A DNA stretch of 42,737 bases from a candidate division WOR-3 bacterium (GTDB lineage: Bacteria > Hydrothermota > Tepidihabitantia > SM23-42 > JAOAFX01): positions 1-42,737 of the forward strand of contig JBDRWI010000010.1 in assembly GCA_039802265.1 (NCBI GenBank). The letters run 5' to 3'. The first letter of the stretch is position 1; every line of letters begins with the position of its first letter. The notes under the pieces are model-generated. The model had not been told where the DNA came from. It saw only the letters and a program-made list of their open reading frames with translations, and did not search any database. The translations under genes and the position numbers were made by a program. Shown piece by piece: positions 1 through 42,737 of the stretch.

Positions 1-147
1 ATTGGGTCCTTTGATTCGGTTTCTATTGTGGTGGTGACCCTTAACAAACTGAACATCGTCATAGAATACATAGGTATCTGCCCGATATACCTGGTGAAAA
101 TGCTTTCGTAAAAAGAGATAGAAAGGTTGCATTATTACGACGTTCAT
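1..147 (-). CDS. WbqC-family protein, N-terminal part (runs off the window start)
   Basis: Manual translation from the ATG at 147 gives MNVVIMQPFYLFLRKHFHQVYRADTYVFYDDVQFVKGHHHNRNRIKGPN. This matches the WbqC N-terminal pattern (IMQP...AD.FV.YDDVQ...NRNRIK). It starts 4 bp after the GNAT stop and is absent from the ORF track. Confidence 0.85.
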   Translation of the reverse strand, partial: MNVVIMQPFYLFLRKHFHQVYRADTYVFYDDVQFVKGHHHNRNRIKGPN

Positions 148-151
148 CTTT

Positions 152-682
152 TTAACTGCAAAATTTGTCTTTGAAGATGCTGTAGATTGCTACATCTTTG
201 TATCTTCCATCCTGATAGTAATGGGCTTTTAATATTCCCTCCGGTTCAAATCCCATTGATTTATATAATTTAATCGCCCGTTGGTTTTCTGTTAGCACCT
301 CAAGATAGATCTTATTCAAATTAATCTGGTTAAACAAATAATTCAAGAAAATTCTCATTGCCTCTTTGCCAAATCCCTTTCCCCAGTATCTCCGCTTAAT
401 AAATATTCCAAATTTTGCCCTTTTATTGATGTAGTCAATATTGTTTACTCCGATCAGTCCGATAAATCGGTGGGTATTTTTTTCTTCAATTACAAGATCG
501 ATGCGCTCGCGGATTCGCTGGGAATAGAGACTTTCAATCCACCTCTGTTCGTTTGTGAGATTGATTGGGAATATATACCCGAGATACTGTTTATTGGCTT
601 CAAAGTCGTATCTTAAAGAAATTGTCTCTTTTACATCATCGGGTGTTACGGGTCTCAAAATTATTCTCTTACCTTTTAGCAT
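152..682 (-). CDS. GNAT N-acetyltransferase (RimJ/RimL/PseH-like)
   Basis: Acetyl-CoA motif YWGKGFG, plus N.RAIKLYKSMGF..EG; lies in a sugar-modification operon. Confidence 0.85.
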   Translation of the reverse strand: MLKGKRIILRPVTPDDVKETISLRYDFEANKQYLGYIFPINLTNEQRWIESLYSQRIRERIDLVIEEKNTHRFIGLIGVNNIDYINKRAKFGIFIKRRYWGKGFGKEAMRIFLNYLFNQINLNKIYLEVLTENQRAIKLYKSMGFEPEGILKAHYYQDGRYKDVAIYSIFKDKFCS

Positions 683-1346
683 ATAACCCCCTTAAAAACT
701 TAGTGCAATTAAAAAGACTTTCCACATCCCCGATATCAAACCAGAATCCACGGTAGTCATATACAATGAAGTTTGACCGGTTTAAGACCTGTGCATCCGA
801 AACTGGTGGTATTTTTAATGTATTACGCACTACATACGGTGCAAGGACGCCGTATGGGGAGGGTGGTAATTTAGGTTTATAGTAAACCATTTTTCTGCGG
901 GGATCGTAGACACCCATATCTCTCAACTTTTTCCGGTCCCTGATGACCTTGATACAGAATGCAATATCAATTTCTGGTTTTGATAGAAAAAGGTTAATTA
1001 CCGCATCAATATTTATGCGGGAAATGTTATCGCAGGGCATAAGGACAAAATGTCTGTTCGTTTTTTTCTTTTTTTTAATAAATGACAATCCCGAAAACAT
1101 ATCCCTTACCACCCGGTCGTCCTGAATGATTGTTTCATAACCCAGACTTGCGAATTTTTCGTTATTTTCTTCGCGGGTAAGGATAATAATTTCATCAATA
1201 TATTTTGAACATTCCATTTGCTTCAGGGGATATAAGAATGCTGGTCGGTCATAGACCGGAACAAAAGGCTTGGAGATGTAATTTGTAATCATTCCCAGTC
1301 TTTTGCCCTTACCGCCGGCGCAGAGAATTCCTAAAAATTTTTCCAA
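669..1346 (-). CDS. sugar-phosphate nucleotidyltransferase
   Basis: N-terminal ILCAGGKGKRL...SKP motif and C-terminal WFDIG. Confidence 0.85.
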   Translation of the reverse strand: MEKFLGILCAGGKGKRLGMITNYISKPFVPVYDRPAFLYPLKQMECSKYIDEIIILTREENNEKFASLGYETIIQDDRVVRDMFSGLSFIKKKKKTNRHFVLMPCDNISRINIDAVINLFLSKPEIDIAFCIKVIRDRKKLRDMGVYDPRRKMVYYKPKLPPSPYGVLAPYVVRNTLKIPPVSDAQVLNRSNFIVYDYRGFWFDIGDVESLFNCTKFLRGLYAKR

Positions 1347-2332
1347 AGTATTTCCGCTCCTTTCTCAACAAATCTTGACTTTAGACAGATAAAATTAGGG
1401 TACAGATTGTGGGCTATTTTATCTCTAATCTTTTTGTTCTGGGCGAAGCCGATTATGAAACCACCACCACCGGCTCCGGCGATTTTGCCCCCGCTCAATC
1501 CGTTTCTCTTTAAATGTTTATAGAGTTCATCTATATACTGATTAGAACTCAAGGGAGATAGGTTACGCTTTAAACGCCAATTTTCATCAAGTAATTTCCC
1601 CAATCTTTTTAATTTCATATTTTTTGAGAGCAGTTCTTCTTTAAATGCCAGACTGAGCGAGTAGAGTGAATCAAGGTATTTCTCCTTCTGCGGTGGTAAT
1701 TCACTGAATGCCTCAATTTGAATTTCGTTAGATTCACGGGCTAAATTGGTATAGACCAAAAGCAGACAATCCTCGAGCTCTTCGAGCTTACTGCGGGGTA
1801 ATTTCAGCGGTTCAATTTTGATACCTTTATTATTGAAATAGAGAGAATTGAAACCGCCATATACTGCGGCATACTGATCCTGTTTACCACAAACAGTTCC
1901 CGATTTTGTTTCAAGTTGATAACATAACTCCGCGATTTCTCTTTTCTTTAAATGGATATTTCTATATTCAGCACAGGCAAGAATCAGTCCCGCCATCAGT
2001 GATGATGAACCACCCAGTCCCGAGCCAGTCCTCATAATGTCAGAAGTAATAACCGCTTCAATTCCTTTAAATAATCCAAAGTGCTCTAATGCTATCCGGG
2101 TATAGTGGTTAGAAATGCGACTCGTGATGGATTGCGTCTCTATTATCTCATGATGAACGCGAACATTTGTATCAAACATATCTTTAAGATTTATATACAC
2201 ATAAGAATTAATCGTTGCGGATACTACATGCCCTTCTTTTTTATTATAATAGACGGGAAAGTCAGTTCCCCCGCCACAGAAACTGATGCGGAGCGGAACG
2301 CGCACAAAGATATTTCGGTTATTGTAGAGCAT
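1331..2332 (-). CDS. GHMP-family sugar kinase (HddA/heptose-7-phosphate kinase-like)
   Basis: PLRISFCGGGTD, GSGLGGSS, GKQDQY and GAGGGGF motifs. Confidence 0.85.
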   Translation of the reverse strand: MLYNNRNIFVRVPLRISFCGGGTDFPVYYNKKEGHVVSATINSYVYINLKDMFDTNVRVHHEIIETQSITSRISNHYTRIALEHFGLFKGIEAVITSDIMRTGSGLGGSSSLMAGLILACAEYRNIHLKKREIAELCYQLETKSGTVCGKQDQYAAVYGGFNSLYFNNKGIKIEPLKLPRSKLEELEDCLLLVYTNLARESNEIQIEAFSELPPQKEKYLDSLYSLSLAFKEELLSKNMKLKRLGKLLDENWRLKRNLSPLSSNQYIDELYKHLKRNGLSGGKIAGAGGGGFIIGFAQNKKIRDKIAHNLYPNFICLKSRFVEKGAEILWKNF

Positions 2333-2343
2333 AGATACACCTC

Positions 2344-3279
2344 TTATCGTAAGGCATGAATATACCTTTCAATTCCTTCTTCTAACGAAATCTTTGGCTC
2401 AAAGCCGAGCATCTCTTTTATTTTTTTGGTGGAAGATGCCCTTCTTTTTACAAGGTGCTCGTCGTAAGGGATGAATTTAACTGGGACGGTCTTGTTCATC
2501 TTTTTGAAGAGTAGGTCCTTAAGCTGCAGGAGTGATGTTTCGATACCGGTGCCGACATTGAAATATTCATTCTTGATATTATCGTTGAACATCGCCAGAA
2601 TATTTGCACGCGCGGCATCTTCAGCATGGATGAGGTCCATCGTCTGAGTACCATCACCATATATTTCAATGGGCTTTCCAGCCTTTATTAAGTGTATCCA
2701 CTTCTGGAATACCTGGGTGTAAAAGGCACCGATACCCTGTCTTTCGCTATAGGTATTATAGTAACGAAAGCCAACGAATGGAAGATTATGAGTATAAGCC
2801 CAACTGTTAAACAATGCCTCATCCGCAATCTTTGTGGCACCATATAAAGTCCGATTATCAAAGGGATGTTCTTCATCAACGGGCAGATACCTTGGTTCGC
2901 CAAATATTGAGGCAGATGATGCAAATGTAATCTTTTTGACTTCATGTTCAATACAGCATTGAATTACATTGAATGTTCCTTTGATATTTACCTCAATGGC
3001 ATCAAAAGGGAATTTCTGTGAATCCATTATCATCATTGAAGCCTGGTGTGAAACGTAGTCTGGTTTATGCCTTTCAAAGATATTATGGAGGCGCCGGTAA
3101 TTGGCGATATCACAGACTTCAAGGATTGCCTTATTAGAAATTAGATGGCTTTGAATATTTTCAATTTTGCCATTATAGAAGTTATCCACTATAATAACAA
3201 AATGGCCCTGTTCGATTAATTGGTCAACAATAAAGGACCCGATATTTCCTGCGCCTCCGGTGACTAATACCTTTGACAT
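2344..3279 (-). CDS. NAD-dependent epimerase/dehydratase (extended SDR)
   Basis: TGGAGNIG Rossmann motif, ASSAS, YGATK catalytic motif. Confidence 0.9.
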   Translation of the reverse strand: MSKVLVTGGAGNIGSFIVDQLIEQGHFVIIVDNFYNGKIENIQSHLISNKAILEVCDIANYRRLHNIFERHKPDYVSHQASMMIMDSQKFPFDAIEVNIKGTFNVIQCCIEHEVKKITFASSASIFGEPRYLPVDEEHPFDNRTLYGATKIADEALFNSWAYTHNLPFVGFRYYNTYSERQGIGAFYTQVFQKWIHLIKAGKPIEIYGDGTQTMDLIHAEDAARANILAMFNDNIKNEYFNVGTGIETSLLQLKDLLFKKMNKTVPVKFIPYDEHLVKRRASSTKKIKEMLGFEPKISLEEGIERYIHALR

Positions 3280-3288
3280 CTTACCTCC

Positions 3289-4362
3289 TTAATTTTTTGT
3301 TGCTACTACTAACATATGCTCAGCCGTATCAAAAGAGAGGAGTTGTTCAAAAAAAGACATGATTTTCTTTCCGATTTTCTTAAGGTGACGGGTTTCGGGT
3401 TCCTTTTCAATAAATTTGGCGAAACTTTTTAACTTCGCTTTGCTTTTTCTGTAATAGATCGCAGTATTATCTCCTTCCTGTGCAGGTGCGAAAGCCACCC
3501 AGTCTCTTTCGTACTGCAATTTCGCCTTTAGTAAAGACAGCGGTGAAAACCTATTACGCCATAGATGGAAGAATATCGGAGTGAAGCCGTAGGATTTTAA
3601 AAATAGTTCTAAATTCTTTTTATTAAAAAAATTTACATGATTGGGTGCATTGTAATGGTCACCAAACACACCGCCAAAGAATGTTAGTTTTTGGTCATGA
3701 TAAGGAGTGGTCAGCAAGACTATTCCGTTCTGTTTTGTCAGGTGTTCCAGTATATTGCCATAGGCATTCAAATCATTGATATGCTCAATTGTTTCCAAAC
3801 ACAGGATGACATCAAACTTTTTATTGGTTTTGAATTCTAATATATTACCCCAGACCACATTTAATCCACCACAATACTCTCTGGCAATGTTGGCTGCAAA
3901 TTTATTCAATTCTATTCCCTGTAAATTCGTGAAGCCATACTCATTTTTAAGGAGACGAAGAAAACTACCAATACCACATCCGACATCAAAGATAGATGCG
4001 TCTTTCGCGGCATATTTCAACAGGCATTCAGCAATACACTTCATTCTTTGGTAGGAAAGAGAGGATGAGTAATAATATTCTCCGCTTTGTATTTTGTGGT
4101 ACTCAGTGTTCAAGACTGCGTTGTAGAATTCGGAATTATACCACAACTTTGTTCCCTCGTTATTTAGCCTTGGATTGGCATAGACAAAGCCACAATTGCG
4201 ACATTTCTCATAATTGAAATTATAATGGATTAAATAGGGAGATGAAGAATTTTTGCCACATACTGGACATTTTTCAAGATATAAGGTATGTTCCAATTGT
4301 CCCGTTTGCTTATTAAGGAAAATTTTTATTGTCTCTGAATAGAGAATTATATCTTTCGTCAC
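3289..4362 (-). CDS. class I SAM-dependent methyltransferase with N-terminal Zn-ribbon
   Basis: CPVC...CRNC, FDVGCGIG motif I, ETIEH; GTG start. Confidence 0.85.
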   Translation of the reverse strand: MTKDIILYSETIKIFLNKQTGQLEHTLYLEKCPVCGKNSSSPYLIHYNFNYEKCRNCGFVYANPRLNNEGTKLWYNSEFYNAVLNTEYHKIQSGEYYYSSSLSYQRMKCIAECLLKYAAKDASIFDVGCGIGSFLRLLKNEYGFTNLQGIELNKFAANIAREYCGGLNVVWGNILEFKTNKKFDVILCLETIEHINDLNAYGNILEHLTKQNGIVLLTTPYHDQKLTFFGGVFGDHYNAPNHVNFFNKKNLELFLKSYGFTPIFFHLWRNRFSPLSLLKAKLQYERDWVAFAPAQEGDNTAIYYRKSKAKLKSFAKFIEKEPETRHLKKIGKKIMSFFEQLLSFDTAEHMLVVATKN

Positions 4363-4370
4363 GAGGTTCG

Positions 4371-4895
4371 TTATCTCCTTTTGACCATTCTGCCCAATTC
4401 GTCCTTCTGAGATAGAATAGGATTTTTTATTGGCCAGTAGATATTGAATTCAGGGTCATTCCACCTTAGAATCTTTTCATTTTCGGGGTTGTAGTATTCC
4501 GATTGTTTGTAAGAAAAAATGCAACTTTTACTCAAAACCAGATGGCCATTTCCACAGTTTGGGGGTACCAGCACTTGAAATCGGTTGCTGTCCGAGAGAA
4601 TGAAAGAAAGCCATTTTTTATAAGTTTTAGACCACCTTCTCAGATCTACAACGACAAAGTAGATGCGCCCGTAAAGGCATTGAATGAGTTTCCAGGTTTT
4701 ATTATCATAATGAATTCCCCTCAATACACCCTGTGTAGAAGTTGAAATATCGTCGCGGACAAATCTAATATTTATTCCTGATTTGCGATATTCTTTTATA
4801 TTATATGTTTCCACAAATGACCCACGATGGTCTTCAAATATTTTGGGTTTAATTAGCAGGACATCCTCAATGGCGGTCTTCTCAATGGATGGCAT
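4371..4895 (-). CDS. rmlC: dTDP-4-dehydrorhamnose 3,5-epimerase family (cupin)
   Basis: D.RGSFVE, GVLRGIHY, DLR, W.DP...I.WP...PILS.KD. Confidence 0.85.
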   Translation of the reverse strand: MPSIEKTAIEDVLLIKPKIFEDHRGSFVETYNIKEYRKSGINIRFVRDDISTSTQGVLRGIHYDNKTWKLIQCLYGRIYFVVVDLRRWSKTYKKWLSFILSDSNRFQVLVPPNCGNGHLVLSKSCIFSYKQSEYYNPENEKILRWNDPEFNIYWPIKNPILSQKDELGRMVKRR

Positions 4896-4922
4896 AATTT
4901 GCTCCTTTCTCTTTAAAGATTT

Positions 4923-6104
4923 TTACTTCTTAACGGCAAGTCTGTTTTTAATTATATAATTCATCACCTCAACGACATATTGAATATCGGATTCGCCATA
5001 CCTGGTACACAATGGAAGTGAAATTAGATGTTCACCGAGCCATTCGGCATTGGGTAATTTTATTTCAGGATATTTCTTACGATAATAGTAATGGAGGTGA
5101 ACCGGATAGAAGTGGATATTGGTCCCGATATTATATTCCCTCAAGACCTTCATCAATTTGTTTCTATCTATCTCTTCATCTTTTAGTTTGAGGGTATATA
5201 CATGATTTGCCCATCTCCCTTCGGATGTCTGAAAGATTGGAGTCTCTACCGCTTCAAGGTCCTTGAAAAGATCGTTATACAATTGCACAAGTTTATTTCG
5301 TCTTGCCAATAATTCCTTGGCGCGCTGGAGTTGTGCCAGTCCAATGGCAGCGTGGATATCGGTCATATTAAATTTATAGCCAGGAACTACCGATTGAACA
5401 TGGGGACTTGCACTTTCTTCAGAATACCTCTTCCACGCATCTTTGCTCATGCCATGATATGACCAGAGCCTTATAGCCTCGGCAAGTTTGTCATCGTTTG
5501 TTGTTACCATACCACCATCCCCGGTGGTAATATTCTTTATTGCATAAAAACTGAAACAAGAGGCAATGCCGTATCCGCCAACTTTTTTATTCCGGTATTC
5601 AGAAAATACCGCGTGGGCAGCATCGTATAAGATAGGGATATGGTACTTCTGTGAGATTTTTTGAAAGCCATCAATATCTACCGGTAATCCAGACATATGA
5701 ACCGGTATAATTAGTTTGATTTTTTTGTTGTATTTCTTTATTTCGTTTTCTACCAGTTCCGGTGTCGTATTGAGTGTGCTTTTCTCAACATCAACAAATA
5801 TTGGTATTGCCTCCAGTTGTTCTACGATATTTGCGGTTGAGGGCCAGGTGATGGTAGGGACTATGACAAAATCACCCCGTTTGATACCCAATACCTTGGC
5901 AGCCAGGAATAATCCGGCAGTAGCCGAGCTTACTGCAATCGCATATTTAACATTCTGGTATTCAGCAAACTTTTCTTCAAATCTTTTTACCTTCGGACCA
6001 ACGCTGAGCCAACCGCTTTTAAGGGTATCAATGACTTCATAAATTTCTTGCTCGGTAATATCAGGGATAGCAATTGATAAAAAATTCTCTCTTTTTTTAA
6101 TCAT
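4923..6104 (-). CDS. DegT/DnrJ/EryC1/StrS sugar aminotransferase
   Basis: DAAHA, SFYAIKNITTGDGGM (PLP lysine), GYKFNMTDIHAAIG. Confidence 0.92.
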   Translation of the reverse strand: MIKKRENFLSIAIPDITEQEIYEVIDTLKSGWLSVGPKVKRFEEKFAEYQNVKYAIAVSSATAGLFLAAKVLGIKRGDFVIVPTITWPSTANIVEQLEAIPIFVDVEKSTLNTTPELVENEIKKYNKKIKLIIPVHMSGLPVDIDGFQKISQKYHIPILYDAAHAVFSEYRNKKVGGYGIASCFSFYAIKNITTGDGGMVTTNDDKLAEAIRLWSYHGMSKDAWKRYSEESASPHVQSVVPGYKFNMTDIHAAIGLAQLQRAKELLARRNKLVQLYNDLFKDLEAVETPIFQTSEGRWANHVYTLKLKDEEIDRNKLMKVLREYNIGTNIHFYPVHLHYYYRKKYPEIKLPNAEWLGEHLISLPLCTRYGESDIQYVVEVMNYIIKNRLAVKK

Positions 6105-6109
6105 TATTC

Positions 6110-7561
6110 TTATTTTAGTCTCTCATAAAGTACCGGTAGTGCCCAGAATATACTGATAAGAGAGATCCAGTAGAACTCCTGAACGAATACCGGCTTTACC
6201 CATACCGCCGGTAAAAGGGCGATAAAACCGATAAGTTGTCCCAAAACTATACTCTTGTGTTCTGGTGACACAGCCGTTTTATACACCTGGATACTCAATT
6301 TGATGTATTGGTAGATTATCAAGCAAAATAATAGGAATCCAATTATGCCTGTTTGGTATATTAACGAGAAATACCCGTTATGGGCAATAGCGACATTACT
6401 ATTATAGAGCGGATGATAGTAACTTGTGCCGATTCCCTGCCCTAAAAACGGTGATTTAGAAATTTCTCTAAGAATTGTTTCACTTTCGATAGAACGCCAG
6501 GCAAGGGTTTCGGTCTGGGCACCCGCAGTAAGAAATTCGGAGTGTCTTAAAAAAACCTGGTCCCACCAGTTTGCCACCGGAATGATTCCTAAATATGCCG
6601 GCAGATAACTGATGACTAAAACCAATAGAGTCAGACCAAGGGTATTTTTTACAAACCTTGATTTTAATCTCCCCCGAAAGATGAACCACACCAAGGAAAA
6701 GCCAGTTATTACTGAATAATAGACATTGCGGCTGAATGTTACAAAGAAAGCCAGAAGGAATGCCAAGACGGCAATGCTGTAAAGATAGTTTCTGCCTTTC
6801 TTAGAATTTATGGTGAGTACCAGGAGAGGAAAGAAGAACATATAAATTAAGGAGATTGAAGTGGGCATCACCCTTGCCAGCGAATTTTCATCTTCAAATG
6901 AAACAGGACCAACCGCCCAGTAGAACGAAGGTATGATTTTTGTCTTCGGTCCAGCAAGATATTGCAAGAAAGAAAGCAGGGCACAGATTATACCAACCAC
7001 GATGAGGGCATTCAAGAATAGTGAGAGTTTCGCTTCGCTATCAAGGTAATATAAAGCCAGGAAGAAATTTAGATAGAATATATAACTTCTGGCAATCAGA
7101 TTCGCCTCCAGCAAAGTGGCTCTTTTTGTCAAGACTGCATTTAGAATTTCAAAGAGAATCCATAAAAAAAACAAGATAATTGGATAGGTTAAAGGTGATG
7201 ACAACTTGCGAAAATCTTTCTTTTTGGCACCAACAATTAATATCCTGGCAAATAATAGGACAACCAGAAATTCAGGAAGATAAAGGCCAATCTCTCCGAA
7301 AGAAACCGGTTGGGGTAATGCATCCATTGTGAAAAATGTGGAGGTAAAGATTACCAGAATAATTAATACAACCTCGGGTCTGTAAAGAATTAAAAAGATC
7401 CCGCAGAGATAGAGAGGAAGAATTAACAGAAGAGATGATATTCGGGATACGCCCAATAGCGTAAAGATAAAAAGCAAAATCAGAATGGCCAGGTTGATTA
7501 AATGTAGCTTATTTATTCTCCAGTGATTAAAGGAGAAGGTATCTACGAGTTTAAACTTCAA
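6110..7561 (-). CDS. O-antigen ligase/polymerase family membrane protein
   Basis: Many hydrophobic segments; TFSR and PFLGQGIG...AHNGY Wzy_C-type motifs; TTG start is uncertain. Confidence 0.8.
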   Translation of the reverse strand: MKFKLVDTFSFNHWRINKLHLINLAILILLFIFTLLGVSRISSLLLILPLYLCGIFLILYRPEVVLIILVIFTSTFFTMDALPQPVSFGEIGLYLPEFLVVLLFARILIVGAKKKDFRKLSSPLTYPIILFFLWILFEILNAVLTKRATLLEANLIARSYIFYLNFFLALYYLDSEAKLSLFLNALIVVGIICALLSFLQYLAGPKTKIIPSFYWAVGPVSFEDENSLARVMPTSISLIYMFFFPLLVLTINSKKGRNYLYSIAVLAFLLAFFVTFSRNVYYSVITGFSLVWFIFRGRLKSRFVKNTLGLTLLVLVISYLPAYLGIIPVANWWDQVFLRHSEFLTAGAQTETLAWRSIESETILREISKSPFLGQGIGTSYYHPLYNSNVAIAHNGYFSLIYQTGIIGFLLFCLIIYQYIKLSIQVYKTAVSPEHKSIVLGQLIGFIALLPAVWVKPVFVQEFYWISLISIFWALPVLYERLK

Positions 7562-7667
7562 GGTATCTTTCTATTGATATTTACGAGCCAGATGATTTTG
7601 TGAAACACTGATTGTCAGATGTCAAATAGTGCGAATATAGTTCTTTCAGCACTGAAGGGAAGACCGC

Positions 7668-8780
7668 TTATTTCTGGGCCATAAAGAACAACTCTATAAA
7701 TCGCAGGGAACCGACCTCCACCATATTGGCAATTATCTGTACATCTGTCTCTTTGAAGTTCTTGTCAATTATTTTTGAATCAATTCTGGCATTACCAGTA
7801 GCCACCTGTTGAAGTAATTTGTTTACGGTATCTTCCCGAACATCCGGGGCGAAGATATTCTCCATATCAAGATCGGTTAGCTCCTCCGGGTCATAGGCAA
7901 GTAATTTTAATGCAGATTGATTGGCATCGGTGATTTTATAGTCATCAAGGTTAACAACAATAATTGGTATTATTGCATCATCAAAGAGTCTTTCATATTT
8001 TGCCATTGTCTGTGCCTCCTGCTCGGTGGTCATTACTGGCTCGTGGAGGTAGTGGACCAAACCGCCACCACCGGCAAAGACCTGGGGATAGACACTGCAG
8101 GTCATTCTCTTTTTTAAACCTTTGAATGCTATGGTATCGGTAGCCGGTTCTCCACTGTCTCTTGCCTTTCGTCCCGGGCAATTCGGCTCGGGTGCCAGGG
8201 CACAGTGGAAGATTGCATAGCAGTGATGCCCGATTACTTCATTGACGCCTTTTTGCAGAAGTTGAAAGGTCGCCAGGTTCGCCCGCAGAATTTTGTAGTC
8301 AAAATCCGTCACAAATATCGGTTCTTCAATGGCATCAACAGTTGCTTCCCATTCTTTCTTGGCGGCGGTTACTGCCAGCAAAAGCCGACGGTTTTCCTTC
8401 TGCAGTTCAATCTGATGTAACACCCGGTTAAAAGTCAATTTTATCTTTTCCGGAGTCAGGGGCAGGATTAAATAATGGTTGACCTGTGTGGTTTCTAATT
8501 TTACAAGCGCCTCGGGAATTGTATAGCCAGCAATCATTATGATTTCGCTGTCCGGGCTGATTTTCTTGACATCGGACACAAGAAGGTTATAAGGCAGAGA
8601 TGGGATATGAGCATCAATTACTACGATGTCAAATTCCTCGGTTTTGCAAAGGCTTAGACAGGTATCTGCGTTATTGGCAATACTTACCTTATGACCTTCA
8701 CTGACGAGTGTATTTTTGATATTTTTTTCTATCTCAGTGTCCTGGGTACAGACCAAAACTTTTGCCTTCATAAACACCAT
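7668..8780 (-). CDS. atypical receiver domain plus two PAS domains, no kinase or output domain
   Basis: REC-like N-terminus (FDIVVID); KKEWEATVDAI..PIFVTD...RAN...G.HCY PAS; second PAS YERLFDDA...DAN. The real start may be 8771. Confidence 0.75.
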   Translation of the reverse strand: MVFMKAKVLVCTQDTEIEKNIKNTLVSEGHKVSIANNADTCLSLCKTEEFDIVVIDAHIPSLPYNLLVSDVKKISPDSEIIMIAGYTIPEALVKLETTQVNHYLILPLTPEKIKLTFNRVLHQIELQKENRRLLLAVTAAKKEWEATVDAIEEPIFVTDFDYKILRANLATFQLLQKGVNEVIGHHCYAIFHCALAPEPNCPGRKARDSGEPATDTIAFKGLKKRMTCSVYPQVFAGGGGLVHYLHEPVMTTEQEAQTMAKYERLFDDAIIPIIVVNLDDYKITDANQSALKLLAYDPEELTDLDMENIFAPDVREDTVNKLLQQVATGNARIDSKIIDKNFKETDVQIIANMVEVGSLRFIELFFMAQK

Positions 8781-8856
8781 CCTTTTTGGTTAAATTTTTC
8801 AGGCTACCGCCCTTGTCAGTTGCAGCTGACCCTTAAAACCATATTATTGCAAATTT

Positions 8857-8884
8857 ATTATATTTATTTCTCTTTCACTGTCAA
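8857..8884 (-). promoter_or_regulatory. sigma70-type promoter of the REC-PAS gene
   Basis: TTGACA (8884-8879), 16-bp spacer, TATAAT (8862-8857) on the minus strand. Confidence 0.7.
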
Positions 8885-8891
8885 CTCCCTA

Positions 8892-8919
8892 TTGATTTTT
8901 TCAGGAAGTTGATTATAAT
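8892..8919 (+). promoter_or_regulatory. sigma70-type promoter of hisC-tpl-ptb
   Basis: TTGATT, 16-bp spacer, TATAAT; divergent from the REC-PAS promoter. Confidence 0.55.
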
Positions 8920-8943
8920 CACCTATTGGAAAGCAATGGTAAT

Positions 8944-9074
8944 GAAATTTTTCATTTTAGAAAAAGAATATGGACAAGATACATCAGGGATTTTTGATAG
9001 TTGCTGGAGAGTGCACAAACTTTAAGATGGACCGTCTCTGCGGGTTTCAGGGGCTTGCCCCCGATGGATCTTGT
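8944..9074 (+). repeat. dispersed ~127-bp hairpin-containing repeat, copy A (MITE/REP-like)
   Basis: About 88% identical (manual alignment) to the reverse complement of 42611-42737; internal inverted repeats ACAAGATACATCAGGG (8974-8989) / CCCCGATGGATCTTGT (9059-9074). Confidence 0.85.
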
Positions 9075-9133
9075 GAGCGCCAAGATTTCTCATTTTCAAA
9101 GTGGTGGCGATAAATTTTTTTAGGGAGGTATAA

Positions 9134-10219
9134 GTGATTGAAGCAAGGGACTTTATTGAAAAGATTAAACCTTATAAGCCAGGCAAACCAATAGAAGAGG
9201 TTATTCGTGAATTGAATCTCAAGGGTGAGGTAATTAAACTTGCATCCAATGAGAACCCTTTAGGTACCTCTCCTCTGGCAATAAGGGCGATGCGTAAGGC
9301 ATTGAAGGAATCATTTTTATATCCGGATGATAATTGTTTCTATTTGAAGAATGTCCTTGCTAAAAGATTCAATGTGGATAGTGATGAGATAATCGTCGGC
9401 AATGGCTCGGTAGAGATTCTACCGCTTATTACCTTGGCCTATTTGAATCGCGAGGACAGCGCAGTGGTGAGTGAAGGCGCATTTATTTGGTTTAAGATTG
9501 CAGTGAGTATTGCCGGTGCCCAGTTGATTGAAGTACCTCTGAAGAACTATACCCATGATCTCCAGTCTATACTTGGCGCAATCAGGAAAAATACAAAACT
9601 GGTCTTCATTGCCAATCCGAATAATCCAACAGGAACGATTGTCAAAAAGAAAGAGGTTGAGGAATTTTTTGCAAGGGTTCCAGATAATGTGCTTGTGGTT
9701 ATGGACGAGGCATACCGTGAATATATTGATGACCCGGATTATCCCGACTCCTTCAAAATCTTTCGGGAGAGAGATAACATATTAATTTTACGCACATTTT
9801 CAAAGATTTATGGACTTGCCGGTGCCCGGTTGGGCTATGGTATTGCACGCAGACAGATTATCACCAATCTGATGAAATTAAGGATTTCATTCAATGTTAA
9901 CCGAATCTCCCAGGTCGCCGGGATTGCTGCCCTTGATGACGATGAATTTGTTAAAAAGACAATAAAGGTAAACAACGAAGGTAAGGAATTCCTTTACGAT
10001 GCCTATAAGAAACTTGGGGTCTTTTACCTCCCTACTTATGCTAACTTTATCTTTGTTGACTTTGGTAAAGACAGTCAGGCTATCTTTGAGGCATTGCAGA
10101 GGCAGGGCATAATTACCAGAACTATAAAAGAGTATGGTTTTCCTAATGCCCTAAGAATCACAATCGGCACCGAAAAGCAGAATCGTCGATTGATCAGGGC
10201 GCTCAAAAAAATACTATAA
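9134..10219 (+). CDS. hisC: histidinol-phosphate aminotransferase family
   Basis: KLASNENP, YPD, GNGS, NPNNPTG, DEAY, RTFSKIYGLAGARLG; SD GGAGG with GTG start. Confidence 0.9.
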   Translation: MIEARDFIEKIKPYKPGKPIEEVIRELNLKGEVIKLASNENPLGTSPLAIRAMRKALKESFLYPDDNCFYLKNVLAKRFNVDSDEIIVGNGSVEILPLITLAYLNREDSAVVSEGAFIWFKIAVSIAGAQLIEVPLKNYTHDLQSILGAIRKNTKLVFIANPNNPTGTIVKKKEVEEFFARVPDNVLVVMDEAYREYIDDPDYPDSFKIFRERDNILILRTFSKIYGLAGARLGYGIARRQIITNLMKLRISFNVNRISQVAGIAALDDDEFVKKTIKVNNEGKEFLYDAYKKLGVFYLPTYANFIFVDFGKDSQAIFEALQRQGIITRTIKEYGFPNALRITIGTEKQNRRLIRALKKIL

Positions 10220-10347
10220 AAATTGTTATGAGTGGTGGTTGAGATGCTGGATTTTTTTGGTCAAAAGGTAATTAGTAAAATGATTAAAAAATGGCATCAA
10301 GCATCTAAACCCATTAACTACAAACTATCTTTATACAAGGAGGCAAA

Positions 10348-11793
10348 ATGGTAATAAAATCTGCCGATGGTAGAGAATTTCCTGTAGAGATGTATAAAAC
10401 AAGGATGGTCCAAAAAATTTCCCTTCCACCGATTGGGCAAAGACTTTCGGCAATTAGAGAAGCGGGCTACAATACTTTTCAACTCAAGACAAAAGATATC
10501 TTTCTTGATATGCTTACTGATAGTGGTACAAATGCAATGAGTGATAAGCAATTCGCAGGTTTTATAACAACCGACGATGCCTATGCGGGTAGTATGACTT
10601 TCTATGATTTTAAAGATGCGGTGAAGGAGGTGCTCGGCTATGATTATGTAATGAATGTCCATCAAGGAAGGGCAGCAGAACACCTCCTGGCAAAGACATT
10701 TATCAAAGAAGGAATGGTTGTGCCAACAAACTATCATTTTACCACAACAAAGGTGCATATTGAACTACCCGGAGCAAAGATATTAGAAATATTCATTGAT
10801 GAGGCGTTGAAGACCGATAGCACACATCCATTCAAGGGATGTATGGACCCACAAAAATTGAAAGATGTCATCAAGAAATACGGAAGGGAGAAAATAGCCT
10901 ATGTAAGAATGGAGGCTACCGCCAACCTTCTTGGTGGTCAACCTTTTTCAATGGCAAATCTGAAGGAAATCGTGAAGATTTCAAAGGATGCCGGGCTGAT
11001 AACAGTTTTAGATGGGAGTTTAATCTGCGAAAATGCATATTTAATAATGCAACGCGAAGAAGGATATCAAAATAAAACTGTTGCCGAAATCGTAAAAGAG
11101 ATGTGCAGTCTTGTTGATATCTTTTATATGAGCGGTAGAAAGAATACCTGCGTGCGCGGTGGTTGCATTGCTACCAACAACAAAGAATTGTTTGATAAAA
11201 TCACACCTTGGTTACCGGTATATGAAGGATTCTTCACCTATGGGGGTATGTCACAGAGAGAAGTCGGTATGATGGCAGTGGGAATGAGAGAAATGACAGA
11301 CCCGAGTGTTGCTGGATGTTCAATTGAGCAGGTAAAATATTTTGCTAATAGACTCTTAGAAACAGGAATTCCAGTGGTTACACCACCGGGTGGACTCGCC
11401 TGCCATCTGGATGCCAAACGCTTTATTCCCCATGTTCCCAAGGAAGGATATATCGCAGCAGCACTCACTGCAGCCTTTTATATTGCGTCAGGTGTCCGGG
11501 CAATGGAACGAGGTACTATCTCAATGGAAAGGAATCCTGATGGCTCAGAGGCGTATGCAGACCTTGAACTCACCAGAATTGCGATTCCACGAAGGGTTTA
11601 TACTGTATCCCATATTGAGTATGCAGTTGATAGAATAAATTGGCTCTATAAACACAGAGATTTGATAGGAGGAATGGAATGGGTTTCTGAACCTCCTGTC
11701 CTGAGATTCTTCCTCGGGAAGTTGAAAACCTTAAATAACTGGGAAGAGAAATTGGCTGCGGCTTTTATAAAAGATTTCGGTGATAAGATGTAA
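10348..11793 (+). CDS. tpl: tyrosine phenol-lyase (beta-eliminating lyase; tryptophanase family)
   Basis: DMLTDSGTNAMS, DAYAG, HQGRAAE, MSGRK (PLP lysine), MERG. It has the TPL-type residues FTTT and LRFF rather than tryptophanase FDTT and RHF. Confidence 0.78.
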   Translation: MVIKSADGREFPVEMYKTRMVQKISLPPIGQRLSAIREAGYNTFQLKTKDIFLDMLTDSGTNAMSDKQFAGFITTDDAYAGSMTFYDFKDAVKEVLGYDYVMNVHQGRAAEHLLAKTFIKEGMVVPTNYHFTTTKVHIELPGAKILEIFIDEALKTDSTHPFKGCMDPQKLKDVIKKYGREKIAYVRMEATANLLGGQPFSMANLKEIVKISKDAGLITVLDGSLICENAYLIMQREEGYQNKTVAEIVKEMCSLVDIFYMSGRKNTCVRGGCIATNNKELFDKITPWLPVYEGFFTYGGMSQREVGMMAVGMREMTDPSVAGCSIEQVKYFANRLLETGIPVVTPPGGLACHLDAKRFIPHVPKEGYIAAALTAAFYIASGVRAMERGTISMERNPDGSEAYADLELTRIAIPRRVYTVSHIEYAVDRINWLYKHRDLIGGMEWVSEPPVLRFFLGKLKTLNNWEEKLAAAFIKDFGDKM

Positions 11794-11853
11794 TTACTGG
11801 TTCCAAATTAAGCTCCAAATAGTGTAAAAGTAGAAATCATTAGGATAAATATT

Positions 11854-12750
11854 ATGATAAGAAACTTTGGAGAACTGTTGGAATTTGCCAAAAAGAAAGG
11901 CAAAAGAGTCTGTGTTGTGGTGAAGGCAGAAGATGAAGCAGTTCTTGAAGGGATTAATCTCGCAATGAACCAGGATTTGCTTGCGGGTGTATATCTATTA
12001 GGTTCAAAGGAAGCAATTACTGAGCTGGGTAAAAAGGTAGGTCTAAATTTGAATAGTACCGAAATAATAGATATAATTGATGAACAGGAATGTCTTAAAA
12101 CTGCCTTATCAATCGTAAAAGATAAAGGTGATTTTTTGATGAAAGGAATGATACCGACGAGTACATTCTTGAAAGGAGTTCTGGATAAGGAATACGGGTT
12201 AAGAGCTGGGAAAATTCTAAGCCACATAGCAGTTCTTGAGATCCCGGGCTATCACAAATTATTATTTATGTCGGATGGCGGAATGAATCCGAAATTGGAG
12301 CTAAATACGAGGATTGATATTATAAATAATGCAATAATGCTGATGAATAGGTTGGGTATTAAAGACCCCAAGATTGCGCTTGTTGCAGCAAGTGAATCAG
12401 TCCATCCTGATATGCCGGAGACAGTTGATGCGACAAAGATTGTTGAAATGAATAAAAATGGTGAATTTCCCAATGCAATTATTGAAGGTCCATTTGGTTT
12501 TGATGTAGCAATTTCAAAAGAAGCAGCCGGGCATAAAAAGATAAAAAGTGAAATCTCAGGTGAGGTTGATTTTATCTTGATGCCGAATATTTCAGCCGGT
12601 AATATCTGGGCAAAGGGTTTAATCTATTTTGCCCGGGCAAAGGCAGCGGGAATTGTAATGGGTGCAGCAAAACCGGTGGTGATGCTCTCACGGGCTGATG
12701 ATGCAGAGACCAAATTGAATTCAATCGCCCTGGGAGTGGCGGTCGCGTAA
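11854..12750 (+). CDS. ptb: phosphate butyryltransferase (PTA/PTB family)
   Basis: LMKG...T..FLKGVL, SDGGMN, EGP..FDVAIS, PNISAGN..AK, SRADDAETKLNSIAL. Confidence 0.85.
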   Translation: MIRNFGELLEFAKKKGKRVCVVVKAEDEAVLEGINLAMNQDLLAGVYLLGSKEAITELGKKVGLNLNSTEIIDIIDEQECLKTALSIVKDKGDFLMKGMIPTSTFLKGVLDKEYGLRAGKILSHIAVLEIPGYHKLLFMSDGGMNPKLELNTRIDIINNAIMLMNRLGIKDPKIALVAASESVHPDMPETVDATKIVEMNKNGEFPNAIIEGPFGFDVAISKEAAGHKKIKSEISGEVDFILMPNISAGNIWAKGLIYFARAKAAGIVMGAAKPVVMLSRADDAETKLNSIALGVAVA

Positions 12751-13152
12751 TTTTCCTGTAGACTTCATAACCACTCAATCTAAGGGGTTCTCAATTGAGA
12801 GCGCCGCTATCTATTATCTGATTACCTTTTACCCTATAAGAACTATTCTCAAAACTGAATTCAAACTGAGAAAGGTTAAAGGATAGGGTGTATAAACCCT
12901 GAGCAAAGAGAATGCTAAATAGTCCGATAGATAGATGGTGCGTTACAACTCACTTCCTATAGGCAATTTTACCCTCATTTTTGCTTCTATCTCTTTAAGT
13001 GCCGGATCAAACAATTAAATTGTGCGATGAATCAAACTGCTACAAATGATTTTTTGTTTCTGTTCTTTCCATCACCCCATTTCCCGAATTACTTATGTGT
13101 AATCATTTTTTGTAAATTATCAAACGGCAAACTAATACTGCTGCTGTGGGAC

Positions 13153-13181
13153 TTGACAATCAAATTGCATCTGGATAGGAT
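13153..13181 (+). promoter_or_regulatory. sigma70-type promoter of mfd (predicts a leaderless mRNA)
   Basis: TTGACA, 17-bp spacer, TAGGAT; the ATG begins 7 nt after the -10 box. Confidence 0.6.
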
Positions 13182-13187
13182 ATTTTT

Positions 13188-16022
13188 ATGAGCGAATTTC
13201 AGTTCTTCCCGCTGATTGATAGAATTATTGAGGCGTTAAAATCAAAAAATTCAATTTCTATTTTTGGATTTTATGGTTCGGCGTTTTCACTATTTATCTG
13301 GGAGTTGTCAAGACGAATTACACCGATATTTTACATTACAAACAAAAAAAATATTGAACGATACGGCGATGAGATTACCGAATTAGAATGTTCTACAAAT
13401 ATTATAAACGAGAATAACCCATTCTTTGAATCGGCAAAAGTTATACTCATCGATGAGGATTTCCTGGAAAGAAAAATTGGTGTTAAAGAAAATGTGGAAC
13501 TTATTAAGGGCGAGACAATTGACCTCCAGGAATTATTGTTGCGGCTCGCAGCGAGTGGACTTGATAGAGAAGAAATTGTTGAGGAAGAAGGTGAGTATGC
13601 AATAAGGGGAGGGGTGATTGACGTCTACCCCAAAGGCGCTGAACCAGTCCGCATTGAACTTGATGGTGATTTAGTCTATTCCATCAGGAAGTTCGATCCA
13701 CAGACCCAGCGTTCAATTGAGGTAATTAACAGATACACAGTGAGTCTGGCTGTACCAGATTCGTTCTGGACCGTTAAATCTATCCCGCCGAACTCAGGAT
13801 TAATAATTGCGGAAAAAAAACTGAACCTGAATCTACCGGAGATTATCATCAGTCCAGAGGCGGATTTTTGTTTTCGCTTATCCTTGCCGAGGAAATATTT
13901 CGGTGACCTTGGTGCATTGAAACACGACATTAATCACAGCAGTTATAACTACAAATTTCTTCTTAAATCTATCATTGCGGAAAGGCTGAACAAGGTCATC
14001 GGATTTATTGAGACATTTTATCTCCCTTTAAAAGAAGGCTTTGTCGATGAGAAAAGAAAAATCATTTTTCTTACGGAGAGTGAAATATTTGGTACACTGC
14101 CCCAAAAGAAGGTAGGCTACAAGGGATTATTCATTGACGATCTTAAGGGATTGAAGATAGATGATTATGTTGTCCACAGCGATTATGGAATCGGACAATT
14201 TAAGGGGCTTACACTCCTTGAAATTGATGGGAAAAAAGTAGAGTGTCTGCGCATCGACTATGCAGAAGGGGATAAGGTTTACCTGCCGGTAAACAAGATT
14301 AATCGGCTTGAAAGATATATCGGTGCTACCGAACACAAACCCAGGCTTTCAAGATTGGGCAGTGATTTCTGGCTGCGGACAAAAAACAGGGTAAAAAAGG
14401 CAGCTGAGCGTATCGCCATTGAACTTTTAAATATTTATGCGGTGCGCAAAAATACTCCAGGTTTTGCATTCTCATCCGATTCAATGGAGATGGCAGAGCT
14501 TGAGGCATCATTTCCCTATGAAGAAACAGAAGATCAATTAAAGGCAATTGAGGATGTGAAGCGGGATATGGAATCTCCATTTCCTCAAGACCGACTGATC
14601 TGTGGGGATGTTGGATTCGGCAAGACCGAGATCGCCCTGCGTGCCGCATTCAAGGCAGCACTTGATGGAAAACAGACAATTTTCCTCTGTCCAACCACAC
14701 TTCTGGCATTCCAGCACTATCGGACATTCAAAAAGAGACTGGAAAATTTTCCCGTAAGGGTTGAGATGGTTTCAAGATTCAAATCTGTTTCAGAACTAAA
14801 AGAGATTATCAAAGAATTCAATGAAGGTAAAGTTGATATTGTCATTGGGACCCACCGTTTACTACAGTTCGATGTCGTGCCCAGGGATCTGGGTCTACTG
14901 ATCGTTGATGAAGAGCAGCGATTTGGTGTGATTCAGAAAGAGCGGATTAAGAGATTAAAACCCAACATTGATGTTCTATATCTTTCTGCAACACCAATTC
15001 CCCGGACATTATATATGGCACTGACCGGAATAAAAGATATCTCGAATATCTACACACCACCGGCGGGGCGTAAAGAGATTATTACAAAGATCATCTATTT
15101 CGATGAGGAAGAGATTAAGAGAGCCATTGAGTATGAAATAGCAAGGAATGGCCAGGTGTTTTTCGTCCACAATTCTATACAGACCATTGGGAAAGTGAGG
15201 GAACGGCTTTTGAACATCCTCCCCGATTTAAAGATTTGTGTCATACATGGCAGGATGAATGAAAGAGTGAGCGAAGAGAGGATACTGGAATTTATTGAAG
15301 GGAGATATGATTTATTGCTGGCAACGGCGATTGTTGAATCAGGCCTTGATATGCCCAGGGTAAACACCATAATCGTCGATCAGGCACATCGCTTTGGGCT
15401 AAGTGATTTACATCAATTGAGGGGGCGGGTGGGCAGGTCGGATGTTCAAGCCTATGCGTATTTTATCGTCCCCCGTCAGAGATTAACACCTGAGGCAGAG
15501 AAGAGACTGGCCGCCTTGACTTCTTATACCTCACTGGGCTCTGGCTTCAGGCTTGCCTTAAGGGATATGGAGATTCGTGGTATTGGAAATCTTTTGGGAA
15601 AGGAGCAGTCAGGTTTTGTAAATGCCATTGGTTATCATCATTATGTGAAGATATTAAATCGCGCAGTCAGTGAGATAAAGGGAAGGGAGATAGTTGAGGA
15701 GCCAATAATTTCAATTAACCTGGATGCATACTTCCCTTCTGAATATATCCAGAGTTCCTATGAAAGAACAGCACTGTATAAAAGACTATTGGAAGTTGAT
15801 TCAGAATTTGAATTGCAGAAGTTGAAAGAAGAGATAGTTGACCGTTTTGGTCAATATCCAGAGCCGGTGGAAGGATTGTTCTTGCTTGCAAGATTGAGGC
15901 TTGAGGCAATTACCATTGGGGCGACTGAAATCAAACAGAAGGGAAATGAGATATTATTCTACCATAAGGGAGAGGTTGTTAAAACAATAATAATGTCAGG
16001 AAATACGATAATTGACAGATGA
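13188..16022 (+). CDS. mfd: transcription-repair coupling factor
   Basis: RGGVIDVYP, Car[62 protein letters not shown]-terminus. Confidence 0.95.
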
Positions 16023-16041
16023 CTTTTTCTGAATATAATAA
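16012..16041 (+). promoter_or_regulatory. sigma70-type promoter upstream of tRNA-Leu
   Basis: TTGACA (16012-16017) and TATAAT (16036-16041), 18-bp spacer. Confidence 0.65.
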
Positions 16042-16141
16042 TTTTAGTCATTAGGAAATTCTAAAGATGGTCTGAAAGTTTGGATCGGGAAACGGTTGGG
16101 TTTTTGCACTTACCCAGACAATAGCGAAGTCTATTTTCTCC

Positions 16142-16227
16142 GCCGGGATGATGGAATTGGTAGACGTAGCGGACTTAAAATCCGCTTCCCCGAAAGGGGA
16201 GTGCCGGTTCAAGTCCGGCTCCCGGCA
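16142..16227 (+). tRNA. tRNA-Leu(TAA), CCA end not encoded
   Basis: Acceptor stem GCCGGGA/TCCCGGC, D-loop TTGGTAGAC, anticodon arm GCGGA-CTTAAAA-TCCGC, long variable arm TCCCC-GAAA-GGGGA, T-loop GGTTCAAGTCC. Confidence 0.97.
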
Positions 16228-16233
16228 TAAAGA

Positions 16234-16261
16234 TTGACAAAAGAACAAAAGTGGATATAAT
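16234..16261 (+). promoter_or_regulatory. sigma70-type promoter of rpsO-pnp
   Basis: TTGACA, 16-bp spacer, TATAAT. Confidence 0.75.
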
Positions 16262-16287
16262 TAAATTGTTTGAAAAGGAGAAAAAAA

Positions 16288-16557
16288 ATGGCTTTGACAA
16301 AAGAGAAAAAATGGGAGCTAATAAATACCTATAAGCGGCATGCGAAGGACACGGGTTCTCCAGAGGTTCAGATTGCCATACTTACGGAGCGAATAAAGAA
16401 TCTGACCGAGCATCTAAAGATGTTCCCAAAAGATAAACATTCCCGTCAGGGCTTGATTAAGATGGTCAATGACCGCAGGCGCCATCTTAATTACCTGATA
16501 AGAAAGGATAAGGCGAAATATCTGAAGATAATTGAAGAATTGGGTTTAAGAAGGTAA
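16288..16557 (+). CDS. rpsO: 30S ribosomal protein S15
   Basis: [21 protein letters not shown]...[10 protein letters not shown]; start moved to ATG 16288, downstream of the AGGAG SD (89 aa). Confidence 0.98.
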
Positions 16558-16558
16558 T

Positions 16559-18625
16559 TTGTATTCTGTAGAATTAAAGGTCGGTGAAAAGGTTCTCCGT
16601 TTAGAGACCGGTCGTCTGGCGAAACAGTCGGCGGGTGAAGTGCTGGTTTCATACGGAGATACAGTCGTTTTGGTCTGTGTAAATTTTCAGTCTGAACCGG
16701 ATGAGAATACAGACTTTTTACCCCTGACCGTAGAATACCGGGAACTCTCGTTTGCTGCGGGAAAGATTCCGGGCGGTTTTATAAAACGTGAGACGAGGCC
16801 ATCGGATAACGAGATACTCTCATCAAGACTCATTGACCGTCCATTAAGACCATTATTCCCCAAAAACTTCAGAAATGAGGTACAAATTATCGCCTATCTT
16901 TTATCTTCAGATGTAGAACATGAGGGTGATACACTCGGTATCATCGGTGCCGCAACCGCCCTGCTGCTTTCCGAAATTCCATTCACCATTCCGGTTGCCG
17001 CGGTGAAGATCGGCCTTTCCGGTAAGGATTACATTGTAAATCCCAGTTTGGAACAACAGGAAAATTGTAGACTGAATCTGGTGGTTGCCGGGACAAAGGA
17101 CTCGGTTGTAATGATTGAAGGAGGAGCTGGTGAGGCAAGCGAAGAGGAGGTAATTGAGGCAATAAGATTTGCCCAGACCGAAATTGTAAGGATCACCGAA
17201 ATTGAAGAAAAAATGCGGGAGGCGGTGGGTAAGGAGAAACTGGATATTAACACGCCATTTGTTGATGAGAAACTCGCCTTGGAGATAAGATCGGCATTGG
17301 GTGAGGAGATAAATCAGGTTTTCATTTTTAAGGAAAAGAAGGCGCGGGAGGAAGCAGTCTATCAATTGATTAAGAACCTTGCTGAGAAATTCGCCGATAA
17401 GAAAGATGAAAATATTGATACTAAGATAAGATATGTAGTAGATGAAATCCTGCGTGAACGGATGCGTCAGATGATAATAAATGAGAAAAAAAGGCTGGAT
17501 GGTAGGGGTTTGAAGGATATCAGGCAGATTACCTGTGAAATCGGAATTCTGCCCAGGACACATGGTTCAGCGCTATTCACCCGGGGACAGACCCAGAGCC
17601 TTGCCGTTACCACCCTGGGAACGAAGAGCGATGAACAAATTGTGGATGCTATTTATGGAGAAGGGACGAAGTCATTCATGCTCCATTACAATTTTCCACC
17701 ATTTTCCACCGGCGAGGTAAGACCGCTCCGGGGCCCGAGCCGGCGAGAGATTGGACACGGTGCCCTGGCTGAACGCTCCATCATTCCTGTATTACCGAAG
17801 GAAGAAGAATTTCCCTACACCATCAGGGTGGTCTCAAACATCCTTGAATCTAATGGTTCTTCTTCAATGGCCAGTGTCTGTAGTTCATCGCTTTCTTTAA
17901 TGGATGCGGGAGTACCGATCAGAACTGCGGTCGCCGGTATATCAATCGGTCTGGTGAAGGAAGGAGAAAAGTATGAATTGTTGACTGATATTATAGGAGA
18001 TGAAGACCATTATGGTGATATGGATTTCAAGGTTGCGGGGACTTCAAAGGGAATTACTGCTTTGCAACTTGACTTAAAGATTCAGGGTGTGGATCTGAAA
18101 ATTTTAAAGGAGGCCCTGGAGCAGGCGCGCGAGGCCCGTGAGGCAATTTTGAAGATAATGAGTAGCACAATCAGTTCACCACGGAGTGAACTTTCAAAAT
18201 ATGCCCCCAAGATTATTGCCTTTTTTATCCCCAAAGAGAAGATCGGTGAAGTGATCGGTCCCGGCGGGAAGGTAATAAGAAGAATCATCGGCGATTCTGA
18301 TATAAAGATTGATATCGATGATGATGGGAAGGTTACGATTGCTGGAACTGATACAAAACTCGTTGAAAAGGCACAGAATGAAATTCTTGCTATTGTTCAG
18401 GAAGTTGAGGTGGGAAAGACCTACATTGGAAAGGTTACGCGGATAACAAACTTTGGTGCATTTGTGGAGATACTTCCTGGGAAAGAAGGATTGATTCACA
18501 TATCAAAACTATCCCGACAGAGAATAAAAAGGGTGGAGGATGTAGTAAAGATTGGTGATGAGGTAGTAGTAAAAGTTTATGAGATTGACGACCAGGGAAG
18601 AATTAATTTGATCCGGCTTGGATAG
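16559..18625 (+). CDS. pnp: polyribonucleotide nucleotidyltransferase (PNPase)
   Basis: RLIDRPLRP, RREIGHG, ESNGSSSMAS, GDMDFKVAG, KH and S1 domains; follows rpsO. Confidence 0.98.
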   Translation: MYSVELKVGEKVLRLETGRLAKQSAGEVLVSYGDTVVLVCVNFQSEPDENTDFLPLTVEYRELSFAAGKIPGGFIKRETRPSDNEILSSRLIDRPLRPLFPKNFRNEVQIIAYLLSSDVEHEGDTLGIIGAATALLLSEIPFTIPVAAVKIGLSGKDYIVNPSLEQQENCRLNLVVAGTKDSVVMIEGGAGEASEEEVIEAIRFAQTEIVRITEIEEKMREAVGKEKLDINTPFVDEKLALEIRSALGEEINQVFIFKEKKAREEAVYQLIKNLAEKFADKKDENIDTKIRYVVDEILRERMRQMIINEKKRLDGRGLKDIRQITCEIGILPRTHGSALFTRGQTQSLAVTTLGTKSDEQIVDAIYGEGTKSFMLHYNFPPFSTGEVRPLRGPSRREIGHGALAERSIIPVLPKEEEFPYTIRVVSNILESNGSSSMASVCSSSLSLMDAGVPIRTAVAGISIGLVKEGEKYELLTDIIGDEDHYGDMDFKVAGTSKGITALQLDLKIQGVDLKILKEALEQAREAREAILKIMSSTISSPRSELSKYAPKIIAFFIPKEKIGEVIGPGGKVIRRIIGDSDIKIDIDDDGKVTIAGTDTKLVEKAQNEILAIVQEVEVGKTYIGKVTRITNFGAFVEILPGKEGLIHISKLSRQRIKRVEDVVKIGDEVVVKVYEIDDQGRINLIRLG

Positions 18626-18631
18626 TTATCT

Positions 18632-19909
18632 ATGGATATAGAATCAAAAAGCATCATTCATGAAGATTTAACTCCTGGACTAACAATTGTTGCCGAAAAT
18701 ATTCCCCGCTACTACTCATTTTCATTAGGCATTTTTATCAATCGTGGTTCAAGGGATGAAGTTCCCAAAATCAATGGGATTACCCACTTAATTGAGCACA
18801 TGCTCTTTAAGGGGACAAGAAGGAAGACGGCATTAGAAATTGTCCGTATGATTGAAGGATTGGGTGGCTCTTTTGATGCCTTTACAACAAAGGAGAATCT
18901 TGTCATTGTAACTAAATTTTTGTCCGAACATCTTATCAGTATCTTTGACTTGGTGCTGGAAATGCTTCTGGAATCAAAACTTGAAAAGGACGATTTGGAA
19001 AAAGAAAAGTCGGTTATCCTTGAAGAGATAAAGTCAAGTAATGAAGACCCCGGTGAATATGTCTTTGATTTGCTCTTCAAGGCGATTTTTAATACCCATG
19101 CGATGGGAATGCCGATTACCGGTACTACCGAATCAGTAAGTAACATTGACCTGAAAACTGTTTCGGCACATTATAGAGAGATGCTACAAAATAAGATGAC
19201 CATTGCGCTAAGCGGTAATTTCCAGTATGAAGAATTTGTAAAACTCGCGCGAAATAGATTTGCCGGATATAAATTGAACACAAATGTGAGAAAGAAACCC
19301 GATGCATTTGTTTCAAGTAGTATTGTTCAGACAAGAAAGGATATATCTCAAGTTCATCTGGCACTGGCAATACCCGCTGTGGAATATGCCTCTCCTATCC
19401 GCCATCACCTTATTTTATTAAGTACAATTCTGGGTGGTGGTATGTCTTCAAGACTTTTCCAGCGTTTAAGGGAAGGGGAGGGATTGGTTTATGATGTCCA
19501 TTCATTCTTAGACCTGTATTGTGACTGCGGGGTATTTGGTTTCTATTTTAATTGTGATAAGAAAAATTTAAAGAAAGCCATTGAGTGTCTTAAATTTATT
19601 TTTGACGAAATTAACCAAAGAAAATTTGACAGGGAAGAAATAAAAATCGCCAAGACGTATGTTACCGGAAATCTTTTATTGGGTCTTGAAAATTCAACAA
19701 ATCGTATGCTCCGTCTTGGTCGTGAATTTTCTTATCTTGGAAAGATAACACCCATAACTGATACCGTTGATAAAATCAAAAATATTACTGATGATGAATT
19801 GAATAATCTTATCGCGCCATATTTTAACCTTTCCAATTATTCAATTGCCGGGGTTGGTCCTATTAAAGAAGATGAGTTAAATAATCTTTTAGATATCATC
19901 AAAGGGTAG
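18632..19909 (+). CDS. M16 (pitrilysin-family) zinc peptidase
   Basis: HLIEH inverted zinc motif, GGGMSSRLFQRLRE; conserved position after pnp. Confidence 0.92.
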   Translation: MDIESKSIIHEDLTPGLTIVAENIPRYYSFSLGIFINRGSRDEVPKINGITHLIEHMLFKGTRRKTALEIVRMIEGLGGSFDAFTTKENLVIVTKFLSEHLISIFDLVLEMLLESKLEKDDLEKEKSVILEEIKSSNEDPGEYVFDLLFKAIFNTHAMGMPITGTTESVSNIDLKTVSAHYREMLQNKMTIALSGNFQYEEFVKLARNRFAGYKLNTNVRKKPDAFVSSSIVQTRKDISQVHLALAIPAVEYASPIRHHLILLSTILGGGMSSRLFQRLREGEGLVYDVHSFLDLYCDCGVFGFYFNCDKKNLKKAIECLKFIFDEINQRKFDREEIKIAKTYVTGNLLLGLENSTNRMLRLGREFSYLGKITPITDTVDKIKNITDDELNNLIAPYFNLSNYSIAGVGPIKEDELNNLLDIIKG

Positions 19910-19917
19910 ATAATTTT

Positions 19918-21213
19918 ATGAAGGTAGTTTTGATTGCACCAGCGGTGGTTGACGAAAAGAGAAGGGGGATGCAGGGCCGGGCATTTCAACTTCCACCTTT
20001 TTCGCTGGCCGCAGTCGCTGCATCAACACCACCGGATGTTGAATTAAAGATAATTGATGAGGCAATTGAACCGATTAACTACGATTGTGATGCTGACCTT
20101 GTTGGCATTACAATTCTCACCAGATTTGCACCCCATGCCTACCAGATTGCCGACCGATTTCGTAGTCGGGGTGTTAAGGTGGTTTTAGGCGGGTTGCATC
20201 CTTCGGCTTTACCTGAGGAAGCAATTCTTCATGCGGATAGTGTAGTCATTGGTGAAGCGGAAGGAGTCTGGGAAAAATTGATAAATGACTTCAGGAAGAA
20301 TGAATTAAAGAAATTTTATAAGAGCGATGACTTTGTAGATATGAAAAGGGTAGGAGTTCCGCGCCGTGATTTGTTCAAGAAAGAGAGATATTTATTCACC
20401 AACCTGGTTCAAACAACCCGTGGTTGTCCCTTCAATTGTAATTTCTGTAGTGTCACGAGATTTTTTGGTGGACGTTTTAGAACCCGGCCCGTTGAATGTG
20501 TTATAGAAGAGATACGAAGTTTAAGAACAAAATTTATTGGCTTCTCAGACGATAATATATTCGGGAACCGTATCTATGCACGCAAATTATTCAATGCCTT
20601 AAAATATGAAGGTGTTATTTGGATGGCTCAGTCATCCATAAATATTGCTGACGACCCGGAATTACTACACCTTGCTGCCCGGAGTGGCTGTAAGGGATTG
20701 TTTGTTGGACTTGAATCGGCAGATGCCGAGTCATTGGTTCAGATGCATAAAGGCTTTCAAAAGCCTCAGAAATTTAAAGATAATATCGCAAGGTTGCATG
20801 ATGAGGGAATCGGTGTTCTTGGTGCATTCGTATTGGGTAGTGACAATGAAGATACATCAATATTCCAGAAGACCTTAGAATTTGCCAAAAAGATAAAACT
20901 TGACCTCGCACAGTTTTCAATTCTTACCCCATATCCCGGGACAAACCTTTTTAATAGACTGCTTAAAGAAAATAGAATCTTTAACTTTGATTGGTCAAAA
21001 TATGATGCAGGGAATGCTGTTTTCAAACCCCTGAAAATGACCGCTGAGCGACTAAAAGAAGAAGTTGATAAACTCTGGCGCGATTTTTACCGCTTTGATG
21101 AAATACTCTTTCGTTTAATAACCCTGGGCAAAAGGTTGCCCATTCAGGTCTTACCATTATTGCTTTTAAATATCAGTTTCAAGAAAGAGATCGCGGCGAC
21201 ACAAGGATTGTAA
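19918..21213 (+). CDS. cobalamin-binding radical SAM protein
   Basis: N-terminal B12-binding region (GGLHPS, GEAE), RGCPFNCNFC, GLES, TPYPGT. Confidence 0.9.
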   Translation: MKVVLIAPAVVDEKRRGMQGRAFQLPPFSLAAVAASTPPDVELKIIDEAIEPINYDCDADLVGITILTRFAPHAYQIADRFRSRGVKVVLGGLHPSALPEEAILHADSVVIGEAEGVWEKLINDFRKNELKKFYKSDDFVDMKRVGVPRRDLFKKERYLFTNLVQTTRGCPFNCNFCSVTRFFGGRFRTRPVECVIEEIRSLRTKFIGFSDDNIFGNRIYARKLFNALKYEGVIWMAQSSINIADDPELLHLAARSGCKGLFVGLESADAESLVQMHKGFQKPQKFKDNIARLHDEGIGVLGAFVLGSDNEDTSIFQKTLEFAKKIKLDLAQFSILTPYPGTNLFNRLLKENRIFNFDWSKYDAGNAVFKPLKMTAERLKEEVDKLWRDFYRFDEILFRLITLGKRLPIQVLPLLLLNISFKKEIAATQGL

Positions 21214-21238
21214 TCAAGAATACAATAATTAAACAACA

Positions 21239-22390
21239 ATGAAACTCAAAGTAAAACCCGAGGATTTTGTTGTTGAGGAGATACTGAAAATCTCGCCCCA
21301 AAAAAGTGGTGATTATACACTTTTGAAACTAAAAAAGCAATTCTGGAATACACTTGATGTTATTAATTTTGTGGCAAAGAAAATGAAGGTTTCCAAAACA
21401 CGATTTTCCCGGGCAGGCTTGAAGGATAGATACGCATTGTCAACTCAATACCTATCATTCCGGGGGGATTTTAAAGAAAAATTTGAAGAGAAGAATTTTG
21501 AGATTATCCCGGTAGGAAAAATTTCTGTTCCCTTATCTCCTGATTTGTTAAAAGGAAATAGATTTTCAATTACCCTCCGCTCTCTTACCGATAATGAGGT
21601 TGAGAAGATATATAAAAATTATCCGCGTATTATTGAAGATGGATTGCCCAACTATTTTGATGAACAGAGGTTCGGCTCGGCACGCCACCGACAGGGTTTT
21701 TTTGCCCGACTGTTAATGCTCGGGCACTACCGGGGGGCACTTAGACTTCTTCTTTGTTATCCCAGTCAGGAAGATAACCCGCAGTTAAAGAGATTTAAAA
21801 ATTTTTGCCGGGATAACTGGGGTAAATGGGAATCAGCTCTTAATTTTGCACCACATGAATTTAAAGAAGTAATCAATTATCTTGAACAGAAGCCGAATGA
21901 TTTTAAGGGGGCAATAAAAAAAATTGATCGGGAGATGTTGAATTTGTATCTGCTTGCCTATCAGTCTTATATCTTTAACCAAACCTTAGGGTTAATTATT
22001 AAAGACTATGGTTTAAAGACCTTTGAAGTTCCCTATTCTATGGGAAATTTTGTATTCTATGAGGAATTACGCCACCGCGAAGCTATTGAAAATCTGTTTA
22101 TACCAATGCTGAATGAAAAAGTTGTAGTAAATGGCTATATTGGTAAGATAATAAATAGAGTGCTTTTTGAGGAAGGGGTGCGATTGAAGGATTTCAGTCT
22201 TTCAAATATGCGCTTTAGAGGGGTCAGGTTCAAATCTTTCTTACGGCCCGCACTCGTCTTTCCTGAAGAGTTTAAAATCGGCGGGTTAGAGAATGATGAA
22301 ATCTACAAAAATAGAAAGAAGCTTACCCTGAATTTTATGCTTAATTCTGGTTCCTATGCGACTCTCGTGATCAAACGACTTTTAGCCTGA
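21239..22390 (+). CDS. truD: tRNA pseudouridine(13) synthase
   Basis: PEDFVVEE, AGLKDRYALSTQ, GNRFSITLR, GLPNYFDEQRFG, GSYAT. Confidence 0.93.
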   Translation: MKLKVKPEDFVVEEILKISPQKSGDYTLLKLKKQFWNTLDVINFVAKKMKVSKTRFSRAGLKDRYALSTQYLSFRGDFKEKFEEKNFEIIPVGKISVPLSPDLLKGNRFSITLRSLTDNEVEKIYKNYPRIIEDGLPNYFDEQRFGSARHRQGFFARLLMLGHYRGALRLLLCYPSQEDNPQLKRFKNFCRDNWGKWESALNFAPHEFKEVINYLEQKPNDFKGAIKKIDREMLNLYLLAYQSYIFNQTLGLIIKDYGLKTFEVPYSMGNFVFYEELRHREAIENLFIPMLNEKVVVNGYIGKIINRVLFEEGVRLKDFSLSNMRFRGVRFKSFLRPALVFPEEFKIGGLENDEIYKNRKKLTLNFMLNSGSYATLVIKRLLA

Positions 22391-22404
22391 AGAGGTATCG
22401 TCAT

Positions 22405-22432
22405 TTGACATTTTATAATAATACTTTATGAT
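22405..22432 (+). promoter_or_regulatory. sigma70-type promoter of the MFS/spermidine synthase-TBDR-lipoprotein unit
   Basis: TTGACA, 16-bp spacer, TATGAT. Confidence 0.55.
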
Positions 22433-22441
22433 GATCACAAA

Positions 22442-24880
22442 ATGTTGCTAATTATTGTCTTTCTCACTGGATTTGTTTCTCTGGTCTTTGAAATTATTTG
22501 GGCAAAGGTATTTGCACTTTTCTTTGGTTCAACTGTAGATGCAAACACGCTGGTGATTGCTGCCTTTATGCTCGGTCTCGGGCTGGGTGCACTATATTGG
22601 GGAAGACGTGCTGATTCTTCCCGGAATCCGGTAAGATTGCTCTCTTTCTGCCTTTTGGGTATTGGGTGTGGTTCTGCAATATTGTTACTTCTCTTTACTA
22701 TTTTAAAATCAATTTACCAATGGAGCGTGCGGTCTTTTGGCCAAAACACAAATATTTTAATTTTTCTTTTGGCTTTTATTTTTATGTTCATCCCCGCATT
22801 TCTCACCGGGGGCATACTACCCTTGGTAACAAGAATCTATATAAGAAAATCTGACAAAATTGGAGATGAATTCGGCAGATTATACGCCCTGAATACCCTG
22901 GGTAGTATCATCGGTGCTGGAGTCAGTGGCTATTTTTTAATCCGGGCTTTGGGTTTGAATGGAACACAAATGTTCTCTATACTCATTATTCTTCTGTGTG
23001 TAGTATTTCTGTTTTTGAAAAATGGTAGAACACCTGATAGAGTTTTAAAGGAGGAAATAGCCACAAAAGACGAGAGGTCCCTTTGCATGGAATTAATAAA
23101 ATCAAAATATAAATTTATACCCATTATCGCGGGTTTGACCGGATTTATTGCCCTTGGTTATGAGGTCGTATGGCTTAGGGCGCTTTCGGTCTTCCTTGCC
23201 AATGCCACATATACATTTACCACGATTTTAATCATTTATTTGGGTGGCATATTTGTAGGTAGTTATTTCTTCTCTAAAAAATTTAGTAATAAAAATTTAA
23301 TTAAGATATTTATTATAATTCAAGTTTCACTCTGTTTTTATGTTTCAATTACTACATTCTTCCTAAATACACTTCCCGTAATTCTCTTTCCTGTAAGAGA
23401 TATTATGGAATCTAATTTTTTAAGAATTTTTTTACCGCCTTTACTTCTTGCTTTGATATTGGTTTTCCCCCCTGCATTGCTTATGGGCATCTCATTTCCT
23501 TTGCTCTGCACACTATATACTAAAATTAACACCATTGGGAAAGAAATAGGGATGATATATTTTACCAACACTCTGGGCAGTATGTTGGGTTCGATCTTTG
23601 CCGGTTTTTTTATCCTGCCATTAATAGGAATTGTACGGGGTATTGTTATAATTGTCTTAATCAATCTGGCAGTTGCTATTTGTGCAATTTTGATTTCAAA
23701 AGAAAAGAAATTTTATCCATTGGGTTATGTCGTGCCTTTGATTATAATTTGTCTGTCAATAGTTAATTCAAAAAGGACGCTAATCTTACCACCTTCAATA
23801 TATCGCACACCAACTCGCGCCGACCGGGTTTTATACTATAAAGAAACAAAGGATGGGACAGTGATAGTGAGTGAAGATAGATTTACTAATATCAAGGCTT
23901 GTTATGTAAATAACAGTGCAGTGATTGGAACAACCTATGATGCAATCAAGGTAGTAAAGATGCTCGGACATCTACCATTTTTATTCAATCCGGGTGCCGA
24001 AGATGTCCTGGTTATTGGTTTTGGTGTCGGAGTTACAACCGCAGCCATTCTTGAACATAATGTGAGGAAGGTTGATTGCGTAGAAATCTGTCCCGGGGTA
24101 AGAAAGGCAGCAGAATATTTTACGAACTTCAACAATTATGTCTTTAATAACCAAAAGGTGAAATTTATCTCTGCCGATGGAAGAAATTTTCTTTTCTTAA
24201 CGGAAAAGAAATACGATGTTATCTCCTGTGACCCGACGCACCCGGGTCTGGGGAGCGGGAATCTATATACCAGGGAATATTTTTTGCTCTGCAAAGAACA
24301 TTTAAATGAAAATGGGGTTATATCTCAATATCTTCCCCTCCACAGATTGTCGCTTAATGAATTCAAATCATTGATTAAGACCTTTGTTGAAATCTTTCCC
24401 CATACTACAGTCTGGCTCGGACATTCCCATGGCATTTTGATAGGCACCAATAAGGCAACAAAAATAGACTTTCAACGCTTAAAATCAATACCAGATGAAT
24501 TATTAAAAGACCCGTATTTACTTTCAGTCTCTTTGATACTTGACGGAGAGAGTTCTCAAAGATTCAGTAAGGAGGGCAGAGTTAACACCGACGACCGTCC
24601 AATTTTAGAATTCTTTACTCCGGCGAGCCTCGGTCGAGAAAATTGGGAAACAAACATCAAGGCTCTCCTGGCTCATCGTACCGAGCCCGAAAAGATAATT
24701 GAAAATATAGATGACCCAATCATTTTGAAAGAATATTTGGATGGACAGAAGTATTACATTAACGGTCTGATTTATCAGAACCGTGGTGAAAGAAAGAATA
24801 TGATTGAAGAATTTAGGAAGGCACTGAAAGTTAACCCACACAACGAAGAAATAGAATTATTTATTAAGAAGGAATTGTAA
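22442..24880 (+). CDS. fused membrane (MFS-like) / spermidine-synthase-like SAM-binding protein
   Basis: Two repeated TM modules (EIIW/EVVW...LYALNTLG/IYFTNTLG), then VLVIGFGVG, VEI, DGRNFL, YDVISCD, NLYTREYF, NTDDRPILEF. Confidence 0.85.
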   Translation: MLLIIVFLTGFVSLVFEIIWAKVFALFFGSTVDANTLVIAAFMLGLGLGALYWGRRADSSRNPVRLLSFCLLGIGCGSAILLLLFTILKSIYQWSVRSFGQNTNILIFLLAFIFMFIPAFLTGGILPLVTRIYIRKSDKIGDEFGRLYALNTLGSIIGAGVSGYFLIRALGLNGTQMFSILIILLCVVFLFLKNGRTPDRVLKEEIATKDERSLCMELIKSKYKFIPIIAGLTGFIALGYEVVWLRALSVFLANATYTFTTILIIYLGGIFVGSYFFSKKFSNKNLIKIFIIIQVSLCFYVSITTFFLNTLPVILFPVRDIMESNFLRIFLPPLLLALILVFPPALLMGISFPLLCTLYTKINTIGKEIGMIYFTNTLGSMLGSIFAGFFILPLIGIVRGIVIIVLINLAVAICAILISKEKKFYPLGYVVPLIIICLSIVNSKRTLILPPSIYRTPTRADRVLYYKETKDGTVIVSEDRFTNIKACYVNNSAVIGTTYDAIKVVKMLGHLPFLFNPGAEDVLVIGFGVGVTTAAILEHNVRKVDCVEICPGVRKAAEYFTNFNNYVFNNQKVKFISADGRNFLFLTEKKYDVISCDPTHPGLGSGNLYTREYFLLCKEHLNENGVISQYLPLHRLSLNEFKSLIKTFVEIFPHTTVWLGHSHGILIGTNKATKIDFQRLKSIPDELLKDPYLLSVSLILDGESSQRFSKEGRVNTDDRPILEFFTPASLGRENWETNIKALLAHRTEPEKIIENIDDPIILKEYLDGQKYYINGLIYQNRGERKNMIEEFRKALKVNPHNEEIELFIKKEL

Positions 24881-27177
24881 TGAAGAGATTGCTTTTCTTT
24901 GCATTTGTGCCTCTGTTTTCTGTCTACTCAGAATATGGTATTATTAAGGGATTTGTATCAGATGCGGAAAATGGGGAAAGGCTCAGTTATGCCGATGTAA
25001 TACTGAAGAATACAACCCTGGGCACGAGCACCGATGAGAAGGGGTATTACTACATTTCCCGTATTCCCGAAGGCGAATATACGGTTATCTTTTCATACTT
25101 AGGATATGAACCGACCGAGAAAAAAGTGGAAATAAAGGGTGGGCAGGTTTTAACATTGAATATAGAATTGAGGCAGTCTTCAATTGTTGTCCCGGGGGTA
25201 GTCGTTTCCGCAGAAAGGGAGCGCTTTGAAAAGAGTGTTGAAGTGAGCCATATTACTTTTACACAGCAGGAGATAAAATCTGTGCCGGGTCTTTTTGAAT
25301 CTGATTTGATAAAGAGTCTGCAATTGATGCCCGGTGTGGTTGGTATGCATGATTTATCAAGCAAATTATATGTGCGTGGTGGTAGTCCGGACGAGAATCT
25401 GGTTTTACTTGATGGGATAACAATCTATAATCCCGCTACGCATCTCTTTGGTCTATTTTCCACATTCCAGCCCGATGCAGTGAAGGAGGCAGAGTTATAT
25501 GCGGGTGGATTTCCGACAAAATATGGGGATAGGTTGTCCGCGGTCCTTGATGTTTCAACAAAAGAAGGGAACTCAAAAAAGTACGAAGGTAATGCGAGTG
25601 TAGGGCTTATTACATCAAAATTACTTATAGAAGGTCCAATTCCCAATGGTTCATTTCTATTCAGCGGCAGAAGGACATACTTTGATGCCTTAATCTGGGG
25701 TTATGCCCATATCTTTAATAAAGATGTAGAACTCCCTTATTATTTTTATGACGGTGTTGGTAAGATAAATTATAATTTTTCAAGTGATAATAAATTGACG
25801 CTTACCGGATTTGGTGGGGCAGATGTGATTTCTTTTACTGAAGGATTATCAATTCCTGAAGAGAAGATTTCAATGTCCTGGGGAAACCGTGGCATTTCGT
25901 TTCGCTGGCGAAGGATATTCAATCCTCAAATATATGGCGATTTTATTGGCGTTTGTAGTAATTTCTTTACCCATTTTAATTATGAAAATCTTATTGATAC
26001 ATCTCAAAATATTAAACTCAATGAGGATATTACAAGTATCTCGGCAAAGGCTGATTTTACATATTTGTTGAATTCTGCTCATACGTTGGAATTAGGAGTT
26101 CAAGAAGAGAATTTGAAGGTTCAACAGAACTGGGAAGTTGCAGAAAGTTTCTTTGGCTCACCCCTTCAGTCTTCTAATCTCATTTCTGTCTATCTCCAGG
26201 ATAGATGGCAGATTATGCCTCCAGTATTGTTTATTCAACCGGGTCTGCGGGGTTTATATTACACTTTGGGCAGAAGACTGCTTTACAACCCCCGTCTTGG
26301 ATTAAAATATCGTTATAGTGAAGACATTGCTTTAAATGTCTCGGCTGGAAAATACAATCAGTTCCTTGTTACCATTAACAGCCAAGAATCTTACTTTTCT
26401 ATCTTTGACTTCTGGCGGCCAGTAGATTCTATCCATCTGCCACCGGTCAGTTACCATTTGGTGGGTGGCATCGAGAAGTGGTTTGATGAAATGACATATT
26501 GCACAGTTGAAGGCTACTACAAAAAATATTATAATCTTTTGATTCCGAAGGAAGAAGATATCTTCTTCAGTACCCCCACTGAAAGTCTCAAGTCGGGTAG
26601 TGGCTATGCAACCGGTATTGATTTTTTCTACAAAAGAAATTTTAGATTTTTTACTTTCTGGCTGGGTTATTCCTTTTGCTGGACAAGAAGGAGTGTCCTC
26701 AGTGAATCATATTTTCCGCGCTATGACCGAAGGCACAATCTTAACATCACTCTTGGCTCAACCGTTCCCAGAATAATCCCCTTTTTAAGGAATGGAAGAC
26801 TTGGCCTGCACTGGTATTTTGGCAGTGGCCTTCCTTATTCGGATATGGTCGCCCGATACCGATACTACACTTTCTGGGATGCCTGGGGTACTCCCTATGT
26901 ATGGAAATGGGATTGGCGTTATATTTCAGGACCAAGGGATTGCTATCGCCTTCCAGTCGCACATCGCCTTGACCTGCACTATGAAAAGGGACTGCGACTA
27001 TTTGGTCTTAACGGTGAATGGTGGTTTGATGTGATGAATGTCTATGCTCAAAAAAATATTCTTTTCTATGTATACGAACTCGACGAAACCGATGATGAAC
27101 TGAAGCCTCCAAAGAAAAGGGCTTATTCAATCCTGCCCATTGCGGTGCCGTCATTTGGCATTACCATTAGATTTTGA
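24880..27177 (+). CDS. TonB-dependent receptor with N-terminal carboxypeptidase-regulatory-like domain
   Basis: G.VSDAENGE.L.YA.V, LQLMPGV, YVRGGSPDENLVLLDG, YGDRLSAVLDV; ends in F. Confidence 0.9.
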   Translation: MKRLLFFAFVPLFSVYSEYGIIKGFVSDAENGERLSYADVILKNTTLGTSTDEKGYYYISRIPEGEYTVIFSYLGYEPTEKKVEIKGGQVLTLNIELRQSSIVVPGVVVSAERERFEKSVEVSHITFTQQEIKSVPGLFESDLIKSLQLMPGVVGMHDLSSKLYVRGGSPDENLVLLDGITIYNPATHLFGLFSTFQPDAVKEAELYAGGFPTKYGDRLSAVLDVSTKEGNSKKYEGNASVGLITSKLLIEGPIPNGSFLFSGRRTYFDALIWGYAHIFNKDVELPYYFYDGVGKINYNFSSDNKLTLTGFGGADVISFTEGLSIPEEKISMSWGNRGISFRWRRIFNPQIYGDFIGVCSNFFTHFNYENLIDTSQNIKLNEDITSISAKADFTYLLNSAHTLELGVQEENLKVQQNWEVAESFFGSPLQSSNLISVYLQDRWQIMPPVLFIQPGLRGLYYTLGRRLLYNPRLGLKYRYSEDIALNVSAGKYNQFLVTINSQESYFSIFDFWRPVDSIHLPPVSYHLVGGIEKWFDEMTYCTVEGYYKKYYNLLIPKEEDIFFSTPTESLKSGSGYATGIDFFYKRNFRFFTFWLGYSFCWTRRSVLSESYFPRYDRRHNLNITLGSTVPRIIPFLRNGRLGLHWYFGSGLPYSDMVARYRYYTFWDAWGTPYVWKWDWRYISGPRDCYRLPVAHRLDLHYEKGLRLFGLNGEWWFDVMNVYAQKNILFYVYELDETDDELKPPKKRAYSILPIAVPSFGITIRF

Positions 27178-27178
27178 T

Positions 27179-27934
27179 ATGGCTAATTTGATAAGATTTT
27201 TGTCAATAAAATTTCTTCTCGTAATACCGGTTATTTGCATCTTCTACTCCTGTGAAAAAAGAAGAGATTATCTCTTTGAAACACAGTTGAATGTCGTCTG
27301 TATTCTACGCAATGATGAACCCTATCCTGTGGCAATAATTGACCGCAGCTATAAGATTGATGAATTTGCTGAATACGACTTGGAGGATGCTCTGGTTTAT
27401 ATCTCTGGACCCGCTATTGTGGAGACACTTTTCTACTCCGGTTATTACAACTACTTTCAGGCGCTAAAACCAATAACAATTCAAGCCGAGTCAGTATATC
27501 ATCTTTCTGTTTGTGCGCCAGGATTTGAATCAGCAACAGGTCTCACCCAAATTCCTGGTAGATTCCAGATAATCAGCCCTTTATGGTATGATACCATAAG
27601 CATTCAAGATTCAATAATTTTTACAAAGAGTAGGGGAGGTGCAATCTACCATATAATTGTTTCGCGGGATGAGATGGGTATTGATTATTATGACTGGTAT
27701 TATCTCCCCGAGATTTCCAGTGATACAATTCTAAAAGTTCCAATTATGCAATTTTATGAATACATAACGGAAAGCGGACCTTATGAATTCTGGATAGTTG
27801 CTCACGATAGCAATTACTTTAATTACGAGTTTCATTTTGGCAGTGAGCCACCGGCTTATGGTATTGAAAATGGCACCGGTCTATTTGGTAGCGCCTGGAA
27901 AGAGGAAGTGAAGGTGTATGTCAAACTGGAGTAA
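27179..27934 (+). CDS. lipoprotein partner of the TBDR (DUF4249-like)
   Basis: Signal peptide with lipobox FYSC; C-terminal IENGTGLFGS; start set at ATG 27179, just after the TBDR stop. Confidence 0.65.
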   Translation: MANLIRFLSIKFLLVIPVICIFYSCEKRRDYLFETQLNVVCILRNDEPYPVAIIDRSYKIDEFAEYDLEDALVYISGPAIVETLFYSGYYNYFQALKPITIQAESVYHLSVCAPGFESATGLTQIPGRFQIISPLWYDTISIQDSIIFTKSRGGAIYHIIVSRDEMGIDYYDWYYLPEISSDTILKVPIMQFYEYITESGPYEFWIVAHDSNYFNYEFHFGSEPPAYGIENGTGLFGSAWKEEVKVYVKLE

Positions 27935-27975
27935 TTAAGAACAATCTTGGCTTAGACAACCTTAAACATTCCCCC

Positions 27976-28003
27976 TTGACTTTTTTAAAAATGTGAATAT
28001 AAT
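27976..28003 (+). promoter_or_regulatory. sigma70-type promoter ~340 nt upstream of the first C25 protease
   Basis: TTGACT, 16-bp spacer, TATAAT. Confidence 0.65.
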
Positions 28004-28344
28004 ATATAATAATAAACTATGTTACTATTTAGTCTAAATAGGTTTAAGTCTCAAGATATGCCTGAGACAGGTAAGTTTTCCGCAAATAAACTTTCTCTTT
28101 GGATAGGAAGGATTAAGGGAGAGAAAACCTTAAAAAAATTCGGGAAAGACTTAAGAGGTTGTGTCCCAATTCAAATTTTGAAGGTAGTCCCAACCTTAAT
28201 AGCCTGTGTTGAATTGAATGCAGGAATACGGAATCCCTTCAGATTAAGACATATTTATTCACAGGCTTCAGCCTGCGGATACCAATTTTACGGGTTATGA
28301 TACAGACTCTTAACTTGTTATGCCTTTTTTGAAAAGGAGGTTTT

Positions 28345-31300
28345 ATGGTCTCTAAAAAAATAACTAAAGGAGTAATTTTTATACTCCTTGGTTGCGTGGT
28401 TCTTGAGGCCTCATGGGTACCATTTCGTCTGGATAATAGAGTGGAAAAGACCGCAGTGAATGTTCTCTCTTCAACCGAATCTTCGGTGCTTGTGAATTTT
28501 GAAATCTTTGGCGCCGAGGTCTCAGAATATGATGCAAGAAAATTAACAGATACAGGAGATGAAGTCTTTGCGGTTTTTAAGATTGATGAGTATGCCTTTA
28601 CGGGTGAAATCGGGAGGCCACAATTGCCAATGATAACAGCAGTCCTTGATGTTCCACATAAGGCAGAGATTCGGGTTGAGGTAATCTCCGCAGATTATAA
28701 TGAATTTGATTTAAAGACACTGGGAATAAATAAAAGAATTGCACCCGCGCTTCAGAGTGTTCCCAAAATACCTAATGCCAGGGCCCACTTTGTGCTTGAC
28801 CAGAGTGTGTATTCCACCGATGCCTTTTACCCCGATAAGATTGCGGATATCTATGAAGGTGATGGTGGGTTAGCCCGGGGACACAGATTGGCAACATTGA
28901 GGGTTTATCCTGTCCATTATAATCCAGTTACCGGTAAGATAAGGTGTTATACGAAGATAAAAGTAAATGTGGATTTTGTCGGTGGTGATATTTTAGAAAC
29001 TCAACGAGTAATTGCCAGAGACTACTCAACAATGTGGGAGCAGTTTATCCAAAGAACTGTAATCAATTATCCTGAATACCTGAAGGGCGTCCCGCCGCTG
29101 CCCATCTATTATGATATCTTTTATAACGGACAGGCACAAACCGTAGCCAGAAAACTTGCCCAGTGGAAGAAGAAAAAGGGATATAAAGTCAGAATGTGGA
29201 ATGCGGGGGGATGGAGTGCAACAGCAATAAATGACACAATCAGATTCCAGAATCCATTAGCAACTTTTTTGGTGATAATGGGCGACCCGAATTCAAGTTC
29301 TATTGCCTTACCACCCTCAGGAACGGGTTCTTCCTCAGGAGACCAGACCGACCTCTATTATGCAGAAACAAATGAATCAGGTTATTTACCCGATATGTTT
29401 AATGCCCGAATATCTATTCTTGATACAGCCCAGGGAAATACAGTTGTGAACAAGGCAATCCGCTGGGAGCATGCGAACTTTGGCTCCGCGGGTTATTCCT
29501 GGCTAAAGAAGGCATGCTTTATTGCGGGTTATGATGCCAGTTGGCAGAATTTTGGCATGGCAACCAACTGGTATTGCCGCAATCTACTTGTGCCTTATGG
29601 ATATACAGTTGATACACTCGTTTATGCCTACGGTGAGCAAGAAGGTAGGGTCGTTTCACAGATAAATGCGGGTCGCGCCTGGATGGTCTATACTGCACAC
29701 GGAAGTCAAACATCTTGGGCAGTTGGTTATTCAGGTGACTTCAATGTAACTGAGTTGACCAATCTCACAAACAACCTTGATATGTATCCAATGCCCTGTG
29801 GACATTGTTGTTTGACCGGTGATTATGAATATTCATCAAACTGTTTTGGCGAAACATGGGATAGACTTAGTGGCAAAGGCGGTATCTGTTATTTTGGTAG
29901 TGTGCCTTCTACATTCTGGTATGAAGATGACTGGCTCCAGAGGAGATACTTTGATGCAATCTACACTGATTCAATCACAGGACGGCTCTACGAGACGGGC
30001 AGATTTACCCAGTGGGGTCTATACTGGATTGAGAACAATACAAGTTCCGACAATAAGCGATACTACTTTGAAGCCTATCATCTCTTCAATGACCCTTCGT
30101 TAGACTTCTGGACCGATGTACCTGATACCTTGCTTGTAACCCATAACCCGTTTGTTGTGCCTGGCACGAGCAATTTTACAGTTAATGTCAAAGATAATAA
30201 TGGTGTCACACCGCTTAAGGACGCGCTTGTCTGCTTGTGGATTTATACCCAGACACCCGAGCTACATGTTGCTGGTTATACTGATGCAAATGGCAATGTC
30301 ACTTTAAGTGTTTCAGCCCAGAATCCAATGGATACAATGTGGGTTACCGTGACAAAACACAACTACAGACCTTATGAAGGTTATGCCCTGGTCCAGGATG
30401 TTGGTATGCCTGCGGTCCCAACAGTTACAAGACCCCTTGACTTTGCCCGCCTGCCCTATTTACAGCCCACTCTCTCGTTCTATTCTACAGACCCGAATAA
30501 TGACCAGTTGCAATATCGGGTCTTATGGGATGAAGATCCCAATTTCACCAGTCCTGATAGTGCGACGACTGGTTTGTATAATAGTGGTGTGGTGGTCAAT
30601 TTTGTCTTTCCTTCTGCCTTACAGAATGGTATGACCTACTGGTGGAAGGTGAAGTGTAGGGACCCGAATGGTTCGGGCTACTGGACACAATATACTACAA
30701 AGCGTTCGTTTACGGTTGGGACGAGTTTACCCCAGAATACCTGTTCCTGGTATCAGACGACGAATGCCCAGTTTAATTTTGATATTTTCAATGGGACGCA
30801 GGTTCAGGGAGATAGTGTGGTTTTGTTGCCTTCGGGTCAGACGGTGGTTGATAGTTTGCTTTTTGCCAATTTTGAGAGTGGTCTGCCTTCGGGTTGGACG
30901 GTGGTGAATAGTAATGGTGATCAATATCAGTGGACGACGGGTACGACTTCGGATTTGGGTTCTTATACTCCGCCTGATTATGGTTCGGCTTATGCTTATT
31001 ATTCGGATGATGATGCGGGTAGTAGTGCGCCGGTGAGTACTGAGGAGGGTTTGGTGACGCCGAGGGTATATGTTGGTGGTATTACTTCGGGTTTGGAGTT
31101 GGTTTATGGTTATGGTTATAATGATTATTCTTCTTATGATTATTATCGTGTGCGGATGCGTCGGTTTGTTGGTGGTAGTTGGCAGTCTTGGGTGCAGTTG
31201 CGGGAGTATAATGCGGATGGTAGTGGGAATGAGGTGATAGGTTTGGATTCGTATTTGCCTTGTGATTCGATGCAGTTTGAGTGGTATTATACTGAGACCA

Positions 31301-32061
31301 GTGCGACCTGGGGATGGGCGTGTGCGGTGGACAATGTTTTGTTGCGGCATACATATCAGTTGAGTAATGATTATGGGACATTGACCGGGACGCCGGTGGT
31401 TTATCATGATTTGTCAACCACTTATCCGCGTAGTCTTTGGGGTGATGTGGTCTGGCGTAAGGCGAGTGCTGGTGATTCTATAGGTATTCAGGTGGAGTAT
31501 TATAATGGTTCAAGTTGGCAGTTGATTCCCAATTCGGTCTTGCCTGGTAATTCTGGGGGGTTTTTTACCAATCTGGCGGTGGATACGGTGAAGTTGACGA
31601 ATGTGGATACGGTGGTTTACAATACTTTGCGGTTGAAGGCGTTGTTTTATCGGGTTACGAAGTCGCCGAATAATCCTGCGTTATTGGATTGGGAGGTTGG
31701 TAATTTATCAGGTTATGGTATTGCTGACGCCTTGAACACTACGCCTTACTTATTACACTTTTCGGTTTCTCCGAATCCATTCCGGAATCACCTTGTGATT
31801 CATTATGCACTAAGCACTATGCACTATGCGTTAGATAACAGCGTGGCTGGTGCCTACTCCATAGTGCCTACTATTTGTATTTATGATGTTACAGGTAGAC
31901 TTGTTAGAGACTTTTCGCGGTTAACGGTAAACGGTGAACGTTCAGCGGTCATCTGGGATGGTACTGATGATTCAGGTCGGAGGTTGCCTTGTGGTGTCTA
32001 TTTTGTGCGGTTGGAAGCGGGTGATTTTAAGAAGGTTGAGAAGGCGGTATTGTTAAGATAG
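28345..32061 (+). CDS. secreted C25 (gingipain-like) cysteine peptidase: propeptide, catalytic domain, Ig/FN3-like domain, adhesin-like module, T9SS/FlgD-like CTD
   Basis: Signal peptide, GRPQLP propeptide, DLYYA..., YTAHG (His), CCLTG (Cys), LFNDPSL, PNPF...IYDVTGRLVR...GVYFVRL...K; SD AGGAGG. Confidence 0.9.
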   Translation: MVSKKITKGVIFILLGCVVLEASWVPFRLDNRVEKTAVNVLSSTESSVLVNFEIFGAEVSEYDARKLTDTGDEVFAVFKIDEYAFTGEIGRPQLPMITAVLDVPHKAEIRVEVISADYNEFDLKTLGINKRIAPALQSVPKIPNARAHFVLDQSVYSTDAFYPDKIADIYEGDGGLARGHRLATLRVYPVHYNPVTGKIRCYTKIKVNVDFVGGDILETQRVIARDYSTMWEQFIQRTVINYPEYLKGVPPLPIYYDIFYNGQAQTVARKLAQWKKKKGYKVRMWNAGGWSATAINDTIRFQNPLATFLVIMGDPNSSSIALPPSGTGSSSGDQTDLYYAETNESGYLPDMFNARISILDTAQGNTVVNKAIRWEHANFGSAGYSWLKKACFIAGYDASWQNFGMATNWYCRNLLVPYGYTVDTLVYAYGEQEGRVVSQINAGRAWMVYTAHGSQTSWAVGYSGDFNVTELTNLTNNLDMYPMPCGHCCLTGDYEYSSNCFGETWDRLSGKGGICYFGSVPSTFWYEDDWLQRRYFDAIYTDSITGRLYETGRFTQWGLYWIENNTSSDNKRYYFEAYHLFNDPSLDFWTDVPDTLLVTHNPFVVPGTSNFTVNVKDNNGVTPLKDALVCLWIYTQTPELHVAGYTDANGNVTLSVSAQNPMDTMWVTVTKHNYRPYEGYALVQDVGMPAVPTVTRPLDFARLPYLQPTLSFYSTDPNNDQLQYRVLWDEDPNFTSPDSATTGLYNSGVVVNFVFPSALQNGMTYWWKVKCRDPNGSGYWTQYTTKRSFTVGTSLPQNTCSWYQTTNAQFNFDIFNGTQVQGDSVVLLPSGQTVVDSLLFANFESGLPSGWTVVNSNGDQYQWTTGTTSDLGSYTPPDYGSAYAYYSDDDAGSSAPVSTEEGLVTPRVYVGGITSGLELVYGYGYNDYSSYDYYRVRMRRFVGGSWQSWVQLREYNADGSGNEVIGLDSYLPCDSMQFEWYYTETSATWGWACAVDNVLLRHTYQLSNDYGTLTGTPVVYHDLSTTYPRSLWGDVVWRKASAGDSIGIQVEYYNGSSWQLIPNSVLPGNSGGFFTNLAVDTVKLTNVDTVVYNTLRLKALFYRVTKSPNNPALLDWEVGNLSGYGIADALNTTPYLLHFSVSPNPFRNHLVIHYALSTMHYALDNSVAGAYSIVPTICIYDVTGRLVRDFSRLTVNGERSAVIWDGTDDSGRRLPCGVYFVRLEAGDFKKVEKAVLLR
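30865..31706 (+). repeat. 842-bp intragenic direct repeat, copy 1 (shared adhesin-like module)
   Basis: Identical to 34359-35200 except at five positions (31021, 31054, 31308, 31380, 31494); no indels. Confidence 0.97.
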
Positions 32062-32154
32062 GGATGAAAAGGGTGAAGAGGGGGGAAGAAGGGGTAAAGA
32101 GATTTTCCCTTGATTCCCCCTTCTCACCTTGATTTACTTTGATAACCCTCACTT
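32062..32154 (+). repeat. 10-bp-periodic purine tract followed by a pyrimidine tract (imperfect hairpin)
   Basis: GGGATGAAAA GGGTGAAGAG GGGGGAAGAA GGGGTAAAGA, then TTCCCTTGAT-like units; related to 35531-35638. Confidence 0.75.
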
Positions 32155-32171
32155 GGTAAAAAAGGAATGGT

Positions 32172-35100
32172 ATGAAGAAAATTTGTGTTTTCTTCTTGTT
32201 GATTACAATCCTTCTCGGGCAATCCTTTACCCGTGATATAGAGAGATTGGTTCTGATACATCTGCCAAATCATGATGAGGTATATAAACTGCGGCATTAT
32301 ACGATTATTGATGCGGGTAAAGACTATGCAAAGGCACTGTTGAGTGACAAAGAGATCGCAGATTTAAGAAATGCAGGTTATGAGCTTGATATTCTAATTG
32401 AGGATTACAAAAAGTATAAAGACGAAATCTTTGCCCGTGGATTTTATCATACATATAATCAGGTCTATCTTGTCCTTGATTCATTTGCGACACTTTATCC
32501 AAATATATGCCGTCTTGATACAATTGGTTTTAGTGTTCAGGGTCGGGCAATCTGGGCGATGCGGGTTACGGATAACCCTTTATTAGAAGAAAATGAACCA
32601 GAAATAAGGCTTGCCGGTAATATGCACGGTGATGAACATATCGGAACCGAGATTACCCTCTATTTTCTGCGTTATCTTTTAACAAACTATGCCACAAATC
32701 CCCAGGTGCAGAATCTTGTGAATAATAGAGAGTTCTGGATTCTACCGACATTGAATCCGGATGGCAAGGTAGCAAATTCAAGATATAATGCCAATGGTGT
32801 GGATTTGAATCGTGACTATGGCTATTTCTGGGCAGGGGATGGTGGTAGTCCTGGGCCATCATCCCAGATTGAAAATCAACATATGATGAACCATTTATTG
32901 CAGAACGATATCTGCCTTGAGTATAATTATCATTCAGCGGCATACTATGTTAACTATCCCTGGGATTATCACCCTGCTGACCCATCGGATAGTATGCATA
33001 TTATCAATCTTTCAGAGATTTATGCAGATTCTGCTAACTTAACTGCAATAAACGGCTATGACTGGTATCAGGTTTGTGGTTCTTTACAGGATTATACAAT
33101 TGGAACCTCGGGTGCCCTTGCCTGGACAATAGAGACTGATGAGCCTGCGGGTTCTTCAGCCATTGACCAGATATGCTATGATAATCGCGATGCCCTGATG
33201 GATATATGTAATCGGGCAGGCTGGGGCATTGAAGGTGTAGTGAAGGATTCAATCACGAATAGTCCATTATATGCCCGGATTGAGGTTTTAACTCCTGAGA
33301 GAATTTGTGTTTATACCGACCCCAATTTAGGTGATTTCCATAAGATGATACAGTCAGGGACTTATAGTCTTAGAATTTCGGCAAATGGTTATAATCCAAA
33401 AACAATCAATAATATAGTTGTCCCTGCTACCGGAAGTATAAATCTTGGTGAAATCAAACTTTCACCCAATCCAAACTGGCTGTATGCACTACGGGTTGTT
33501 ATCGTGCGTTACTCTCAGCATGCAGAACAATCTAACAAAACACAGCCAAGATTTGCCCTTGGGACAAACGATAATGTCTTCTTCTCTTTAGGCCAGAGTG
33601 GATATATTGTCCTTGATATGGGTCCTAATACACCCATTGTTAATATTCCAGGTAATGATTTTACAGTCTATGAAGGTAATGACGGCACAGCAGAAGGTTA
33701 TACGGTCTATGCAAGTAATAACTGGAATGGACCCTGGTATAGTTGTGGAACAGGAACTGGCACCCAGGATTTTGATTTGGCAACTGCCGGACTTTCTGAG
33801 GCAAGATATGTAAGGATTGTAGATGATGGAAGTACTACATCAGGTCAGTATGCTGGTTTTGACCTTGATGCAATTAAATTTTATGCATCTACAACTGGCT
33901 TGCCGGCTATTCCCACGATTGTTAAACCTCTGGATTTTGCTCGGCTTTCTGACTTACAGCCTACCCTTTCTTTTTACTCTACTGATCCAACCGGTGACGA
34001 TATTCAATATCGGGTTTTATGGGATACGGACCCGAATTTTGGTTCGCCGGAGAGCACCACCACGGGCCTTTACCCTAGTGGAACCGTCGTTAATTTTGTC
34101 TTTCCTTCTGCCTTACAGGATGGCATGACCTACTGGTGGAAGGTTAAGTGTACAGACCCTGGAGGCTCTGGTTACTGGACTCAGTATACACAAAGTCGTT
34201 CATTTACGATTGGGACGAGTTTACCCCAGAACACCTGTTCCTGGTATCAGACCACTGGTGCGCAATTTGGATTTGATCTATTTTTTAATACAATTGTGCA
34301 GGGTGATAGTGTATTAATTTCGCCAACCGGTCAGAATATTGTGGATACGTTTTTGTTCGCCAATTTTGAGAGTGGTCTGCCTTCGGGTTGGACGGTGGTG
34401 AATAGTAATGGTGATCAATATCAGTGGACGACGGGTACGACTTCGGATTTGGGTTCTTATACTCCGCCTGATTATGGTTCGGCTTATGCTTATTATTCGG
34501 ATGATGATGCGGGTGGTAGTGCGCCGGTGAGTACTGAGGAGGGTTTGTTGACGCCGAGGGTATATGTTGGTGGTATTACTTCGGGTTTGGAGTTGGTTTA
34601 TGGTTATGGTTATAATGATTATTCTTCTTATGATTATTATCGTGTGCGGATGCGTCGGTTTGTTGGTGGTAGTTGGCAGTCTTGGGTGCAGTTGCGGGAG
34701 TATAATGCGGATGGTAGTGGGAATGAGGTGATAGGTTTGGATTCGTATTTGCCTTGTGATTCGATGCAGTTTGAGTGGTATTATACTGAGACCAGTGCGA
34801 CTTGGGGATGGGCGTGTGCGGTGGACAATGTTTTGTTGCGGCATACATATCAGTTGAGTAATGATTATGGGACGTTGACCGGGACGCCGGTGGTTTATCA
34901 TGATTTGTCAACCACTTATCCGCGTAGTCTTTGGGGTGATGTGGTCTGGCGTAAGGCGAGTGCTGGTGATTCTATAGGTATTCAGGTTGAGTATTATAAT
35001 GGTTCAAGTTGGCAGTTGATTCCCAATTCGGTCTTGCCTGGTAATTCTGGGGGGTTTTTTACCAATCTGGCGGTGGATACGGTGAAGTTGACGAATGTGG

Positions 35101-35534
35101 ATACGGTGGTTTACAATACTTTGCGGTTGAAGGCGTTGTTTTATCGGGTTACGAAGTCGCCGAATAATCCTGCGTTATTGGATTGGGAGGTTGGTAATTT
35201 GTCGAGTTATATTGGGGTTGCGGATGTTTCAAGCGCTACGCCTTATGCCTTATGCTTTACGGTTTTTCCGAATCCGTTCCGGGACAGGTTGGATATTAGA
35301 TACCGGGTACCGGATACAGGTGATGTAGGGCAAGGCTTTAGCCTTGCAATTTATGATGTTTCGGGCCGGGTTGTTAGGTCGTTTAATCTTGAATCCAGTA
35401 TCCAGAATCAGGTATCCAGTGTGGTCTGGGATGGTACCGATGATTCAGGTCGGAGGCTTCCTGCGGGTGTCTATTTTGTGCGGTTGGAAGCGGGTGATTT
35501 TAAGAAGGTGGAGAAGGCGATACTATTAAGATAA
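32172..35534 (+). CDS. secreted M14 zinc carboxypeptidase with FN3-like domain, shared adhesin-like module and T9SS/FlgD-like CTD
   Basis: Signal peptide, MHGDE (HxxE), NPDG, DLNRDY, NYHS, YPWD, WTIE; CTD PNPF...IYDVSGRVVR...GVYFVRL. Confidence 0.9.
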   Translation: MKKICVFFLLITILLGQSFTRDIERLVLIHLPNHDEVYKLRHYTIIDAGKDYAKALLSDKEIADLRNAGYELDILIEDYKKYKDEIFARGFYHTYNQVYLVLDSFATLYPNICRLDTIGFSVQGRAIWAMRVTDNPLLEENEPEIRLAGNMHGDEHIGTEITLYFLRYLLTNYATNPQVQNLVNNREFWILPTLNPDGKVANSRYNANGVDLNRDYGYFWAGDGGSPGPSSQIENQHMMNHLLQNDICLEYNYHSAAYYVNYPWDYHPADPSDSMHIINLSEIYADSANLTAINGYDWYQVCGSLQDYTIGTSGALAWTIETDEPAGSSAIDQICYDNRDALMDICNRAGWGIEGVVKDSITNSPLYARIEVLTPERICVYTDPNLGDFHKMIQSGTYSLRISANGYNPKTINNIVVPATGSINLGEIKLSPNPNWLYALRVVIVRYSQHAEQSNKTQPRFALGTNDNVFFSLGQSGYIVLDMGPNTPIVNIPGNDFTVYEGNDGTAEGYTVYASNNWNGPWYSCGTGTGTQDFDLATAGLSEARYVRIVDDGSTTSGQYAGFDLDAIKFYASTTGLPAIPTIVKPLDFARLSDLQPTLSFYSTDPTGDDIQYRVLWDTDPNFGSPESTTTGLYPSGTVVNFVFPSALQDGMTYWWKVKCTDPGGSGYWTQYTQSRSFTIGTSLPQNTCSWYQTTGAQFGFDLFFNTIVQGDSVLISPTGQNIVDTFLFANFESGLPSGWTVVNSNGDQYQWTTGTTSDLGSYTPPDYGSAYAYYSDDDAGGSAPVSTEEGLLTPRVYVGGITSGLELVYGYGYNDYSSYDYYRVRMRRFVGGSWQSWVQLREYNADGSGNEVIGLDSYLPCDSMQFEWYYTETSATWGWACAVDNVLLRHTYQLSNDYGTLTGTPVVYHDLSTTYPRSLWGDVVWRKASAGDSIGIQVEYYNGSSWQLIPNSVLPGNSGGFFTNLAVDTVKLTNVDTVVYNTLRLKALFYRVTKSPNNPALLDWEVGNLSSYIGVADVSSATPYALCFTVFPNPFRDRLDIRYRVPDTGDVGQGFSLAIYDVSGRVVRSFNLESSIQNQVSSVVWDGTDDSGRRLPAGVYFVRLEAGDFKKVEKAILLR
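34359..35200 (+). repeat. 842-bp intragenic direct repeat, copy 2
   Basis: 99.4% identical to 30865-31706 at a constant offset of 3494. Confidence 0.97.
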
Positions 35535-35638
35535 GGGTAAAGAAGGGTGAAGAGGGGTGAAGAGGGGTGAATAAGGGAGAAGAAGGGCTTCCTTAATTTC
35601 CCTTTATTACCCCTTATTCCCCTTGATAACCCTTACTT
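35531..35638 (+). repeat. 10-bp-periodic purine tract followed by a pyrimidine tract (imperfect hairpin)
   Basis: ATAAGGGTAA AGAAGGGTGA AGAGGGGTGA AGAGGGGTGA ATAAGGGAGA AGAAGGG, then CCTTAATTTC CCTTTATTAC CCCTTATTCC CCTTGATAAC. Confidence 0.8.
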
Positions 35639-35683
35639 ATTAATGAATGTTGGGTTTAGAAGTAAGAAATTGGAAAAAGATAA

Positions 35684-35712
35684 TTGACAAAGAGAAAAAA
35701 ATTGGATAAAAT
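35684..35712 (+). promoter_or_regulatory. sigma70-type promoter of the second C25 protease
   Basis: TTGACA, 17-bp spacer, TAAAAT. Confidence 0.65.
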
Positions 35713-35908
35713 CTTATTGTTGGTTGATGAGCGATGTTGAATAAAAAATAGACTTAAATCTAAGAAAGGGGGTGATGCTCAAACAAAAATAAAAGGAATT
35801 TGCAACCCGGAGTGAGAACAGAAATAGAAGGCAAGAGGTTGGGAAGGTATGTGTGAGAAAAGTCTGTGTTAATGTGTGAGTTTTGGAGAGTAAAGAAAGG
35901 AGAAAAAA

Positions 35909-38900
35909 ATGAATAGAAAAAAAATTATGTTATTATTGGCAGTCTTCCCGATAATCCTGTTTGCCGGGTCAATACAATACACCTTTCGGTTTTCTTTAAG
36001 CGACCTCACTTTCTCTGAGTATAACGGCTACGATGTAGTAAAGATAAAAGATGGAGTTGCTAACACCGAGGTTGGTAAACCTTCAATTCCATTTATCGTT
36101 GCCAATTTTGTCATTCCACCAGATGCTGAGGTAGTTGATGTTGCGGTTGTTGAAAAGAAGACGCAGGAGATACCCGGTACATACAATATCTGTCCGGTTC
36201 AAACACCAAGGCCAATCTCTTATAAGGGTGATGTCCCATTTGTTGAACCGGCACCGGATGTCTATAGTTCTTCAAATCCCTATCCAGAAAAGGATATTGT
36301 ATCATTCCCTTCCGGTTCAATGAGTGGCTTTCGGATTGCGGGAATATTTGTAAATCCAATGAAGTACATTCCTAAAGAAAAGAAACTGATACTGACTACT
36401 GAATTGACGGTAAAAGTTCAATACCGAGAAGGGGTCTACAATCCCATCCGGCTTACAGAAAAACAGCGGGAAGTATTCAGTCAGGGTGTAGAATTGATTG
36501 TAGTAAACCATAATGATATTGCAAGATTCTCACCGCCGGTAAAGCGCGAACCACCCCGTGCCTGCAATTACGCAATAATCACAAATTCCACCCTTCAGTC
36601 AGCCTGGCAGAGACTTGCCAACTGGAAGATTGCCGCAGGTTATACTGCCCAGGTCTTCACAACCGACTGGATTTATTCAAATTATACAGGTTACGACAAT
36701 CAAGAGAAAATTCGCAATTTCTTGAAGGATTATTTTCAAAATCAGGGGCTAATCTATGCGGTCTTGGGCGGGGATAACAATATTGTTCCCGAGCGCGATG
36801 CCTATTGCAGTTACTATGATCCGTATTACCTTGCCTCAGATTATTACTATTCGGACCTGGATGGAACCTGGGATGGCAATGGAAATCATCTCTATGGTGA
36901 GGTAACCGGTGATAATGTTGACGGTTATTTTGATATCTATGTAGGCAGGCCACCGGTTGATGATGCGACAGAAATCAATTACTTTCTGAATAAAGACTCT
37001 ACATATATCTATAATCCACCATCCAGTTATATCCAGAAGATTCTCTTACCATCGGTAATGCTCTTCTCGCAATATAACTATCACGGCCGGGTAGTGAATA
37101 ATGCCATCGGTGATATGTTCCCGGGCTGGACAGTTACAAAAATTGAAGACCAAACTGCACCTGCCACGAGAAATGCATTTAATCAAAACTACAACTTAAT
37201 GCATATTGCCGCACACGGTGACCAGAATGGGACCTATACCGAATATGGTTCACCGGTATTTACATCTTCTGATATACCTTACCTCACCAATACGATGCCC
37301 ACAATCTTAAACTCTATTGCCTGTTATTCTGGTGACTTTGATGAATATAACGACTGTTTTGCCGAGGCACTGGTAACAGATGACTATGGTTGTGTCGCAA
37401 CAATAATGAACTCAAGATATGGCTGGGGGACTCCACCAAGTATGGGTCCTTCAGAGCAGATGGATACCTGTTTCTATTCGGTTGTCCATAAAGACACCTT
37501 CCATATTGGTATCCTTCATGGTGCCTCAAAGAACCATTACCGTAATCTGATATGGAATGCGAGTCAAGAGCCCTGGCATTATTGTGGAGTTGAGTTGAAT
37601 TTATTTGGTGACCCGGAGATGAGTGTGCGCCTTGCACCAGCGAATCAGCCTTATATCTACATTGCCAGTAAGACCCTGAATGACCAGAATGGAAATGGCG
37701 TCTGGGACCCGGGCGAATATGCTGAACTCATTACTACACTTTCTAATGGTGGCAGTGTGAATGCAACAAATGTCAATGCAGTCTTGAGGGCAACGACAAA
37801 TAGTCAATATGTTACGATAACCGATTCTACTTCATATTTTGGTAATATTGCAGTCGGTGGTTCAGCCAGCAATAGCAGTGACCCATTTAAGATGACTGCC
37901 GCACCTAACACACCCGATGGTACCGAAATTGGCTTTACCCTCCATATCACTGCTGATGGTGGATATTACTGGGACCAGACCTTTACGCTTACGGTTGGGA
38001 CACCGGGTCTTGATTTTGTAACCCATAATTGTGGTAATTGCCAGTTTACCGTAACTCGCTATGGTGCATTGGGATTTATGGGTTCAAATCAGGCATCGGG
38101 TGTTGGGTTTATCTATCCATCTTCGGGTTCTAATTATCTTTACTATGGTGGCTTTGCTGCCGGCACCAATTCCAGTTATTGTGTTGACCGTTATTATGAA
38201 TCCAACCAGCAGGATGACGATGACTGGAATACTACTACAAATCCTGATGGTAAATGCCGTATGTACGAACCGGGTCCTTATGGCTGGGATGAGTATGTGA
38301 CTGCAAGGTATGACGATTCCGGACACCCCTCACCAAAAGGGCTTGTCTGTGACCAATATTCCTGGGCATGGGATGATGCGACTGCCAATGACTTTGTGAT
38401 AATGAAGTTTGTTTTGACCAATAATGGCAGCACAACGATAAGCAATCTCTATTTTGCGGTGTTCATGGACTGGGATATCACTGCTCTTTATGATGCGAAT
38501 TATGGAAATTCTGAATCGGCACGCAATTTGACCTATATGTACTATACCGCCTCATATCCTTATGTGGGTGTTGAAATCCTCGACCCACCGCGTACTACAC
38601 CCGCAAAGAATCTGGCAATAATCAACAACCCAACCTATGTCTGGCCGTATTATGGTCTTCCCGATAACATTCAGATTCAATTTATGGATGGAACAATCCA
38701 GAATCCCTCAGGCACGACTGCGGATGACTGGTCAACCTGCAATTCATCCGGACCTTTTACCCTTGCCCCCGGACAGTCAACGGTTGTTGCCTTTGCAATT
38801 CTTGGTGGTACCAATCTCACTGATTTACAGGCAAATGCCGATACCGCATATAATCGCTACTGGAATTGGCCCGGAATAAAAGAGGAAGGTAGAAAGGCAG

Positions 38901-39160
38901 TAACAAACCGACTGAGCATCTATCCAGTGGTATCTAAGGGTAGATTGAATCTCGCCTACACCGATTATCAGAATGAAAAAATCGTAATGGGTCTTTATGA
39001 TATTGTTGGTCGCAAGGTCATGGAGAAGGCGTGGTCCAATCTGAGTGGCACAGGTCTATTGAAGATGGATTTAGCCCATCTGCCAAATGGTGTCTATTTT
39101 GTCCGGATTGAGAATGAGCACGAAAACCCGATGGTGGAGAAGATAATCTTGCTGAAGTAG
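35909..39160 (+). CDS. secreted C25 (gingipain-like) cysteine peptidase with T9SS-like CTD, lacking the shared module
   Basis: Signal peptide, GKPSIP propeptide, LGGD, SDYYYSDLDG, VGR, AAHG (His), ACYSG (Cys), NLFGDP, YDIVGRKV...LPNGVYFVRI. Confidence 0.9.
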   Translation: MNRKKIMLLLAVFPIILFAGSIQYTFRFSLSDLTFSEYNGYDVVKIKDGVANTEVGKPSIPFIVANFVIPPDAEVVDVAVVEKKTQEIPGTYNICPVQTPRPISYKGDVPFVEPAPDVYSSSNPYPEKDIVSFPSGSMSGFRIAGIFVNPMKYIPKEKKLILTTELTVKVQYREGVYNPIRLTEKQREVFSQGVELIVVNHNDIARFSPPVKREPPRACNYAIITNSTLQSAWQRLANWKIAAGYTAQVFTTDWIYSNYTGYDNQEKIRNFLKDYFQNQGLIYAVLGGDNNIVPERDAYCSYYDPYYLASDYYYSDLDGTWDGNGNHLYGEVTGDNVDGYFDIYVGRPPVDDATEINYFLNKDSTYIYNPPSSYIQKILLPSVMLFSQYNYHGRVVNNAIGDMFPGWTVTKIEDQTAPATRNAFNQNYNLMHIAAHGDQNGTYTEYGSPVFTSSDIPYLTNTMPTILNSIACYSGDFDEYNDCFAEALVTDDYGCVATIMNSRYGWGTPPSMGPSEQMDTCFYSVVHKDTFHIGILHGASKNHYRNLIWNASQEPWHYCGVELNLFGDPEMSVRLAPANQPYIYIASKTLNDQNGNGVWDPGEYAELITTLSNGGSVNATNVNAVLRATTNSQYVTITDSTSYFGNIAVGGSASNSSDPFKMTAAPNTPDGTEIGFTLHITADGGYYWDQTFTLTVGTPGLDFVTHNCGNCQFTVTRYGALGFMGSNQASGVGFIYPSSGSNYLYYGGFAAGTNSSYCVDRYYESNQQDDDDWNTTTNPDGKCRMYEPGPYGWDEYVTARYDDSGHPSPKGLVCDQYSWAWDDATANDFVIMKFVLTNNGSTTISNLYFAVFMDWDITALYDANYGNSESARNLTYMYYTASYPYVGVEILDPPRTTPAKNLAIINNPTYVWPYYGLPDNIQIQFMDGTIQNPSGTTADDWSTCNSSGPFTLAPGQSTVVAFAILGGTNLTDLQANADTAYNRYWNWPGIKEEGRKAVTNRLSIYPVVSKGRLNLAYTDYQNEKIVMGLYDIVGRKVMEKAWSNLSGTGLLKMDLAHLPNGVYFVRIENEHENPMVEKIILLK

Positions 39161-39169
39161 AAATTGGGC

Positions 39170-39204
39170 AAGGCCGGGGAGAATTCTTCCCCGGCCTTTT
39201 TTTT
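39170..39204 (+). terminator. rho-independent terminator
   Basis: Stem AGGCCGGGGA/TCCCCGGCCT followed by a T8 run, 10 nt after the stop codon. Confidence 0.9.
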
Positions 39205-39213
39205 ACTTTATTA

Positions 39214-39241
39214 TTGACTTTAATATCTCTTTGGATATAAT
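39214..39241 (+). promoter_or_regulatory. sigma70-type promoter of the PPIase operon
   Basis: TTGACT, 16-bp spacer, TATAAT, then a GGAGG SD. Confidence 0.7.
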
Positions 39242-39257
39242 ATATCGTGGAGGTTAA

Positions 39258-40547
39258 ATGAAACCAAAAATCTGTGCGTTTATTTTCGTTCTTTTTTTTA
39301 TTATGGGGTGCAGCGGTGATGAGGTTCTCGTAACTATTCAAGGGCAGAGATTTACCACTGCTGATTTTAAAAATGAACAACAGCTTGCACCTACTGACGA
39401 TTCCACAAAATTGAGAGCGAAGATTGATGATTTTATCAATAACAAACTCATAATTATTGAGGCAAAGGCATTGGGTTATGAAAATGACCCGGTGGTGAAG
39501 GCAGCATTTGAGACGAACCGCAAGGAAATCATCTGGCGTGGTTATTATGAGTCGCAGGTATTAGATAAAATTAAGGTGAGTGAGAGCGAAGTCAGAAAAA
39601 TCTATAATCAGATTGTTGACCAGTATCATCTTGCGATAATTGTTCAAAATAATGATTCTATTGCCGATTATATAAGTGCTCAATTAAAAAACGGAGTTCC
39701 GTTTGACTCGCTTGTGAAATATTCACTTGATACATTAACCAAAAATGGTGATATTGGTTCATTTTCCAGTCTTTCAATCCCCGAGGAACTGCTCAAGCCT
39801 CTTAAGCACACAAAGACCGGCGGTGTTGCCGGTCCGGTAAGATTTGGTGATTTTATCTATTTTCTCAAAATAATTGAACATAAGAAATCAAATACCCCGG
39901 CATATAAGGATGTCTGTGAGAATATCAGAAATAATCTCAAGTATGAAAAGGCGAAGAATAAAGGTGAAGAGTTTGTTAATCTGATCATAAAAAGGGCAAA
40001 GGTGGAATATAATCAGGAAGGGCTTGATATTTTACTTAAACCCGAATCGCTCATAACAGAAAAGGACCTTGAGACCTGGGTTGTGAAAAAATATGATACA
40101 TCTTTTGTTAAGGTAAGGACAATCATTGACGCGGTTCGGCATCATTACCGGCAATCAGGAATTGAACCCAAAATATTGATTGAAAGGGAACTGATTCCGG
40201 ATCTGGTCTATGATGCAGCAATGAAGGCAAATGCCGAGAATTTTCCTAAGATAAAAGAAAAACTCATAAAGACAATGGATAATTTAATCCATCAGAAATA
40301 CTATTCAGACCAGGTGTTAGAAAAGGTAAGGATTGATTCGGCAATGGTCTTGAATTATTACCAGCAACATAAATCAGAATACCCGGAGAAGAAACTCGCC
40401 GATATCTACACATTAATAACTGCACGATTGCGTGAAATGCAGGTCGATTCTTTGAGGACAATCCTCTTTAGTGAATTGAGAAAGAAGTATGAGCCAGAGA
40501 TAAATGAGAAAGTTTTTGCAAAGTTATTTACAAAGGAGGAACGTTGA
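39258..40547 (+). CDS. parvulin/PpiC-type peptidyl-prolyl isomerase-like lipoprotein
   Basis: Lipobox IMGC; EAKALG, VSESEV, FDSLVKYSLD..TKNGDIG (degenerate rotamase). Confidence 0.7.
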   Translation: MKPKICAFIFVLFFIMGCSGDEVLVTIQGQRFTTADFKNEQQLAPTDDSTKLRAKIDDFINNKLIIIEAKALGYENDPVVKAAFETNRKEIIWRGYYESQVLDKIKVSESEVRKIYNQIVDQYHLAIIVQNNDSIADYISAQLKNGVPFDSLVKYSLDTLTKNGDIGSFSSLSIPEELLKPLKHTKTGGVAGPVRFGDFIYFLKIIEHKKSNTPAYKDVCENIRNNLKYEKAKNKGEEFVNLIIKRAKVEYNQEGLDILLKPESLITEKDLETWVVKKYDTSFVKVRTIIDAVRHHYRQSGIEPKILIERELIPDLVYDAAMKANAENFPKIKEKLIKTMDNLIHQKYYSDQVLEKVRIDSAMVLNYYQQHKSEYPEKKLADIYTLITARLREMQVDSLRTILFSELRKKYEPEINEKVFAKLFTKEER

Positions 40548-41374
40548 AGATACATAAATGCAAGATAATAATCTCCATTTTAATTTTTACCATTATGTGT
40601 GGTACTAAAAAGGAGACCGATGTCTTGATTAGGGTCAATGGTTCAAAATTGACACTTGAGGAATTTAAGAAATATATCCCCGAGGAAGAATATAAAAATT
40701 TATCTGATGAGGCAATAAAGGGAATTTTTGACAACTGGATAAATCAAGAGGTCCTTTATCTTGAGGCAAAGAAGAAGGGGATTGACAAAGAAGATTCGGT
40801 TGTTCTCCTCCTTGAACAGTATAAGAAAAATCTTCTGGCGATGGCGCTGGTAAGAAGAGAATTTGGACAGGGAACAGTTGATGAGATGCAGATATTACAA
40901 TATTTTAATGCCCATAAAGATGAATTTTTGTATGCCGTGAAACTTGCCCAGATTGTTCTTCCGAGTTATGAGTCCGCTAATCTTACTCTGGCTGAGATAA
41001 ATGCAGGTGCAGATTTCTTCAAGCTCGCCAAAGAAAGGTCACTAACCCGGATGGAAAACCCGGAAAATCCCCGGGTTATTACCGAGTATCTGCCCCGGGG
41101 CAAAATCGGTGACTTCGCAATTGAAGAGGAAATATTCAAACTGAAAATCAACGAAATTTCAAATCCCATTCCTTATGTTCAAGGCACATATCTCATTGTC
41201 AAGATGCTTGATAAAAAGAAGATTCTCTCAAAGGCTGAATTAACCAGTGAATTGAGGACACAGATATACAATTATCTTCTCTCCAAGAATTATCAAGATT
41301 TTGTAAATCACCTCATTGATAGTTTGAAGGCGAACTACAAGATAACGACTGACCTCACACCTTTGCGCAAATGA
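40544..41374 (+). CDS. PpiC-type peptidyl-prolyl isomerase (PrsA-like)
   Basis: WINQEVLYLEAKKKG, GADFFKLAKERS, EISNPI; overlaps both neighbours by 4 bp. Confidence 0.75.
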   Translation: MKIHKCKIIISILIFTIMCGTKKETDVLIRVNGSKLTLEEFKKYIPEEEYKNLSDEAIKGIFDNWINQEVLYLEAKKKGIDKEDSVVLLLEQYKKNLLAMALVRREFGQGTVDEMQILQYFNAHKDEFLYAVKLAQIVLPSYESANLTLAEINAGADFFKLAKERSLTRMENPENPRVITEYLPRGKIGDFAIEEEIFKLKINEISNPIPYVQGTYLIVKMLDKKKILSKAELTSELRTQIYNYLLSKNYQDFVNHLIDSLKANYKITTDLTPLRK

Positions 41375-42612
41375 CAATTTTGACTTTTATAGTAATCGCC
41401 GCTATTGCCGAGCAAGTCTCGGCGGTTGTTGGTAATGAGGTAATCCTGGAGAGTGAGGTGAATGAATATGCAACATTCTTATCCAATGACCCGCTGGCGC
41501 AGAAGATGTTTTCTAATTATGATGAATTGCGTGAATATGTAATTCAGGAGTTGATTTCCCGGAGGCTATTATTTATGGAGGCAGAATCTGAATCAATAAC
41601 TGTTTCCAATGATGAGGTTCAGGAAAAGGTTAAAGATGCAATTGAGAATGTAAAACAGCGATTTCCATCCGAGGTAGATTTCTTCAAGGCCCTGGAAGAA
41701 CAGGGGTTGACACTTGAGGAATTGAAAAGGAAGTATGCGGATAACATCAGAACCGAACTGGTGATGCATCAACTTATTCAGAAGAAATTTGCCACAAAGA
41801 TTATGATTTCACCGATTGCCGTGAAGAAATTTTATGAAGAGAATAAGGACTCCATCGCGATAGTTCCGGGTCGGATTAAACTCGCCCATATTCTGTTGGC
41901 AATAAAGCCCAGTGAGGAGGCACTAAAAGATGCCTTTCAGAGGGCTATTGAGGTATATCAACTATTGGAGGGGGGTGCGGAATTTGCGGTTATCGCCAAA
42001 GAATTTTCCGAGGATGAAAATTCGCGAAAGAATGGAGGAATGCTGGGGCGGATAAAAAAGGGGGAGACCCTTGAGGAATTTGAAAAGGTCGTCTTTTCTT
42101 TAAAACCGGGTGCCATATCAACTCCTTTTCCATCCCGACTTGGTTACCATATTGTGGAGGTGTTGAATAAGGGAACGGATTGGGTCCTTGCCCGGCAGAT
42201 TTTGATAAAGGTTAAGGTGACTGCTTCCGATACCGCCAGATGCGAAAATCTTGCTAACAGAATTCGCGAATATATTAAAAAAGGTGCCGATTTTGACAGT
42301 CTGGCGAAGATATATTCCAATGCCTCCGAGGTCGACCTGGGAGAATTTTTTATAAAGCAATTTACCCCGCCATACGATGAGGTGATAAAAAAATTAGAGC
42401 CAGGTGATATCAGTGAACCAATTCTGACCCCGGAGGGATTCCACCTCCTCTATGCCCGGGATAAGTTTCCGGAAAAATCACTGACATTTGAAGAGATGAG
42501 GGACCAGATCTATCAATATCTCTATCAACAGGAACTGCAAAAGTTATATAACAATTTAATTGAGGAATTGAAGAATAAAATATTTGTCAAGGTTTTTCCC
42601 AAGACTAAATAA
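41371..42612 (+). CDS. surA: SurA-like chaperone/PPIase
   Basis: AVVGNEVILESEV SurA N-domain and two rotamase domains (LAHILL...FAVIAKEFSED...GGMLG; FDSLAKIYS...GFHL). Confidence 0.8.
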   Translation: MTILTFIVIAAIAEQVSAVVGNEVILESEVNEYATFLSNDPLAQKMFSNYDELREYVIQELISRRLLFMEAESESITVSNDEVQEKVKDAIENVKQRFPSEVDFFKALEEQGLTLEELKRKYADNIRTELVMHQLIQKKFATKIMISPIAVKKFYEENKDSIAIVPGRIKLAHILLAIKPSEEALKDAFQRAIEVYQLLEGGAEFAVIAKEFSEDENSRKNGGMLGRIKKGETLEEFEKVVFSLKPGAISTPFPSRLGYHIVEVLNKGTDWVLARQILIKVKVTASDTARCENLANRIREYIKKGADFDSLAKIYSNASEVDLGEFFIKQFTPPYDEVIKKLEPGDISEPILTPEGFHLLYARDKFPEKSLTFEEMRDQIYQYLYQQELQKLYNNLIEELKNKIFVKVFPKTK

Positions 42613-42737
42613 GATACATCAGGGGAGAACCCCTGAAACCCCCAGAGACGCTCCATCTTAAAGTTGTGCACTTTCCAGCGACTATCAGAAACCCCAGATG
42701 TATCTTGTCCATATTCTTTTCTATAATGAAAATTTTC
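42611..42737 (-). repeat. dispersed ~127-bp hairpin-containing repeat, copy B (runs to the window end)
   Basis: Reverse complement of 8944-9072 at about 88%; inverted repeats AAGATACATCAGGGG (42611-42625) / CCCCAGATGTATCTT (42692-42706). Confidence 0.85.

Follow-up and report, generated by a model that had tools for sequence, protein, structure and literature searches.

A codon-skewed module shared by two secreted proteases of a WOR-3 bacterium is very probably a GRINS element

Two secreted proteases of an uncultured hot-spring bacterium of candidate division WOR-3 share a module whose codons end almost exclusively in G or T. We regard this module, with high confidence, as a genetic repeat of intense nucleotide skews (GRINS), a type of element whose wide occurrence in bacteria was reported in 2021 (PMC8256042). 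An earlier note on this DNA, which had noticed the skew, knew of no named system for it; GRINS, as set out in that paper, fits the module. We also think it probable, with less assurance, that the module was recoded by a strand-biased process of A>G and C>T change acting in, and spreading through, gene-converting repeats. The window, i.e., the whole stretch of DNA analysed, comprises positions 1-42,737 (+ strand) of contig JBDRWI010000010.1, assembly GCA_039802265.1, from a genome of ~40% GC.

Table 1. Features of the window that bear on the shared module.
Feature	Coordinates	Strand	Basis
Gene 1, secreted C25 (gingipain-type) peptidase, 1238 aa; in order: propeptide, catalytic domain, FN3-like part, shared module, C-terminal sorting domain	28345..32061	+	ORF, translation, Pfam
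Gene 2, secreted M14 zinc carboxypeptidase, 1120 aa	32172..35534	+	ORF, translation, Pfam
Gene 3, second C25 peptidase, without the module (internal control)	35909..39160	+	ORF, translation, Pfam, GT3
Module copy 1, very probable GRINS element (core 30745-31704)	30592..31785	+	megablast duplicate, skews, GT3 bins, unitig depth
Module copy 2, very probable GRINS element (core 34332-35171)	34086..35282	+	megablast duplicate, skews, GT3 bins
FN3-like shoulder of copy 1	30553..30801	+	78% identical to 34047-34295
End of sorting domain and start of terminator region	31952..32098	+	repeated at 35425-35571 (82%)
Antisense open frame, 226 aa, not counted as a gene	30727..31407	-	ORF list
Second antisense open frame, not counted as a gene	34314-34901	-	ORF list

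The proteases differ in their catalytic parts and resemble each other at the C-terminus (Table 1). Gene 1 matches Propeptide_C25, Peptidase_C25 and FlgD_ig, with a weak match to Cleaved_Adhesin at residues 839-937, and gene 2 matches Peptidase_M14, CarboxypepD_reg, Por_Secre_tail and FlgD_ig. Their catalytic domains are unrelated in Pfam, and the FN3-like part, module and sorting domain of gene 2 are common with gene 1. The amino-acid identity of the two is a mosaic: 77% in the FN3-like part, 99% in the module and 55% in the sorting domain.

We measured the frequency of G or T at the third codon position (GT3) in bins of 40 codons across the genes of the window. Genome-wide, in phase-specific windows of 100 codons, GT3 averages 0.50 (sd 0.066), with 0.75 as the 99.9th percentile; the module peaks at 0.99, with values of 0.85-1.00 over the core of copy 1 and 0.88-1.00 over that of copy 2. 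The upstream portions of genes 1 and 2 range from 0.42 to 0.72, and the remaining ORFs of the window from 0.43 to 0.59. First positions in the module are slightly enriched (GT1 0.53-0.75) and second positions unchanged, and the bias is, as had been proposed, a keto (G+T) skew rather than a plain GC shift. The manual counts of the earlier note were reproduced exactly: over 30865-31704, in frame with gene 1, only 21 of 280 codons end in A or C (4 of the 144 in its first part), compared with 27 of 60 in a sample of the catalytic domain (29881-30060). Given a background share of A/C-ending codons of 0.46, the probability of 21 or fewer among 280 is ~1e-45. The counted interval falls within the copy 1 core. 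Its other observations were also borne out: the five differences between the copies (A/G, G/T, C/T, A/G, G/T) always leave G or T in copy 2 (34359-35198), the skew returns over the final ~40 codons in both gene 1 and gene 2 (GT3 0.79 and 0.72), and the third protease has no such bias (0.42-0.70). Part of that third gene, 37949-38611, is mildly raised (GT3 ~0.70 over 37949-38308) and corresponds, in unrecoded form, to a recoded island of another contig, C94. The two antisense open frames are a mechanical by-product of the bias, as follows from the arithmetic of coordinates and frames: because the sense wobble position is G or T, codon-aligned antisense codons never begin with T and contain no stops.

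GRINS are defined as duplicates of >500 bp with >80% DNA identity to another region, in which the mean absolute GC and TA skews exceed 0.15 (150-nt windows, step 30; PMC8256042). The two copies align over 1,204 bp at 92.6% identity, with only five differences in the core 840 bp, and have GC and TA skews of +0.38 and +0.26 (copy 1) and +0.36 and +0.26 (copy 2). The non-duplicated parts of the same genes have mean absolute GC/TA skews of 0.13/0.09 and 0.14/0.07. The GC threshold alone is lax in this genome, where the window means of |GC skew| and |TA skew| are 0.157 and 0.116. The two skews are correlated inside the copies (r = 0.79 and 0.80), and elsewhere they are not positively so (r = -0.03 and -0.13 in the non-duplicated parts, -0.27 genome-wide). 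The skew is concentrated at third positions while both reading frames remain open, and the copies are far more alike (99%) than the module and its closest homologue among 39 relatives (88% amino-acid identity; most are at 51-65%). The alternation of both signs on one strand, a trait of Streptomyces outside the GRINS definition, is not seen here.

The extent of the skew follows that of the repeat. The copy 2 island begins where identity to copy 1 climbs from 78% to at least 92%. In the shoulder, K3 is 0.78 in gene 1 and 0.61 in gene 2, and the island is therefore longer in gene 1; third positions there have G/T in gene 1 and A/C in gene 2 at 20 sites, and the opposite at six. The module is also multi-copy by depth, with a unitig depth in run X1 of 90.7 against 21-22 in the flanks (~4x; 3-5x in X3, X5 and X7), bearing in mind that our depths are contig-based rather than from raw reads and that identical sequence from other organisms of the sample could add to them. 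The repeat at the end of the sorting domain has a moderate skew (GT3 0.72-0.79) and a very high depth (summed 160-286 in X1, ~21 for unique parts). An island in the middle of contig C28, apparently single-copy, has a depth of 71 against 22 and a 'goes back 317' joint in four of four runs, and is therefore a collapsed tandem repeat. Contig ends lie within 600 bp of 6 of the 19 islands of the genome (expected share 5.7%, P = 5e-4). In the relative G027, tuf and a first protease ORF adjoin assembly gaps, with identical fragments at other gaps; a second protease ORF has no abutting gap with identical fragments elsewhere. The proposed tie of the bias to multi-copy, near-identical segments is supported, but being multi-copy is insufficient, since many repeats of 81-100% identity in this genome have normal GT3.

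The islands just mentioned, about 19, come from a genome-wide scan of GT3, and all are G/T-rich on the coding strand. They are carried by T9SS surface proteins (proteases, adhesin-like proteins), by transposases of four families, and by tuf. Independent Logan contigs of other runs give the same sequences (0-1 differences in the best runs), which rules out an assembly artefact. The skew tracks the coding strand and not the replication strand in 17 of 17 islands here and in 4 of 4 in G027, as the earlier note had supposed. Neither genome has an extended island rich in coding-strand A/C; such a composition is limited to isolated windows of 150-210 nt.

Among relatives, the homologues of the module have a GT3 of 0.44-0.67 in 24 of 27 cases; the bias is therefore recent in this module. 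In 40 relatives, the number of matching windows varies from 0 to ~1,050 per genome, and no genome is skewed throughout. The history of tuf is different in reach: it is recoded in 17 of 19 genomes of the order and in 0 of 20 sampled elsewhere in the phylum, and it holds the bias order-wide although its silent sites turn over. Its four-fold sites are dominated by G, not T, and Arg is encoded by CGK. The bias ends within ~6 codons of the stop, and rpmG, 20 nt downstream and likely co-transcribed, is spared. The ribosomal protein and RNA polymerase genes adjoining tuf use background codons (GT3 0.50-0.60).

Polarised against relatives, the changes run in the direction that had been predicted (coding-strand A>G and C>T): of 44 third-position sites with A or C, 38 became G or T (20 by A>G, 12 by C>T, 5 by A>T and 1 by C>G), and the reverse happened at 5 of 104. 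The reverse change is ~5-fold rarer than in control lineages (26/104), whose polarised changes are symmetric. Transitions are weakly enriched among the A/C to G/T changes (32:6, controls 37:18; Fisher P = 0.09). First and second positions together have 12 A>G or C>T changes and 0 reverse ones with three relatives as outgroups, and 15 and 6 with another outgroup set. Comparing gene 3 with its recoded counterpart, silent sites have A/C in gene 3 and G/T in the island at 51 places and the opposite at 9, with 38 transitions to 13 transversions (C/G 9, A/T 4). T>G outnumbers G>T (8:1 and 7:2). The ratio of purines to pyrimidines is mostly roughly kept in four-fold boxes, with Gly and Arg departing and Arg codons moving from AGR to CGK in islands; ATA, in which a transition would alter the amino acid, is retained (0.28 to 0.25). 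In sum, changes are nearly saturated at silent sites and weaker at replacement sites. In a broken transposase copy, the enrichment does not continue at the first two codon positions. GRINS are described as pulling proteins toward Gly, Val, Cys and Trp and away from Pro, Thr, His and Gln (PMC8256042). Between islands and genome, which differ in protein classes, the frequencies are 0.108/0.072 for Gly, 0.106/0.061 for Val, 0.022/0.013 for Trp and 0.011/0.015 for His, with Cys, Pro and Gln about equal and Thr higher in islands. The polarised replacement changes do tend in the described direction (12 against 0).

In the reading that we prefer, gene conversion would carry the recoded tract between paralogues, and it is this copying that we propose as the cause of the sharp borders within genes. 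The bias itself would arise on the non-template strand of a transcribed repeat while this is single-stranded or being copied in a recombination intermediate, an exposure that would confine it to repeats and, within them, to the coding strand. Changes that survive purifying selection at the protein level would then be chiefly silent. A mutational bias linked to recombination, as opposed to a bias of fixation, seems to us plausible but somewhat doubtful. The excess of transitions is weak, and a fixation bias toward G/T fits it equally well. The normal GT3 of many repeats indicates that repetition alone is no trigger, and both the broken transposase and the failure to find a dedicated enzyme in the genome, which has ordinary CDA-fold genes, count against the preferred reading. 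Deamination, suggested in the earlier note, does not predict the excess of T>G over G>T, the G-dominated tuf or the shift of Arg codons. The GRINS authors consider deamination of single-strand cytosine insufficient alone and discuss C>T and A>G change through tautomeric mispairing (PMC8256042).

The main rival supposes random mutations and a G/T-rich displaced (coding) strand that is the better donor in RecA-mediated exchange, so that G/T alleles would spread through the repeat family. Tracy and Kowalczykowski reportedly found in the 1990s that RecA and Rad51 favour GT-rich single strands. Such biased conversion would fit the confinement of the bias to near-identical repeats with borders at the limits of homology, and the rarity of G/T to A/C changes is what a fixation bias predicts; transversions to G/T are present in both comparisons above, in a share not clearly under that of controls. 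It also agrees with the proposal of the GRINS authors that skewed DNA converts more readily (PMC8256042). We nevertheless hold it to be rather unlikely: alone it leaves the coding-strand lock (21 of 21 islands) unaccounted for, and ATA is undepleted though its change to ATT would be favoured. Moreover, genomes of the E. coli type, in which repeats also convert, are not known to be skewed in this way. Selection acting on the mRNA or on how it is translated, by which a 'dialect' of G/U-ending codons would serve decoding, mRNA stability, weak structure or escape from Rho and be inherited by the repeats, draws its arguments from tuf: the bias stops near the stop codon before a normal gene, persists while silent sites turn over, and has G-dominated four-fold sites and CGK Arg codons more like preference than decay. 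Yet the codon usage of ten ribosomal protein genes (1,837 codons) is that of the background. There is nothing unusual in the tRNA set, which has G34 tRNAs for NNY and, for Lys and Glu, only U34 tRNAs found, so that most favoured codons are wobble-read. We thus reject the codon bias of highly expressed genes, as neither ribosomal protein genes nor tRNA supply matches the islands. Predicted mRNA folding energy is equal inside and outside islands, which cover parts of genes with borders at repeat limits; the bias is shared by transposases of four families and extends to replacement sites. Selection of this kind is accordingly improbable.

Two further explanations concern foreign origin and replication. 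The islands are compositionally alien and several lie in mobile elements, as if module, transposases and tuf came from a donor with G/T-ending codons genome-wide. However, most module loci of relatives are unskewed and the changes can be polarised in place, tuf is skewed across the order beside normal neighbours, and none of the 40 relatives' genomes is skewed throughout. We know of no organism with such codon usage, and the bias of the module matches neither a donor nor single-copy genes; a foreign origin is very improbable. Mutational skew between leading and lagging strands, locally exaggerated, would agree with the window, whose + strand bears the islands and has a slight excess of G in genes of either orientation. 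But the replication skew of the genome is weak, and the keto bias at position 3 follows the coding strand in both orientations. Judged per contig, the tuf of G027 (coding-strand GT3 0.89) is opposite the G/T-rich strand of its 75-kb contig, and the C28 islands sit on the C-rich strand of theirs. In transposases the skew stays with the coding strand whichever way they are inserted, and the skew is limited to a few hundred bases, leaving this explanation scarcely credible.

If the preferred reading is extended to the whole order, one may speculate that its members run a continuous recoding, locked to the coding strand, that strikes only sequences with a homologous partner in the cell and whose changes selection keeps silent: a bacterial counterpart of fungal repeat-induced point mutation (RIP) or a transcription-guided biased conversion, which kept tuf recoded throughout the history of the order and reached surface-protein modules lineage by lineage. 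Were this tentative idea true, comparative genomics across the border of the order, with the trait on one side and none seen in the 20 genomes sampled from the rest of the phylum, could name the recombination or repair factor and solve the origin of GRINS, for which our literature search found no later paper with an explanation. What we add is the strict rule of G+T on the coding strand, pointing to the direction of transcription as determinant, the polarised direction of change at replacement and silent sites, and the natural experiment of tuf (17/19 against 0/20); the main text and supplement text of the GRINS paper make no mention of tuf, elongation factor or coding strand (PMC8256042). For annotation, islands account for spurious long antisense ORFs, for contig breaks within surface-protein genes and tuf, and for collapsed tandem domains in metagenome-assembled genomes.

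Other systems resemble the islands in part. Diversity-generating retroelements (DGRs) likewise target C-terminal domains, in surface proteins from uncultured bacteria, for change via a copied template, but they turn adenines into any base in a few codons of one variable repeat, near a reverse transcriptase and a template repeat. Here the change is silent over 1 kb, and the five copy differences are of mixed type. There is no reverse transcriptase in the window, and the sole match in the genome is a 110-aa frame on contig C83; we thus reject a DGR. Asymmetry associated with transcription involves A>G and C>T too, with the strand oriented to transcription as it is here: Francino and Ochman in 1996 and Green et al. 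in 2003 reportedly found an excess of C>T (in mammals also A>G) on the non-transcribed strand. Such asymmetry amounts to a few per cent and spans whole transcription units, whereas here 85-100% of silent sites are affected, the bias stops at repeat borders within genes, and rpmG is spared. RIP of Neurospora and other fungi likewise singles out duplicated DNA for transitions, mostly on one strand per event. It makes only C>T changes, inactivates the copies, and depends on a eukaryotic sexual cycle and an enzyme akin to cytosine methyltransferases; here, there is A>G change too, the proteins are intact and the host is a bacterium.

The likeness to GRINS is much closer. Both concern duplicated coding segments (0.3-1.4 kb) with intense and correlated GC and TA skews, strongest at third positions, with intact frames; shifts to Gly, Val and Trp may be a further likeness. 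In both, copies within a genome are near-identical and outside homologues far less so, with a link to gene conversion, and transposases, which bear islands here, are the commonest carriers of GRINS outside Streptomyces. GRINS are seen as drivers of domain exchange in modular proteins (PMC8256042). The differences lie in the carriers, which are polyketide synthases in Streptomyces and T9SS-secreted proteases and adhesin-like proteins, transposases and tuf here, and in the sign, since the paper has G+T and C+A stretches within 1 kb of one strand and our islands are only positive (G+T) on the coding strand. Finally, a housekeeping gene, tuf, is here recoded across a whole order.

The module, a ~1-kb near-identical and G/T-recoded C-terminal segment common to genes 1 and 2 (30865-31704 and 34359-35198), has an extreme third-position composition. 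A recount returned exactly the figures of the earlier note: only 21 of its 280 codons end in A or C, with 4 among the first 144, against 27 of 60 in a sample of the catalytic domain of gene 1, and the two copies differ at five sites, copy 2 having G or T at all of them. In 40-codon bins, the share of codons with G or T at position 3 (GT3) is 0.85-1.00 over 30745-31704 and 0.88-1.00 over 34332-35171. It is 0.42-0.72 in the rest of the three protease genes, including gene 3, which lacks both the module and, as had been judged by eye, the bias. In these islands (stretches of very high GT3), G/T is slightly raised at position 1 and position 2 is unaltered. Windows of 100 codons across the host genome have a mean GT3 of 0.50 and a 99.9th percentile of 0.75, and the module is therefore extreme; with P ~1e-45 for the count of A/C-ending codons in its 280 codons, the bias is fully confirmed as highly non-random.

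Coordinates of the protease genes, tuf sequences and short non-coding repeats in the host genome
Feature	Contig	Position	Remark
Gene 1, secreted C25 peptidase, 1238 aa	window	28345-32061	module in C-terminal part
Gene 2, M14 carboxypeptidase, 1120 aa	window	32172-35534	same C-terminal cassette as gene 1
Gene 3, second C25 peptidase	window	35909-39160	without C-terminal cassette
tuf	C41	3-461	only last 153 codons assembled
Identical recurrence of final 121 bp of tuf	C62	12770-12890	upstream of rpsJ, at end of contig with rpsJ and S10 operon
~170-bp repeat, example	C9	9581-9754	
~170-bp repeat, example	C43	16244-16417	
~170-bp repeat, example	C8	37569-37742	
~170-bp repeat, example	C12	41083-41262	

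The FN3-like part, the module and the sorting domain form a cassette whose N-terminal partner domains vary between genomes (loci L037-L058, in relatives); the M14 domain of gene 2 is absent from every cassette homologue fetched from these loci. Antisense open frames of 226 aa (30727-31407, minus strand) and 195 aa (34314-34901, minus strand) lie exactly beneath the two islands, and gene callers may list them as genes; an antisense frame aligned with the codons can have no stops where every sense wobble position is G or T. Downstream of genes 1 and 2 (32062-32135 and 35535-35640), a purine-rich run (GGGTGAAGAGGGG-like) is followed by its pyrimidine-rich complement, and the two form a long imperfect hairpin, probably a terminator. 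This region is part of a repeated 3' end common to many sorting-domain genes, with a summed depth of 160-290 in one sequencing run (X1) vs ~21 for unique sequence.

The wobble G+T scan that had been proposed was run over the host assembly (2.30 Mb, 110 contigs, 89% complete), of which the window is contig C10. A phase-specific scan of both strands gave 17 regions with GT3 of at least 0.85, every one with its G/T-rich phase at the third position of a same-strand ORF; the genome yielded no extended island of the opposite sign (A/C on the coding strand). Scanning by ORF returned 19 segments, 60 to 409 codons long, two of them being the window copies. Large proteins with T9SS sorting domains (C25 peptidases, FG-GAP, SBBP and BNR/Big_5 proteins) hold about a dozen and transposases three (one IS481-type, two DDE_Tnp_1), and the 3' part of tuf, at GT3 0.94, is another; GT3 is also raised in IS200-like and Mu-like genes. 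Of the 40 genomes in a scan of relatives, 37 contain one or more runs of 40 codon-spaced G/T positions (NNK x 40, at most 2 mismatches); the per-genome counts are upper bounds for true islands, as low-complexity repeats match too (e.g., in genomes G018 and G002). By this pattern the recoding trait is common in the order. The host contigs also carry two or more families of ~170-bp non-coding repeats, in many copies of 92-99% identity, which resemble miniature mobile elements; they are unskewed and none lies inside the window.

The earlier note had read the bias as a keto skew left by A>G and C>T changes on the coding strand, and polarisation bears this out. In codon alignments with relatives, taking as ancestral the sites where three outgroup sequences agree, position 3 changed from A/C to G/T at 38 of 44 sites and from G/T to A/C at 5 of 104 (A>G 20, C>T 12, A>T 5, C>G 1, G>A 0, T>C 1). 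At positions 1 and 2, A>G plus C>T outnumber the reverse by 12 to 0 with the closest outgroups and by 15 to 6 with another outgroup set; two control lineages show symmetric substitutions. A second, independent pair, the recoded island of contig C94 and its unrecoded paralogue in gene 3 (37949-38611), gives 51 vs 9 at silent sites. A pseudogene comparison, of an intact transposase (C40) with a broken copy (C43), gives G/T vs A/C at 15 third-position sites, the opposite at 6, and nothing at positions 1 and 2.

The pooled codon table of the islands looks as though A>G and C>T had collapsed the background table. The purine/pyrimidine ratio is roughly retained in most four-fold boxes, the exceptions being Gly and Arg, and CTN is drained into TTG. 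ATA, whose transition gives Met, is retained (0.28 to 0.25), and TTA is seemingly retained in the pooled islands and depleted in the two strongest. Such a collapse does not account for the excess of T>G over G>T, the dominance of G at four-fold sites of the tuf island, or the shift of Arg from AGR to CGK.

The islands are associated with repeats. Over 1,204 bp the window copies share 92.6% identity, and the amino-acid identity of genes 1 and 2 is a mosaic: 77% in the FN3-like part, 99% in the module and 55% in the sorting domain, with unrelated catalytic domains. The island of gene 2 starts at the identity jump and that of gene 1 reaches ~250 bp further upstream, a pattern typical of a conversion tract. 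Contig depth over the module is 3-5 times that of the unique flanks in four runs (90.7 vs 21-22 in X1); there are therefore more copies than assembled, either in the host genome or identical in co-resident organisms. A contig end comes within 600 bp of six of the 19 islands (expected share 5.7%, P = 5e-4), and a further four match contig ends identically over 65-153 bp. The only apparently single-copy, mid-contig island (contig C28, 20153-20563) has a depth of 71 vs 22 (X1), 27 vs 7-10 (X4) and 40 vs 7 (X5), and a joint that "goes back 317" in 4/4 runs. The depth excess and the joint rule it out as a single-copy island: a ~110-codon domain repeated in tandem has been collapsed here. In the corresponding locus (L071, C28 18953-21502), a ~330-bp tandem repeat of one Big_5-type domain was assembled as a single copy at positions 1261-1577, and contigs from four runs link 1577 back to 1261 with 13 extra bases. 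The proposed link to multi-copy DNA thus stands in so far as the islands are multi-copy by depth and contig ends, but many repeats of 81-100% identity in the host genome have normal GT3, and repetition is insufficient for the bias.

An exact repeat of the final 121 bp of tuf stands at the end of the rpsJ contig, which implies that tuf is present a second time, whole or as a remnant, upstream of rpsJ; two such 3' fragments at contig ends are seen in most relatives. In the relative G027, assembly gaps border tuf and also the first ORF of an adjacent pair of C25-type proteases, and identical fragments, including the tuf ends, recur at other gaps; the second ORF lacks this pattern, and one of its two islands is homologous to the island of host contig C106. 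These fragments suggest that tuf is duplicated or has identical pieces elsewhere. Within the order, whole-ORF GT3 of tuf is 0.72-0.94 in 17 of 19 genomes; over the C-terminal 153 codons, the stretch used outside the order, it is 0.41-0.73 in 20 genomes belonging to other orders within the class and phylum, and below 0.66 in 18.

Several explanations of the bias were rejected. Expression-linked codon usage is at odds with the neighbours of tuf (nusG, rplKAJL, rpoBC) and the S10-operon genes, whose GT3 is 0.50-0.60, and with ten ribosomal protein genes that have background codons. tRNA supply is excluded too, as the 40 tRNA genes make up an ordinary bacterial set in which no A34 family is expanded; most favoured codons would be read by wobble, NNU by G34 and AAG and GAG by U34, following standard decoding rules. 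Minimum free energies of the mRNA in 150-nt windows do not differ (-30 to -44 kcal/mol inside islands vs -21 to -48 outside). An effect on whole transcription units is excluded by tuf, in which the bias stops about six codons short of the stop codon in the host, and by rpmG, which lies 20 nt downstream with no terminator in between and has normal codon usage. Replication would make the skew follow the replichore. Replication skew is weak in the host genome, where a mild genome-wide keto excess tracks the coding strand in both orientations, and on C28 it is the C-rich strand of the contig that carries the islands. In G027, whose apparent single contig is a scaffold interrupted by 86 runs of N and lacking a clean cumulative skew, the valid strand test is the 75-kb tuf contig alone (the contig of the protease islands has just 5.8 kb), and there tuf (GT3 0.89) is opposite to the G/T-rich strand. 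Nor does the bias match the codon usage of a donor: homologues of the module in relatives have normal GT3 (0.44-0.67 in 24 of 27 loci), with raised values only in the two closest relatives (0.74 in G004; 0.82 in G001, a partial match). Titles and abstracts on codon usage in this lineage yielded nothing relevant.

The search for reverse transcriptases, deaminases and recombinases that the earlier note had suggested returned no dedicated enzyme in the host genome. The genes present are four ordinary CDA-fold genes, Endonuclease V, MutS, RuvA and one reverse-transcriptase fragment, the sole RVT_1 match (contig C83, 8564-8869, a 110-aa open frame near the contig end). No UDG-superfamily match (PF03167) turned up in the host genome (89% complete), nor was there one in 25 of the 40 genomes examined, the host and its relatives together, many being at least 95% complete; 13 of 14 control genomes have it. 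This lack is unusual in a hot-spring lineage. It is patchy in the order and has no link to tuf recoding, which occurs both with PF03167 (G007, G016, G021) and without it (G010, G019, G027).

The change is directional and strand-specific (A to G, C to T), confined to near-identical repeats with borders at homology limits, and filtered by protein function. We suggest that the bias originates when transcribed repeats recombine, in intermediates whose non-template strand would be single-stranded or copied, and that the recoded sequence may then spread through gene conversion. The main rival is a fixation bias in which G/T-rich donors win in conversion; consistent with it, the share of transitions among A/C to G/T changes (32:6) is only weakly above that of controls (37:18; P = 0.09).

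[quoted passage not shown] 2021, PMC8256042). As that paper presents them, the skews are correlated and strongest at third positions, proteins are intact with amino-acid shifts towards Gly, Val, Cys and Trp, near-identity holds inside one genome and not among homologues, and outside Streptomyces the most frequent carriers are transposases. Its authors hypothesise C>T and A>G transitions via error-prone copying and easier conversion of skewed DNA, and give the mechanism as unknown. The window module has all the defining features: mean |GC skew| is 0.38 and 0.36 in the two copies, mean |TA skew| 0.26 in both, and the two skews correlate (r 0.79 and 0.80), vs 0.13/0.09 and 0.14/0.07 (|GC|/|TA|), with r near 0, in the non-duplicated parts of the genes. 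In the published GRINS both signs occur on one strand, whereas here G+T is on the coding strand in 17/17 islands of the host and 4/4 of G027. The main text of that paper makes no mention of coding strand or transcription, and neither it nor the supplement text mentions tuf or the elongation factor. The uniform coding-strand sign, the recoding of tuf across the order and the wide occurrence of the trait within it are thus additions to the published description. For a kind of repeat already known yet mechanistically unexplained, this lineage provides useful handles for studying how the skew comes about.
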